Below are positions 1-64,000 of a stretch of 64,000 bases of DNA, piece by piece; position 1 is the stretch's first letter, and each line of letters opens with the position of its first letter. The stretch covers positions 32,573 through 96,572 of the forward strand of contig CAWCTR010000018.1 of NCBI GenBank assembly GCA_963798485.1. The letters run 5' to 3'. The notes under the pieces are model-generated. The model saw nothing but the letters and a program-made list of their open reading frames with translations, made no database searches and was not told the DNA's origin. The stretch comes from an uncultured delta proteobacterium. GTDB lineage: Bacteria; Desulfobacterota; Desulfomonilia; UBA1062. A program made the translations under genes and the position numbers.

Positions 1-416
1 AGCACTGCACCGAGAAACCCGCCCATGACAGGGCCCCAGTCAAGATCGCCCATGAATGATGCCCAGATGGCATACGAGATGGTGGGCAACATCATGAGGG
101 CCACAAACACAACACAGGCCAGAAACTTGCCGATGATCACGTCTGTGAGCCTCACCGGAAGAGTCAGGAGCATCTCTAAGCTTCCTATGTGCAGTTCCTC
201 GGCAAAGAGCCGCATGGTCACGGCGGGTATCACGAAGGGGAAGATCAATGGCAGCATGGAGAAGAAGGTCCTTAAGTTTGCCTGGTTTATGAGGAAAAAG
301 GTGGAAAAGAAGAACCAGCCTGAGATCAGCAGGAAGATGCAGATCACGATATAGGCAATGGGGGATACAAAGTAGTCTTTGAGTTCTTTTATGAATATGT
401 GCCGGGCCTGGGCCAT
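1..416 (-). CDS. ABC-2 transporter permease (GldF-like), 3' end truncated by window edge
   Basis: Not in ORF track. The minus strand from ATG 416 reads MAQARHIFIKELKDYFVSPIAYIVICIFLLISGWFF...TMRLFAEE...GSLEMLLTLPV...IIGKFLA, typical of GldF-type permeases; directly downstream of the ABC ATPase. Confidence 0.85.
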   Translation of the reverse strand, partial: MAQARHIFIKELKDYFVSPIAYIVICIFLLISGWFFFSTFFLINQANLRTFFSMLPLIFPFVIPAVTMRLFAEELHIGSLEMLLTLPVRLTDVIIGKFLACVVFVALMMLPTISYAIWASFMGDLDWGPVMGGFLGAV

Positions 417-417
417 A

Positions 418-1353
418 TTATGCCTCCTGAGTCAGTTCCCTGAAGATCTTCTCCAGGGACTTGCCTTCCTGATGGAGTTCCAGCAGGGTCCAGTCAGTTG
501 CCTTGATGATGCGATAGATTTCCTCACGGGGGTCGTCCGGGGTGCTCATGGTCAGTTTCAGCCTCAGTTCGTCTGCTGCAGAGGGCTCCTCATCAATACA
601 CGATATACCTTTCACACCGGATATAACCTCCCGCACCCGCGCAAGGCCTGTATTCTTCAAGGTCAGGTATATGGTCTTATCGAGTCCTGTACCCATCTTG
701 AGCATCTCTGTGCTGTTGTCCGCAACGATTGCACCTTTGTCGATGATGACGATACGGTCGCAGGTGGCCTCGGCCTCACTCAGGATGTGGGTGGAAAGGA
801 CAATAGTCTTGTCCTTTCCTATGGAGCGTATGATGTCGCGGATCTCCACGATCTGGTTCGGGTCCAGGCCTGAGGTGGGCTCGTCAAGCACGAGGATCTC
901 CGGGTCGTCGATCATGGCATGGGCAAGACCCACCCGTTGCCTCAGACCCTTGGAGAGCTCGCCGATGGTCTTGTGCATGATCCCTTTAAGCCCGCACAGC
1001 TCAGCTATTGTCTTGATGCGCGACTTTTTTTTCTCTCCATCGAGTCCCCTGACCTTTGCTACATACTCCAGATAATCAAACACGAGCATGTTGTGGTACA
1101 GCGGGGCTGACTCGGGGAGATACCCCATGAGCCGCTTGATTGAGAGCATGTCTTGGGCAGTGGTGAAGTCCTTCACACGGATCTTACCGGAACTCGGCTC
1201 CAGATAGCCCGTGAGCATGCGCAGGGTCGTGGTCTTGCCCGCGCCATTGGGGCCTAAGAGGCCCATGATCTCACCCTTGCGGATATCGAGGTCGATGTTG
1301 TTCACCGCACAGAGTTCACCGTAATACTTGGTGAGTTTTTCAACATGAATCAT
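418..1353 (-). CDS. ABC transporter ATP-binding protein (GldA-like)
   Basis: Walker A GPNGAGKTT, signature LSKGLRQR, Walker B ILVLDEPT; start at MIHVEK preceded by a G-rich SD. Confidence 0.9.
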   Translation of the reverse strand: MIHVEKLTKYYGELCAVNNIDLDIRKGEIMGLLGPNGAGKTTTLRMLTGYLEPSSGKIRVKDFTTAQDMLSIKRLMGYLPESAPLYHNMLVFDYLEYVAKVRGLDGEKKKSRIKTIAELCGLKGIMHKTIGELSKGLRQRVGLAHAMIDDPEILVLDEPTSGLDPNQIVEIRDIIRSIGKDKTIVLSTHILSEAEATCDRIVIIDKGAIVADNSTEMLKMGTGLDKTIYLTLKNTGLARVREVISGVKGISCIDEEPSAADELRLKLTMSTPDDPREEIYRIIKATDWTLLELHQEGKSLEKIFRELTQEA

Positions 1354-1544
1354 TACTATTCCCCCTGTATCATTAAAGAACATGGGTGTTTAATGGAAGA
1401 ACGACCAGATGTCACTGGTGAACTCATAAAGAAGATTTTTAAGACTTTGTCAATACCTCTCTTTACTTCCATAGTGATGTCATGCTTGAACCTAACGCTA
1501 AGTATGATCTATGATGATGGTATAACTCCCTTAACGGAGAAGCA

Positions 1545-2576
1545 ATGATGAAGGCATTTGTCCTGAAAAAGATCTGCAATCTCTCGGAAACGCAAACGCC
1601 TCTTGAAGAGGCTGTCCTTTCCGACCCGGTCCCCGGGAAAGGGGGAGTCCTTATCAAGGTAAAGGCCTGCGGGGTCTGCCACACCGAGCTTGACGAGATC
1701 GAGGGACGCACCCCGCCCCCGCACCTGCCGGTGGTGCTCGGGCATCAGGTGGTTGGTGAGGTGATCGGTCTCGGGGACGGAACTCAGAGGTTTAAGGGTG
1801 GTGAGCGGGTAGGGGTGGGGTGGATTTATTCGGCCTGCGGACAGTGCAAATTTTGTGTGAGTGGACAGGAGAACCTCTGCAAGGAGTTCCGGGCAACAGG
1901 GAGGGATGTAAACGGCGGGTATGCCGAATATATGACTGTGCCGGAAGGCTATGCCCATCCTATACCTGATATTTTCTCTGATGCCGAGGCTGCCCCCCTT
2001 CTCTGCGCAGGGGCCATCGGGTACCGCTCTCTCAGGCTTGCCGGATTGAAAGACTCTCAGAACCTCGGGCTCACCGGGTTCGGCGCCTCGGCCCACCTGG
2101 TGCTCATGATGGTGAAATACCTGTATCCACATGCTCAAGTGTATGTGTTTGCCAGGAGCGTGAAGGAGCGGGAGTTTGCAAAGGAGCTCGGCGCTGCCTG
2201 GGCAGGAGATACTTTTGACAGGCCGCCTTTGAAAATGAACAGCATCATTGACACCACACCGGTATGGAAGCCCGTTGTGGAGGCGCTTGCCCACCTTGAG
2301 CCTGGAGGCAGGCTCGTGATCAATGCCATCCGCAAGGAGGATGCGGACAAGGAATTTCTCGTTAGAATCGATTATCCTGCCCACCTGTGGATGGAAAAGG
2401 AGATCAAGAGCGTGGCGAACGTTACAAGGGCCGACATAGGCGAATTTCTGAAGCTCGCTGCCGACATACCCATTCGGCCTGAGGTCCAGGAATACCCATT
2501 GGAAGAAGCCAATAAGGCGCTTCTTGAACTCAAGCAACGCACAATCCGCGGCGCCAAGGTGCTCAGGATCGATTGA
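1545..2576 (+). CDS. Zinc-dependent alcohol dehydrogenase family protein
   Basis: CGVCHTE, GHQVVG, structural Zn motif CGQCKFC...C, Rossmann GFGASA. Confidence 0.9.
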   Translation: MMKAFVLKKICNLSETQTPLEEAVLSDPVPGKGGVLIKVKACGVCHTELDEIEGRTPPPHLPVVLGHQVVGEVIGLGDGTQRFKGGERVGVGWIYSACGQCKFCVSGQENLCKEFRATGRDVNGGYAEYMTVPEGYAHPIPDIFSDAEAAPLLCAGAIGYRSLRLAGLKDSQNLGLTGFGASAHLVLMMVKYLYPHAQVYVFARSVKEREFAKELGAAWAGDTFDRPPLKMNSIIDTTPVWKPVVEALAHLEPGGRLVINAIRKEDADKEFLVRIDYPAHLWMEKEIKSVANVTRADIGEFLKLAADIPIRPEVQEYPLEEANKALLELKQRTIRGAKVLRID

Positions 2577-2681
2577 TGGATTAAAGTCTTTTATGTTGTG
2601 TCTCTTGACTCGCAGGACAAAGCATGAAAAATGGGTATCTATGCCTTATTCCCCTTATGAGTCAAACGGAATGCAGATACG

Positions 2682-4754
2682 ATGAGAGGTGATGTGCGCC
2701 CCGGCAGATGCCACCCCCTCGGGTCAACGGTGTACCCTGATGGAGTCAACTTCTCTCTCTTCTCAAGAAGTTGCTATGCCGTTGAGCTTCTCCTGTTTGA
2801 CGACCCGGATGATGCCCGCCCTGTACGGCTGATCAGGCTCGATCCCAAGGTGAATAAGACCTTCTATTACTGGCACTGCTTTGTGCCTGGTGTCAGGGCG
2901 GGACAGCTTTATGGTTATAGGGTTTTCGGGCCTTTTGACCCTGCAAGGGGGCATTATTACGATGGGCAGAAGGTTCTGCTGGATCCCTACACGAAGGCAG
3001 TCGCCATAGGGAATAACTATGACAGGGTTGCAGGGTGCAAGCCGGGTGACAATTGCCCCCATGCTGCGAAATCCGTAGTGGTGGACCCTTTGGAGTATGA
3101 TTGGCAGGGAGACGAGCCCTTAAGGACCGATTACCGAACAAGTGTGATCTATGAGCTCCATGTAGGAGGTTTCACGCGCAACCCGAATTCCGGGGTCAAT
3201 GAAGAGAAGAGGGGCACCTATGCAGGTCTTATCGAGAAGATACCCTACCTCAAGGAACTAGGCATCACTGCCGTTGAACTCATGCCTGTCCAGCAATACG
3301 ATGAGCAGGATGCACCCCCTGGGTTGAGTAACTACTGGGGCTACAGCCCCATGGCCTTTTTTGCACCCCATGCCGGTTACTGTTCGACAGGCGGGTGTTT
3401 AAGCCCTTTAAAAGAATTCAGGGACATGGTCAGGGAGCTCCACAATGCCGGTATTGAGGTGATTGTGGATGTGGTGTTCAACCACACGGCAGAGGCAGGG
3501 CATGAAGGACCCACTCTTTGCCTTCGAGGCATTGAAAATACAACCTATTACATCTATAACATCGAGCACCGGCGATATGAAAATTATTCAGGATGCGGCA
3601 ATACGGTTAATACCAACCACTCCATAGTCCGCAGGATGATTACCGAGAGCCTGCGCTACTGGGTGGAGCATATGCATGTGGATGGTTTCCGGTTTGACCT
3701 TGCCTCGGTCATGGCGCGGGGAGAATATGGAGAGCCTTTGGAAAAGCCCCCGATCCTGTGGTCCATTGAATCAGACCCGGTGCTGGCAGGCACCAAGATC
3801 ATTGCCGAGGCCTGGGACGCTGCGGGGCTCTTCCAGGTGGGGTCTTTTATCGGTGAGCGTTTTGCCGAATGGAACAGCCAGTTCAGGGATGATGTGCGGC
3901 GGTTCCTTAAGGGCGAAGATTCGATGGTCAGCCGCATTTCAAACCGACTTCTAGGGAGCCCGGACATCTATCCTCAGCCGGAGCGCGAAACGAACCGCAG
4001 TATCAATTTTATTACCTGCCATGATGGCTTTACCCTCAATGACCTGGTGTCATATGACCACAGGCACAACGAGATGAACAAAGAGCAAAACCGTGACGGT
4101 AATGATTACAACCTCAGTTGGAATTGCGGGGTTGAAGGCCCCACGAACAACAGGGTTATTGATGAACTCAGACTCAGGCAGATAAAGAATTTCATCACAC
4201 TCCTTTTCGTATCACAGGGTACACCCATGCTCCTCATGGGCGATGAGGTGCGCAGGGCCCAACAGGGAAACAACAATGTATACTGCCAGGATAATGAGAT
4301 GTCCTGGTTTGACTGGGATGCGGTAAGGAGACATGAGGACCTGTTGAGGTTTGTTCAAGGACTCATAAGGTTTTCCCGTTCAAATCCTGTTTTCAATCTG
4401 CGGCATGTCCCCAAACCACCCTATACGGACAGAGACGTAAGCATTGCCTGGCATGGAGTCCGTCAGAACAAGCCGGACTTCGGTGAGGACTCCCACAGCT
4501 TGGCACTCGAGTTGAAATCCAGCCTGGAGGGAGAGCATGTCTTCATTATGCTGAATGCCTTCTGGAAGCCGCTGACCTTTGAGTTACCCAAACCCGATAG
4601 CGATCATGCATGGTACAGGGTTGTGGATACATCGCTTGGTGAGGGCAAAGACTATTCTCAGCCCGGGAAATCCACCCATATCGATGGTCCCAGGTACCGG
4701 CTGAAAGACCGCAGCACTGCTGTTATGGTAACCCGCAGGATTAAGGCCAGGTAG
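2682..4754 (+). CDS. glgX: Glycogen debranching enzyme / isoamylase (GH13)
   Basis: YELHVGGFT, NYWGYSP, DVVFNHT, VDGFRFDLA, IAEAWD, INFITCHDGFTL motifs. Confidence 0.95.
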   Translation: MRGDVRPGRCHPLGSTVYPDGVNFSLFSRSCYAVELLLFDDPDDARPVRLIRLDPKVNKTFYYWHCFVPGVRAGQLYGYRVFGPFDPARGHYYDGQKVLLDPYTKAVAIGNNYDRVAGCKPGDNCPHAAKSVVVDPLEYDWQGDEPLRTDYRTSVIYELHVGGFTRNPNSGVNEEKRGTYAGLIEKIPYLKELGITAVELMPVQQYDEQDAPPGLSNYWGYSPMAFFAPHAGYCSTGGCLSPLKEFRDMVRELHNAGIEVIVDVVFNHTAEAGHEGPTLCLRGIENTTYYIYNIEHRRYENYSGCGNTVNTNHSIVRRMITESLRYWVEHMHVDGFRFDLASVMARGEYGEPLEKPPILWSIESDPVLAGTKIIAEAWDAAGLFQVGSFIGERFAEWNSQFRDDVRRFLKGEDSMVSRISNRLLGSPDIYPQPERETNRSINFITCHDGFTLNDLVSYDHRHNEMNKEQNRDGNDYNLSWNCGVEGPTNNRVIDELRLRQIKNFITLLFVSQGTPMLLMGDEVRRAQQGNNNVYCQDNEMSWFDWDAVRRHEDLLRFVQGLIRFSRSNPVFNLRHVPKPPYTDRDVSIAWHGVRQNKPDFGEDSHSLALELKSSLEGEHVFIMLNAFWKPLTFELPKPDSDHAWYRVVDTSLGEGKDYSQPGKSTHIDGPRYRLKDRSTAVMVTRRIKAR

Positions 4755-4894
4755 ACTTAAAGGCATGTGAGATGCAAAACAAAATATTTCCTTGTGTCCG
4801 GGTTCCTTCCTAAGGTATTGACTCGACCGGATAAGGTGATATTAATACCAGATAAGTATGATTTACATGGCCAATGGAGAACGAGGAGGAGAGG

Positions 4895-5203
4895 ATGAGC
4901 GTTAAGAAACAGTATTTGAAGACCAAATCGGTGTGCAAGGTAACCTTTAACCTCCCGAAAGATGTAGCCAAATCAGCAGGCTCTGTCTATCTTGTGGGGG
5001 ATTTTAACGGCTGGGATGCAAACTCGCACCCCATGAAGCTCCAGAAGGATGGGTCGTTCAACCTTTCGATCAACCTCGAGAAGGGAAGCGAATACCAATA
5101 CCGCTACCTGCTCGACGGCTCTACCTGGGAAAATGACGAATGTGCGGATAAATACGTAAAAAGCCCGTATGGAGATAGTGAAAATTCCGTAGTGGTCATC
5201 TGA
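4895..5203 (+). CDS. Isoamylase early-set / CBM48 glycogen-binding domain protein
   Basis: VYLVGDFNGW, YQYRYLLDG..WEND motifs; follows glgX; GAGGAGG SD before MSVKKQ. Confidence 0.85.
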   Translation: MSVKKQYLKTKSVCKVTFNLPKDVAKSAGSVYLVGDFNGWDANSHPMKLQKDGSFNLSINLEKGSEYQYRYLLDGSTWENDECADKYVKSPYGDSENSVVVI

Positions 5204-5395
5204 GCGTTCCCCATCCGGAAGCAGCCATTGATGGCCTTAGCTTCTTGTGTTGTCATCGACAAACTTAAGGAGAAGGTCGATTCATTTGCAAGGCATCTCA
5301 AGGATGCCGACCAGCCTGTTGCTGACGAGTCGGATAAGTAATCTCCGGCTGATGGAATGGTTTATTTATTAGGACTGGAGGTTTTTTGCGTTCAA

Positions 5396-6550
5396 TTATT
5401 TTGCATTCACTAATATCTGTGTAAGCTCCTCATCCGTCAGTACGATGGGGTTGCCTTTCATGCTGCTGGCGCGCCTGGCCTTGGCCACAATATCCGGGAA
5501 GTACTCCTGCCTTATTCCAATCAATGAAAGAGGCTGTACCTTCATGTGCGAGCAGAGCTCCTGGATCCAGTCGATTGCATCATACGCCCGGGCGGATGTT
5601 TTGCCGGTGATGATCCGTGCCACATCCTCGAAGCGCTTCAGCGCATAAGAATCAGGGGTGCGGTTTTTAAGTGCCTGTATATTCATTTCCACCACATGCG
5701 GCAGCAGGCTCGCACAGATGAGCCCGTGAGATACCCGGCATTGGCCGCCTGCAGCAGCAGCAAATCCATGGACTGCTCCAAGCCCGGCATTTGCCAGGGC
5801 AATGCCGCTGAACAGGCTCGCCAGGGCCATGTCTTCCCTGGCAGCCGCATTGCTGCCGTCCTTATACGCACGTATTAATGACCTGGCAGAGCGTTCGAGC
5901 CCCTCCCGGCATATACTATCGGTCAGCGGATTTGAGCTGTTTGAGACATAGGATTCCAAAAGCTGGGTCAGCGCATCAAGGCCCGTGCTTGCAGTAACAT
6001 CAGGGGGGAGTGAATGGGTGAGCTCAGGGTCCACGATAACAAGGCGTGGAAGCAGGAAGGCAGATCGCAAACTCACCTTGACGCCATGATCCTCGGAGAG
6101 GATAACGGCATTTTTTGTCACCTCACTGCCGGTTCCGGCGGTTGTGGGTACGGCAATATAAGGAACCGGGGGCTTCGTGAGCGGCATGGCCTTGCCAACG
6201 ACCTCGAGGTAGTCATAGAGATCGAGCGTATTTGTAATGAGTGCGGCGATGGCCTTTCCGGTATCTATGACACTGCCCCCTCCGATGGCTATAACACAGT
6301 TGCATCCATGCTCACGCGCCACGGATACACCCTGGGTCACGGTCTGCGTGGTAGGTTCTTTGGGAACGGAATAGAGGGTAGGGGTTATATATTTGTTTCT
6401 CAGCCTATCGAGAAGCTGGGACCATCTGAGGCCTTTCTTTCCCGTGACGACCAGGCATTTATTCCCCATAGAGGAGGCGACATCGATAATCTCATGGATA
6501 CTCCCCGGGCCGAAGATGATCCTCTCAGCAGTGGCAAACTCGAAACGCAT
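5396..6550 (-). CDS. Iron-containing alcohol dehydrogenase
   Basis: GGGSVID, PTTAGTGSEVT, DALTQ, HG...HG iron ligands. Confidence 0.9.
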   Translation of the reverse strand: MRFEFATAERIIFGPGSIHEIIDVASSMGNKCLVVTGKKGLRWSQLLDRLRNKYITPTLYSVPKEPTTQTVTQGVSVAREHGCNCVIAIGGGSVIDTGKAIAALITNTLDLYDYLEVVGKAMPLTKPPVPYIAVPTTAGTGSEVTKNAVILSEDHGVKVSLRSAFLLPRLVIVDPELTHSLPPDVTASTGLDALTQLLESYVSNSSNPLTDSICREGLERSARSLIRAYKDGSNAAAREDMALASLFSGIALANAGLGAVHGFAAAAGGQCRVSHGLICASLLPHVVEMNIQALKNRTPDSYALKRFEDVARIITGKTSARAYDAIDWIQELCSHMKVQPLSLIGIRQEYFPDIVAKARRASSMKGNPIVLTDEELTQILVNAK

Positions 6551-6595
6551 ATAATGCTCCCGGATTCATATTAAAGAGCCGGACCTCTTCATGTT

Positions 6596-6901
6596 TTACC
6601 AGGCAGCATCCTCAGGGAAGACGTTTGTATATCTGGTGCTGTATCTGGTCTCAGCTATCATGGCTTCTACCGCTTCCTTCCACTGTTTATAATGCAACGT
6701 CTGCTTGTGCTCCAAGGCGGCTGCCTCGGAGCGATAGACCTCGACAAGAACAAATCTTCCGGGGTCATCGTTCTGTTGTATCACATCAAACCGACTCACT
6801 CCAGGCTCAAGGATGCTGTTCCCGGCATTTTCTCTTGAGGCATTTTTGAATTCTTCGATTGATTCGGGCTTTACGCGTATAAAGACATGGACAATGACCA
6901 T
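6596..6901 (-). CDS. Antibiotic biosynthesis monooxygenase (ABM/LsrG-like) protein
   Basis: EPG..RFDV.Q...DP.RFVLVEVY...HKQT.HY..W pattern; co-oriented with the Fe-ADH. Confidence 0.85.
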   Translation of the reverse strand: MVIVHVFIRVKPESIEEFKNASRENAGNSILEPGVSRFDVIQQNDDPGRFVLVEVYRSEAAALEHKQTLHYKQWKEAVEAMIAETRYSTRYTNVFPEDAAW

Positions 6902-7021
6902 GGGCAATCTCCTTAGGAAAGCAAATGGCACAGAATAGATATCCTATACCATCCCTCAGCAAGGTGTCCGGCAGATCTACACCAGACACTTTGCTTAAAC
7001 GCAAAACTTTTCCAGAGGTTT

Positions 7022-8182
7022 TTACAGCACTCTGATCGCTATCACACCTCCAATCGATCCGATTTTCTTTATCAAGTCGTCGTGAATACCGCTATCAACA
7101 TCGATAATATTATAGGCAATATTACCCTTGCTTTTATTGAGCATGTCGGCGATGTTGAGCTTGTTATCGGCGAACAGGTGCGTAATTTTTTCAATCATAC
7201 CCGGCGAGTTCTGGTTGGATATGGTCAATCTCTGATTGCCCGATCTGTCAAGAAAACACTCCGGGAAGTTAACAGAGTTCTTGATATTCCCGTTCTCCAG
7301 GAAATCCATGAGCTGCATAGCAGCCATTATCGCGCAGTTTTCTTCAGACTCCTCGGTCGAAGCCCCCAGATGCGGGATGGCTATGCACTTATCCATTTTT
7401 ATAAGCTCTTCATCGGGGAAGTCTGTCACATAACAGCTCACGACACCATCGGTTATGGCCTTCTGCAGGTCGGCGATATTCACCAATTCCCTTCGGGAGA
7501 AGTTCAAGAGCTTCGCACCGCGGTTCATGACCGCAAATTTTTCGGCATTTATGAACCCCCTCGTGTCCTTGTTAAGAGGGACATGCAGCGTAATGTAATC
7601 ACACTCAGCCAACAACCGATCCAGGCTTGCCGACCTCTTTATATTGCGAGACAGTCTCCAGGCGGCGTCAATCGACAGATATGGATCATATCCGCATACT
7701 TCCATACCGAGCGATTCGGCTGTGTTAGCCACTATGATCCCGATCGCGCCCAGTCCGACTACCCCCATCTTCTTGCCCAGTATCTCCGTTCCGCCGTACT
7801 TTGATTTTCCCTTTTCGATGAGATCAGGCACCTTGTCGCCTTGGCCGACCAGACCTTTGGCCCAGGAGATCCCTTCCGTCACTTTCCGTGATGCCAGCAA
7901 CATGCCCAGGACGACCAGTTCCTTTACCCCATTGGCGTTTGCTCCCGGGGTATTAAAGACGACGATGCCTTTTTCCGAACATTTGTCGATGGGGATATTG
8001 TTGACCCCGGCGCCAGCCCGAGCAATCGCTTTAACACTTGAGGGCAAGGCCATGTCTTTCATTTCCTTGCTTCTTACCATGATACCGTCCGGCTCAGAAA
8101 TGTCAGCGCGGTACTCATATTTCTCCGTGAAAAGACTTAAGCCCTTTTCCGATATGTTATTCAGTAGATCGATCTTATACAT
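7022..8182 (-). CDS. serA: D-3-phosphoglycerate dehydrogenase-like protein, short form with C-terminal ACT domain
   Basis: IARAGAGVNNI, FNTPGANAN, GLGAIG, PHLGASTEE, C-terminal ACT-like region (NQNSPGMI). Confidence 0.8.
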   Translation of the reverse strand: MYKIDLLNNISEKGLSLFTEKYEYRADISEPDGIMVRSKEMKDMALPSSVKAIARAGAGVNNIPIDKCSEKGIVVFNTPGANANGVKELVVLGMLLASRKVTEGISWAKGLVGQGDKVPDLIEKGKSKYGGTEILGKKMGVVGLGAIGIIVANTAESLGMEVCGYDPYLSIDAAWRLSRNIKRSASLDRLLAECDYITLHVPLNKDTRGFINAEKFAVMNRGAKLLNFSRRELVNIADLQKAITDGVVSCYVTDFPDEELIKMDKCIAIPHLGASTEESEENCAIMAAMQLMDFLENGNIKNSVNFPECFLDRSGNQRLTISNQNSPGMIEKITHLFADNKLNIADMLNKSKGNIAYNIIDVDSGIHDDLIKKIGSIGGVIAIRVL

Positions 8183-8325
8183 AAAACCCTCCTCTTTCTC
8201 TTGCTTGCTATATTACAGAAATATACATTCTGCGCCAGGCAAAAAATCGTGGAATAACTTGACAAGAGACACCGGGAGAACTACTAAAATGTCAAGAAAC
8301 ACAACAACTGAGCAGAGGAAGACGC

Positions 8326-8535
8326 ATGCCTATCTATGAATATGAATGTAAAAAATGCGGTAAAGATTTTGAGGTGCTTGTGCCTATGAGTGCAAAGGAT
8401 AATCCCGCGTGCCCCACGTGTAAAAGCGTCAAGGTAAAGAAGAAGATGTCAATAACCGCATCCGGCAAAGGGGGTTGCGGTACTTGCGCCTCCACTTCAT
8501 CGTGCTCTTCCAAAGGCTGTTGTTCCTGCGGGTAA
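8326..8535 (+). CDS. FmdB-family zinc-ribbon protein
   Basis: MPIYEYECKKCG...CPTC plus Cys/Gly-rich tail. Confidence 0.9.
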   Translation: MPIYEYECKKCGKDFEVLVPMSAKDNPACPTCKSVKVKKKMSITASGKGGCGTCASTSSCSSKGCCSCG

Positions 8536-8553
8536 AAGCCTTAAAGGCCCGAC

Positions 8554-9870
<1,317 letters not shown>

Positions 9871-11460
9871 CTAGATGAAGACCTCTTGAACGGAAAGGGC
9901 ATTCGGCACCTTTCTGATCTTCTCAATGACCTTCTTCGGTACTTCGGCATCAACGTTAATAATGATAATGGCCGTGCCATCCTGGCGGTCCCTTCCGAGG
10001 AACAACCGCGCGATGTTGATGCCGGCCTCACCTAGTGCCATGCCGATGTTGCCTACCGTGCCCGGCATGTCTTTATTATAGATCACGAGCATGGTCCCTT
10101 CGGGGATCACCTCTATAGCGTAATTATCGATCCTGACGATCCTGAGGTCGTCCGATTTGAAGACCGAACCGGCCAGAGACCGCGTGCCCTTATCAAACTC
10201 TAACGTCATCTCGATGGTGTTGTTGAAGATCTCTTCTTTTGAGGACTGGGCCTCCATAAGGTCGATGCCGCGCTCCTTGAGGAGTATCGGGGCATTCACA
10301 TAGTTGACATCGTCGGCAATGGCCGAAAGCAGCCCCTTGAGCCCTGCCACGGTCACCGGCTTGGTATCGAAGCCGGCGGCAGCACCTGTGTAATTGATGG
10401 TGACCTTCTTGAGCCTATCCGAGATTACCTGGCCGATGATCTGGCCCATGAAACGGCCCATCTTCTCAGAAAGCTCGAGATAGGGCTTTACCTTATGGAG
10501 CATCTCGGGTGCAACGGAGGGTGCGTTCACGGCATTGAGGATGACCCCGTTCTTGAGATAATCCACGATCTGTTCTGCTATGGCAAGGGCCACGTTTTCC
10601 TGGGCTTCGTGGGTGGAGGCCCCAAGATGGGGCGTGGCAACGACCTTGGGGTGTTTGGGCAGCGACCAGTCCTCAGGCGGTTCCTTCTCGAACACATCGA
10701 TGGCGGCACCCGCCACCTTGCCTGAATCCAAGGCCTCGATAAGGGCCTTCTCGTCAACGATCCCGCCGCGGGCGCAATTGATAAGAAACGCCCCCTTCTT
10801 CATCTTTGCAAAGGCTTCCTTGCCGAGCAGGCCTGTAGTCTCCTTTGTCTTGGGGGTGTGTATTGTGATGTAATCAGAACGGGCAAAGAGCGCGTCGAGG
10901 CTTGTCGCCGGCTCGATACCCTGCTTTTCAGCGGCATCCTTGGTGAGGAAGGGGTCGTAGACGATCACGTTCATCTTGAGCCCCTGCGCCCGTGATGCCA
11001 CTATGGTGCCGACCCTGCCCATGCCGATGACGCCGAGTGTCTTACCGGTGACCTCTCTGCCTTCAAGGGCCTTTTTCTCCCACTTGCCGCTCTTCATGAA
11101 TCCGTCGGCCTGAGGAATATTCCTGGTGAGCGCCATCATCATGGCAATGGCGTGCTCGCCTGTGGTTATCGTATTGCCGCCGGGTGTGTTCATGACCACG
11201 ATACCCTGCTTTGAAGCGGCTGCTATGTCTATATTGTCAACACCTGCACCTGCGCGTCCGATGACTTTCAGGTTCTTCCCTGCTGCAATGATCTCTGCAG
11301 TGGCCTTTGTCGCTGACCTGACCACGAGTGCATCATAATCGCCGATGATTCCTATGAGCTCTTCGGGTTTCAAGCCAGGCTTTACATCAACCGTAAAACC
11401 ACCGCCCTTAAGGATTTCAACCCCCCCCTCGGATAGCTTATCGCTCACTAATATCTTCAA
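9871..11460 (-). CDS. serA: D-3-phosphoglycerate dehydrogenase, long form (ASB+ACT)
   Basis: IGRAGAGVDNID, MNTPGGN, INCARGGIVDE, TPHLGAST; 529 aa; TTG start with AGGAGG SD. Confidence 0.93.
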   Translation of the reverse strand: MKILVSDKLSEGGVEILKGGGFTVDVKPGLKPEELIGIIGDYDALVVRSATKATAEIIAAGKNLKVIGRAGAGVDNIDIAAASKQGIVVMNTPGGNTITTGEHAIAMMMALTRNIPQADGFMKSGKWEKKALEGREVTGKTLGVIGMGRVGTIVASRAQGLKMNVIVYDPFLTKDAAEKQGIEPATSLDALFARSDYITIHTPKTKETTGLLGKEAFAKMKKGAFLINCARGGIVDEKALIEALDSGKVAGAAIDVFEKEPPEDWSLPKHPKVVATPHLGASTHEAQENVALAIAEQIVDYLKNGVILNAVNAPSVAPEMLHKVKPYLELSEKMGRFMGQIIGQVISDRLKKVTINYTGAAAGFDTKPVTVAGLKGLLSAIADDVNYVNAPILLKERGIDLMEAQSSKEEIFNNTIEMTLEFDKGTRSLAGSVFKSDDLRIVRIDNYAIEVIPEGTMLVIYNKDMPGTVGNIGMALGEAGINIARLFLGRDRQDGTAIIIINVDAEVPKKVIEKIRKVPNALSVQEVFI

Positions 11461-11603
11461 GCCTCCTCCTTAGCCGGAATTACAGGTTCGGAGCACTTTT
11501 AACAAATGGTTCTTGAGGTGTCAACCACAAGAGAGGAAAGAAGGAAGATCGGCAATTGTGGCCAGCGAACAGCCATCAGTGATGTTATAGCTGTAACTTG
11601 ATC

Positions 11604-12494
11604 TTAAGTTTTATGAGAATATCGCAAGCCTATGGGGAGAAGCCTGGAAGCAATCCAGACTGTTACGTAAATCACGCCGAGAAGGACTACGTCCGTCGGA
11701 CCGATGGGCAGATCCATTTTATATGCTATACAGAAACCCAAGAAAGCGATCACGCCGCCGATCAAAGAGGCCAGCACCATAAACTGGTTCATATTGCGAG
11801 CAACCATGTGCGCCGTCAGAGCAGGAATCAGAAGGAATCCGAATGCGATCAACGGACCGACGCTGAGCACTGCCATTGAAACGGCCAGACCGATCAGTAC
11901 ATAGAGCAGCACGTCCCAGAAAACGACATTCTTGTGCTGTATAGTTGCCATCTCGCGGTCGAACGATACAAGGAGCAACTCCTTGTGAAACAGGCCCAGC
12001 ACGGCGATCACGAGCGTAAGCATTACTGCCGTCAGCCCGAGATCGAAATTGGAGATGGTGATAACCTCTCCTTTCATCATATCGAGCCAACCGATTTCGC
12101 CGTAAGGGTTTTTTGACAGCAACAGGATGCTCATCGCGGCGGCCACTACATACGCGGTTCCAAGCCGGCCTTCGGGGTGTCCACGCCCACGTCGTTCTAA
12201 AAACGCCAGCATCAGGATCGCGGTCAGTGAAAATATAATTGAGCCGACAAAGGCGAGCGCGTGCGTGCTGTATAAGCTATGTTCGGACAGATTGAATCCG
12301 AGCCACAATGGAAGTGAGAGGGCGATAGCAACGCCCGTCGAGGAAATCTGAGGCAGCGCCACGCCCATGAACACCAGCCGACGCATAAGAAGAAACACAC
12401 CGACGAGCGGGCAAGCGAGGCCGACGAGCACGCTGGTGTATATCGAGTTGCGCAGGAGGAAATCGGGCGAGAGAATCTGATAAAGTGTTTCCAT
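11604..12494 (-). CDS. Metal (Zn/Mn) ABC transporter permease, ZnuB-like
   Basis: GVFLLMRRLVFMG, SFD.E.A motif, multiple TM helices; operon with ATPase and SBP. Confidence 0.88.
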   Translation of the reverse strand: METLYQILSPDFLLRNSIYTSVLVGLACPLVGVFLLMRRLVFMGVALPQISSTGVAIALSLPLWLGFNLSEHSLYSTHALAFVGSIIFSLTAILMLAFLERRGRGHPEGRLGTAYVVAAAMSILLLSKNPYGEIGWLDMMKGEVITISNFDLGLTAVMLTLVIAVLGLFHKELLLVSFDREMATIQHKNVVFWDVLLYVLIGLAVSMAVLSVGPLIAFGFLLIPALTAHMVARNMNQFMVLASLIGGVIAFLGFCIAYKMDLPIGPTDVVLLGVIYVTVWIASRLLPIGLRYSHKT

Positions 12495-12495
12495 G

Positions 12496-13209
12496 TTAGA
12501 CCATCTCCGTTTCAAACATTTCCGCTATCCGTTCAGCGGTAAGCAGCTCAACCGTTGGGCCGTAAATCACCTTGCCCTCATGAATCCAAATAACGTGCTC
12601 AGTATAGTGACGTGCCGATGCAAAGTCATGAGTGACGAGCAGGACGGTGATCTTTCGTTCCTCGCGAAGCTTTGAAATAAACTCCAGTACTGCTTTCGTC
12701 GCTTCACGATCAACTCCCGCGGTGGGTTCATCCAGCACCAATACTTCGGGGCGCGTGGTCAAAGCACGTGCTATAAGCACGCGTTGTTTCTGGCCGCCGG
12801 AGAGTTCGGCAAAGCGCTGGTGGGCAAATTCTTCGACACCCGCCGCATGCAGGCATTCGCGTGTGAATGCGCGCTCGACCCTGGGTACGATGCGACCCGG
12901 CCGCACACGTCCGTATACGCCCATAAGGGCGACGTCGAACCCCGTGAGCAGATAAATCGGGTCGAACTGAGTAGCTTGAGGAACGTAACCGAACACGAGC
13001 GGTGCACCTGAGGATGTGGTATTGATGCGCCCCGCGATTGGCGGAAGCAATCCAAGCACTGTCTTTAACAGTGTCGATTTGCCTGAACCATTGGCGCCGA
13101 GAATGGAGGTGAAACTGGCACGGTCAATAGAGAGGGAAATGCCGGACAGCACCGGCTGGCTGTTGTAACCGATACTCACATTGTCCAGTGTGATGAGTGC
13201 CTTATTCAT
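12496..13209 (-). CDS. Metal ABC transporter ATP-binding protein, ZnuC-like
   Basis: GANGSGKST, GYVPQ, LSGGQKQR, LDEPTAGVD, VTHD. Confidence 0.9.
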   Translation of the reverse strand: MNKALITLDNVSIGYNSQPVLSGISLSIDRASFTSILGANGSGKSTLLKTVLGLLPPIAGRINTTSSGAPLVFGYVPQATQFDPIYLLTGFDVALMGVYGRVRPGRIVPRVERAFTRECLHAAGVEEFAHQRFAELSGGQKQRVLIARALTTRPEVLVLDEPTAGVDREATKAVLEFISKLREERKITVLLVTHDFASARHYTEHVIWIHEGKVIYGPTVELLTAERIAEMFETEMV

Positions 13210-13261
13210 AGTATTTTGTGTGTCCGCCCTGTAAATCCGGGCGGACACATTCTCCCTATAC

Positions 13262-14194
13262 TTATTTTGTTGTTTGTGCGGCAGCAACCAGTGCGTGGAT
13301 AATGTAGTCCATCATCTTGATGTACGTTTCCGTATGCGGTACGCCGCCCGGCATGATGGGAAGCGTTATCATGGTTGCACCGGTCTGTTCGGCGATCCGT
13401 TTCGGCACCTTTTCAGGAAACTGGGGCTCGTGCACAACCACAGGAACATGTTCGGCCTTCATCGCCGTAACCAATTCCTGGATGTAACGCGGGGTCGGAT
13501 CAATGCCCGGCCTCACTTCTATCGTGCCAAAATAGTTCAAGCCGAAGCGTGCCGCGAAGTATGGCCAATGCTCGTGATAGGATACGAACTTCGTCCCCTT
13601 GAGCGGTTTGACTGCTTTCTCCCATTCGGTAATCTTTGCGTTAAGTTTGGCTAAATACACGTCGCGGTTGAGAGTGAATTCCGCTTGATGCTGTGGGGAG
13701 AACGCCACCAGCGCGTTATAGATGTTCTCGATCGCGGTCTTTGCCAATACCGGATCGAGTATGTAGTGCGGGTTACCATAGGGATGAACATCTCCTTCGG
13801 AATGATCGGTTGATTTGGGCACATCGCGTGGGATGATCCCCTTGGAGCAGTCAACATAACCGGGCTTGTTTATCTGGATGCGCGGGTTTTTGCTGGCCTC
13901 AAGGAGAGCGGGAAGGAAGGCATGCTCGCAATCAAACCCTACCAGGATCATCAGGTCTGCCCGGTTCATCATCGGTACGAAGCTCGGTTTCATCGGTACC
14001 CCGTGCGTGTCTTCGACTCCGGTGGCGAGGCTGTTGACCTCGACCAGGTCCCCACCCACGGCACGCGTAAAATCCGCCAGGTCGGTAAGAGTTGTAACGA
14101 CGCGGATCTTCACGGCGTGAGCGGGCCTCGCCCACCCGCACAGTACAACGGTGAGCGCAATGATCAATACGAGACTATATAATTTAGATTTCAT
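13262..14194 (-). CDS. Metal ABC transporter substrate-binding protein, ZnuA/TroA-like
   Basis: Signal peptide; DTH, GDVHPYGNPHY, YHEHWPYF metal ligands. Confidence 0.9.
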   Translation of the reverse strand: MKSKLYSLVLIIALTVVLCGWARPAHAVKIRVVTTLTDLADFTRAVGGDLVEVNSLATGVEDTHGVPMKPSFVPMMNRADLMILVGFDCEHAFLPALLEASKNPRIQINKPGYVDCSKGIIPRDVPKSTDHSEGDVHPYGNPHYILDPVLAKTAIENIYNALVAFSPQHQAEFTLNRDVYLAKLNAKITEWEKAVKPLKGTKFVSYHEHWPYFAARFGLNYFGTIEVRPGIDPTPRYIQELVTAMKAEHVPVVVHEPQFPEKVPKRIAEQTGATMITLPIMPGGVPHTETYIKMMDYIIHALVAAAQTTK

Positions 14195-14207
14195 GTTGGA
14201 TTCCTCC

Positions 14208-15629
14208 TTAGCGTTGCTGCCAACCATGTGAGTGTGAACCGATAATCCACGCCCATTGCAGATAAACTGCATTATCGGCGGGCATGCCGGACACGGCATT
14301 GTGATCGGTGTGTGTGTACTGAAGGCGTATTTGGCTCCAGTGACTCACCGTCCAGGTGATGTACGGAGAGTAGGCATAGGTTTTGTCTTGCTTATTCAAC
14401 TGGTTCTCTACATATTCATACATAAACCCGGTTGACCACTGCCGATGGAACTTGTACGTGAGATATGTATAGAGGCCTAAGGAACCGACTGTTTCACTGG
14501 GGAGGGCGTTCCCCGATGGGTCGGTTACGTCATAGCGATTATCGCTGTAGAGTACTTCAGTGCCCCAGGTGAGGCTCTCGAACTGATTGTTGCGCAGCGG
14601 CTTATAGCTCAGCACCAGGTCCGCTCCACCAAGGCGACGCTCCCGCTCGGTGAAGGTGTTGCCTGCTTCTGTAGGAAGCGGAGGATTAACCCCGCCTGGG
14701 TCGGCCCACTGTGCAGCCGTTTTTGGATTCCACAGACCTGAAATACCGGGTTCGAGTGAGATATCGGGAGTCAGGTCGAAATATGTGGAGAAGCGGCTCC
14801 AATAATTCAACCCGCTGCCGTAACGGAAATCGCCCACAGAGTTTGGCGGATTGTCCCCGCCGAACTGATCGCCTGCGCCCACGGTAAGGCTCACATAGTG
14901 CTCGACCGGCAACAGCCAGTTAAGCTGTAAGCCGTCCGTCCTCGATTCACCGCCGATGTATTCGGAGAGCACCAGCGGGCGGTTGACGAACGGCAGTTCA
15001 TGATCGTGGATATACCCCAGCCGGCCGAACTCACCGAAGAACCGCCCTGCCTTAAGCTCCAGGTTCCACGGCAGAGCTGTCGTCTGCAGTGCTGCCTCTT
15101 CGACACCTAAAGCCGCTTCGCCGGTAACCGGGTCGGCTGATGCGTTGATCACCGTATAGGCCTTGGCAAATGGGTCCACCGCCGCGGCTGCGTTCAATTC
15201 AACCGAACGTTGGAACACATCGTACCCACCGGGACGGTCGTTCCCCGTCTGCGTCGATCCCTTGTCGTTATAACTGAAGATTGTCTCACCCACGAGCCCG
15301 ATAGCGGGATTGAAAATGCCCGGGGAAGTCCTTGTCTGCGCTTCGGCTATCTGCTCCACCTTCTCCTTCAGTTCTTGTACCTGCTGCTGCATATCGCCGG
15401 ATGGCGCCGTCTGATCGGCAGCGGCGCCCTTAGGTTGCGCGGATGATTGGCCTTGCTTGATTTCCTCTTTCAACTCTTCGATCAGCCTGCGCTGATCCTC
15501 AATGGTCTTAGTCTGCTCATTTATTGCCTTTTCCAGCATGTTGACGCGCTCTTCCATATCCTGAGCATATGCGGATAACCCGAATGCGCACAACACGGCC
15601 GTAAAGATAAAACATCGGAAAAGTTTCAT
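14208..15629 (-). CDS. Outer-membrane beta-barrel metal-uptake protein (zinc-regulated OM receptor/porin-like) with N-terminal coiled coil
   Basis: Signal peptide, heptad coiled coil, FNPAIG, AAVDPF, EEA, GRFFGEFG..HDH, C-terminal IGSHSHG; heads the metal ABC operon. Confidence 0.7.
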   Translation of the reverse strand: MKLFRCFIFTAVLCAFGLSAYAQDMEERVNMLEKAINEQTKTIEDQRRLIEELKEEIKQGQSSAQPKGAAADQTAPSGDMQQQVQELKEKVEQIAEAQTRTSPGIFNPAIGLVGETIFSYNDKGSTQTGNDRPGGYDVFQRSVELNAAAAVDPFAKAYTVINASADPVTGEAALGVEEAALQTTALPWNLELKAGRFFGEFGRLGYIHDHELPFVNRPLVLSEYIGGESRTDGLQLNWLLPVEHYVSLTVGAGDQFGGDNPPNSVGDFRYGSGLNYWSRFSTYFDLTPDISLEPGISGLWNPKTAAQWADPGGVNPPLPTEAGNTFTERERRLGGADLVLSYKPLRNNQFESLTWGTEVLYSDNRYDVTDPSGNALPSETVGSLGLYTYLTYKFHRQWSTGFMYEYVENQLNKQDKTYAYSPYITWTVSHWSQIRLQYTHTDHNAVSGMPADNAVYLQWAWIIGSHSHGWQQR

Positions 15630-15855
15630 AACTCCTCCAGGAGAACTGAATTATTACTGCGCGAAGATACAAGTCTCTCGTCGCATCTGTGGTACATGGA
15701 AGACGCACGAGAAGACGGCCCGGCTATAATCAGGTCTCTATCCTAGTGGTGGTCGTCATAAATCATGCAACGTATACAAAGTGGATCCAACCCAGGGTGC
15801 CTTTATAGAATGGTGCAGTATTTATGGCACACTACACTAGATTGAGTTGTGGAGT

Positions 15856-16119
15856 TCAGGCCGGAGGGGCGCGGTTTTGGATGAGGGAATAGGAGGTTAT
15901 AGGAATAACGGCTAATAGTGGTCGTGCAATGACAGTTCCTGTAAGTTCTACTTGAATTTCACAAGGAGTAAAAGAAAGCCCGGTATCGGACTGATGAAGG
16001 ATAGCAAAGCAGATGGAGCACTCGGGATGGTCGGCACAATCGCTATGGTGATGGAACGTGGACCCCAGGGAGGAAAGAAGCAGGAGACAGGCAAAGAATA
16101 ATGAAAGTCGCTTAAACAT
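15856..16119 (-). CDS. DUF2946-like His/Cys-rich upstream peptide ending in RAPP (putative arrest peptide)
   Basis: Hydrophobic N-terminus, HHHSDCADHPECSIC..H, C-terminal NRAPPA-stop, upstream of the metal uptake operon. Confidence 0.75.
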   Translation of the reverse strand: MFKRLSLFFACLLLLSSLGSTFHHHSDCADHPECSICFAILHQSDTGLSFTPCEIQVELTGTVIARPLLAVIPITSYSLIQNRAPPA

Positions 16120-16219
16120 CTTTCCGCTTAATCCATCATTCCTATTTGCTTGTCAATGATGGAGTGGAATATAACCAAAAGTAACAATAGGCACTATGTC
16201 GCTAGTGCTTGTTCACTGT

Positions 16220-17671
16220 TCATTTCCCGGCCATATGCCTCAACAGGGCCGACAGGTAATCCCAGAATCGTTCCACGCTCTCAATATTCACCCGTTCATT
16301 GGGTGAGTGGGGCTGCTCGATGGTGGGGCCGAACGAGATCATATCGAGTCCTTTGATTTGTTCACCGATTACGGCGCACTCCAATCCTGCGTGGATTATT
16401 TTCACCTTCGGCTCGTTGTGTAAGAGCTCTTGGTAGAGACCGGTGCACGTCTTCAGGATGGGAGAAGACAGGTCCGGCCTCCATGCAGGGTAGGAATTGC
16501 CTTTATTGACCCGGCAGCCTGCAAGCTCACCCACCGAGGCCACCTGTGACGCCATGTCGTGAAGTGCGCTTTGGGTGATGCTCCTCTGGCTGGTGGTAAC
16601 CACGAAATTGTCGAGCTTGAACGAACAGACCGCTAAGTTCGTTGAGGTGACCACGGTGTTGTCGAGCCTCGGGTCGATCTTTAAGGGTCCATGGGGCAGG
16701 GCCTGGAGGAGGTTGATGATCTTTGCCGTATCCTCGGGTTCTACTACCCTGGGGGCGCTTTGGTCCAACTCCTCAAGTGTGAGTGCAACGCCGTCATCAA
16801 CATGGTTGTACTCGGACCTGAAGATATTGTTCCAATGAACCGCCTCCTGCCTCAGCGCGTCTATGTTGGGCCTTCCCACATGAATGACCGCCTCGGCCTC
16901 GCGCGGGATGGCGTTATGTTTGTTGCCTCCCTTGATGGATACAAGGTGGAACCCGTAGGCCGCATAGGTGGAATGGAGGAACCTGTTGAGCAGCTTGATG
17001 GCGTTCGCCAGGCCCTGGTGGATATCAACACCCGAATGACCGCCCCTGAGCCCGGTTATCTTGACAGCCACAGGGACGGTATTTTCAGGGACTGTCATGA
17101 AATCAGGTTCAAGGATGAGTTCCGTATCCATGCCCCCTGCACACCCGATGAAGAAGGTTCCCTCCTCCTCTGAATCAAGGTTGAGGAGGGTAGAGGCGCC
17201 AAATGAGCTGCGTGAGAGATTGTATGCACCGGTGAGGCCGGTCTCTTCCTCTGCGGTGAAGAGAAGATCGAGGTTGGGGTGGATTAGGCGAGCGTCTTCC
17301 ATGATAGCAAGCATGGCCGCCACCCCGATGCCATTGTCAGCCCCTAACGTAGTGCCTTTTGCCCTGATCCAGGAGCCATCCCGCACGAGGAGGATCGGGT
17401 CGGTGGTGAAATCATGTTCGGTATCCCGGTCTTTTTCGCATACCATGTCCGTATGCGATTGTAAGGCGATCGCGGCGAAGCCCTTGACACCCGGCTTTCT
17501 CACAATGACATTACGGACCTCATCCAATCGGCAGTCCAGCCCCAGGGTCTTGGCCTTGCTGAGGATATATTCAGACACTTGAGATTCATTGCCTGACTCG
17601 CGCGGTATCCGGGAGATCTCCCGGAAGTTACGCCAGAGACCCTGTGGATTAAGACCTTGAATAACCTTCAT
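16220..17671 (-). CDS. pepD: Aminoacyl-histidine dipeptidase (M20)
   Basis: LQSHTDMV, TTLGADNGIG, EEETG, NLDSEEEG, GGHSG, IHAGLEC, HSPNE. Confidence 0.93.
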   Translation of the reverse strand: MKVIQGLNPQGLWRNFREISRIPRESGNESQVSEYILSKAKTLGLDCRLDEVRNVIVRKPGVKGFAAIALQSHTDMVCEKDRDTEHDFTTDPILLVRDGSWIRAKGTTLGADNGIGVAAMLAIMEDARLIHPNLDLLFTAEEETGLTGAYNLSRSSFGASTLLNLDSEEEGTFFIGCAGGMDTELILEPDFMTVPENTVPVAVKITGLRGGHSGVDIHQGLANAIKLLNRFLHSTYAAYGFHLVSIKGGNKHNAIPREAEAVIHVGRPNIDALRQEAVHWNNIFRSEYNHVDDGVALTLEELDQSAPRVVEPEDTAKIINLLQALPHGPLKIDPRLDNTVVTSTNLAVCSFKLDNFVVTTSQRSITQSALHDMASQVASVGELAGCRVNKGNSYPAWRPDLSSPILKTCTGLYQELLHNEPKVKIIHAGLECAVIGEQIKGLDMISFGPTIEQPHSPNERVNIESVERFWDYLSALLRHMAGK

Positions 17672-17768
17672 ATCTTAAATAAGGCCCACCCTCACGGAAG
17701 CCCTTCAATAAAAAACCATGCCCCTAAAAGGACTACAAGGTTTTCGGTGTGCGCTGAAATATCATTGA

Positions 17769-17795
17769 ACCGGGGCAGGAGAGACCTGCCCCGGT
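17769..17795 (-). terminator. GC-rich hairpin after csp gene
   Basis: Perfect 11-bp stem ACCGGGGCAGG/CCTGCCCCGGT immediately after the csp stop; U-tract is weak. Confidence 0.6.
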
Positions 17796-17801
17796 AGAAG
17801 A

Positions 17802-18002
17802 TTACAGCTTCATTACATTTGATGCCTGCGGACCTTTGGGCCCGTCGGTTACCTCGAAGGTAACCTTTTCTCCCTCTGTAAGTGTCTTAAAACCATCCCC
17901 CTTGATTGCCGAATAGTGGACAAAAACATCGCTGCCGCTATCCTGAGTGATGAAACCAAACCCCTTTTTTTCGTTGAACCACTTTACTGTTCCTGTAGCC
18001 AT
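17802..18002 (-). CDS. cspA: Cold-shock protein
   Basis: [24 protein letters not shown] (RNP1/RNP2). Confidence 0.97.
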
Positions 18003-18158
18003 TCATACCTCCGTTCTTTTGGGCCCGCTCCCTTGGCAAGAGGGTCTTGACCCTGGTGTTAATGTCTGGGAAAGGGGTATTATCAAAAATCCGTGGGAAA
18101 ACTTATTTTGGGTTTTACCGCGGTATAATATGATAATATCCATAATCCAGGCATTCTT

Positions 18159-18187
18159 AGTGTAATTATTATCGACGTATCTGTCAA
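18159..18187 (-). promoter_or_regulatory. Sigma70 promoter of csp giving a ~150-nt 5' UTR
   Basis: Minus strand TTGACA-17 nt-TACACT. Confidence 0.65.
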
Positions 18188-18215
18188 GAAGCATCAATAA
18201 AAAAATTGTTAAAGA

Positions 18216-19544
18216 TCATAAAATGATCATTCCTAGGATGTCTGCGAGAGAATTCTTCCATGCGGTGAATGCCAGCAATGCCCTCTCGCTCCTTGCCTCT
18301 GAGCGCCTGTTCTTCGGTACATCAGGCACGGCCATGATACCGAAATTGATGTTCATAGGCTGGAAGACCTCTATTGTACAATCGGTTATATAATGCGTCA
18401 GTGCCCCCAGCGCCGTCTCCGTGCCGGGGGGGTGGAATGGCTTGCCCTTGATTTTTCCGAGCAGGGAGATGCCTGCAAGGATGCCGGTGGCGGCTGATTC
18501 CATATAACCCTCTACACCCATGATCTGGCCGGCGAGATATGTGTTTGAAAGGCCCGACATGCTTAAGTCAGATCCGATAATCCGAGGTGAGTCCAGATAG
18601 GTGTTCCGGTGGATGCTCCCATATCGCAGGTACCTGGCGGATGAAAGCGCAGGGATAAGCCCAATGATCCGCTTCTGCTCAGCATAGGTAAGGCGGGTCT
18701 GAAAACCCACCATGGTATAGGCATTACCCATGAGGTTCTCTTTGCGCAGCTGAACCACGGCATAGGGCCTTTTTAGGGTTGAGTGGTCCTTCAGACCTAT
18801 GGGCCTCATAGGTCCGAAACGCAAGGCATCCGTGCCTCTTGAAGCGAGCACTTCTATGGGCAGGCATGCCTCGAAGAATCGGGCATCCTCAAATTCATGG
18901 GAGTGTACTTTGTCCGCCTTCAGGAGCTCTTCCATAAACTTCTTGTACTGTTCCTCATCGAGGGGGCAGTTGAGATAGTCCGGATTGTCATTTGACCACC
19001 GGGCCCCGAAAAATGCATGGCCCATGTCTATGCTGTCGGCATCAATAATGGGGGAGATGGCGTCATAGAAGAATAACCGGCTGCTGCCTGTCAGGGAGGC
19101 AAGATCCTGTGCCAAGGCATCTGAAGTCAGCGGCCCGGTGGCAATGATGGTGGGGTAATCTATCTCGATCGTTTTTACTTCTTGGCGCTTGACGGTAATC
19201 AGCGGTTGAGCAGTAATATATTCGGTAATCTGCGAGGCGAAGGCTGCCCGGTCAACGGCCAGTGCCTTTCCTGCAGGGACGCATGTCTTGCCGGCAATAG
19301 ACAGGACGATGGAACCAAGCGTTTGCATTTCACGCTTTAAAATGCCGTGGGCGGTCATGGGGTCGATACCCTTGAATGAGTTGCTGCATACGAGCTCGGC
19401 CAGCAAATCTGTCTTGTGTGCTGGGGTCATCAAACCCGGGCGCATCTCGAACAGATCTACCTGCACCCCGCCCTTGGCCAGGACATGCGCCGCTTCAACC
19501 CCGGCCAGCCCCCCTCCGATGACACGGGCTTTAGGAAAGGGCAT
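18216..19544 (-). CDS. trmFO: FAD/folate-dependent tRNA m5U54 methyltransferase
   Basis: IGGGLAGVEAA, AELVCSNS, PAGKALAVDR, FYDAISPI, GVEGYMES. Confidence 0.96.
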   Translation of the reverse strand: MPFPKARVIGGGLAGVEAAHVLAKGGVQVDLFEMRPGLMTPAHKTDLLAELVCSNSFKGIDPMTAHGILKREMQTLGSIVLSIAGKTCVPAGKALAVDRAAFASQITEYITAQPLITVKRQEVKTIEIDYPTIIATGPLTSDALAQDLASLTGSSRLFFYDAISPIIDADSIDMGHAFFGARWSNDNPDYLNCPLDEEQYKKFMEELLKADKVHSHEFEDARFFEACLPIEVLASRGTDALRFGPMRPIGLKDHSTLKRPYAVVQLRKENLMGNAYTMVGFQTRLTYAEQKRIIGLIPALSSARYLRYGSIHRNTYLDSPRIIGSDLSMSGLSNTYLAGQIMGVEGYMESAATGILAGISLLGKIKGKPFHPPGTETALGALTHYITDCTIEVFQPMNINFGIMAVPDVPKNRRSEARSERALLAFTAWKNSLADILGMIIL

Positions 19545-21876
19545 CTTCGCTGTACGTGCACTCAGGGTTCGGGCAGATCAGCTTGGTCCCCTTCTTGACG
19601 AGGAAACCTGCGCTGCAGCCTGAGCATTCCTTGATAACGGGCTTGGTCCAGCTGATGAATTTGCATTCCTTTTCGGAACAGGAATAGAACGACTTTCCCT
19701 TCTTTGAGCGCTGTTGGACGATCTCGCCCTTGCATCCAGGCATGGCGCACTTGATGCCCAGCGGGTAGGGCATGATGTTCTTGCACTTGGGATAGGCGCT
19801 GCACGCCAGGAACGACCCGTAACGGCCGTGGCGTATAACCATCTGCGCCCCGCACTTGTCGCATATCCGATCCGTCGGTTCAGGCGCCCTGGTGATACGC
19901 TTGGTGTTCTTGCATTCCGGATAGTTGCTGCAGGCCATGAAGGGGCCGAACCTGCCTCGCTTCATTACCATGGGAGAGCCGCATTTCTCGCAGACCTCTC
20001 CTGTCTCTTCGGCCTTTATTGCCTCTGCTGCGCGGATTTTTCCCGATTCGTCGCGGGTGAACTCCTTGGTGTTCGTACAGTCCGGGTAGCCTGCGCAACC
20101 GAGGAAATAACCGTTTTTGCCGAGCTTGATAAGCATCTCCTTGCCGCAGACCTCGCACATCAAGCCCGACGGACGCTGCTGGGCCTTGAGGTTTTCCATG
20201 TTCACCAGCGCGCTTTCATGCTCGGTATTGTAGGTCTGGTAGAAATCTCTCATTACCTTCGTATAAGCCTCCTGGCCTTCCTCGATGAGGTCAAGCGAGT
20301 CTTCCATCTTTGCGGTAAAGCCGATATCAAGGATATTGGGATAGTGCCTTACCAGCAAGGTGTTCACATCCCTTCCAAGCTCTGTCGGTATGAATGAGCG
20401 CGCCTCCATCCTTACATAACCCCTGTCGACGATGGTGGAGATGGTGGGGGCATAGGTGCTCGGCCTGCCGATTCCCTTGTCTTCAAGCTCCTTGATAAGG
20501 CTCGCCTCGGTGTAGCGTGGGGGAGGCTGGGTGAAATGCTGTTCCTTATCCACCTTTTGCAGCCTGAGGGTGTCTCCCTCCTTGACGGAATCGGGAAGCC
20601 TGCTTTCATCTTCATCGCCGTTGATGTCATAGATTTTCAGGAAGCCGTCAAAGGTCATGATCGAGCCGCCGGCCCTCAGGCCCACATCACCGGCAGAGAT
20701 ATCCACACTTGTCTGATCAAAGGTGGCGCTATTCATCTGGGATGCGATGAAGCGTTTCCAGATGAGGTCATAGAGGGCGAACTGGTCGTCATTCAGGAAG
20801 GGCCGTAAGGACTCCGGGGTGTTCGTAAGGCTCGTGGGCCTGATGGCCTCGTGGGCCTCCTGGGCGCTCTTTTTGGCCTTGTAACGCCTGGGCTTTTCAG
20901 GCAGATAAGGTTCTCCGAAGGTCTCAGGTATGAATCGCCTCACCTCGCCTATAGCCTCTTCCGAGATGACCGGGGAATCGGTGCGCATATAGGTGATGAG
21001 GCCTGTGATCTCATCAGCTCCAATGGGCAGACCCTCATAGAGCTGCTGTGCGAGCATCATGGTCTTTTTGGCTGAATACCTCAAACGAGAGGATGCCGCC
21101 TGCTGAAGGGTCGAGGTGATGAATGGCGGGAGCGGGTTCTTTGTGCGCACCTGCCGTGTGATCTTCTGGATGGTTATAGCAGCGGCGGCATTGATCTTTT
21201 CGACGAGTTCAAGCGCTGCCCCGCCGTCCGGGATCTCCTTAGGTATGACGACCTTGGCGATAAAGGTATCGCCTGCAGGTGTCATAAGGAGCGCCTCTAC
21301 CGTCCAATACTCCCGTGCGACAAAGGACTCTATTTCCTCCTGGCGCATGCATATGAGCCGGAGCGCAACGGACTGTACCCTGCCGCCTGAAAGGCCCCGC
21401 TTGACATTTTTCCACAACAACGGGCTCATGGTATATCCCACGATCCGGTCCATGGACCGCCTGGCCATCTGGGCATCGTAGAGCTGGTGGTTCAGCCCCT
21501 TCGGGCTTTTCAGTGCCTCATCGATGGCCTTTTTGGTAATTTCATGGAAAATGATGCGATAAACAGCCGAATCGGGCTTCTTGATCTCTTCTGCAACATG
21601 CCATGCTATGGCCTCGCCCTCACGGTCAGGGTCGGATGCGAGATAGACCGTGTCGGCCTTATCCGCAAGGCTTTTTATCTTCTTCACTACATCACGCTTG
21701 GTGGGTATCACCTTGTATCCCGGCAGAAAGCCATTCTCAATGTCTATGCTGATCTTGCTCTTGGGCAGGTCCTTGATGTGGCCCATGGTGGCCTCCACCT
21801 CGAAGCCTTTTCCAAGATATCGCTTGATGGTCCTTGCCTTGGCAGGTGACTCTACGATTACCAGAGATTTAGCCAT
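19531..21876 (-). CDS. topA: DNA topoisomerase I with five C-terminal Zn-ribbon-like Cys clusters
   Basis: LVIVESPAKA, DPDREGE, GRVQS, ITYMRTD, QEAHEAIRPT, GIGRPSTY. Confidence 0.98.
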   Translation of the reverse strand: MAKSLVIVESPAKARTIKRYLGKGFEVEATMGHIKDLPKSKISIDIENGFLPGYKVIPTKRDVVKKIKSLADKADTVYLASDPDREGEAIAWHVAEEIKKPDSAVYRIIFHEITKKAIDEALKSPKGLNHQLYDAQMARRSMDRIVGYTMSPLLWKNVKRGLSGGRVQSVALRLICMRQEEIESFVAREYWTVEALLMTPAGDTFIAKVVIPKEIPDGGAALELVEKINAAAAITIQKITRQVRTKNPLPPFITSTLQQAASSRLRYSAKKTMMLAQQLYEGLPIGADEITGLITYMRTDSPVISEEAIGEVRRFIPETFGEPYLPEKPRRYKAKKSAQEAHEAIRPTSLTNTPESLRPFLNDDQFALYDLIWKRFIASQMNSATFDQTSVDISAGDVGLRAGGSIMTFDGFLKIYDINGDEDESRLPDSVKEGDTLRLQKVDKEQHFTQPPPRYTEASLIKELEDKGIGRPSTYAPTISTIVDRGYVRMEARSFIPTELGRDVNTLLVRHYPNILDIGFTAKMEDSLDLIEEGQEAYTKVMRDFYQTYNTEHESALVNMENLKAQQRPSGLMCEVCGKEMLIKLGKNGYFLGCAGYPDCTNTKEFTRDESGKIRAAEAIKAEETGEVCEKCGSPMVMKRGRFGPFMACSNYPECKNTKRITRAPEPTDRICDKCGAQMVIRHGRYGSFLACSAYPKCKNIMPYPLGIKCAMPGCKGEIVQQRSKKGKSFYSCSEKECKFISWTKPVIKECSGCSAGFLVKKGTKLICPNPECTYSEDALS

Positions 21877-22960
21877 TCATGCTCCTTAGTGCGTATCTAT
21901 TTCCTTCAATCCGTTCGACGGCCCCGGTGAGTTCGAGCATACTGACCCTTCGACTTGCTTCCATAACGTCTATATTGAGTTGAATAGCGATGTCATCGAT
22001 ACTCAACGGCGATGCGGCCACCAGGGTAAGAATATCATCGGTTCCTGTCAAGGACGGCTTAAATTTCTTGAGTAGGCCCTTTATCTGGGGTGCAATCTCA
22101 GAGAGCACGTCATCCGCATCCTGGATAAGGACCGCGCCCTGGCGGATAAGTTGGTGCGTGCCCTGTGAGCGGACATTCGTAACATTGCCGGGGACAGCCA
22201 TGATGAGTTTGCCCTGTTCGAGGGCATAGCGTGCCGTGATCATGGCGCCGGATCTCAAGGTCGCCTCCACAATAATTACACCCTGGCACAGCCCTGAAAT
22301 GATCCGGTTCCGCCTGGGGAAATTTTTGGCATCAGGGCTGGTTCCCGGAGGGAGTTCCGTAATGACGGCGCCCTTGGCGGCAATGCGCTCGAAGAGCGTT
22401 GCGTGCTCAGGGGGATAGATAACATCAATACCGGAACCCAGCACGGCTATTGTCCCGGCAACACCATCCAGCGCGCCAAGGTGCGCCTGAGCATCTATGC
22501 CACGGGCAAGGCCCGATATGACGGATATGCCCTGGACACTCAAGCTCTGCGCAAGCCTGAAGGCCATATCCTTTCCATAATGGGAAGGAGACCGTGTGCC
22601 CACAATGGCTACGGCGGGCTCCATATCATCAAGGCCGCCCTTGACATAGAGCACACTCGGCGGGTCATCGATTTCTTTTAATATTTGAGGATAGGCAGGG
22701 TCATCCACGCAAACGGCATAGGCCTTGATGGAATCGAGTTTGCACAACACCTCTTTCACCCGCTTGTCATTTGGGCCGCTTGCAAAGGAATCGAGCTGTG
22801 CCTTATTCAGGATGCCGAGGTCTTTGAGTTCGGAGATCGGCTTGGCAAGGATGGTTTCAGGGGTTCCATAGATCTGAAGGAGCCTCTGCACTGTTCTTGG
22901 GCCAATGGCCGGCAAGAGGTCTAATGCGATCCATGCCTCAATCATGCTCATACGGGACAA
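21869..22960 (-). CDS. dprA: DNA-processing protein DprA/Smf
   Basis: VAIVGTR, SGLARGID, FPRRNRIISGL, SGAMITA; conserved dprA-topA-trmFO order. Confidence 0.95.
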   Translation of the reverse strand: MSRMSMIEAWIALDLLPAIGPRTVQRLLQIYGTPETILAKPISELKDLGILNKAQLDSFASGPNDKRVKEVLCKLDSIKAYAVCVDDPAYPQILKEIDDPPSVLYVKGGLDDMEPAVAIVGTRSPSHYGKDMAFRLAQSLSVQGISVISGLARGIDAQAHLGALDGVAGTIAVLGSGIDVIYPPEHATLFERIAAKGAVITELPPGTSPDAKNFPRRNRIISGLCQGVIIVEATLRSGAMITARYALEQGKLIMAVPGNVTNVRSQGTHQLIRQGAVLIQDADDVLSEIAPQIKGLLKKFKPSLTGTDDILTLVAASPLSIDDIAIQLNIDVMEASRRVSMLELTGAVERIEGNRYALRSMNG

Positions 22961-23166
22961 TCCTTCTCCAGGATTTGGGAGGCTATAAGAACTCGACTGT
23001 TCATGTCAAGGATCATTATAAATAAATGGATATAAGGGTTAATAAATGAGATGCTGCCGAAAAATCCCAATTGTTTGCCTAATGAAAGGGAAAACAATTG
23101 CCACTTTTCAGTAATGAGATCCCCATGATTAACTCATAACATGATAATAGTATGATTAATATTGTG

Positions 23167-23182
23167 GGGCATAGTTTTTGCT
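23167..23182 (+). promoter_or_regulatory. Sigma54 (-24/-12) promoter candidate
   Basis: GGCATAGTTTTTGCT = GG-N10-GC; inverted repeat CAATTGTTT/AAACAATTG at 23068-23100 upstream. Confidence 0.6.
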
Positions 23183-23283
23183 GTATTAATTGATAATGAT
23201 CAATTTTGATAGTCCACTTTATCCAATGAGATTATCAGGGGAAGGCTCTTGAACGGCCACATCCACGTAAGAGGAAGATAGTT

Positions 23284-23445
23284 ATGAAGAGAGTGTTGAT
23301 TATTCTGGCTGCCGCGGCATCTCTGTGGATACCTGAATACCTGTGGGCAATGGATGGGGTCTCTGATCCCGGTCTTTTATCCTGCCCCCATCAAGTCAGT
23401 GTAAACATGAATATCGATTGTTCAGTGGGCGGTCCTTGTTATTAG
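23284..23445 (+). CDS. Small secreted Cys-containing peptide (53 aa), unannotated
   Basis: MKRVLIILAAAASLWIPEYLWA-MDGVSDPGLLSCPHQVSVNMNIDCSVGGPCY; AAGAGG SD; signal-peptide-like N-terminus. Confidence 0.55.
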   Translation: MKRVLIILAAAASLWIPEYLWAMDGVSDPGLLSCPHQVSVNMNIDCSVGGPCY

Positions 23446-23725
23446 TTTTCACGAAATCACGAAATCAGCGGATTTATCAAATGCCCAAAAAGATAAAGTA
23501 CGTGCCACTATCGCTACTCCAAGCATAGGGCCTGAAAAGTACAGATATCTTTAGCAGTTCTTCGGTTTTTGGATATAATCAAATTCGACAAGTTATCGAA
23601 GAAACATTCACTATATGCAAAGCGGTGATTTTGGCATGATATCTTCACTTTTCCATGCCCCTTTTCTGATGATTATGAAAAGGAATGCTCTGAAAAACCT
23701 CTTGGCCTTGGCATATTATCATCAG

Positions 23726-24556
23726 TCAGAGACAACCAGATATTAATTGCATTTGACCATGAGATCGTTTCCACCCTATTGTAGCATATAGCCATAGGTC
23801 TACGACTAGAACAGCTTGTTCTCCCCGTGCTTCTGAGTCTGCTATATCTTTCCAAATCCTCTGAAGTCCTCTATCGAAATCGGCTTGAGGCAGAATTCCC
23901 AACTGCGAAACTATTGTCTTGTCTAAAAGACCATCTTCTATTGCCTTACGTGCAGGGAAACGCATCGCCAAGTGTTGTGCTTCGACTGTATGGCATTCGG
24001 AAAAGCCTGCCTCTTGCATAAGCTCCTCAAGTGCTGAGGTAGATAGATAGCGTCTCAGGTCATGATCGAGCACACTCTCGAAGTAGTCATAAACGAACCA
24101 TTGATCACGGGCCTTGTGCGGATCCAGACCAATAATTAGCAAGCCCCCATCGGGATTTAGAACACGAAAGGCCTCTGATACAAATTGGGATTTCTCTTCA
24201 AAATGGTGCACTGCGTTGATACAAAACAATTTATCGAACGTATCTTTCTCCCAAGGTATTTTGTCGGCATACCCCTGTTTCAGATCCCTGCTCGTTACAT
24301 GAGTCCTGGCTTGCTGAAGCATCTGTGGTGAAGGGTCCATACCGGATACCTGAAAACCGTGGCTTTCCAGAATCGCGAGCCAATGCCCGGTGCCGCAGCC
24401 TACCTCAAGAACTCTATTGGTGGAGTTGTTTCTGGTAAAAGTCAGAAGCACATGTTCTATATCATGGAAAGAGATCCCGTCATAGCGGCGGTCGTACTTG
24501 TCAGCTGCATTGCGATAGTCCATGGATCGCGTCATGACTTGCTCTGTAAGCACCAT
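23726..24556 (-). CDS. Class I SAM-dependent methyltransferase
   Basis: VLEVGCGTG, GMDPS, RVLNPDG motifs. Confidence 0.88.
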   Translation of the reverse strand: MVLTEQVMTRSMDYRNAADKYDRRYDGISFHDIEHVLLTFTRNNSTNRVLEVGCGTGHWLAILESHGFQVSGMDPSPQMLQQARTHVTSRDLKQGYADKIPWEKDTFDKLFCINAVHHFEEKSQFVSEAFRVLNPDGGLLIIGLDPHKARDQWFVYDYFESVLDHDLRRYLSTSALEELMQEAGFSECHTVEAQHLAMRFPARKAIEDGLLDKTIVSQLGILPQADFDRGLQRIWKDIADSEARGEQAVLVVDLWLYATIGWKRSHGQMQLISGCL

Positions 24557-24593
24557 CCTTCAAATATAAATTATCATAATGTGTTACTGACAG

Positions 24594-25265
24594 TTATACT
24601 ACTCTCACATTAGGTTTGACAGCACTATAGAGACTCATTGTTCCAAAAACCGTTAAGAAATTTTTACAGACTGCAACGTAATCAAATCCGCATTTTCGGA
24701 ACATCTCGGGCAGGAGGCCTTTTACGTTGTCTGATGTTGTATTGAAGCCATCGAGGATCTGAATGAGATAAAACAAGGAGCGCATCAGTAAATTGGTGGG
24801 CTTACCCCAGTCCGCGACATGTACTTGCCCACCGGGTTTCAATATTCGATGAATCTCCTGTATGGTGGTGATTTTCTGGGTTTTACTTAAATGGTGAAAA
24901 AACAGGCTTGATACCACCCTATCAAAACTGTTTTCCGGGAATGGCAGCTGCGTTGAGAAGCAGCAATAGTACCGGACATCCGCATCATTCTTTCTGGCTT
25001 TCCCCCTGGCAATGGCTAAAACCTGAAGGTCGCCGTCTATGCAGAATATTTCTGCTTTGGTTGTGGTCTTTTTCATCTGAACGGCAAAGGTTCCAGTGCC
25101 ACATCCGACATCCAGGACAAAGTTTCCGTGCTGTATGTCAGTCTGGCTTAAGAGTTGCAATTTGACGCTCTTCTCTCTGCAGGTGAGGGAGACGATAGGG
25201 TCATATATCGGAGTAAGAAAACGATATCCAAGAGCTGGAATGTATCTTTCTCTTGAAGTTTCCAT
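24594..25265 (-). CDS. Class I SAM-dependent methyltransferase
   Basis: VLDVGCGTG, LPFPENSFDRV, RILKPGG; GAGGAGG SD before METSRE. Confidence 0.88.
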   Translation of the reverse strand: METSRERYIPALGYRFLTPIYDPIVSLTCREKSVKLQLLSQTDIQHGNFVLDVGCGTGTFAVQMKKTTTKAEIFCIDGDLQVLAIARGKARKNDADVRYYCCFSTQLPFPENSFDRVVSSLFFHHLSKTQKITTIQEIHRILKPGGQVHVADWGKPTNLLMRSLFYLIQILDGFNTTSDNVKGLLPEMFRKCGFDYVAVCKNFLTVFGTMSLYSAVKPNVRVV

Positions 25266-25381
25266 TTCGACTTCCTCCTCTCTGGTATCTTCATAATTCA
25301 TTCTCATCCAACTATAGTTATGAATATCAATATAACCACAGATTGTCATTGAGCAGCCTGATCTGAACAGAAGATCTCATG

Positions 25382-25717
25382 CTACATTTTCTTCTTCTTG
25401 ATGATTTTCCTCATCTGGGTTGAATGGGCCAGGACATCACCTGCTGTCATAGCTGCTCCAACATGTATTGCCTCCATCATTTCATCACTGGATACACCAA
25501 GAGAGAGACATTTGTTGGTGTAGGCATCTATGCAATAGGGACAATGACGCACGGTTGCGATGGTTGGGGCGATTAATGCCTTCTCCCGTTCAGTAAGTAC
25601 ACTGGAGCCTGTAGCCTGGGTATAGTACTCAAAGAATTTTACACTCTGTTCGGATGCATACTCAGTAATGTTCGGGAAGTCAGCCAGATCCTTGGGTTCA
25701 TAGTAATTGTTGGACAT
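25382..25717 (-). CDS. AhpD/carboxymuconolactone decarboxylase-family protein (arsenosugar-cluster peroxidase-like type)
   Basis: YY...DL..F, FF.YY, REKALIA, CPYCIDAY, MMEAIHV pattern. Confidence 0.8.
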   Translation of the reverse strand: MSNNYYEPKDLADFPNITEYASEQSVKFFEYYTQATGSSVLTEREKALIAPTIATVRHCPYCIDAYTNKCLSLGVSSDEMMEAIHVGAAMTAGDVLAHSTQMRKIIKKKKM

Positions 25718-25904
25718 TCACTTGTCCTTTTTAAATGGTATATGTTTCATAAGAAATCCTGTACGAGAAGCTATTAAGCGTTTTCCTCTTCACTTTGTAT
25801 GTACTATATTCAGTGATATAAGAACATCAAAAGCAAAAAGTTATAAGCTAATCTTTTTCGGGAGCCTTAATACTCATCTCAAAGGAGAAGGAGGATAACC
25901 GGAT

Positions 25905-26471
25905 ATGGACTTTAGAGAACTCCTTAAAGTACGGAGGTCGATAAGGGAATTCGACGAGAAGGAAGTTCCATTGCCTTTGATCCATGAGATCATAGCCGAT
26001 GGGTGTGAAGCCCCAAACGGAGGCAACAGGCAACCCTGGGCTTTCAGTATTATTACGAATAAGGATATGATGAAGAGGCTGTCTGATGAGAGCAAGATCA
26101 ACATCCTCCTTGAAATAGATCGTAACCCAACTTCCAGTATAGCCACATACAAGATGGTTCTTCAGGATAAAGAGTTTAATGTCTTCTACAATGCACCCTG
26201 CCTCATCTACATTGCAGGGTTACGGAATGTTCATTCAGCAACTGTGGATTGTGCACTTGCTGCAAGCTACTTAATGCTTTCAGCTGCAGATCGTGGATTG
26301 GGAACCTGCTGGGTTAATCTCGGTTCGGTTATTAAGGATCAGGATTTACTCAAGGAGATAGGACTTCCTAAGGATTATGTAATAGTTGCTCCCATAATCC
26401 TTGGCTATCCGGTAAAGATCCCAGCAAAAACACCAAGGGATAAGCCGAAGATCCTAAAGATCATAAAATGA
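25905..26471 (+). CDS. Nitroreductase family protein
   Basis: RRSIREF, APNGGNRQPW, GLGTCWV, LGYP. Confidence 0.92.
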   Translation: MDFRELLKVRRSIREFDEKEVPLPLIHEIIADGCEAPNGGNRQPWAFSIITNKDMMKRLSDESKINILLEIDRNPTSSIATYKMVLQDKEFNVFYNAPCLIYIAGLRNVHSATVDCALAASYLMLSAADRGLGTCWVNLGSVIKDQDLLKEIGLPKDYVIVAPIILGYPVKIPAKTPRDKPKILKIIK

Positions 26472-26611
26472 TTGTCGAAAAAAGAAATCAATCCTCGTAC
26501 ACGCATCAGCAGTCAATCTATCTACAAAGTACTTTATTGAATAACCCCAGCATTTCTAATTCCTGAGATTCAAAGTCTCAATATAGAATTCTTACACTGT
26601 TTGATCAACTT

Positions 26612-27106
26612 GTGTGGCTCCCTCAGGTTCAATTTTCAGACCTGTGGCTCGCCAAGGATTCTCCCGAGACGTATAAGAAACAGATGGATGATGAAAATCT
26701 TGATGATCAGACCCGTAGTGTTCTGGAATCGGCATATAAATACATTGGCACTCCCTACCGTTGGGGAGGGACAACACCGGATGGATTTGATTGCTCAGGT
26801 TTCGTCAGGTATGTTTTCAATGAGAATGGCATTCCATTGGGAAGGTCATCACATGTACAGGTTCAAGAGGGAAAACCTGTTAGATTATCTGACCTGAAAC
26901 CGGGTGATCTCATATTCTTTAAAATGCGACATAGACGCAGGGATCGTTCTCATGTGAATCATGTTGGACTGTATGTAGGCAATAACAAATTCATTCATGC
27001 CGCATCTAACTCACGTAACCATGAGATTACTGTTGAAGATCTTGAGTCCAACCATTATTTACCCAGGATAGTGGCAGCACGAAGGGTTCTTGAGAATGTA
27101 AATTAA
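26612..27106 (+). CDS. NlpC/P60 (C40) peptidase; start uncertain
   Basis: IGTPYRWGG...GFDCSGF, PGDLIFF, HVGLYVG..FIHA. Confidence 0.88.
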   Translation: MWLPQVQFSDLWLAKDSPETYKKQMDDENLDDQTRSVLESAYKYIGTPYRWGGTTPDGFDCSGFVRYVFNENGIPLGRSSHVQVQEGKPVRLSDLKPGDLIFFKMRHRRRDRSHVNHVGLYVGNNKFIHAASNSRNHEITVEDLESNHYLPRIVAARRVLENVN

Positions 27107-27227
27107 TTAAGGTAGCCTGGCCGTCTTGATCTTTGAACATCGATAGAGGCTTCCTAAAATAACATTCCAAGTAATTATTCATTTCCCCCTAAACACCCTC
27201 TTGACTTTCAGAGATTTGCAGTTATTC

Positions 27228-27243
27228 AATAATCATTCTTATT
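27228..27243. promoter_or_regulatory. Fur/PerR-like operator
   Basis: AATAATCATTCTTATT (AATAA..TTATT arms, AATNATT core) just downstream of TTGACT at 27201, upstream of the Fur-family gene. Confidence 0.55.
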
Positions 27244-27272
27244 AAAGAACCTATCTTAATAACGGGTGCGCC

Positions 27273-27737
27273 ATGTCGAAACACCACAGAAAACTAGACA
27301 CATCAACGAATAGGCTTGATGATATGCTTTCAAAACTCAGGGATTGTGATTCCCGCATCACGCCCCAGAGAATAGCCATATTGACCATCCTGGCAGGCAG
27401 CGAGGAGCATCCTAGCGTGGAAGAAATCTACAAGCAGGTGAAAAAACAATTCCCTACAACAAGCCTGGCTACAGTGTATAAAACCGTATCTCTACTCAAG
27501 GAACTCAATGAAGTTCTTGAACTCGGGTTTCCTGATGGGAGTAACCGCTACGATGGCAGCAAACCCTTCCCACATCCCCATGTGATCTGTACGAGATGTA
27601 AAAAGATCATGGACCCCGAGCTTGTCCACCTTGGAGAAATCAGCAAGGAGATGAGCATGAAGACAGGATATAAGATCTTCTCCCACCGACTCGACTTTTT
27701 CGGCCTCTGCCCACAATGCCAGAAGAAGGAATTATAA
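27273..27737 (+). CDS. perR: Fur-family peroxide regulator (PerR-like)
   Basis: RITPQR, HPSVEEIY, SLATVYKT, HPHVICTRC, CPQC; upstream of katG. Confidence 0.82.
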   Translation: MSKHHRKLDTSTNRLDDMLSKLRDCDSRITPQRIAILTILAGSEEHPSVEEIYKQVKKQFPTTSLATVYKTVSLLKELNEVLELGFPDGSNRYDGSKPFPHPHVICTRCKKIMDPELVHLGEISKEMSMKTGYKIFSHRLDFFGLCPQCQKKEL

Positions 27738-27817
27738 ATAAGGAGGTTTCGGGAAGGACAGAAAAAAGGGAACAGGCCGACAACGGCTTGGCTACGAAAC
27801 ACTAGTATTCATAGTAG

Positions 27818-30019
<2,202 letters not shown>

Positions 30020-30070
30020 TCGTAGCATAAACGACTTTGAGGGCTTCTGACAGGATGGCGGAAAAATGGT

Positions 30071-30128
30071 CAAATAATACCGGTGCCAGCGGACGGCATA
30101 TCGCCGCCGCTGAACCGGATCTATTGGC
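30071..30128 (+). repeat. Degenerate attC-like palindrome
   Basis: AATAATACCGG-TGC-CAGCGGACGGC-atatc-GCCGCCGCTG-AA-CCGGATCTATTGG: bulged hairpin with decayed R''/R' boxes. Confidence 0.45.
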
Positions 30129-30575
30129 ATAGTAGTGATTGTTTTCTCTATCCTCTAAATTAATAAGTGTGAGGATATCAGAAGTCCACTTGAAGTGAAT
30201 ATATCATTGGAAGTCGAAACATCCGAACGTAATGATTATGCAATAAACTATACGATTATCTTGTTGATTTTAAATTATAGGTAATGTGCCATTATATTGG
30301 GTCAGGGCCTACTGAATATATCTTTTGGTAATCATCACACCCGGTCGATCAAGTACGAATCCATATAACTATAAGATATTGAAGCATCAGTAAAACTGTT
30401 GATTCATGTGTTAAATCATCGGTTGTGAGTATACCTAAAAAATGATGACCTCAAACCTTCAGTCTAGGCAAAGGGTGGGTTGCGGCATGATAGTTACGCT
30501 TTTCCTTATCAACAAGGAAAGCTTTAGACTGCATCACGCTCTTTCAACTGAAAAGTATGCTTGGCCGGATGATTC

Positions 30576-31805
30576 TCAATTCGTAGAGCTTGACGGCTGC
30601 TTCCACGCCTTTGCCATTTCTTGCGCCTGCGCAATTTGGGCCGGTGTCATCTGGTGCGCCATGGTATCGAGATTGGTGTTTGCAGTCTCTATACCTTGCT
30701 CCGCTGCGAGTTTGAAACATAAATAGGCCTGCATATAATCCTTTGGTACCCCGGTGCCGTTGCTGTACAGGAGCCCTAAATTGTACAATGCCTTGTCGTA
30801 ACCTTGCTCTGCAGCCTTCTGGAACCACTTGGCCGCCTCTTCATAGCTTTGTTGGACGCCCTTGCCGCCCGCGTACAGGAGTCCGAGATTGAACTGAATG
30901 ACTGCATCACCCTGTTCGGCTGCCATGAGGTACCACTTGGCCGCCTCAGCATAGTCCTGGGGCACCCCCAGGCCATGGTCAAAGAAATAACCGACATAAC
31001 CCTGCGAAAGGTTATTCCCCTGCTCTGCAGCCATGCGGAAGTAGTAGGCGGCATCGGAAAAATTCTGATGCACGCCCTCGCCGTTGAGATAAATAAACCC
31101 AAGGCTGCTCTGGGAATGGGTGTTTCCCTGTACGGCAGCCAAGGAGTACCACTTGATGGCCTCTGCATAGTTCTTTGCTACACCCGCTCCGTTGCTGTAG
31201 ATGTCTCCGAGAGTACTCTGTGACTCAACATTGCCTTGATCGGCAGCCTTGCGGTACCACCGCACGGCCTCTTTCAGATCCTGGGCTAAATCCTTGCCGT
31301 GATAATAGATATTCCCCAAGCCTCTTTGGGCCTCGACGTCACCTTGGATTGCTGCCTTGCGGTACCACTTTTCAGCCTGTACATAATCCTGCTTAACGCC
31401 CATGCCCCGGTAATAGATGAACCCGAGGTTGCTTTGCGCCTTTACATAACCCTGCCCCGAGGCCTCGGTGAACCATTTGGCAGCCTCGGCATAGTTGCGT
31501 GTTACCCCCATGCCTTTATAATACATGATGCCCAGGTTGAACTGGGCCTCCATGTTGCCGTTTTCCGCTGCCTTCCGGAACCACCTGGCTGCCTTGATAA
31601 AGTCCTGTGATACCCCCCACGCATTGATATACATGAGTCCAAGATTATACTGGGCTTGGGCATTTCCCTGCTCGGCAAGGGGAAGGATCTCGATGAGGGC
31701 ATGCTGGTAGTCTTTATTCCTTATTAGGGGAACGGATGTATTGCCGGCGCTGCACGAACAGACTAAAAAGGTTATTATGAGAATCAGGCATGATGTTTTT
31801 CTCAT
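30576..31805 (-). CDS. Sel1-repeat (SLR/TPR) exported protein, possible lipoprotein
   Basis: About nine 36-aa repeats AQxNLG.MY..G.GV.QD...A..W...AA.QG; signal peptide with Cys. Confidence 0.93.
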   Translation of the reverse strand: MRKTSCLILIITFLVCSCSAGNTSVPLIRNKDYQHALIEILPLAEQGNAQAQYNLGLMYINAWGVSQDFIKAARWFRKAAENGNMEAQFNLGIMYYKGMGVTRNYAEAAKWFTEASGQGYVKAQSNLGFIYYRGMGVKQDYVQAEKWYRKAAIQGDVEAQRGLGNIYYHGKDLAQDLKEAVRWYRKAADQGNVESQSTLGDIYSNGAGVAKNYAEAIKWYSLAAVQGNTHSQSSLGFIYLNGEGVHQNFSDAAYYFRMAAEQGNNLSQGYVGYFFDHGLGVPQDYAEAAKWYLMAAEQGDAVIQFNLGLLYAGGKGVQQSYEEAAKWFQKAAEQGYDKALYNLGLLYSNGTGVPKDYMQAYLCFKLAAEQGIETANTNLDTMAHQMTPAQIAQAQEMAKAWKQPSSSTN

Positions 31806-32110
31806 GGGTATCCCTCCCGTCATCACATTAAATAATACTGTATGGTTATATCCGATCTCTTCACCTTCCATGCTGCCTCAATCGGAATTCTAATATGTAG
31901 CATAATTTTGCTTGAGATGCAAGCCCAGAGTGATTTGGGTAGTGTCCTCCTCGACTTTGATTTTTTAGAATCTATTCTCATATGCCTCTTTCCGATAATC
32001 TATATTTTAAGATGTAATGCCTTGATGGAACGATTCTTCAAGGCCCTTTTATCTCAGTAGTCTTGAGAAAACGCTTGACAGAGAGCCCTTGTACGTGGAA
32101 ATACAAAGGG

Positions 32111-32179
32111 ATGTTCCAAAAGACAGCAACCCAGGCTTATTATTACGGCTTTTACTTTAGGAAGGGCGTTTGCCCATAG
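32111..32179 (+). CDS. Tyr/Phe-rich attenuator leader peptide (22 aa)
   Basis: ATG..TAG encodes MFQKTATQAYYYGFYFRKGVCP; 6 of 7 consecutive codons are Tyr/Phe; overlaps mutually exclusive hairpins. Confidence 0.88.
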   Translation: MFQKTATQAYYYGFYFRKGVCP

Positions 32180-32243
32180 GCCTGGTTGCCGGTAATCCCA
32201 ACAGACAAGGTCATGGGCAAAACCCATGGCCTTTTTTTATTTT
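32126..32243 (+). promoter_or_regulatory. Transcription attenuator (anti-antiterminator, antiterminator, terminator)
   Basis: 1:2 = 32126-32140 with 32176-32189; 2:3 = TTTGCCCAT (32169-32177) with ATGGGCAAA (32213-32221); 3:4 = terminator. Confidence 0.85.
32207..32243 (+). terminator. Intrinsic terminator in leader of iorA
   Basis: AAGGTCATGGG-CAAAA-CCCATGGCCTT followed by a T-tract, upstream of the iorA SD. Confidence 0.9.
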
Positions 32244-32264
32244 CAGCCAGGAGAGGGATAACAT

Positions 32265-33992
32265 ATGAAGAAGATCCTCAGCGGCAATGAGGCGGTGGCG
32301 CGGGGTGCGTATGAGGCAGGTATTTCCTTTGCCGCAGCATATCCCGGCACACCCAGCACCGAGATCCTTGAAACCATTGCAAAGGAATACAAAGACATCC
32401 ATTCCGAGTGGGCCCCCAACGAGAAGGTGGCCCTGGAGGTGGCGGTGGGCGCATCGTACGCAGGCGTACGGGCGCTGGCCGTTATGAAGCACGTGGGGGT
32501 GAATGTGGCGGCGGACCCGCTCATGACATTGCCATATACCCTTATACGGGGCGGTATCGTGCTCATCAGCGCGGATGACCCCGAGCTGTTCTCCTCCCAG
32601 AATGAGCAGGACAACCGCCATTATGCCAGGTTTGCAAAAATCGCCATGCTTGAGCCTTCAAGTTCGCAGGAGGCAAAGGATTTCACAAAGGAGGCCTTTA
32701 CGATCAGCGAGGAATTCGGCACACCCGTTATGGTGCGGACCACCACGCGGATCGCGCATTCCATGGGTGTTGTGGATCTATCAGAACCCTTGGTGCGGAA
32801 AACCCCCAGCCTGGAACGGCACCCCGCAGAGTGGGTCATGCTGCCTGCCAATGCCAGGCGCCGCCACCCTGTCATTGAGGAGCGTATGCTTGCCCTGAAG
32901 AAGCTTTCAAACACCACTTCCATGAACTACATGGAGATGGCTGATACCAAGATAGGTATCATCTCTTCGGGGGTGGCGTATCAATATGCCAGGGAAGCAT
33001 TTTCCAATGCCTCCTTCCTGAAGATCGGCATGCCGTACCCGTTCCCGGATAAGTTGGTCAGGGAGTTCGCCGGCAAGGTGAAAGAGTTGTGGGTCGTGGA
33101 AGAACTTGATCCATTCATGGAGGAGCAGGTAAAGGCCTTGGGTATTGCTTGTCACGGCAAGGACCGTATCCCCATGTGCGGAGAGCTGAACCCGGATATC
33201 ATCAAGGCCGCCATCTCAGGCGAGCCTGTGGTAAAGCCCGGCCAACCTGCGCTGCCCGGAAGGCCGCCTTCCATGTGCCCGGGTTGCCCTCACCGCAGCA
33301 TGCTCTGGGCCCTTAGGCGGAATAAAACATTCATAGCAGGCGACATCGGATGCTACACCCTGGGCTTTTTGCCGCCTCTGGACGCCATTGACACGTGTCT
33401 GTGCATGGGCGCAGGCATCAATCATGCCCACGGTATGTCCAAGGTGTTCGGACCGGGCAAGGAAAAGCTCACTGCGGTCATCGGCGATTCCACCTTCTAT
33501 CATTCCGGCATCACGGGGCTTTTAAACCTCGCGTATAACCGGGGCGCGGCATTGATCGTGATTCTGGACAACCGGACGACGGCCATGACCGGCGCACAGA
33601 ACCACCCGGGTACGGGCGTTACCATTGAGGGGCAAAAGAACACCACCATAGACCTTGAAGGCCTGGTGAAGGCCCTTGGTATCGAGTGGGTAAAGACCAT
33701 CAACCCCTATGATGTCAAAGGTGCGCGGCAGACGGTGAAAGAGGCCCTGGCCTCCAGCGGCCCCTCGGTCATCATTTCAAAGGCGCCGTGCGTATTGCTC
33801 AAGACACGCTCCGTGCCGGGCAAACCTTTACGTGTGGACGCCCTGAAGTGCACGGGCTGCAAGGTGTGCCTTTCCCTTGGATGTCCGGCCCTTGAATTCA
33901 AAGACGAGAAGGCGCATATTAACGAGGTTTGTGTGGGTTGTAATGTATGCGCAGACCTCTGCAGCGTAGAAGCCATCGGAGGTGAAAAATGA
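32265..33992 (+). CDS. iorA: Indolepyruvate (arylpyruvate):ferredoxin oxidoreductase alpha subunit
   Basis: GNEAVARG, YPGTPSTE, MKHVG.NVAAD, SSQNEQD, CPGCPHR, GDIGCY, two C-terminal 4Fe-4S motifs. Confidence 0.95.
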   Translation: MKKILSGNEAVARGAYEAGISFAAAYPGTPSTEILETIAKEYKDIHSEWAPNEKVALEVAVGASYAGVRALAVMKHVGVNVAADPLMTLPYTLIRGGIVLISADDPELFSSQNEQDNRHYARFAKIAMLEPSSSQEAKDFTKEAFTISEEFGTPVMVRTTTRIAHSMGVVDLSEPLVRKTPSLERHPAEWVMLPANARRRHPVIEERMLALKKLSNTTSMNYMEMADTKIGIISSGVAYQYAREAFSNASFLKIGMPYPFPDKLVREFAGKVKELWVVEELDPFMEEQVKALGIACHGKDRIPMCGELNPDIIKAAISGEPVVKPGQPALPGRPPSMCPGCPHRSMLWALRRNKTFIAGDIGCYTLGFLPPLDAIDTCLCMGAGINHAHGMSKVFGPGKEKLTAVIGDSTFYHSGITGLLNLAYNRGAALIVILDNRTTAMTGAQNHPGTGVTIEGQKNTTIDLEGLVKALGIEWVKTINPYDVKGARQTVKEALASSGPSVIISKAPCVLLKTRSVPGKPLRVDALKCTGCKVCLSLGCPALEFKDEKAHINEVCVGCNVCADLCSVEAIGGEK

Positions 33993-34558
33993 ACGTGCTC
34001 ATGACTGGTGTCGGAGGGCAGGGCATCATCCTTGCCTCTGATGTACTGACTGAGTTGATGATGCGCCATGGTCTGGATGTGAAGAAATCCGAGATACACG
34101 GCATGGCCCAGCGAGGTGGAAGCGTCATGTCTCATGTGCGTTTTGCCCGGCATGTTTCATCGCCCCTTATCCCCTATGGCTGCTGCGACATCCTGCTGTC
34201 ATTCGAGGAACTGGAGACCGCGCGCTATATGGAGTATATCAAGGCCGATACCATCGTGATCATCAACCGGTTCCGGCTCTCTCCGCCTACGGTCATTGCA
34301 GGAAAGGAATCTTACCCGGACATTGTCCCGGTCCTGAAAGAAAAGGCTCTGAATATCCGGATGGTTGACGGCAGCGCCCTGGCGTCCGAGCTGGGCAACG
34401 CCAGAGGTGTAAACGTTATCCTGCTTGGTGTGCTCTCAATGGTGCTTGAGCCTGCCGAGTCGCTCTGGATAGAGACCCTGACCGATATGCTCCCCGAGAA
34501 GATCAGGGTCCAAAACATTGAAGGCTTCAAACGGGGAAGGCTCTTAAAGGCCCAGTGA
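33989..34558 (+). CDS. iorB: Indolepyruvate oxidoreductase beta subunit
   Basis: GVGGQG, SEIHGMAQRGGSV..HVRF; overlaps iorA stop. Confidence 0.95.
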   Translation: MNVLMTGVGGQGIILASDVLTELMMRHGLDVKKSEIHGMAQRGGSVMSHVRFARHVSSPLIPYGCCDILLSFEELETARYMEYIKADTIVIINRFRLSPPTVIAGKESYPDIVPVLKEKALNIRMVDGSALASELGNARGVNVILLGVLSMVLEPAESLWIETLTDMLPEKIRVQNIEGFKRGRLLKAQ

Positions 34559-34586
34559 ATTATCTTCAGACAGGAGGTTTTAAGGA

Positions 34587-35888
34587 ATGATCTACAATGA
34601 GGAATTCGAGACATTGCCCCGGGAGGTGCTGGACTCTTTGCAGCTGAAACGCCTCAAGAACGTGGTGGAGCGCGTCTATCACACCGTGGGGTTTTACCGG
34701 AAAAAGTTCGATGAGGCCGGCGTTACCCCGGAAGACATCCACTGTCTTGATGATCTGAAGCGTCTTCCCTTCTCCACCAAGCAGGACCTGCGCGACAACT
34801 ATCCTTTCGGGCTTTTCAGCGTGCCCATGAACAACATTGTAAGGCTGCATGCCTCATCCGGCACTACGGGAAAGCCCACAGTCGTCGCCTACACCAAGCG
34901 CGATATCGAGACCTGGGCCGAGCTTATGGCCAGGTCCTTTGCAGCGGCAGGCCTCACGAAAAACGATATCATCCATAATGCCTATGGCTACGGCCTGTTC
35001 ACCGGCGGCCTTGGGGCACACTACGGCGCAGAGAGGCTCGGGGCCAGCGTCATCCCCATGTCGGGCGGCAACACCAAGAAGCAGATCATGATACTGCAGG
35101 ACTTCGGACCTACGGCCATATGTTGCACGCCGTCGTACCTCCTGTTCCTTGCCGAGAAGGGCGAAGAGATGGGCATCGACATGAAGTCGCTGCGGCTCCG
35201 GGTGGGGGTCCTTGGCGCCGAGCCCTGGAGCGAGCGCATGCGCACCGAGATAGAGAGCAGGCTCGACATCACGGCGCTCGACATCTACGGCCTGTCCGAG
35301 ATCATGGGCCCGGGTGTTGCCATGGAGTGTATCGAAGGCCGCAACGGTCTGCATATCTTTGAGGATAACTTCATTGTGGAGGTCATCGACCCGGCAACCG
35401 GCGAGGTCCTTCCCTATGGCCAGCGGGGCGAGATCGTGTTCACCACCCTTACCAAAGAGGCCTTCCCGCTCATCAGGTACCGGACCAAGGACATCTCAAG
35501 GCTCATGCCCGAGGTATGCCGCTGCGGAAGGACCTTTGTTCGCATGGAGCGGGTCTCAGGCCGGAGCGATGACATGTTCATCATCCGGGGGGTGAATGTC
35601 TTCCCGTCCCAGATCGAGAGTGTTATCATGGAGGTCAAAGGTCTAGAGCCTCACTACCAGCTCATCCTGGAGAGGGAAGGGTCTCTGGATACCCTGGAGA
35701 TCCAGGTGGAGGTGAGCGAAAAGATCTTTTCGGATGAGATAAGGCAGCTGCAGAATCTTGAGCGCCGCATTGCCAAAGACATCAAGGATTATATCGGTAT
35801 CTCAGCCAAGGTGAAGCTTGTGGAGCCGAAGTCTCTGCAGCGCTTCGAAGGCAAGGCCCAGCGGGTGATTGACAGGAGAACCATGTGA
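34587..35888 (+). CDS. paaK: Phenylacetate-CoA ligase
   Basis: [59 protein letters not shown]. Confidence 0.95.
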
Positions 35889-35902
35889 GGGGAGGTCAGA
35901 GT

Positions 35903-36334
35903 ATGAAGGTGGAACAAATATCGATCTTTTTGGAAAATAAACCCGGCGGTCTCTCGGGCGTAACAAAGGTGCTCAAGGATTCCAGCATCAATATCCGGGC
36001 CCTCTCGCTGGCGGACACGAGCGATTTCGGTATCTTAAGGCTTATCGTGGACGATGTGACCAAGGCCAAGAAGGTGCTCAACGAGAACGGCTTCGCCGTT
36101 GGCCGCACCCATGTGCTGGCCGTAGAGGTCCCGGACAGGCCGGGGGGGCTTCACAGCATCCTCGAGCTTCTCACCAGGGAGGGCATCAATGTCGAATACA
36201 TGTATGCCTTTGTAGAGCGCAGCGGCGAGAACGCGGTAATCATCTTCCGGTTCGACAACATCGACCAGGCCATCGAAGTTCTTCTGAAAGGCGGCTTCAC
36301 CGTGTTGAAGGGAGAGCAGGTCTACAACCTCTAA
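35903..36334 (+). CDS. Tandem ACT-domain protein
   Basis: [42 protein letters not shown]. Confidence 0.92.
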
Positions 36335-36407
36335 TAAATAAATAAGAACACCCATAACTTTTATGGGGGTCTTACTATAACTTTGCAGTAAAAGAAGGAG
36401 GAAAAAG

Positions 36408-37526
36408 ATGAAGAAGCTTTTAATGGTGTGGGCACTGTGCCTGTGTGTTCTCTGCATGGGTATCTCCGGGGCAAAGGCAGATGACATCAAGATCGGGGCC
36501 ATCCTGCGTCTTTCCATCGGTGCATCCGACGGCATACCGGCAAAGCGCGGCATTGAGATCGCGGTCAAAGAGATCAATGCAGCAGGCGGCATCAAGGGAA
36601 AACCCCTTGCAGTCATCTACGAGGACTCCAAAGATTCAGCCCAGGCCTCTGTGAGTGCATTCCAGAAGCTCACCTCCATGGACAAGGTCCAGGTTATCAT
36701 CGGCCCAATGATGAGCGGTGAGGCCTTGGCTGTAGCGCCTATTGCCAAGACGGATGGTATCGTTGTCATCACCCCGACCGCTACATCGCCGAAGGTCTCG
36801 GGCTCGGGCCTCTACCGCGGCTGTACCAGGATCGACAAACAGGCCGAGGCCCTGACAAAATACGCGAAAGACGTATTGAAGACGACAAAGGTCGCCATCC
36901 TGTACAGCAACGAGCCCTATGGCAAGGGATGCAACGAGGTATTCACCAAGTTCTTCACAGATGTGGGCATCCCTGTTGTGATCGCCGAGAGCTTCATGGT
37001 CGGCGACCGCGACTTTTCCGCCCAGCTCACCAAGATCAAGCAGAGCCAGTTTGACCTCATATTCATCCCCGGTTACCTCCAGGAGACTGCTCCCGCCATC
37101 TCCCAGGCCCGCAAGCTCGGCATAAAGGCTGTTTCCATGGGTGTGTACGGCGACATGGCACCGAAGTACATCGAGCTTGCAGGCAAGGCTGCACAGGGGC
37201 ATGTGAACGGGAGCGAATACAACGAGGCGTACAACACGCCTACCAACAAGAAGTTCAAGGCCGAATACTACAAGATCATCAAGGACAACCCGTCTGAGAC
37301 AAACAACATCATGTTCGCCGCCATCACCTATGACATGACGAAGATGGTTGCCATGGCCATTGCCGAGAAAGGGTATACCCCTGAAGGCATCAAGGGCTAC
37401 CTGGACACCGTGAAGGACTTTGACGGCGTGACCGGGAAGCTCAGCTTCGACAAGAACGGCGATGTGGTGAAGCAGGGCGTGTATCTGTTCAAGGTGAAGA
37501 ACGGGAAATATGTAAAGGCCCAGTGA
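36408..37526 (+). CDS. HAAT-family ABC substrate-binding protein (LivK-like)
   Basis: Signal peptide, A..EINAAGGI.G, DFSAQLTKIK, F.GVTG..FD.NGD. Confidence 0.9.
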   Translation: MKKLLMVWALCLCVLCMGISGAKADDIKIGAILRLSIGASDGIPAKRGIEIAVKEINAAGGIKGKPLAVIYEDSKDSAQASVSAFQKLTSMDKVQVIIGPMMSGEALAVAPIAKTDGIVVITPTATSPKVSGSGLYRGCTRIDKQAEALTKYAKDVLKTTKVAILYSNEPYGKGCNEVFTKFFTDVGIPVVIAESFMVGDRDFSAQLTKIKQSQFDLIFIPGYLQETAPAISQARKLGIKAVSMGVYGDMAPKYIELAGKAAQGHVNGSEYNEAYNTPTNKKFKAEYYKIIKDNPSETNNIMFAAITYDMTKMVAMAIAEKGYTPEGIKGYLDTVKDFDGVTGKLSFDKNGDVVKQGVYLFKVKNGKYVKAQ

Positions 37527-37527
37527 T

Positions 37528-38388
37528 GTGCTGATCCAGCAGCTTGTGAACGGCCTTGTGGTGGGCAGCGTGTATGCGCTGATCGCCCTTGGCTACACCA
37601 TGATTTACGGCATCCTGGGCATCATCAATTTCGCCCAGGGTGAGATATACATGTACGGCGCCTTCGGCGCCGTACTTACTTTAGCTGCAACCGGAGAGCT
37701 GGGTCTGGCGGTACTCGTAGGTATCGGTACGGCGTGCCTGGTGGGTTTACTCCTGGAGCGCATCGCATTCAGGCCGTTGCGCGGCATGCACCCCCTGATA
37801 CCGCTGATCAGCGCCATCGGTGCATCCATATTGTTGAGCTCCCTTGCCAGGCTCCTCTTCGGCCCTGATGACCGGTCCTTCCCCATAGAGTTCCACCCGG
37901 TAAGCTACATCATTCTCGGCGCTGCCGAGATTACCGGTCTGCAACTCATCATCATGGGGGTCTCCTTCAGCCTCATGGTGATCCTGTCGCTCTTCATCAA
38001 CATGACCAAACACGGCAAGGCCATCATGGCCGTTGCCATGGACTCGGATGCGGCACGCCTTTCGGGCATCAACGTGAACAATGCCTATGTGATCACCTTT
38101 CTCTTGGGCTCCGCCTTGAGCGGGGTAGCCGGTATCCTCATGGCGGTCTACTACAATGCCACCTCTTTCAGCATGGGGGTGCTGCCAGGGCTCAAGGCCT
38201 TTTCGGCAGCGATTTTGGGCGGGGTAGGGTCCATCCCCGGGGCCATCGTGGGAGGGCTCGTCCTGGGCATTGCCGAGAACCTCGGGGCTGCGTACATTTC
38301 GTCGAACTTCAAGGATGCCTTTGCCTTTATCGCACTTGTGCTCGTGCTCGTTATCAGGCCGCGCGGCATCATGGGGTCGAGAAAATGA
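37528..38388 (+). CDS. livH: HAAT ABC permease (LivH-like)
   Basis: GSVYALIALGYTMIYG...INFAQG, AAILGGVGSIPGA, RPRG. Confidence 0.9.
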   Translation: MLIQQLVNGLVVGSVYALIALGYTMIYGILGIINFAQGEIYMYGAFGAVLTLAATGELGLAVLVGIGTACLVGLLLERIAFRPLRGMHPLIPLISAIGASILLSSLARLLFGPDDRSFPIEFHPVSYIILGAAEITGLQLIIMGVSFSLMVILSLFINMTKHGKAIMAVAMDSDAARLSGINVNNAYVITFLLGSALSGVAGILMAVYYNATSFSMGVLPGLKAFSAAILGGVGSIPGAIVGGLVLGIAENLGAAYISSNFKDAFAFIALVLVLVIRPRGIMGSRK

Positions 38389-39250
38389 GCATATACATCC
38401 TCCATGTCCTCATCATGGTCACGATCTATGCGATCCTCGCATTAAGCCTGAATATCATCGTAGGCTTTGCCGGGCTTGTGTCACTGGGGCATGCGGCATT
38501 CTTCGGCATAGGCGCATACGTAAGCGGCCTTCTCATGTTAAAGGGACTCGGCTTTGTGAGCGCGTTTTTTCTCACAGGAATTATCACCTCCGTTCTGGGT
38601 CTTTGCCTTGCCCTGCCGGCGCTGCGGGTAAAGGACGACTACCTGGCCATTGTCACCCTAGGGTTCGGTATCATCACCACCCTGGTCTTCATGAACCTCG
38701 ATATCACGGGCGGGCCTGACGGCCTGGTTGGGATACCACCCGTGACTTTGTGGGGCAAGCCGGTCTACTCCAAGTGGGCATTCTTAAGCCTTACAACGGC
38801 CATCCTTACCGTAATGGTCCTTTCGGCATACACGCTGAAGCAATCCAAGATCGGCAGGGCCTGGGCCGCCATCAGGGATAACGATGTCGTGGCCATGTTC
38901 ATGGGCATCAACACCTCATATTACAAGGTGCTGGCCTTCATCACCAGCTCCTTCTGGGCCGGCCTTGCAGGAAGCCTGTATGCCCATTACACGGCCTATA
39001 TCAACCCGCAGACGTTCGGCATGCATACCTCCATCATGATCCTTTCCATGGTGGTCCTAGGCGGCATCGGGAGCATTCCCGGATCGCTCCTGGGGGCTAC
39101 TCTGATTATTCTGTTGCCTGAAATCCTGAGGCCGCTTGCCGACTACCAGGACATCTTCTACGGGGCTCTCCTCGTATTCATGATGGTCTTCAGGCCCCAG
39201 GGCATCATGGGCAGGGTAAAGATCACGGAGATGTTCGGGAGGAAGAAATA

Positions 39251-39251
<1 letters not shown>
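38385..39251 (+). CDS. livM: HAAT ABC permease (LivM-like)
   Basis: SLGHAAFFGIGAY, YLAIVTLGF, TGGPDG, GRAW.AIRDN. Confidence 0.9.
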
Positions 39252-39975
<724 letters not shown>

Positions 39976-39979
<4 letters not shown>

Positions 39980-40740
39980 TTTTGAAGGCGGTAGCGCTCT
40001 CCAAGAGTTTCATGGGCATCCATGCATTGAGTGATGTGTCCCTTGATGTGGTGAAGGGGGAGATCTTAGGCGTCATCGGTCCCAATGGGGCGGGCAAGAC
40101 CACGTTGTTCAACGTGCTCACCGGGCTTTTTGATGCGGATACCGGGCGCATAGAGCTGGGCGGCAGGGCCATCACAAGGCTCATGCCCCACCGCCGGGTC
40201 AGGCTCGGCATGGCCAGGACCTTCCAGAACCTTGAGATATTCCGTGATATGAGCGTGCTGGAAAATGTCATGGTGGGGGGGCATACGAGGCTCAAGGCAG
40301 GCTACTGGCAAAGCATGCTGGGCACGTGGGGCAAGCGGAAAGAAGAGAAGGCGCTCAGGGATGAATCGCTTGCGCTCCTTGACCGGCTCGGCATAGGAGA
40401 GTCGGCCCATGAAGCCGCAGTGAGCCTGTCCTACGGCAATCAGCGCAGGGTGGAGATCGCCAGGGCCTTAGCCGCCAGACCGGCCATCATATTCCTGGAT
40501 GAGCCTGCGGCCGGCATGAATCCCAAGGAGACCCGGGAACTCTCCGAGCTCATCGTGAGGCTCAAAGGCGAGCTGGAACTTACTGTCGTAATCATCGAGC
40601 ATGACATGAACCTCATCATGGACATCTGCGACCGCATTGTGGTGATGACCGAAGGGAGGGTGCTCTGTTCGGGCGTTCCGAGCGACATCCGGAAAGACCC
40701 CAGGGTCTTGGAAGCCTATCTGGGAGGGGAGATATTATGA
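39976..40740 (+). CDS. livG: HAAT ABC ATPase (LivG-like)
   Basis: GPNGAGKTT, ARTFQN, LSYGNQRR.EIARAL, DEPAAGMN, IEHDM. Confidence 0.9.
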
Positions 40741-42018
40741 TGCATGAAACACTCTACGAGACGATGCCGCGCAGCGAACTGGAGGTCTTTCAGCTCGAAC
40801 GCCTCCAGTCCACACTGAACAGGGCGTATCTGAACGTCGCCCACTACCGCAGGGCCCTCGATGGCGCGGGCATCCTGCCTGATGATGTGAGGTCGCTCTC
40901 CGACATCAAGAACCTGCCCTTTACCACCAGGGCCGATATCGAGAAGGGCTACCCCTACGATATGTTCGCCGTGCCGCTGCGTGAGGTGGTGCGCATCCAC
41001 ACCTCTTCCGGCCAGGCGCGCAAGCCCATTGTCACCGGGTATACGGCAGGCGATCTGAAGGCATGGGCCAGGCTCATGGCCAGGTTCCTGGTGGGGGCGG
41101 GCATTTCCAAGGACGACGTGATCCAGATCGCCTTCCGCTACGGCCTCATGACCGGCGGGTTCGGCTTCCACGCCGCAGCCGAGCTTATCGGCGCATCCGT
41201 CATCCCTGCCGACATCGGCAATACCGCAGAGCAGGTCATGATCATGCACGACTACCTCACCTCCATCATCGCCTGTACCCCCGGTTATGCCCTTATCCTG
41301 CTGGACAGGATCAACCAGATGAACATCAACCCCAGGACACTGCGCCTCAGGCGGGCGATTTTAGGAGCCGACCGGTTGAGCCCGATGGTGCGCTCGAAGA
41401 TCGAGCAGGGCCTCGGCGTGGAGGTGTTCAACAGCTATGGCTCCAGCGTGGTCATGGGGCCGGGCATAGCGGGTGAGTGCGGCGCGCATGACGGGCATGC
41501 ACGTGTATGAGGACTTCTTCATTGCCGAGGTCGTGGACCCCGCTACCGCAACGGTGCTGGGCCCGGGCGAAAAAGGCGAGCTCGTGATAACGACCCTCAT
41601 GCGCGAGGCCTTCCCCCTGATCCGCTACCGCACGGGCGACATCACCATGATAAAACAAGGTGTATGCCCCTGCGGCAGGACCCACATGAGGCTCGAAGAC
41701 TTTTACGGCAGGCTGGATGATACCATCAAGATCAAGGGTGTCAGCGTATCTCCCGAGCGGATCCTCCAGATTCTCAAGGCCGAAGGGGTGGAGGCCAGAA
41801 GCCAGGTACGCATATACCGGGAAGGCCCCTTCGAGCGCGCCGATGTCCTGCTTGAGGTGGGAGAGAAGCTGTTCTTCGATGAAATGAGGGCCCAGAAGTC
41901 CTTTATGGAAAAGCTCGAAAAGGCGCTCCATACGGGTACCAGCGTGCGTATAGGCGTGAGGATCGTCCCTTCTTCGGCATTCAAAGGCAAGGCCATGGTG
42001 GTGGATGAACGGGAGTAG
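40737..42018 (+). pseudogene. Second phenylacetate-CoA ligase paralog, split by a +1 frameshift (pseudogene or assembly error)
   Basis: ORFs 40737-41510 and 41473-42018 join into a full PaaK homolog (…GECGAHDG|MHVYED…) if one G of GGG at 41493-41495 is removed. Confidence 0.85.
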
Positions 42019-42035
42019 CGTTCTTCAAAATAGGG

Positions 42036-42063
42036 TGTCATCCTGAGCATAGCGAAGGATCTC
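42036..42063. repeat. REP-like short palindrome
   Basis: TGTCATCCTGAGCATAGCGAAGGATCTC resembles the widespread GTCATCCTGAGCGNAGCGAAGGATCT extragenic repeat; lies right after the operon. Confidence 0.6.
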
Positions 42064-42109
42064 ATAAGTCAATTTATAGTTTGGACAACAACACATAAGG
42101 AGGTGACAG

Positions 42110-42673
42110 ATGGGTCCTGACGAAAATACCGTCCCTGGAGAAGCCCCTGTCCCAAAGGCCAGGATACTCAGGCAGGATTATAAAGACATACAGGGCAAAG
42201 AGGCCGGTTTGAGTGTGTTATCCCGCCTGTGCCTTGTGGCCGGTATAGTGGGTGTCCTTTTCTGCATCATCGCGGGCCTTGCCATGGGCAGGCTCTCCCT
42301 GCTGGCAGCAGGGATGGCCCTTTTGATCACGGGCCTTATCCTCTTCGTCATCTTCGGCGCGCTGTCAGAGATCATTAGACTGCTGAAGGCCGCGAACGGT
42401 CTGCCTTACACCGGCACCATTTCCGGCAGCGGCACCGGGACCATCTATGTCTGCTCGGACTGCGGAAGCCTCAACTACCCTGACATAGCCAAGTGCAGGA
42501 AGTGCGGGGCGGAGTTTGAACGGCAAGGGCCGGAAGGGCAAACGAAAGGAGCCAAGAAGACAGAAGCCAGAAGACAGATCGTTATCCAGAATACTCTGAC
42601 ATGCCGAATTGTGTTTATGGCTCATGCAACTCATGGTATAGCGTTATCTAAAGAAGTCATATGGAGGTTTTGA
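42110..42673 (+). CDS. Hypothetical membrane protein with zinc-ribbon
   Basis: AGGAGG SD, two TM helices, CSDC...CRKC. Confidence 0.75.
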   Translation: MGPDENTVPGEAPVPKARILRQDYKDIQGKEAGLSVLSRLCLVAGIVGVLFCIIAGLAMGRLSLLAAGMALLITGLILFVIFGALSEIIRLLKAANGLPYTGTISGSGTGTIYVCSDCGSLNYPDIAKCRKCGAEFERQGPEGQTKGAKKTEARRQIVIQNTLTCRIVFMAHATHGIALSKEVIWRF

Positions 42674-42943
42674 TGAGTTCGAATGAAGAACTGAAAGAAC
42701 AATAAAGACGCTGTGTATTACTTCAAGTGCGAGAAGTGCAAGAGCGATATCTTCTGGTCTGACATACGTCCCTCCGTGCACCGGGCCGCGAGGGTATTCA
42801 AGTGGGTAAGGGCAGGCTGTCCCAACGAGGGTTGCGATCACTACCTGACATTGAGTGACCCGGAGAAGATCTATGAACGGCTTGAGGCCCAGGGGATTTA
42901 TAATGAAATGATTGCCAAGGGCGTAAAGGCCTATTGGGTCTGA
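42673..42943 (+). CDS. Small zinc-finger protein, probable +1 frameshift near the start
   Basis: CEKC...CPNEGC in ORF 42713-42943; GGAGGT SD and ATG at 42673 join this frame if one A at ~42694-42696 is removed. Confidence 0.6.
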
Positions 42944-43170
42944 GACCTCGACGAGGTGAGCAATGCATAATGGATTGTGTTCAATCTTGTAGGTTGTCTT
43001 CCTTCTCTCACGTTCTGTAAACATTAGCAAAACCGGGGGTCAACCTAAAAGAAATTGGAAATGAAAGAGAAGTATCAGATGGGAGAAAAGTATAACGGTT
43101 GTGTGAAACAACTAATCATAGTCTGCTTAACGCCCGCCCATTCATATTGCCTATGGAAGAAATCATTTAG

Positions 43171-43536
43171 ATGATAAAGGACATCCTCTATGAGAAGGCG
43201 GAGCAGATACTCATCGAAAAGGAGCTGTGCCCGGACAAATCCACCAAACTGGCGCAGTGGATCAGTGCGGATCATAACCACAGCTTAAGGAACGACAGCG
43301 AGACACTCTATATAAATGAAAACGGGGAATACTTCATTATCTACGAGGGCGGCCTGAACTCAGCGTTTCATGAACTGCCGGATGTACAGACATGGTTCGG
43401 CGGATCATATATCAGGACCATATCCATTGAGGATGCCTATGCCTGGTGCGAAGAAACCGGCAACACCGACACTATCAGGGACCATCTCCCATTTTTCATG
43501 ATATCGGTCTCCAGAAAATCCCCTGACAAGACATAG
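43171..43536 (+). CDS. Hypothetical protein
   Basis: 121-aa ORF with ETLY...GEYFI..EGG..S...G...I..I...A.AW.E pattern recalled from phage/mobile-element hypotheticals. Confidence 0.65.
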   Translation: MIKDILYEKAEQILIEKELCPDKSTKLAQWISADHNHSLRNDSETLYINENGEYFIIYEGGLNSAFHELPDVQTWFGGSYIRTISIEDAYAWCEETGNTDTIRDHLPFFMISVSRKSPDKT

Positions 43537-43578
43537 CCGTATTCAGTCTTTCGTTCCTTCTCCCCTTTGCAGGCTTGA

Positions 43579-43618
43579 GCCCCTTCTCCCCTGGCGGGAG
43601 AAGGTCGGGATGAGGGGG
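43579..43618. repeat. REP-like palindrome between convergent genes
   Basis: CCCCTTCTCCCCTGGCGGGAGAAGGTCGGGATGAGGGGG resembles the CCCTCACCCC..CCCTCTCCC..GGGAGAGGG repeat family. Confidence 0.65.
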
Positions 43619-43766
43619 ATAAGATAAGAACGTAGATTGGATTGAGCTGCAAACCCAACAAGTCAATGAACCATAAAGCAAGAAGGGAACGGCCCTCGAC
43701 CCTTCCCTTCATTTTCATTCATTTGCTGCAGCAAATCTCAGCAGTATGTGCCCACACGGCAACCTA

Positions 43767-44300
43767 TCAGAAACCGATCCTCAGCAACAGGGTAATAAAG
43801 TCGCTGTCAACAGGGTCATTGTTGAAAAGGGCATGATATTTGAAGTCCATACCCAGCTTGATATTGTTCTGCAACGGGAACTCCATGCCTGCCCCCAGAT
43901 ACATGCCTGCTTCCGTATCGGAATGGTCATAGGGACCATACTGATAATCGAGGAAGTGAATCCCGAATCCCACATCGGCATATACATTCAGGTTCCGGTT
44001 GACCTGTGCAGTCAGACGCGGCCCAAAGAGAAGAGACGTTACCTGGAGCTCTGAGTTGCCGATACCGTCGTGGCTCGCCGTGGTAAGGCTCGCCTCGAAG
44101 GCCAACTGCCTGTCCATCCGGTAGCCGCCATATACACCGAAGGCAACGGCATTATCCAGGTTGTTATCCGTATCGTTTGTCAGGAATTCAGGTCCCAGCT
44201 GAATACCTACATACCAGTTGTTAAGTGCATGTGCAGGTGTCTGCAGGGAAAGAACAATAAGGATTAGTGCGCCAAGAACAATCGATTGTCTCCCCATCAT
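43767..44300 (-). CDS. Small outer-membrane beta-barrel protein (OmpA/OmpW-like barrel)
   Basis: Signal peptide (AHA), alternating beta-strands, terminal RIGF; AAGGAGG SD. Confidence 0.85.
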   Translation of the reverse strand: MMGRQSIVLGALILIVLSLQTPAHALNNWYVGIQLGPEFLTNDTDNNLDNAVAFGVYGGYRMDRQLAFEASLTTASHDGIGNSELQVTSLLFGPRLTAQVNRNLNVYADVGFGIHFLDYQYGPYDHSDTEAGMYLGAGMEFPLQNNIKLGMDFKYHALFNNDPVDSDFITLLLRIGF

Positions 44301-44427
44301 TATCCTCCTTAGGGTTATCATGCGGCTCTCATTAGTAAATGATGGGGGGGAAGGTCAAGCGAATCCCACATTGAGGGTTGTTTTTAGGGGGCGGAGCGGG
44401 CCAAGGGAGGCCCGCCCTTATATAACC

Positions 44428-46062
44428 TTAATTGGCTGACATCATGGCCGCCACATCCTGCTCGGGTGCGGCAGTGGGCTTGATATTGAATTTCTCCACC
44501 AGCACCTTTGCGACATTGGGCGAGAGGAACCCGGGGAGCGTCGGCCCAAGCCGTATACCCTTTACCCCCAGCGAGAGCAGGGCCAGGAGAACGGCTACGG
44601 CCTTCTGCTCGTACCATGCAATGTCAAAGGATATGGGGAGCTTGTTGATATCGTCCAGGCCGAAGACCTCTTTGAGCTTCAGCGCAATGACTGCCAGGGA
44701 GTAAGAGTCGTTGCACTGGCCTGCATCGAGCACCCTGGGGATGCCGCCGATATCGCCCAATGCCAGCTTGTTGTAACGGTATTTGGCGCAGCCGGCGGTA
44801 AGGATCACCGTATCCCTGGGCAGGTTTTCAGCCACCTTAGTAAAATAATCCCGGTCCTTCTGACGACCGTCACAGCCTGCCATGACGACAAAGCGTTTGA
44901 TGGCACCGGACTTGACTGCATCCACTACCTTGTCTGCCAGGGCCAATACTTGGTTATGGGCAAATCCGCCTACGATCTCGCCGGTCTCTATCTGCTTGGG
45001 TGCAGGACCTGTCTTGGCAAGTTTGATGACCGCAGAGAAGTCCTTGGCCTTTCCATTCTTACGGTCAGGTATGTGCCTCACACCGGGGAAACCCGCTGTG
45101 CCGGTCGTGAAGATGCGGTCCTGGTAGGTCTCCTTGACGGACACGATACAGTTCGTGGTCATGAGGATAGGCCCGCCGAATGCCTCGAACTCCTCACGCT
45201 GGTGCCACCAGGAGCCGCCATAGTTGCCCACAAGGTTGTCATACTTTTTAAAGAACGGATAGTAATGGGCCGGCAGCATCTCGCCGTGCGTATACACATC
45301 CACCCCGGAACCTTTGGTCTGTTCCATGAGCTCTTCAAGATCTTTCAGGTCGTGACCGGAGATAAGAATACCAGGATTACCCCTGACACCGAGATTTACC
45401 TTCGTGATCTCAGGCGACCCATAGACGCTGGTATTGGCCTTGTCCAAAAGGGCCATGGTCTTGACCGCGATCTCACCGGCCTTCATGACCAGGCCGACGA
45501 GTTCGTCTGCGCTCTTGTCCTTGGTTGTGGCGGCGAGCGCCTCTACGATGAATCGGTAGATGTCCTCATCCTCGAAACCCAGCACGAGGGCGTGGTGGGC
45601 ATAGGCTGCAATGCCTTTTACCCCGTAGATCAACAGCTCGCGCAGAGACCTTACATCTTCATTTGTCGTTGCCAGCACCCCCACTTCCTTGGCCTTGGCC
45701 TGGAACTCGCTGTCACTTCGGCCATGCCACAGTGCGCTGTCATGATGAATGTCCTTGGCGGCATCACCGGCCTTGGCCTTCAGATCATCCCTGATCGTGA
45801 GCGCTTTGCGGATAAGGGCCGATATCCGTGCGGGATCAAAGTTGGTATTGGTGAGCGTAATAAAAAGTGCCTCCAGGAGGAACCTGCCGGTGGAAAGATC
45901 GAAGACCCCCTTGGCAACAGCCTTTTCACCATAGAGCGAAACCCCCTTGAGCACATGGATAAGCAGGTCCATGAGGTTCGCCGTCTCTTCGGTTTTTCCG
46001 CATACACCCCTCACGGTGCACCCCTGATTCTTAGCCGTTTCCTGACATTGAAAACAGAACAT
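44428..46062 (-). CDS. hcp: Hybrid cluster protein (hydroxylamine/NO reductase)
   Basis: [11 protein letters not shown]...[40 protein letters not shown]. Confidence 0.98.
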
Positions 46063-46125
46063 TCTGTTGATCCTCCTTGGTTTTTATGATGACCTTGTAG
46101 ATAACAGGGATATAAATAGGTTGTA

Positions 46126-46141
46126 CTTGACCTGAGTCAAG
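46126..46141. promoter_or_regulatory. HcpR (CRP/FNR family) binding site
   Basis: Palindrome CTTGAC-CTGA-GTCAAG ~65-80 nt upstream of hcp; matches the TTGACnnnnGTCAA motif described for deltaproteobacterial HcpR. Confidence 0.8.
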
Positions 46142-46326
46142 CCTGTAAAGATTTCAAGCCACGGTTTACCAGGCGCATTAATATCTTTTTCAGAAAGGCA
46201 TGCCTGGGTACCGAACGTCCTTATTTATTATTCCGCTCAGATCCAGCGCCCTAAGCCCTGAGACCATTGACAATCATTTGCCATGTGGGATAGATTCGTC
46301 AGGCTTGAAAAGACGAGGAGGAAGGA

Positions 46327-49116
46327 ATGGATTACAAGGATACATTGTGTCTGCCGAACACCGAATTTCCCATGAAGGCCAAGCTTGTGCAGAAGGAGCC
46401 CGAGATCCTTTCCCGCTGGGAAAAGGAAAACCTTTATCATAAGATTATCCAGGCCTCAGCAGGCAGGGACAAGTTCATTCTCCATGACGGACCGCCATAT
46501 GCCAACGGGCATATCCATCTTGGCACGGCGCTCAATAAGATCTTGAAGGACATCATAGTCAAATCCCTGTTCATGATGGGGTACGACACGTTCTATATGC
46601 CGGGTTGGGATTGCCACGGCCTGCCCATCGAGCACCAGGTGGAGATATCATCAGGCGACGAGATCGCCTCTATGAGCAAGACCGAGATACGCAAGAAGTG
46701 CCGTGAGTATGCAGGGGAGTTCCTCGACATCCAGCGCGCCGAGTTCAAGCGTTTAGGTGTGCTCGGCCTGTGGGAGGACCCGTATGTGACCATGTCATAT
46801 AAGTATGAGGCCACTATTGTCCGTGAGCTGGGCAAGTTCATCGGCAAGGGTTCGCTCTATAAGGCGCGCAAGCCCGTGTATTGGTGCGCTACCTGTCAGA
46901 CCGCCTTGGCCGAGGCCGAGGTGGAGTACAACGATCAGACAACACCCGCCATCTTCGTACGGTTCAAGATGATATCCGATGTCTCCACGGTGGTGCCGGG
47001 GCTCAAGGATTATACAGACAATACCTATGTGGTGATCTGGACCACCACGCCATGGACCATCCCCGCCAACCTGGCTGTGGCCTTCCACCCGGACCTGGAA
47101 TATGCGGCAGTGAAGACAGAGACGTTCGGCGTGCTCATCATGGCAAAGGACCTGGTGTATGCGGTCATGCAGCAGATCGGGGTGAAGGACTATGAGACCG
47201 TGGCCCTCTTTGAAGGCAAGGTCATGGACCGCCTCAAGGCGCGCCACCCGCTTTACGACCGCGAGTCATTGCTTATCCTGGCCCCTTTTGTCACGCTGGA
47301 CGCCGGTTCGGGCTTGGTGCACATCGCGCCCGGCCATGGTGAAGAGGACTATGAGATCGGCAAGGTCTACGGCCTTGATATCTATGCCCCTGTGGACAAC
47401 GAGGGAAAGTTCACCAAGGAGGTCGGGGAGTTTGCCGGCAAATTCGTCTTTGACGCCAATGACGATGTGAACAAGGCCCTGAAGAGGGAAGGCGCCCTGC
47501 TCTGTGTTGACAAATACAGCCATTCATACCCGTACTGCTGGAGGTGCAAGAGCCCCATTATCTTCCGCTCTACCAACCAGTGGTTCATCTCATTGGAGCA
47601 TGATGACCTGCGCAAAAAGGCCCTGCAGGCGATCCAGAGCGTGCGGTGGATCCCATCGTGGGGAAGGGAGCGCATCTACGGTATGGTTGAGAACAGGCCT
47701 GACTGGTGCATCTCCAGGCAGCGAGCCTGGGGAGTGCCCATACCGGTGTTTTATTGCAAGGACTGTGGCGAAGTGCTGGCATCCGAGAAAGTGGCAGCAC
47801 ATGTGGCGGATATCTTCGAGAAGGAAGGTGCGGATGCATGGTTCACCCATCCTGAGAAAGACCTGCTGCCCGGTGGTACGAAGTGCGCACACTGTTCCGG
47901 AGCCAATCTGGTTAAGGAAGAGGACATCGTAGATGTCTGGTTCGACTCTGGCGTGAGCTATGCCGCGGTGTGCGAGAATGACTTAAGGCTTGGGGTCCCT
48001 GTGGATATGTACCTTGAAGGCTCTGACCAGCATAGAGGGTGGTTCCACAGCACCCTTCTGACATCCGTGGGCACACGCGGCACCGCACCGTATAAGACCG
48101 TGCTCACCCACGGGTTCGTGGTGGACGGCGAGGGCCGCAAGATGTCTAAGTCGCTGGGCAACACCATCGCGCCTCAGGAGATCATCGACAAGTACGGAGC
48201 CGAGATTTTACGGCTGTGGGTGAGCGCCCAGGACTACACGAACGACATCAGGATCTCAAAAGAGATCATCGAGCGCCTTGTGGAGACCTACCGGCGTATC
48301 AGGAATACCGCGCGCTTCCTGCTGGGGAACCTTTCCGGGTTCAACCCCGATACGGACATGGTCGCCTTGGGCGACATGTTCGAGATAGACCGCTATGCCC
48401 TGAATGCCACACAGGAACTTATCGAGAAGGTGCGCAAGGCCTATGAGGATTTCGAGCCCTATGTCATCTATCAGCAGGTGCATAATTTCTGCGTGGTGGA
48501 CATGAGCGCCTTCTATCTCGACGTGCTCAAGGACAGGCTCTATGTATACAAAGCCGGGTCAAAGGGGCGCAAGTCGGCCCAGACCGCCCTGTTCAGGATC
48601 CTGGTGGCGCTCACCAGGCTCATCGCCCCGGTATTGTCCTTCACGGCCGAAGAGATCTGGGACTATATCCCTGCCTTCACAGGAAAAGAAGACAGCGTGC
48701 ATTTGAGCACCTTGCCGTCTGCAGATAGGGCCATGAAGGATGAAGGGCTCAAGGTGAAGTGGGAGCGTATCCTGGCACTAAAACAGGAGGTGTCCAAGGT
48801 GCTCGAAGGGGCCCGCAGGGACAAGGTGATCGGCCACCCGCTCGATGCCAAGGTGAAGCTTTTGGCGGATGGCGATACCTTGGCCTTCCTTAAAGACGTG
48901 GAGCCTTTCCTGGAAGATGTTTTTATCTGCTCGGGGGTAGAGGTCGCCAAGGGTGACGGCCCGTATATGGAGAGCGAGGGATTCAACAATCTTCGTATCG
49001 AGGCGGAAAAGGCCACAGGCAAGAAATGTCCCAGGTGCTGGCATTACCGTGAAGGCATAGGCAAGAGCCAGGCCCACCCGGAGATCTGCCCGAGGTGTGT
49101 GGAGCAACTGGTATAA
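46327..49116 (+). CDS. ileS: Isoleucine-tRNA ligase (type 1)
   Basis: LHDGPPYANG.IHLGT, PGWDCHGLP, WTTTPWT, DWCISRQR, EGSDQHRGWF, KMSKS, C-terminal CPRC..CPRC. Confidence 0.98.
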   Translation: MDYKDTLCLPNTEFPMKAKLVQKEPEILSRWEKENLYHKIIQASAGRDKFILHDGPPYANGHIHLGTALNKILKDIIVKSLFMMGYDTFYMPGWDCHGLPIEHQVEISSGDEIASMSKTEIRKKCREYAGEFLDIQRAEFKRLGVLGLWEDPYVTMSYKYEATIVRELGKFIGKGSLYKARKPVYWCATCQTALAEAEVEYNDQTTPAIFVRFKMISDVSTVVPGLKDYTDNTYVVIWTTTPWTIPANLAVAFHPDLEYAAVKTETFGVLIMAKDLVYAVMQQIGVKDYETVALFEGKVMDRLKARHPLYDRESLLILAPFVTLDAGSGLVHIAPGHGEEDYEIGKVYGLDIYAPVDNEGKFTKEVGEFAGKFVFDANDDVNKALKREGALLCVDKYSHSYPYCWRCKSPIIFRSTNQWFISLEHDDLRKKALQAIQSVRWIPSWGRERIYGMVENRPDWCISRQRAWGVPIPVFYCKDCGEVLASEKVAAHVADIFEKEGADAWFTHPEKDLLPGGTKCAHCSGANLVKEEDIVDVWFDSGVSYAAVCENDLRLGVPVDMYLEGSDQHRGWFHSTLLTSVGTRGTAPYKTVLTHGFVVDGEGRKMSKSLGNTIAPQEIIDKYGAEILRLWVSAQDYTNDIRISKEIIERLVETYRRIRNTARFLLGNLSGFNPDTDMVALGDMFEIDRYALNATQELIEKVRKAYEDFEPYVIYQQVHNFCVVDMSAFYLDVLKDRLYVYKAGSKGRKSAQTALFRILVALTRLIAPVLSFTAEEIWDYIPAFTGKEDSVHLSTLPSADRAMKDEGLKVKWERILALKQEVSKVLEGARRDKVIGHPLDAKVKLLADGDTLAFLKDVEPFLEDVFICSGVEVAKGDGPYMESEGFNNLRIEAEKATGKKCPRCWHYREGIGKSQAHPEICPRCVEQLV

Positions 49117-49265
49117 CGAACACGATTCATAACCAATAGGTATCTCTATGACAGAAACAGAGGCCTAACATATTGATCCTGTTATTATATTTTCTCAATG
49201 TTTTGTAAGGGGAGAGGGGCCGCCCCCTATCCCATGCCAAAATTTGTGTATGAACATGCTGACTC

Positions 49266-50825
49266 TCAGTAACCGGCAGTACCCGGGATTATGCGGGCGA
49301 TAAGAAGGTTCTTATCTCCTATTTTGTTTTCAAACAATACATCAACCTTAAACTGCCGGTTTAATACCTTTATAACTGTATCTTCCTTTTGTGCCAAGAG
49401 ATAAACACCCTCATTTCTGATATCCGAAGGGGAAGAGAGCTCTTTCATTGTCTTGCCGGCGACCATTGGGAATATCCCTCTCGCCGTCTCATTGGGATTG
49501 ATCATGGTTATCTCATTATTGCCCGAAACGGCGACTGCTTGTCGTGCAAAGCCAAGGTAGTCTTTTTTCGGCATCAAATAGTGAAAATATACTGTTGTGC
49601 ACGCGCACATGCCTATACACGTCACCATGACCAGTGATATTCCCTTATAATTTTTCATATCACCCCGTGTGATGAGCGCATACGATAAGACCGAAAGCAG
49701 GCACATGCCAATCCCAAGGACCGGCATGCCCAGAAATATACCGGCTAACGGGGCAAGACATCCTGCAATGACGACAACCCGGAATATCTTCAGCAGGATA
49801 TCCTCCCATTTCATGCGGTGTGCATTTTCAAGCCAGTTTGCCGTCATACACGCAACAGCAGGGTAAAGAGGCACGAGATACAACCCCCTCTTAGTCGAGG
49901 CAATAGATAGAAGGATAAAGGGACCAAGGAACCAGCTGATATAAGGGTCATCCTTGAACTTCCTGATTGATGCTATGAGGGTTGGTACAAGGATCAGGGT
50001 CCATGGCAGGAAGTCCACTGAAAAGTGGTCCAAGTAATATAAGGGTCCCTCCTGATGTCCGAGTACGGCTCCCTCAGGGGCGCCTGTGAAACGCATGAGA
50101 TTGTTCACCACGATCACCTCTCTGATGAACGGCCATCCTCCTCGGTTCCAAAGGGCGAAGATCCAGGGCAGGATCGGGATAAGTATGAAGGCAATAATAA
50201 CGAAAGGCCTGATTCTCCATACCGTAACGATATCTTTCCTACGGATGATGTCTGTTATAATAGCGGCAGCAATAATTGCAGGTCCCACCAGGCCTTTGGC
50301 CATGAATGCCATCCCTGTAGCAAAGCCAAGCATGATGGAATCCATCACCTTGGAGGAGTCCGTCAATCTTTGGTATGCAAACATAGCCAGGGTAACACCA
50401 AAGACGAGGATAACATCCACCTGTACCCATCTGGCCAGCATAAAGAACTCCCATGAACTTGCCAGGACACCCCCTGCCATAGCACCCATGACGGGTCCAC
50501 CATTTCTGGATGCTATCAAAAAGGTTACAATGATTGTGATGGTGCCAAAGAAAAGTGATACCATGCGGTAGGGATAATCCTGGTCTTCCCCCAAAATAGA
50601 ACCGACAACAGCCCCAAGTGCATAGTATAGGGGAGGTTTTTCAAGGAAGGGTTTGCCGTTGAGATGGGGAACAACATAATCACCGGTACGGACCATCTCA
50701 GCACAGGTGCCCGCGACCCGTGGCTCGTCAGGCAACCAAAGCCCGTGGTTGAAGCCGGGAATGAGAAAAAAGCCTAAAGAGAAAATCGAAATGAAGACCC
50801 ATGTCTTAATCTTTATTGACGCCAT
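49266..50825 (-). CDS. ArnT/PMT-family (GT-C) glycosyltransferase
   Basis: W.PDEPR, PHLNG.PFLEKPPLYY, AKG, K...YL.PLYP; many TMs. Confidence 0.88.
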   Translation of the reverse strand: MASIKIKTWVFISIFSLGFFLIPGFNHGLWLPDEPRVAGTCAEMVRTGDYVVPHLNGKPFLEKPPLYYALGAVVGSILGEDQDYPYRMVSLFFGTITIIVTFLIASRNGGPVMGAMAGGVLASSWEFFMLARWVQVDVILVFGVTLAMFAYQRLTDSSKVMDSIMLGFATGMAFMAKGLVGPAIIAAAIITDIIRRKDIVTVWRIRPFVIIAFILIPILPWIFALWNRGGWPFIREVIVVNNLMRFTGAPEGAVLGHQEGPLYYLDHFSVDFLPWTLILVPTLIASIRKFKDDPYISWFLGPFILLSIASTKRGLYLVPLYPAVACMTANWLENAHRMKWEDILLKIFRVVVIAGCLAPLAGIFLGMPVLGIGMCLLSVLSYALITRGDMKNYKGISLVMVTCIGMCACTTVYFHYLMPKKDYLGFARQAVAVSGNNEITMINPNETARGIFPMVAGKTMKELSSPSDIRNEGVYLLAQKEDTVIKVLNRQFKVDVLFENKIGDKNLLIARIIPGTAGY

Positions 50826-50924
50826 AGCAAGTGAGACTCCTCTTTGTTTATTGCACATTACCTTAGAAGACTTTCTTTCCGATATTTCTCTATCACCAAT
50901 GATAATTAAGCGGCAACCCCTAGT

Positions 50925-52349
50925 TCAGATGAGGTTTCTGCTCCTGAATCCATCTTCAAGCATTGCCTTACTCCCGGGCATGCCCTCCAATTGTTGAAGA
51001 AATACCCTGAGTGACCGAGAGAGTCGGGTGGCACTGAAATGCCCTTTCCGAACAGCGTCCACGCACAAAAAAACCACATGGTCCTCAGAAATAATGATCT
51101 CATCAGGGTGTATGCCGCTCAATACGATCCCTGCATCTCTCATGAGGGAGAAGGCAGCCGAAAGATTACTCACAGCCATTTCCTTTTCCGAGGACGATCC
51201 TGATGTGAACAGCTCCCGAATAGTCGGCCCTTCAACCGGTCTGAAGACGACCGAGCATTCCCATCTGTAAAGACCCTTTCGTTTGCCTATTATGGTCATG
51301 GGGTCCGCGGCAGCAAATCCGAGCCGTTTCAGTATGCGCATGTTCCTCCACACCCTGCTCGCTTTCCAAAACCACCTCACAAACCGGGGACCGAACCCGA
51401 TAGAATTCGCAACAGGCACCCTGCCCGTATTTGAAGACACCAGTCTGAACCCCGCAGCATCGCATCCATCACCTCCGCGTGGGTTACCTATCGACTCGCC
51501 GAGGATCACAGAGATGCTCATGTCTGCATAAGGCCCGCCATCCAAGGGAACAGTCATCCCCTTTGAGTATTCTACAAAAGGGATCGGTTTTTTGTAAACC
51601 TTCCAGAGGGATTTAAGGAATATCCTGCTCCGCATCGTCCTGATGTACCCTTTGATCTCCTCCACTTCCCGATCTGAGATACGCCATCCCCTGTGGTTCC
51701 CATAGACCGTGATCCGTTCATCGATCCCGTTGCTGAAGACACCCATGTTTTGTGCAAAGAGGAACGCGAGGTTTCTGAATGATTCGGACCTGCCCACTGG
51801 CCGGTGAAGGCTTGACACGTGGTCACCGTCCAGGGAATATATTCTCCCTTCCACTGCCATAAAGTTGCCCAGGTGAAGGTCATGCTGGACGATACCTCCA
51901 TTGTGTTGTTGTGCGATAACAGCCATGAGAGAATCAAGCAGGGCATTTCTCGCGACAGGTTCCCCGGTGTTCTCTACACAGGCTTTCAACCCAGTACCAC
52001 CTTCTATGTATTCGAATATCAGGACATATATTCCATGTTGGGGGAGGTACCCCGAATAGAGTATCGCTGGTGCTAAGATGTCTTTTTCAACGAAATATCT
52101 GCATCCCAGGTAGCTGCGTCTCCAGTGCCGGCGAGCCCCATGCCTTGCATGAAAGATCTTGACGATCAGATGCATACCGTGTGCTTCACCCGTACACGTG
52201 ATGCGCTTTAAAGGAACGACATGCAAGACATCCGCACACGTGACTTCGCCGAGTCCCGGCACCGTCAGCCTGATTGAAGCGGGTATGTGCTTCGTTACAT
52301 ACTCACTTGTGAAACGCGACAGTTTGTCCCTCATGTTTTCTAAAGCCAT
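50925..52349 (-). CDS. Lipopolysaccharide kinase (Kdo/WaaP/InaA)-like protein
   Basis: VKIF, Q.DLHLGNF, SLDGD kinase motifs; second degenerate kinase-like domain. Confidence 0.7.
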   Translation of the reverse strand: MALENMRDKLSRFTSEYVTKHIPASIRLTVPGLGEVTCADVLHVVPLKRITCTGEAHGMHLIVKIFHARHGARRHWRRSYLGCRYFVEKDILAPAILYSGYLPQHGIYVLIFEYIEGGTGLKACVENTGEPVARNALLDSLMAVIAQQHNGGIVQHDLHLGNFMAVEGRIYSLDGDHVSSLHRPVGRSESFRNLAFLFAQNMGVFSNGIDERITVYGNHRGWRISDREVEEIKGYIRTMRSRIFLKSLWKVYKKPIPFVEYSKGMTVPLDGGPYADMSISVILGESIGNPRGGDGCDAAGFRLVSSNTGRVPVANSIGFGPRFVRWFWKASRVWRNMRILKRLGFAAADPMTIIGKRKGLYRWECSVVFRPVEGPTIRELFTSGSSSEKEMAVSNLSAAFSLMRDAGIVLSGIHPDEIIISEDHVVFLCVDAVRKGHFSATRLSRSLRVFLQQLEGMPGSKAMLEDGFRSRNLI

Positions 52350-52533
52350 ATCCCCAGATTAATCCATTTATTCCAATACTTCCAGGGAAAACTACTTCAC
52401 ACTCAATGGAAAGAGCAAGGGCACGCAAAGCCAAACACCTGTGATGTAAGGAACACCGCCTTCCTGCTATTCTCAGCAGGGAGGAAGTCTTCGGAGGAAA
52501 CCGGGGGCATATTATTCACCCGGAATATACTTC

Positions 52534-52569
52534 TTGACAATATATTACGTATAAGTAATATACGTATAA
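52534..52569 (+). promoter_or_regulatory. Promoter with overlapping MarR-type operator
   Basis: TTGACA (52534) then perfect inverted repeat TATATTAC-N6-GTAATATA (52541-52562) covering the spacer and -10. Confidence 0.7.
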
Positions 52570-52590
52570 AGCTTAAAAGGATGCGAAAGA

Positions 52591-53088
52591 ATGGGACCAA
52601 AGAAATCACGAGATTATCAGTATTTTACCTCCAACCCTAAGGATTGCCCCTACTATCTTGTCACCCGCGTGTCTCTGGCAGCCACATCGGTCTTCAAAAA
52701 GGTTTTTGCCGAGGCAGGGCTTACGGAACTGAAACCCGCCTATATCGGCACGCTCATGAGTCTGTGGAACGAAGACGGGCTGAAGCTGATCGAACTGGGC
52801 CGTAGGGCAGGTCTGGAACCTTCCACCATGACCGGCCTCATCGACCGTATGGAACGGGACGACCTGGTGAAGCGGGTCCCTGACCCGGATGACCGGAGGG
52901 TGCTGAAGATTTATCTTACCGATGCCGGGTACGCCATAGAGGATACCATGGCCAGGGCGGTCGATCGTGTCATGGCCCAGGTGCTCTCGGGAATAGGCGA
53001 TGATGACATCTCGCACCTGAAAGACACCCTGCGTAAGGTACTTGCGAATATCCATGAGGAGAACTTCGATGAGCAAACCGAAAAATGA
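52591..53088 (+). CDS. MarR-family transcriptional regulator
   Basis: L...DG...ELG....LEPSTMT..IDRME...LVKR..DP.DRR...I.LT..G. Confidence 0.93.
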   Translation: MGPKKSRDYQYFTSNPKDCPYYLVTRVSLAATSVFKKVFAEAGLTELKPAYIGTLMSLWNEDGLKLIELGRRAGLEPSTMTGLIDRMERDDLVKRVPDPDDRRVLKIYLTDAGYAIEDTMARAVDRVMAQVLSGIGDDDISHLKDTLRKVLANIHEENFDEQTEK

Positions 53089-54115
53089 GACAATCGGGTA
53101 TGCCTGTGCGTATACCCCCTTGCCGCTGATATATGCAGCGGGGTACAGAGCGTTTCGGGTGCTGCCCATGTCTGAGTGTCCGGACCAGGCAGGCCTTCAC
53201 CTGCATGATAATTTGTGCCCCCATGTAAAACGCATCCTTGATAGGGCCATGGGAAACGATCTTCCGGACTTGAAGGGCATGGTCTTCATGAACAGCTGCG
53301 ATGCCATGCGGAGGCTGTCCGATGCCTGGGCAAAGGTCCGGGGCGACAGGACCATCCTGGTAGACCTCCCGTCGACCACAGACAGCCATGCCATGGGGTT
53401 CTTTGCAGAAGAGCTCAGGCGCCTGGGCCGGACACTCCGGCAATGGAGCGGCATCCCCCTGAGTGATGATTCCATCCAAGAAGGCATCCACGGATACAAC
53501 CGGCTCTCGAGTGTCCTTTCCGCCCTGGCAGGAAAGGTCTATAAAGAGGGCGGGCAGGCAAGTCTCCAGGAGGCCTACACCACAGCTGCCACGGAACCCC
53601 CTGCCGAGGCGATCCGGTTTGCCGAGGACCTTCTGGCGCTGGATATGCCTGCAAAGGCTGCGGGTCGATCACCCGCCATCTTCCTGTTCGGGAATATCCT
53701 GCCCGACCGGGATGCCTTCGATCTCTTCCATACCTGCGGGGTGCGCATTGCAGGTGAGGATCTCTGCACCGGCTCACGGATGTTTCAGCCCATCGAAATC
53801 CCGGAAGGGGAAGATATCTACCAGGGCCTTTCCCGGGCGATCCTCACCCGCAAGCCCTGTGCGCGCACCTTTGACCCGGCACGGCCGGGTCGGATCGCCT
53901 TTGACATGATCGAAAGCGCAAAGGCCTGTAATGCTGCAGGAGCGATCTGCCACACAGCCAAGTTCTGCGACCCCTACCTTGCGCGCCTGCCCTTTATCCG
54001 CGAGGTATTCAGGAAAGAGGGAATGCCCCTGCTCGTACTCGAGGGCGACTGCACCATGCGGTCCATGGGCCAGCACCGAACAAGGATCGAAGCCTTTATT
54101 GAAATGTTGGGGTGA
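53069..54115 (+). CDS. 2-hydroxyacyl-CoA dehydratase / benzoyl-CoA reductase B/C family subunit
   Basis: GY.C.YTP, NLCP, NSCDAMRR, EDLCTG.R, KFCDP, RTRIEAF.E. Confidence 0.85.
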   Translation: MSKPKNETIGYACAYTPLPLIYAAGYRAFRVLPMSECPDQAGLHLHDNLCPHVKRILDRAMGNDLPDLKGMVFMNSCDAMRRLSDAWAKVRGDRTILVDLPSTTDSHAMGFFAEELRRLGRTLRQWSGIPLSDDSIQEGIHGYNRLSSVLSALAGKVYKEGGQASLQEAYTTAATEPPAEAIRFAEDLLALDMPAKAAGRSPAIFLFGNILPDRDAFDLFHTCGVRIAGEDLCTGSRMFQPIEIPEGEDIYQGLSRAILTRKPCARTFDPARPGRIAFDMIESAKACNAAGAICHTAKFCDPYLARLPFIREVFRKEGMPLLVLEGDCTMRSMGQHRTRIEAFIEMLG

Positions 54116-55353
54116 GAGACATGCTTAAAGATTATTTCGAAAACCTGGAAACGGGAATCGTATCATCCATTCAGGACAAAGGCGGCAAAGCGAGCCCGAG
54201 GAAGCTCTATTCCCTTGAGATCGCACGTCTCGGCAAACGGCTCTATTCCGGGACAAACAAGGTGGCCTGGTGCGGTGTCACCGCACCCTTCGACCTCCTG
54301 CACGCCATGGGTCTGACCTCCTGCTTTGTTGAGTTCGTCGGGGCCATGCTCGCCTCCACCGGCATGGTGGGAGACATCATCGAGGTGGCGGATCATGTGG
54401 GGTATTCATCGGATGTCTGCAGCTACCACCGGGCCGTGACCGGCGCTGCCATCAAGGGGCTCATGCCGGTCCCCGAGCTCCTGGTGGGCACGACGAACCC
54501 CTGCAGCGGCGGGCTTGGGGTGATCGAGAACCTTGCACGGCATTTCAGCAAGCCGCTCTTTATCCTGAACATCCCCCAGGGCGACTCCGATCATGATGTG
54601 GCGTATCTCGCAGGCCAGATGAGAGACCTCACCGGGTTTGTCGGCACCCATACCGGGAATAAGCTCGACAGGGCAAGGCTGAAATCGGTCATCGAAAACA
54701 CCAACAAGGCCAGGGCGCTCCTGCTCGATGTTTTCGATCTGGCAAAACAGTGCCCTTCGCCGGCCAACAATAAGGATCTGAACAATTTTCTCATCTCCCT
54801 GGCCCTCTTCATGGGGAGCCGGGAGTGTGTCGACCTGGCAAGGGCCTACCGCGACGAGTTTGTACGCCGGATCGCAAACAACCAGAGCGGGGTTGAAGGC
54901 GAGAAGATCCGCCTCATGTGGATACAGAACCGCATTCAGTTCCGCAACCCGCTGGAAAAGGTCCTCGAAAATGAATACAAGGCATCGATCGTCATCGACG
55001 AGCTCAACGACATCGCGTGGGACCCCATCGATCCGGATGATCCCTTCGAGGGGCTTGCCCGGAGGTCCATGTCCATCTCCTTCAACGGCACGAGCTTCCG
55101 GCGAATCGAGAGCCTGAAGCGGCTCGCCAGGGATTACAAGATCCACGGCGCCATCAACCCCTGCAACTGGGGATGCAGGCAGGGCACCGGGACACGGGGG
55201 CTCATCGAGGCGGGCTTACGCGATATCGGCGTACCGGTGCTGAACCTCGAGGTAGACTGCGTGGATGAGCGCAAGTTTACGGAGGGACAGTTCAGGACAC
55301 GCATCGAGGCCTTTATGGAGATGATCCAGTCAAACCCGTCTCCCTGGCAGTAA
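54112..55353 (+). CDS. 2-hydroxyacyl-CoA dehydratase / benzoyl-CoA reductase B/C family subunit
   Basis: GYSSDVCSY, PC, WGCRQ, E.DCVDER...GQ.RTRIEAF.E. Confidence 0.85.
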   Translation: MRDMLKDYFENLETGIVSSIQDKGGKASPRKLYSLEIARLGKRLYSGTNKVAWCGVTAPFDLLHAMGLTSCFVEFVGAMLASTGMVGDIIEVADHVGYSSDVCSYHRAVTGAAIKGLMPVPELLVGTTNPCSGGLGVIENLARHFSKPLFILNIPQGDSDHDVAYLAGQMRDLTGFVGTHTGNKLDRARLKSVIENTNKARALLLDVFDLAKQCPSPANNKDLNNFLISLALFMGSRECVDLARAYRDEFVRRIANNQSGVEGEKIRLMWIQNRIQFRNPLEKVLENEYKASIVIDELNDIAWDPIDPDDPFEGLARRSMSISFNGTSFRRIESLKRLARDYKIHGAINPCNWGCRQGTGTRGLIEAGLRDIGVPVLNLEVDCVDERKFTEGQFRTRIEAFMEMIQSNPSPWQ

Positions 55354-55372
55354 GAGAGTAGGAGCGTTTATC

Positions 55373-56161
55373 ATGTACTATCTGGGTATCGATATCGGCA
55401 GCCTATCATGTGATGCGGTCCTCATCGACCGGGAAAGGAATATGGTTGCAACAGCAGTGGTGCCCACCGGCGCCAAGAACCGTGAGGCCATTGCCATGGC
55501 CACTGAGTTTGTGCTGAACCGGGTAGGGATTTCACGGGACAAGGTGAGGGCTACCGTATCAACCGGCTATGGACGGGACAGGGTTGAGGAAAAGCTCGCC
55601 TCTGTTACGGAGATATCATGCCATGCCAAGGGCATGCAGTCCCTCCATAACGGCGCCAGGGTGCTCATCGATATCGGCGGCCAGGACAGCAAGTGCATCC
55701 TCATGTCGGACAAAGGGACGGTGGTGAACTTTGCCATGAACGACAAGTGCGCGGCAGGGACCGGCCGTTTTCTTGAGGCCATGGCCCGCGCCCTCCAGGT
55801 TGACATCAACGACATGGGTGATCTCGATGCCGGGGCGGAGGGCGCCGTAACCATCAGCAGTATGTGTACGGTTTTTGCCGAGAGTGAGGTGGTATCGCTC
55901 ATTGCAGAAGGCGCCGGCGTGAACGAGATCGTCAAGGGACTGAACCGTTCCATAGCATCCCGCACGGTCTCACTGATAAAACGTGTCATACCGGACTTTT
56001 CCGGGATGCAGTTCGCCATGTCCGGCGGGGTCGCCAGGAACAAAGGCGTGGTGCGTGCCATTGAAGAGGCATTGGAGTATAACGTGTTTGTCCCGGAAAT
56101 ACCTGACACGGTAGGTGCCCTGGGCGCCGCACTCTTCGCCATTGAGCGGAGCCTCCAATAG
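55373..56161 (+). CDS. ATP-dependent [4Fe-4S] activator (HgdC/BadF-BadG-BcrA-BcrD family)
   Basis: GIDIGS, TGYGR, IDIGGQDSK, MNDKCAAGTGRFLE, SSMCTVFAESE. Confidence 0.93.
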   Translation: MYYLGIDIGSLSCDAVLIDRERNMVATAVVPTGAKNREAIAMATEFVLNRVGISRDKVRATVSTGYGRDRVEEKLASVTEISCHAKGMQSLHNGARVLIDIGGQDSKCILMSDKGTVVNFAMNDKCAAGTGRFLEAMARALQVDINDMGDLDAGAEGAVTISSMCTVFAESEVVSLIAEGAGVNEIVKGLNRSIASRTVSLIKRVIPDFSGMQFAMSGGVARNKGVVRAIEEALEYNVFVPEIPDTVGALGAALFAIERSLQ

Positions 56162-56187
56162 GACTGTCGCAAAGACCGAGGATTGCA

Positions 56188-57102
56188 TTGGAAAGCTTAA
56201 AACCGATCTTACCTGTCATCAATGATGATGAAGGGGCTTATGTCCATGACACATTACCGTTTATTATAGATTCCCATGTACACATATTTCCTGATCATAT
56301 CTTTAAAACGATCTGGCAATGGTTTGATCAATTCGCATGGACAATACGGTATAGACTGACATCTGCTGAGGTTCTGAGATACCTGTTATCACGAGGAGTC
56401 GGGCACATCGTCGCCCTGCAGTATGCACACAAGCCGGGCATTGCCCGTGAGTTGAACAACTATATGCTTGAAATCTGTCAGGAGTTTCCCGGGAAGGTAA
56501 CCGGTATGGCCACTGTTTTCCCGGGAGAAAAAGATAGCGATGCTATCCTGAAAGAAGCGTTTGGAAAGGGATTGCAAGGCGTAAAGCTCCATGCCCATGT
56601 GCAGTGCTTTGACATGAACAGCGAAGCAATGGATGTCGTGTATGAGACCTGTTCGTCTGAAGGCAAGCCTTTGATAATGCATGTCGGAAGAGAGCCCAAG
56701 AGCCCTGCATACAAATGCGATCCATACCTGTTATGCAATGCGGATAAACTGGAACAGGTAATCAGGAATTATCCGAAACTCACCGTATGCGTCCCGCATC
56801 TGGGTGTCGATGAATTCACCAGGTATAAGCAGCTGATCGAAAAATATGATAATCTCTGGCTTGATACCGCCATGCTTCTTGCCGGTTATTTCCCCATCGA
56901 GAATCCGTATAGATTGGACGAGATGAGATCCGATCGTATCATGTACGGATCTGATTTTCCCAACATACCCTATGCATGGGATCGTGAGATAAAATGGTTT
57001 CTCAAAAGCGGATTATCGGATGACTTCACAGAGGCGGTGTTGAGTAAAAACGCTACGAGTTTTTTCCATCTGGGTTCTCATCATTCTTCACCTCTTCCTT
57101 AA
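56188..57102 (+). CDS. Amidohydrolase_2-family metallo-hydrolase/decarboxylase
   Basis: IIDSHVH, GVKLH, MHVG, VPHLG, MYGSDFP. Confidence 0.88.
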   Translation: MESLKPILPVINDDEGAYVHDTLPFIIDSHVHIFPDHIFKTIWQWFDQFAWTIRYRLTSAEVLRYLLSRGVGHIVALQYAHKPGIARELNNYMLEICQEFPGKVTGMATVFPGEKDSDAILKEAFGKGLQGVKLHAHVQCFDMNSEAMDVVYETCSSEGKPLIMHVGREPKSPAYKCDPYLLCNADKLEQVIRNYPKLTVCVPHLGVDEFTRYKQLIEKYDNLWLDTAMLLAGYFPIENPYRLDEMRSDRIMYGSDFPNIPYAWDREIKWFLKSGLSDDFTEAVLSKNATSFFHLGSHHSSPLP

Positions 57103-57206
57103 GGAATGCATGCCCGAATAAAATCTTCAGAGGGGAAAAGAAAAGGGAACAGATTTATTTTGGATGATATGCGATGGAGAGCAATAATAAATCTGTCCCT
57201 GGGCTG

Positions 57207-57467
57207 TCATGCCTGCCTCTTTACGTGCTTACCGGAGAGCACGAGGAATATGATCGCAACGATGAGGAGCTTGCTGCTCCATAGTATTGATAAAATTGAT
57301 CCGGCAAGCTTGAGGGTGATCTTCACCCCGGCGAGGCACAGCAGGACGATCCCTGCGACCTTCAGCCACTGCCTGGCAGGTGAAAGCCTCAGCAACAGCT
57401 CTTTCCTGACCTCAAGGAGCTCCCGGACAGTCTCGTCGATCTCACGGCTCAGCTTCTTTTCAGCCAT
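57207..57467 (-). CDS. Small membrane protein
   Basis: MAEKKLSREIDETVRELL.. followed by hydrophobic helices; GGAGG SD; overlaps upstream gene. Confidence 0.6.
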   Translation of the reverse strand: MAEKKLSREIDETVRELLEVRKELLLRLSPARQWLKVAGIVLLCLAGVKITLKLAGSILSILWSSKLLIVAIIFLVLSGKHVKRQA

Positions 57468-57832
57468 CGCATGTCCTCCTGTACACAGCTCAAGTGTTTC
57501 CGCGCCTCTCTGGCCCCTTTTTTCGCCATCACCAGAGCAGCACCTCCAAGAAACAAGCCGGTAAACATAAGCGAAGCGGTAACAATGAGCGCTGAAACCC
57601 ACGGCACAAACCATGTGTTCAGCAGCAGCACAATGGTCACCAGACTAAAGACACCGGCCAGCGCCACGAGCACAAGGCATGCACCTCCCAGGGCAAGCAC
57701 CGGAAGCCCGGTCTTCAGGGCGCCTTTACCAACCTCTTTCACGTAAGCCTTTTCCTGTTTCAAGAATCTCCTGACCAGGCTCACAAAGCGCTTAATCAGG
57801 CTGAATGTGGCTTCTCCTTCGAAGTTACCCAT
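57449..57832 (-). CDS. Phage_holin_3_6 / YqjE-like membrane protein
   Basis: L..LV..F..QE......E, two TMs with PW.SALIV, C-terminal ED..WLK; GGAGG SD. Confidence 0.7.
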   Translation of the reverse strand: MGNFEGEATFSLIKRFVSLVRRFLKQEKAYVKEVGKGALKTGLPVLALGGACLVLVALAGVFSLVTIVLLLNTWFVPWVSALIVTASLMFTGLFLGGAALVMAKKGAREARKHLSCVQEDMRWLKRS

Positions 57833-58003
57833 GGCGGAACCCTCCTTCTGATTGGATAGTATCAGCAGCTAAAACGTTTTGCAATCAGCTCGGCTTTTTA
57901 TGGTAAAAGAGAATGGGAATGATCTGCATCATGCTTAAGGGATAATAGCTTCCGGATTTGACATGATAACCGGAAACTTATAAATATAGGCTATGGAGGG
58001 CCG

Positions 58004-59164
58004 ATGAAGCTCGAACCCGAACAGGAAGGCATGCTCAAGGGTGATAACGGGCGTATCATGGCAAAGGCCATGGAAACGGTCGTCAGGTATGGTGAGGCCT
58101 TTGGTGCAAAAAGGCTTGTGCCCATCAAGTCAGGCCATCTTGCAGGGACGTTCGGCATAGGCCCCTATGGGGCATATATACATATCCTTAGGCAGATGGC
58201 CGGGGAAGGGCTGAAGGTAAGGGTCCCCACCACGGTCAATCCCAGGCCGGGGTATGACCTCAATTTCCTGAACCGGCACATCGTATTCACCAAGCAGAGA
58301 CCGCTGGAGGAACTCCTCGCAGCCATCGGCGTCACCCCCAATTATTCCTGCGTCTGTTACGAGAAGGCGAATGTGCCCGCATTCGGGGACAGGCTTGCCT
58401 GGGCCGAGTCGTCGGCAGTCCAGTTCGCCAACTCGGTGCTTGGCGCGCGTACCAACCGGAACTCGATATTGATGGATGTATGCTGTTCCATTACCGGATT
58501 CACCCCCGAGTTCGGCTATTTGCTTGACGGGCACAGGTACGCCCAGATGCTGGTGAGGCTGAATATCAAAAAGATGGATGCCCCGGCACTCGGCTACCTG
58601 CTCGGGAAAAAGGTCGTGGACAAGGTCCCCCTTATCGAGCACTATCCGTTCAGCCGCATAGAGCTGAAGAATATGGGCGGCTCCATGGCGGCTTCCGGCG
58701 GGGTGGCGCTGTTCCACGTCGAGGGTCTCACCCCGGAAGCCCTTGACATGAAGTCGGTGTTCGATGGACCTCCCAAGGTTACCATCACTGTCACGCAGGA
58801 GGACCTGGATAACCTGCGCCTGCGCAAACCCGAAAGCGCAGACATGGTCGTTTTCGGGTGCCCGCAGATGACCTGCGTAGAGGCACTGGCTATTGCGGAG
58901 AAGTTCAAAGGGAAGAAGGTAAGGGTCCCGACCTGGTTCTGCATGGTCCCTGACGAGCTTAGGGAATTCAAGGGGCACGAGCTGTACGGGAATGTGCTCG
59001 ACGCCGGGATTACCATATCGGAATATTGCCCTTTGGCGGCATTTTCCATGCGCCTGGGCAACAAACACATCCTGACCCCTTCCGGGAAGCTGCTGTATTA
59101 CCTTAAAGGGGCTGATTACGGCACTGAAGATGACTGCCTGAGGGCATGCGGGGTGATGTCATGA
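58004..59164 (+). CDS. Aconitase X catalytic (large, DUF521) subunit
   Basis: VPTT.NP, WAESSA..FANSVLGARTNR, GGSMAASGG..LFHVEG.TPEA, GCP. Confidence 0.9.
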   Translation: MKLEPEQEGMLKGDNGRIMAKAMETVVRYGEAFGAKRLVPIKSGHLAGTFGIGPYGAYIHILRQMAGEGLKVRVPTTVNPRPGYDLNFLNRHIVFTKQRPLEELLAAIGVTPNYSCVCYEKANVPAFGDRLAWAESSAVQFANSVLGARTNRNSILMDVCCSITGFTPEFGYLLDGHRYAQMLVRLNIKKMDAPALGYLLGKKVVDKVPLIEHYPFSRIELKNMGGSMAASGGVALFHVEGLTPEALDMKSVFDGPPKVTITVTQEDLDNLRLRKPESADMVVFGCPQMTCVEALAIAEKFKGKKVRVPTWFCMVPDELREFKGHELYGNVLDAGITISEYCPLAAFSMRLGNKHILTPSGKLLYYLKGADYGTEDDCLRACGVMS

Positions 59165-59601
59165 CAATTCTCCAGGGGAATCCGGTGATAAAAGGCAAGG
59201 CCTGTGGGCCTGCCATGGTGACGAAGATGCCCATGAATTTCACCGCAGCTTTCACCAAGCCCAAAAATCTTATCCCGGCCTGGCGGTCGCTGGTGCAGGA
59301 CGGCAACCACGACCTGTTCAACAAGAACATCAGGAATACGGTCTTTGTGTACCCTGCAACCATCGGCTCCACCTATACCGGGATGGTGCTGCTCGAACTG
59401 ATGTACCGGGGTGTTGCGCCGGCTGCGATCATCGTTCAGAACGCTGACCCGCTGATGGCGGCAGGCCCCATACTTGCAGAGGTCTGGTTCGAAAAGGGCA
59501 TACCCGTAGTCGAGTACCCGGGCCAGGACATTTTCGACAAAATCAAGACAGGCGATCAGGTTGAAGTCAACGGGGACACCGGCGAGATAACCGTGCTGTA
59601 G
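59161..59601 (+). CDS. Aconitase X swivel (small, DUF126) subunit
   Basis: G...G.A.GPA.V, HDL....I...VFVYP..IGST, APAAII, IKTGD.VEV.G..G. Confidence 0.88.
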   Translation: MTILQGNPVIKGKACGPAMVTKMPMNFTAAFTKPKNLIPAWRSLVQDGNHDLFNKNIRNTVFVYPATIGSTYTGMVLLELMYRGVAPAAIIVQNADPLMAAGPILAEVWFEKGIPVVEYPGQDIFDKIKTGDQVEVNGDTGEITVL

Positions 59602-59873
59602 CCCGGGTACAAAATAAATCTGCCCCTTTTATCCTTTCATTATGCAAGAGTGAGTAGGTTATCAATGGAGGTTATTGAATATAATATATGATAATACAAG
59701 ACCTGACCCCGTGCTCCCTTGCTCCCTCTTAATTTGCCGGGTAACTGCCGCGTGATGTCTGTAAAGCAAGGCTAGGACTATATACGCCTAGTGTTCGATT
59801 CTCCCCGCTTTAATATTTAGCATATCACTTTTAGATTACCGCGCTTACTGTTGCCTCGAATGAACTTTGATTC

Positions 59874-59902
59874 TTGACCATTTGTATCAAAAATGGTACA
59901 CT
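59874..59902 (+). promoter_or_regulatory. TA promoter with autoregulatory inverted repeat
   Basis: TTGACC-17-TACACT with ACCATTT-N7-AAATGGT (59877-59897) across the spacer. Confidence 0.7.
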
Positions 59903-59911
59903 CACTCTCAA

Positions 59912-60265
59912 ATGATAAACCGCTCTCAACTGATTGTTGTCTTCTATAAAAACGTGTCAGGGAGAGAACCCGTAAGGGAGTGGCTAAAGGGTTTATCAAA
60001 GAACGACAAGAAAATGATCGGTGAAGATATTAAAACTGTACAATTTGGTTGGCCGATCGGAATGCCAGTCGTTAAGAAGTTAGAAGAGTATCTTTGGGAA
60101 ATTAGAACAAGGCTTGATAATAGAATTTCTCGGATAGTTATTACAATTCAAGAGGGTAGAATCATATTGTTACATGGGTTCATCAAAAAAGAGCAGAAGA
60201 CTCCTCAAGGAGATCTACAATTAGCACGAAAGAGATTAATGGATGTACGAGGCAAACATGAATAA
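59912..60265 (+). CDS. RelE/HigB-like (Gp49/DUF891-type) toxin
   Basis: FY....G.EPVREWL, GWPIGMP.V.KL...LWEIR...RISR, LLHGFIKK.QKTP. Confidence 0.88.
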   Translation: MINRSQLIVVFYKNVSGREPVREWLKGLSKNDKKMIGEDIKTVQFGWPIGMPVVKKLEEYLWEIRTRLDNRISRIVITIQEGRIILLHGFIKKEQKTPQGDLQLARKRLMDVRGKHE

Positions 60266-60539
60266 TAAACATATCGGATCAAATTTTGATGACTTTTTAA
60301 AAGATGAAGACCTTCTCGATGAGGTTACAACCACCGCTATCAAGCGGGTAATTTCATATCAGCTCAAAAAGGCCATGGAGGAAAGGAAGCTAACAAAGCA
60401 GAAGTTAGCTGACATGATGAGTACGAGCCGATCTTCTCTTGATCGTCTCCTCAATCCTCAAAATACATCGATTACTCTTAAAACCCTTGGTAAAGCAGCA
60501 CATGCCCTTGGAAAGAAGATCGTTGTAGATCTTCGGTGA
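60258..60539 (+). CDS. HTH (XRE) antitoxin
   Basis: HIGSNFDDFL.DE, LA..M.TSRS.LDRLL.P...SITL.TL; overlaps toxin stop. Confidence 0.88.
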   Translation: MNNKHIGSNFDDFLKDEDLLDEVTTTAIKRVISYQLKKAMEERKLTKQKLADMMSTSRSSLDRLLNPQNTSITLKTLGKAAHALGKKIVVDLR

Positions 60540-60720
60540 TTTCATATTAATCTGCAAATCCTATCAAGATCACAAGTGCCGTGTAAGTGCCGTAAACCAT
60601 CTGTAAACCCAGGCTGTACCTATATAGAAAAGGTGTTCAAATCCCCAGGTCTTAATGTGGTCCTTGGTACGGATTTGGTACGAATACACCGGTATAGAAA
60701 CTAGGAATAAAGCCATTAAA

Positions 60721-60749
60721 TGGCGGAAGCGCATGGGAATCGAACCCAT
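60721..60749 (-). tRNA. selC: 3' fragment of tRNA-Sec (att site, not a complete tRNA)
   Basis: Minus strand ATGGG-TTCGATT-CCCAT-GCGCTTCC-G-CCA: 5-bp T-stem, 8-nt acceptor strand, G discriminator, CCA; no 5' half adjacent. Confidence 0.82.
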
Positions 60750-60773
60750 GCGGATAGTTCGTAAGCCTTATTA

Positions 60774-61913
60774 TTACTTAGCATTTTTAACACCGGAATC
60801 GTCCGCTTGCAACTTGCTTGCATGTTCGCTTGCACGTTTGCTTGCAAGCGAGAAGACATTATCGAGTTTCAATTTCAGCGCCCTGGTGGACCTTTCAGCG
60901 TACCTCTTTGTCATCTGAATGTTGCTATGCCCATAGAGCCTCCGAAGATCCTCAAGGTCAATATTCCCTTCATCCATATTGAGCAGGTTACAGCCAAGGG
61001 AGTGACGGAGCAACCGTAGCGGGGCAGCCTTCAAGCCTGCATCCCTGCAAGCTTTCCGCCATAAATCGGAGAAGTCGCGCCCGTAATGCTTATTAGTCCT
61101 TGGGTTAATGAAGATGAAGGGAGAGTGGGTGTGGGGTAGGGACTTGATAAAATCATCCAGGAGGCTATAGCGCGGGATCTTGCGCGGCTTCCTGTTTTTG
61201 ACCGTCTTCAGCTCTTCTTCCCTGCCGAAGGTTTCCCGGATAAGCACATGATCATCTTTGATGCAATCCCATTGCATGGCCCTGGCCTCAGATGTGCGAC
61301 AGCCGGTGAGCCTGATAAATTCGAATACCATCCGATCGGGCGCTGGGATCCTCGCCAGGATCGTTTCAATATCATCGGTTTCGATGTACTCAATATCCGG
61401 AGGAATCACTGAATCTTCACCGGTGAAAGATGGCCGTTCCGGGAGCTGGGCAATATAGCCTGATTTTTTTGCATCCCTGAGTATCGCATATAAGCAGTAC
61501 ATGGTGTTTTTCTTGCCCTTGGGCTTGCGGGTTATCTTCGCCTGCAGGTCCTCGAGCTTGTCATAATTGATGTCCTCGAGGAGAGGGTCCCCGAGGATCG
61601 GGTAAAGGTAGTTATCCAGGCTGTTTTCATAATCGTGTATGGTGTTCGATGCCAGGATCTTTCTCTTGCGTTCAAGCCAGGCTTTTGAATAACTTTTAAA
61701 GTGCATGGGCTTGGCCTTCTTGTACTTGAGAGGATTGAAGACTCCCCTGTTTATCTCGCCCCTGATTTCTGAGAGGAGTTGGGTAGCCATCTCCTTAACA
61801 TAGCAGGGGACCCCATTATATGAGCTAAAATAATACCTTTTCCCTTTCCATGCGATATAGACAATCCACCGGTTTCTTTGCGGATCAAGGCGGTACTTTC
61901 CCTTCTTACTCAT
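60774..61913 (-). CDS. Tyrosine recombinase / phage integrase
   Basis: TGCRTSE (R), KTVK (K), LRHS, YGHS....T.RY (H,Y); GGAGG SD before MSKKGK; ends 24 nt from the att fragment. Confidence 0.93.
   Translation of the reverse strand: MSKKGKYRLDPQRNRWIVYIAWKGKRYYFSSYNGVPCYVKEMATQLLSEIRGEINRGVFNPLKYKKAKPMHFKSYSKAWLERKRKILASNTIHDYENSLDNYLYPILGDPLLEDINYDKLEDLQAKITRKPKGKKNTMYCLYAILRDAKKSGYIAQLPERPSFTGEDSVIPPDIEYIETDDIETILARIPAPDRMVFEFIRLTGCRTSEARAMQWDCIKDDHVLIRETFGREEELKTVKNRKPRKIPRYSLLDDFIKSLPHTHSPFIFINPRTNKHYGRDFSDLWRKACRDAGLKAAPLRLLRHSLGCNLLNMDEGNIDLEDLRRLYGHSNIQMTKRYAERSTRALKLKLDNVFSLASKRASEHASKLQADDSGVKNAK
60805..60846. repeat. Four GCTTGCA direct repeats (putative integrase arm-type sites)
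   Basis: GCTTGCA at 60805, 60816, 60828, 60840 (11-12 bp period). Confidence 0.65.
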
Positions 61914-62113
61914 GCCAACAACCTCCACACATGGATTAGGAGCCATGATAGGCGTCATGGGAGATGAGGTCAAGGACATGGTACGTGTCTCCCCTTTTTC
62001 ATTGACCAAATAACAGTCATGTGATATTTAAATTAGTATACTTATAAACCTAAAATATAGTTGAAGACAACTAAATAATGACGTTTTAATAATAAAATTG
62101 GGGGGCTCCTCAA

Positions 62114-62590
62114 GTGGCTGATATGCATGATAGAATATCAGAAGTATTACTAGATACAAAAAAAACAAATGACGAGTTAGCACAAATATTGGGTATCAAT
62201 AAAAATACTGTATCGGCTTATAAGAATAAACATGGGGATCTTAAAGGCATTGTCCTCGAAGGATTAGTTAAGAATTTCAATATAAATCCGGTTTGGCTTC
62301 TCACAGGCACTGGACCCAAACAACCAGAAAAACCTAATCTAAGTTCGTTCGATAAGGTAGCTTTTAAAGGTGTAATGAAAGCGATTGATGAGATTATTGA
62401 TGAAGAGTGTTTGATTATATCATCAGATACGAAATCTGATATAATTATGACATACTATGATGGCATACGAAGAGAAATAGAAGAACTTAAAAAACAAGGT
62501 AAATATTTTGAAATAAATGATTATATAAACAAAACTAGGATAAGGGCCAGTTTTTATACTGTAGTTGAAGCAATTAAGTCCAAATACTAA
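62114..62590 (+). CDS. XRE/CI-like HTH regulator
   Basis: ELAQILGI.KNTVSAY, INP.WLLTG.G; divergent from integrase. Confidence 0.82.
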   Translation: MADMHDRISEVLLDTKKTNDELAQILGINKNTVSAYKNKHGDLKGIVLEGLVKNFNINPVWLLTGTGPKQPEKPNLSSFDKVAFKGVMKAIDEIIDEECLIISSDTKSDIIMTYYDGIRREIEELKKQGKYFEINDYINKTRIRASFYTVVEAIKSKY

Positions 62591-62607
62591 TTAATAGGAT
62601 TTGTATT

Positions 62608-63027
62608 ATGGAGGGAAAAAGAGATCAAAAAAACGATAGAGAAGAAGAAATTTGTAATGAAACCAAAAATGATTTTAAGAATAAAATTCAAGCTGGTGAA
62701 TTTTCGACGGATATAATAAAAGCTGAGGACAGGAAAAAGAATGCAGAAGCACAGCGAAGAGATGCTAATAATAGACATTGGTCCGCTACAATAGATAAGT
62801 ATGTATCGATAACATTTATTGTTATTTTAATGATACTATTGAGTCTATTCGCTATTTTCAAATTGTCTGTATATATAGTAATAGTATACGTAATATTATT
62901 CTTTATTGGCATTTTCTATAGAAGATCTAAGCACAGGATTAAAGAAGAAGAAATTAACATAGAAGTAACTACTGATTTAGTGAAAAAAGTAAAAAGACAG
63001 CTATTGAAATCCGGGAAAGACCTATAA
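62608..63027 (+). CDS. Hypothetical two-TM membrane protein (AT-rich cargo)
   Basis: 139-aa ORF with a central hydrophobic hairpin and very low GC. Confidence 0.6.
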   Translation: MEGKRDQKNDREEEICNETKNDFKNKIQAGEFSTDIIKAEDRKKNAEAQRRDANNRHWSATIDKYVSITFIVILMILLSLFAIFKLSVYIVIVYVILFFIGIFYRRSKHRIKEEEINIEVTTDLVKKVKRQLLKSGKDL

Positions 63028-63288
63028 GTCCTATGGATATATTAGAGGAATGCCCCGGACTTTAAAGGGACCGTTTATGAAAATAAGATGTATTGTCTAT
63101 GCCGATGAAGACGGATTTATTTAGTGGGACTCCGTTCATAAAACACAAACTCCTTCGCCCTCGCCTGCCTATAGGATCACTGGAATAACAAGGAATAAGG
63201 CTTTCTATAGGCTTAAGGAAACCCAATACAAAGCATATCACACTCCCAATAATCAACGATACCAAGGGATCATCATGCCATCCATGTC

Positions 63289-63640
63289 TCATATGAACCC
63301 TCGGTCCTTGAGGATCATCTTGGCCTCCTGGCCCGAGATCCTGAGGTAGACGGCCAGTAGTGAGGGCAGAATGCCCCAGGATGTCCTGTACGACCGGCCC
63401 CCCTTGAGAAACTCTGTCGCTCTGGTGCGCCGCAGGATATGCGGGTGGGCGAGGTCCCGGGGGATGCCGGCTTCCTTCGCACGCTCATAGAACATTCGCC
63501 TGAAATTTCCCTAGTCCACTTTGAACACCTTGCCCTTCTCATCGGGGAAGTCCATCAGGTAATTTGCTATCTCGCTTGTGACAATCGGAGGGACAGGAAT
63601 GCTCCTGATAGGCTTCTTGGGCGACTTCTGCTTGAGTGGT
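63289..63640 (-). pseudogene. Decayed tyrosine recombinase (C-terminal remnant)
   Basis: LKQK..R.IPVP...KVD*GNFRRMFYERAKEAGI...HPHILR.TRA, then out-of-frame VQDILGHSALTT, then AVYLRISG: one stop plus frameshifts. Confidence 0.8.
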
Positions 63641-63788
63641 CCAGTCAATAATTATCTGCATGTTAGCAATGAGTAGGTTATCTTGAAGGCCTTGGCACGA
63701 TAGCACGGAAGTATTTCCTGTAGATTATCTTTCTATATAAATCTACATCATCCCCTGCTAGTCCAGATATTCTGATGAGAGGAAAATA

Positions 63789-64000
63789 ATGATTGCATTG
63801 AAATCTCGTGATGGTGGTTCGTCATTTCAGGTTTATAATGATGGCTAGCTTATAGGGCATATCAATAGGCAGAAAGGTTTGACCGGAGATTAATATCTGG
63901 CGGAGGTTGATAGGGATGGAGAAAAAGGGGGTTCCGGGAAGGAGTTTGACAGTCCGCAGGAGGCGCTTCAGTGGATCGAGAAATACAAAGGGAGGAAGGT
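63789..64000 (+). pseudogene. Interrupted small ORF
   Basis: GAGAGG SD and MIALKSRDGGSSFQVYNDG*LIGHINRQKGLTGD*YLAEV...EFDSPQEALQWIEKY with two in-frame stops. Confidence 0.4.

Follow-up and report, generated by a model that had tools for sequence, protein, structure and literature searches.

What controls the operon for an indolepyruvate:ferredoxin oxidoreductase (IOR), an arylacetate-CoA ligase and a LIV-type importer in an uncultured delta proteobacterium, and what does that control say about the direction in which the pathway runs? The question is raised by a short Tyr/Phe-rich reading frame followed by a terminator directly before iorA in the window, by which we mean the whole 64,000-nucleotide stretch of DNA analyzed here. 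A first-pass annotation had read this region as having the trpL/pheL architecture, and the parts it named are all present, in an architecture that is conserved with covariation in relatives. After analyzing the leader, its folds and its relatives, we consider it probable that the region works as a leader-peptide transcription attenuator, in which the ribosome senses how far tRNA-Tyr and tRNA-Phe are charged. The attenuator most likely turns on an operon for rebuilding and importing Phe and Tyr when the cell is short of them. The features of the locus are collected in Table 1.

Table 1. Positions in the window of the leader elements and the genes downstream of them.
Feature	Position	Strand	Basis or detail
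Putative sigma-70 promoter	32075..32103	+	TTGACA 32075-80, 17-nt spacer, GAAATA 32098-103
Leader ORF	32111..32179	+	Conceptual translation; equivalents at the iorA loci of relatives
Segment 1, 5′ strand of the 1:2 (protector or pause) hairpin	32126..32140	+	Minimum-free-energy fold
Regulatory codons Y10 Y11 Y12 G13 F14 Y15 F16 (TAT TAT TAC GGC TTT TAC TTT)	32138..32158	+	
Segment 2	32169..32189	+	32176-89 pairs with segment 1; 32169-83 is the antiterminator 5′ arm
Segment 3	32207..32221	+	32207-17 is the terminator 5′ arm; 32208-21 is the antiterminator 3′ arm
Segment 4 and T-run	32223..32243	+	32223-33 is the terminator 3′ arm; T7 32232-38, A, T4 32240-43
iorA (32265-33992) and iorB (33989-34558)	32265..34558	+	Pfam; indolepyruvate (arylpyruvate):ferredoxin oxidoreductase subunits
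paaK-like arylacetate-CoA ligase (34587-35888) and ACT-domain-pair protein (35885-36334)	34587..36334	+	Pfam
LIV-type ABC importer livKHMGF (binding protein, two permeases, two ATPases)	36408..40740	+	
Second paaK-like gene, two overlapping frames (40737-41510, 41473-42018)	40737..42018	+	

The leader, its hairpins and the operon

The leader ORF comprises 22 codons and a TAG stop and encodes the peptide MFQKTATQAYYYGFYFRKGVCP, in which Tyr or Phe occupies six of the seven consecutive positions of the regulatory run; both the frame and its codon run lie where the first-pass annotation had placed them. The GAAATA -10 box of the putative promoter ends 7 nt 5′ of the leader ATG. A consensus promoter scan gave no score to this site because its -10 box is weak. 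CTTGACA is unchanged in 14/14 aligned leaders, and TTGACA lies 29-39 nt 5′ of the ATG in 37 of the 38 leaders found in the family. The conserved TTGACA-17-GAAATA-7-ATG spacing would place the transcription start at the leader ATG or slightly 5′ of it, so close that the message would have little or no untranslated sequence before the ORF. The aligned leaders share no conserved Shine-Dalgarno sequence, and translation would depend on this predicted leaderless start. The whole element is compact, at about 165 nt.

The minimum-free-energy fold of 32105-32245 holds the 1:2 hairpin together with the terminator and is more stable than its dinucleotide shuffles (-51.3 versus -36.1 ± 3.7 kcal/mol, z = -4.1), none of 200 shuffles being as stable. 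The 1:2 pairing of 32126-40 with 32176-89 is present in this fold exactly as it had been proposed, and in isolation it amounts to -26.0 kcal/mol. The terminator with its U-tract, proposed at 32207-33, was recovered by a terminator scan as an 11-bp stem with six GC pairs and a 5-nt loop (-17.1 kcal/mol as an isolated hairpin); the first two T of its T7 run (32232-33) lie inside the stem, and about 25 nt separate the end of the element from the ATG of iorA. The 2:3 pairing had been given as 32169-77 with 32213-21, which is correct in position but too short. The antiterminator is in fact a 14-bp helix (-22.9 kcal/mol) in which 32169-77 and 32179-83 pair with 32208-21 and A32178 is bulged. The TAG stop (32177-79) falls within the 5′ arm of this helix, so that a terminating ribosome would cover the arm. 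The core of segment 2, GCCCATAGGCC, is nearly invariant across relatives. When all 4227 Rfam models were run, none gave a relevant covariance-model match to the leader; the scan returned two chance-level matches to eukaryotic families (E 0.77 and 3.9), on the minus strand inside iorA.

The genes that the first-pass annotation had named downstream (iorA, iorB, a paaK-like ligase, an ACT pair and livKHMGF) agree with the profile matches. IorA matched the NCBIfam model IOR_alpha (TIGR03336) over its full length with 737.9 bits (cut-off 650.9), and the best IOR beta model gave IorB 223 bits, under its cut-off of 237. The ligase matched PaaK (TIGR02155) over its full length with 639.4 bits, just below the cut-off of 646.3, and is therefore called paaK-like. 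The two pieces of the second paaK-like gene match positions 1-241 and 246-415 of the PaaK model. The LIV binding protein is nearest to LIV proteins of solved structure that bind amino acids (E 5e-40 to 1e-29) and matches aromatic-acid binders far more weakly (E about 1e-12). No further strong terminator was found within 32264-42000.

Conservation and covariation of the element

The 4.3-Mb genome was scanned on both strands for a short ORF with at least five Tyr/Phe in seven residues and a terminator no more than 90 nt away, and the locus at 32111-32243 was the single match. The combination of leader and terminator is not due to chance. The leader DNA was detected in ten of the 14 other genomes available for the genus, as well as in three further genera of the family, which consists of uncultured Desulfomonilia-like bacteria. 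Among the 46 iorA loci of the family that were examined, 38 carry an ATG-started, Tyr/Phe-rich ORF ending in Pro-TAG, seven have no leader ORF, and one more is cut by a contig end. Four g10 loci and the locus of G017, all of them among those without the ORF, retain the TTGACA promoter. Since the element is missing at 7/46 loci, it is dispensable.

The leader peptides have diverged strongly (YYYGFYF, GFYFFIF, YYFYFYY, NFTFFLSFF), and the Tyr/Phe run persists in them. Tyr and Phe make up 29% of the 846 leader residues compared with about 7% in the long ORFs of the own genome, and the last Tyr/Phe codon of the run is followed by six codons in 21/38 leaders and by five to eight in 36/38. The RNA pairings are conserved as well. 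On the 38 leaders, 96.0% of terminator cells are paired, compared with 15-63% when the partner is slid, and 87.7% of antiterminator cells are paired, compared with 25-42%. The terminator contains 11 double-change cells and the antiterminator 13, with double changes at five of its pairs, and the covariation score was reached by 0/500 shuffles for either helix. At one position the covariation is three-way, segment 2 reading GTCCAT, segment 3 ATGGAC and segment 4 TCCAT in three genomes. The outer four pairs of the 1:2 hairpin are 67% paired in 14 close relatives, and this hairpin is less conserved in distant ones.

A scan of 185,579 species genomes for the exact motif gave 30 matches, which largely overlap the family genomes and are not independent of them: 28 lie before iorA, one lies before a livK-like gene, and one is cut by a contig end. 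All 30 come from uncultured genomes deposited as Desulfomonilia, Deltaproteobacteria, Syntrophaceae, Thermodesulfobacteriota or 'Bacteriovoracaceae'. An equivalent element was found at 0/26 sampled iorA loci of the sister family, and a short Tyr/Phe/Trp-rich ORF with a T-run was found at 0/60 sampled loci of other families of the phylum, for which the 500 nt directly 5′ of iorA were read and leaders before upstream genes would escape. A conserved ORF of 57-60 residues containing YFEYYF, seen at two loci of one other family, was taken as a small protein.

Ribosome position and the proposed switch

The first-pass annotation had argued that a stalled ribosome would cover segment 1 and free segment 2, and folding under ribosome masks reproduces this logic in silico. 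With the transcript ended at 32222 and the ribosome footprint masked codon by codon, the antiterminator of the own leader was predicted at P ≥ 0.86 when the A site was on codons 4-16; it fell to P ≤ 0.06 without a ribosome (0.03) and with the A site on codon 1 or anywhere from codon 17 to the stop. For the comparison across leaders, the antiterminator was scored by motif-defined pairs, since counting any partner of the 5′ arm would also take in its pairing with the spacer. Across 37 leaders (the 38 minus L054, whose segment 3 missed the pattern), the antiterminator was permitted in silico (P ≥ 0.5) at 215 of 228 Tyr/Phe codons and was blocked by a ribosome at the stop codon in 37/37. In mask folding, the Tyr/Phe codons are the last positions at which a stalled ribosome still permits the antiterminator.

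Two predictions limit how this switch could work. Without a ribosome, the 1:2 protector wins (antiterminator P < 0.2) in 14 of the 37 leaders, and a terminating state without translation is therefore not conserved. In full-leader equilibrium folds, the terminator keeps a P of 0.29-0.96 with the ribosome on codons 10-16, which is no clean switch. Because the terminator is competitive at equilibrium, read-through would depend on kinetic trapping of the antiterminator, and the modeled equilibrium is evidence against a purely thermodynamic switch.

Overall, we provide a putative mechanism. RNA synthesis would begin at the leader ATG or slightly 5′ of it. With ample Tyr and Phe, the ribosome would reach Pro-TAG and cover the antiterminator 5′ arm, segments 3 and 4 would pair, and the 11-bp terminator with its U-tract would halt RNA polymerase before iorA. 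A shortage of charged tRNA-Tyr or tRNA-Phe would stall the ribosome at codons 10-16 (YYYGFYF), where it would melt segment 1 and free segment 2; the antiterminator, the stronger helix (-22.9 versus -17.1 kcal/mol), would form before segment 4 is made, allowing read-through into iorAB-paaK-ACT-livKHMGF. If the leader were not translated, the strong 1:2 hairpin of the own genome would hide segment 2, and termination would follow too. Leader translation and a response to each of the two amino acids are predictions of this model. If the operon is induced by Tyr/Phe shortage, this would imply a role in providing Phe and Tyr. The supply route would combine LIV-type uptake with the activation of arylacetates by PaaK, the reductive carboxylation of arylacetyl-CoA to arylpyruvates by IOR, and transamination; the anabolic direction of IOR and PaaK is suggested solely by the sign of the regulation.

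We considered whether the attenuator senses Phe only, or Tyr only, the codons of the other type being passengers, and we regard this as unlikely. According to PMC11802643, the AroR Phe-Tyr-Phe leader answered Phe limitation and Tyr availability was without effect, so that dual sensing cannot be assumed. Leader composition also drifts from lineage to lineage, the extremes being the Tyr-rich YYYGFYF (4 Tyr, 3 Phe as tallied) and the Phe-only NFTFFLSFF (0 Tyr, 5 Phe). However, the own leader places three consecutive Tyr codons in the antiterminator-permissive stretch, and there are leaders that contain Tyr and no Phe, namely those that stand alone before liv in G110 and G109 (five to six Tyr) and the leader of G005 (five Tyr), which indicates that Tyr codons alone are under selection in some copies. 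Reading the leader one base back would turn it into a leucine sensor (LLLRLLL*, 32089-32160), which would fit a LIV-type transporter. The -1 frame, which the first-pass annotation had not mentioned, is Leu-rich here and in many relatives, and the relative G001 has a real Leu-rich leader, with a comparable terminator, in front of leuA. The Leu run, however, arises simply because TTY/TAY codons are read out of phase. Its start is not conserved, and in the window it is a TTG within the promoter spacer; stops fall in or at the run in L015, L036, L039 and L051-L058, the stop that closes the own run is missing in G004 and G002 (LLLRLLLSK), and the frame is not Leu-rich in the aroF leader of G028. 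In the Tyr/Phe frame, by comparison, the ATG and the stop are conserved in 38/38 leaders. We therefore rejected the leucine reading as extremely improbable.

The conserved ending of the peptide raises a further alternative, in which the switch is set by an RNA-binding protein or small ligand, or by a TnaC-like nascent peptide slowed at Pro-TAG by free Phe or Tyr. Slow release at a Pro-stop is known from TnaC. Pro-TAG ends 38/38 leaders, although in the long ORFs of the own genome TAG is the rarest stop (255/1187) and only 6% end in Pro, and the ACT-domain protein of the operon could bind amino acids. RNA pairing, however, accounts for the conservation of CCATAG. Cys, Arg or Ser can stand before Pro, but the last two bases of this codon are kept as GC; where TGT occurs instead, segments 3 and 4 covary with it. 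No Rfam family matches the leader. Moreover, the position of the Tyr/Phe run, fixed at five to eight codons before the stop, is what codon stalling predicts, whereas a ligand model needs no such fixed position. We consider control by a protein, ligand or nascent peptide quite improbable and retain attenuation by tRNA charging as the preferred reading.

Known attenuators, related leaders and the direction of the pathway

Leader-peptide attenuation is a textbook mechanism. It is known to act on biosynthetic operons and on genes for tRNA synthetases, chiefly of enterobacteria and a few other groups. The mechanism proposed here is known, and its target is new. In E. coli, pheL-pheA, pheST and trpL are leader-peptide attenuators. 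In mycobacteria, leaderless poly-cysteine short ORFs act as attenuators; they resemble the present leader in having a regulatory ORF at or near the transcription start (placed here by promoter spacing) and no Shine-Dalgarno sequence, but they sense Cys and belong to Actinobacteria. As in pheL, pheST and trpL (described in part in PMC11802643), a run of regulatory codons is combined with mutually exclusive 1:2, 2:3 and 3:4 pairings and a terminator before the first gene, and as in pheL and trpL the stop codon is positioned so that a terminating ribosome blocks segment 2. Unlike pheL and trpL, which use Phe or Trp alone, this leader mixes Tyr and Phe codons, has its stop codon within the antiterminator arm, and lacks a Shine-Dalgarno sequence, its ATG about 7 nt past the -10 box suggesting a leaderless message. 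Its target is an IOR/PaaK/ACT/LIV operon rather than a shikimate-branch or tRNA-synthetase gene.

In Corynebacterium glutamicum, expression of the aroF operon is attenuated through a leader peptide, AroR, with the codons Phe-Tyr-Phe (Neshat et al. 2014, via PMC11802643). Both leaders use mixed Phe and Tyr codons before an operon for aromatic amino acid supply; AroR, however, is actinobacterial, acts on DAHP synthase and has three regulatory codons, whereas here Tyr or Phe fills six of seven codons and the genes controlled are a putative set for salvage and uptake. The parallel in metabolism comes from an archaeon, Methanococcus maripaludis, and we know of no attenuator on its aryl-acid/IOR route. 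That organism can also make aromatic amino acids from aryl acids by a second route that depends on IOR (Porat et al. 2004, via PMC4162585); IOR is biosynthetic there beside a de novo route, as it would be here, where the direction is suggested by the regulatory sign. In Geobacter metallireducens and G. sulfurreducens, from another lineage of the old delta-proteobacteria, a conserved and unexplained sequence lies 5′ of 'tryptophan (iorAB-paaK)' (Aklujkar et al. 2009, PMC2700814). It resembles our element in being non-coding, conserved and directly 5′ of iorAB-paaK; the comparison is by description only, and the paper lists it under 'possible promoters and riboswitches' with no mechanism.

The first-pass annotation had called this no textbook case and had pointed to the literature, and in the literature searched no leader-peptide attenuator was described on an ior/paaK operon; attenuator surveys in subscription journals (e.g. 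Vitreschak 2004) may bear on novelty. Rodionov 2004 (PMC545781) gave nothing relevant on attenuation, leader peptides, aromatic genes or ior, and the terms looked up in Naville and Gautheret 2010 (PMC2965389) do not occur there.

The sign of the switch, on at Tyr/Phe-tRNA shortage, provides regulatory evidence on the direction of the pathway and suggests that the ior-paaK cluster can work towards amino acid synthesis in bacteria. IOR/arylacetate-CoA ligase clusters are usually annotated as amino acid fermentation. The result bears on how ior-paaK genes are read in sediment, digester and gut metagenomes. It also adds a well-supported Tyr-containing leader, and its Tyr-only and Phe-only sister copies form a natural test set for codon-specific sensing. 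The conserved -10-to-ATG spacing suggests that leaderless leader peptides occur outside Actinobacteria.

The same cassette stands alone before a livK orthologue in G015, G110 and G109. We speculate, tentatively, that the attenuator is a movable promoter-leader-terminator cassette that was put before iorAB and separately before the liv importer, was retuned to Tyr-only, Phe-only or mixed codons, and is translated leaderless. If so, arylacetate salvage by reverse IOR and aromatic uptake would be the transcriptionally regulated Phe/Tyr supply of these anaerobes, which would live partly on arylacetates from fermenting neighbours, and ior-paaK clusters annotated as catabolic would be biosynthetic here. 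The own genome also has the de novo shikimate route (pheA, tyrA, chorismate synthase). No other Tyr/Phe leader was found in it, including before pheA-hisC-tyrA-aroA. In the sister family, Tyr/Phe-rich short ORFs occur at 27 of 30 DAHP-synthase(-pheA) loci. The own genome further carries a WWW leader ORF with a terminator before a gene whose N-terminus reads as trpE-like, and this putative trp leader also appears to be leaderless.

The putative Tyr/Phe attenuator and its conservation

Overall, our data on anatomy, conservation, covariation and mask folding supported the first-pass annotation, which had interpreted the interval 32075-32264, between a divergent Sel1-repeat gene and iorA, as a trpL/pheL-type attenuator. 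Judged from its sequence, the element is probably a leader-peptide attenuator with Tyr/Phe codons, and we lean towards the view that both Tyr and Phe are sensed. The claimed leader ORF, 1:2 protector hairpin and 3:4 terminator were all present at the positions given. The proposed 2:3 antiterminator pairing was also found, but its helix is longer than claimed, continuing beyond a bulged A with the stop codon itself inside its 5′ arm. RNAfold predicted both the 1:2 hairpin and the terminator in 32105-32245, with an energy of -51.3 kcal/mol, compared with a mean of -36.1 ± 3.7 for dinucleotide shuffles (z = -4.1; 0/200 as stable). In the terminator scan, the leader terminator (11 pairs, 6 GC) was among the strongest of the region, and no other convincing terminator was found inside the cluster. 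No Rfam family matched the element.

Features of the leader and its flanking genes (window positions)
Feature	Position	Strand	Remarks
Catalase-peroxidase-like gene	27830-30019	+	two peroxidase domains; upstream of the leader
Sel1 protein gene	30576-31871	-	9 repeats; divergent from leader promoter
Leader ORF	ATG32111 to TAG32179		product MFQKTATQAYYYGFYFRKGVCP
1:2 hairpin	32126-40 with 32176-89
2:3 antiterminator	32169-77 with 32213-21; 32179-83 with 32208-12		14 bp in total; A32178 bulged
3:4 terminator	32207-33		followed by T7-A-T4
iorA	32265-33992	+	IOR_alpha 737.9 bits (cut-off 650.9)
iorB			directly in cluster after iorA
paaK-like ligase gene			in cluster after iorB; 639.4 bits (cut-off 646.3)
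ACT-pair protein gene, then livKHMGF			downstream of the paaK-like ligase gene
Second paaK-like gene, split	40737-41510 and 41473-42018	+	PaaK model positions 1-241 and 246-415

The host's class is small, comprising two families and 122 species genomes; related entries in public databases come from uncultured organisms and carry names such as Desulfomonilia, Deltaproteobacteria and Syntrophaceae UBA1062. Within the host's genus, leader DNA was detected in 10 of the 14 remaining genomes, and it was also detected in three further genera of the host family. When 450-500 nt 5′ of iorA orthologues were searched at 46 loci of this family, a Tyr/Phe-rich leader ORF was recovered at 38, each with an ATG start, 16-24 codons and a Pro-TAG end followed by a terminator. 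The peptides are divergent (e.g., MLPNTLELLGFYFFIFRGMKVRP, MTERVDTKAYYFYFYYRMSLCP and MNFTFFLSFFRPGRCP) and retain the Tyr/Phe run; of 846 leader residues, 29% are Tyr or Phe, versus ~7% in the host's long ORFs. The last Tyr/Phe of the run is followed by six codons in 21/38 leaders and by 5-8 in 36/38. Phe is encoded by TTT in 81% of cases (98/121), whereas TTC is preferred in the host's long ORFs (62%), a comparison in which the background comes from the host genome only and the leaders from several genomes. One of the remaining loci is interrupted by a contig end, and seven lack the element. Of these seven, four come from the four genomes of a single genus (g10) and the other three from individual genomes; one of these three still has a leader-like ORF, with just three Phe. 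The TTGACA promoter is retained in genome G017 and at the g10 iorA loci, where any trace of a leader is missing. At four g10 loci 5′ of the livK orthologue (L210-L213), the same CCTTGACAG promoter precedes a 5-codon mini-ORF, MRYYK*, after which no terminator hairpin was seen; this mini-ORF looks like a decayed remnant of a Tyr leader.

Both competing helices were evaluated for covariation in the alignment of 38 leaders. Paired cells amounted to 96.0% in the terminator, compared with 15-63% when the 3′ partner was slid by 1-3 columns, and to 87.7% in the antiterminator, compared with 25-42%. Both sides had changed in 11 terminator cells, and double changes affected five antiterminator pairs (13 cells). 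Neither covariation score was reached in 500 column shuffles, counts that inflate independence because the genomes are kin, and the slid controls are therefore the fairer yardstick. In three genomes, one position is altered in all three strands together (segment 2 GTCCAT, segment 3 ATGGAC, segment 4 TCCAT), as a segment common to two helices predicts. The need for segment 3 to pair with two partners likewise accounts for the near-invariant GCCCATAGGCC and GGCCATGGGC. The residue preceding the final Pro may be Cys, Arg or Ser while its bases GC are kept, so the Pro-TAG ending can be explained at the RNA level.

As for other readings of the peptide, the frame one base back is Leu-rich (LLLRLLL*). 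We rejected this frame because its start is not conserved, several relatives have stops in or at the run, and the aroF leader of genome G028 is not Leu-rich there. The Tyr/Phe frame is also singular in its genome: a scan of both strands of the 4.3 Mb for short ORFs with at least five Tyr/Phe per seven residues and a terminator within 90 nt downstream returned the present locus as its sole match. When the scan was widened to other amino acids, it picked up a leader ORF with WWW, MTRKNATSKTIRWWWRTMNKGIRGGLP, and a 12-bp terminator outside the window (contig C7:553198-553336), before a gene that is trpE-like by its N-terminus; leader-peptide attenuation thus appears to be in use in this organism.

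Ribosome position and start of translation

The ribosome was represented by making 28 nt around each A-site codon unpairable before folding, with the transcript ended at 32222, where segment 3 has been made and segment 4 has not. In the window leader, the antiterminator probability was 0.03 both without a ribosome and with the A site on codon 1. It rose to 0.24-0.26 for codons 2-3 and to 0.86-0.96 for codons 4-16, then dropped to ≤0.06 for codon 17 and all later positions up to the stop. The model is consistent with the proposal that stalling on the Tyr/Phe codons frees segment 2, since codons 10-16 would be the last seven stall positions still permitting the antiterminator. Across 37 leaders, 215 of 228 Tyr/Phe codons were permissive and a ribosome on the stop codon blocked the antiterminator in 37/37; without a ribosome, it was unformed (P < 0.2) in just 14. 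Therefore, what is predicted to be conserved at the core of this switch is the choice between a stall upstream and a ribosome on the stop codon, and in these foldings the termination of the untranslated window leader is not general among relatives. In isolation, the antiterminator, terminator and 1:2 hairpin have -22.9, -17.1 and -26.0 kcal/mol, respectively. The terminator is still competitive during a stall when the complete leader is folded to equilibrium, so read-through must depend on earlier formation of the antiterminator. Such an order is usual in attenuators, and here the antiterminator would form before the terminator and give read-through.

The promoter layout of the window leader is TTGACA, 17 nt, GAAATA, 7 nt, ATG; CTTGACA is unchanged across the 14 closest leaders, and TTGACA lies 29-39 nt 5′ of the ATG in 37/38. 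A Shine-Dalgarno sequence is neither present in the window leader nor conserved across the aligned leaders. We infer that translation may start on a leaderless or near-leaderless message. Judged by promoter spacing (TTGACA-17-TATAGA-6-ATG), the host's trp-type leader looks leaderless too. In contrast, the Leu leader before leuA in genome G001 has a purine-rich 5′ UTR.

Operon direction and known systems

It would make sense for the switch to open when Tyr/Phe-tRNA runs low only if the operon raises the Phe/Tyr supply. This supply would come from uptake and from arylacetates, which the ligase would activate and IOR would reductively carboxylate to arylpyruvates, with transamination next. In Methanococcus maripaludis, aromatic amino acids are reported to be made from aryl acids by a route that depends on IOR (Porat 2004, cited after PMC4162585). 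The LIV binding protein is far closer to solved LIV-type amino-acid binders than to aromatic-acid binders. Besides chorismate synthase, the host has a pheA-aminotransferase-tyrA-aroA cluster, in which the last three genes were named solely by family hits and N-terminal sequence; no Tyr/Phe leader was found before this cluster. The IOR route would therefore be a second, salvage pathway. We cautiously prefer the biosynthetic direction for the operon. The split second paaK-like gene is either frameshifted or an assembly error.

The mechanism would be the one known from trpL and pheL. In its logic, the closest published counterpart is AroR (Phe-Tyr-Phe) before aroF in Corynebacterium glutamicum, which is reported to respond to Phe but not to Tyr (PMC11802643). 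Aklujkar et al. 2009 (PMC2700814) record, for two Geobacter species, an unexplained conserved sequence that precedes iorAB-paaK. Our literature search, which did not reach surveys in subscription journals, retrieved no description of a leader-peptide attenuator on ior/paaK. A known mechanism is here combined with a new sensed pair and a new target, and probably with a leaderless start.

Regulon and range

Three genomes (G015, G110 and G109) carry their livK orthologue at a site not linked to iorA, with a promoter-leader-terminator cassette of its own. The iorA leader of G110 is Phe-biased (FYFYFCFF); the liv leader of this genome and that of G109 contain 5-6 Tyr and zero Phe. In the sister family, such a leader occurred at 0/26 sampled iorA loci; Tyr/Phe(/Trp)-rich short ORFs, such as MNGRFSSYYYYYFSYVCPWARGG and ...GVYFYFWRYYYSSVYPLPEGYRD, lie 5′ of DAHP synthase(-pheA) at 27/30 loci (L014, L120-L149). 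At L014, the sole locus checked downstream, pheA follows the DAHP synthase gene, and two tandem terminator-like hairpins are present. These arrangements would fit a Tyr/Phe regulon.

An exact-motif scan of 185,579 species, one genome each, gave 30 matches, all within the host lineage (28 before iorA, one before livK and one at a contig end), and none of 60 iorA loci sampled in other families of the phylum had a short Tyr/Phe/Trp-rich ORF with a T-run within 500 nt upstream. Therefore, the element appears to be a family-level invention. In another family of the phylum, two loci (L162 and L163) carry a conserved 57-60-residue ORF and T-run directly 5′ of iorA (...LIIYHLH.RAKLYFEYYF...GF.ELILFY); we rejected it as a leader peptide because of its excessive length and too high conservation at the protein level.

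The Leu-rich leader MMSIQAQDLKKGNSLHLNADLLLLCLLLDDPRPSAHGYP before leuA (L016; genome G001, contig C83, near locus positions 1300-1560) has a terminator nearly identical to the Tyr/Phe one (GGCCATGGGC...GCCCATGGCC plus a T-run), with a GCCCATCGGC element upstream. From this likeness, the lineage may use one common cassette in attenuators that respond to different amino acids.
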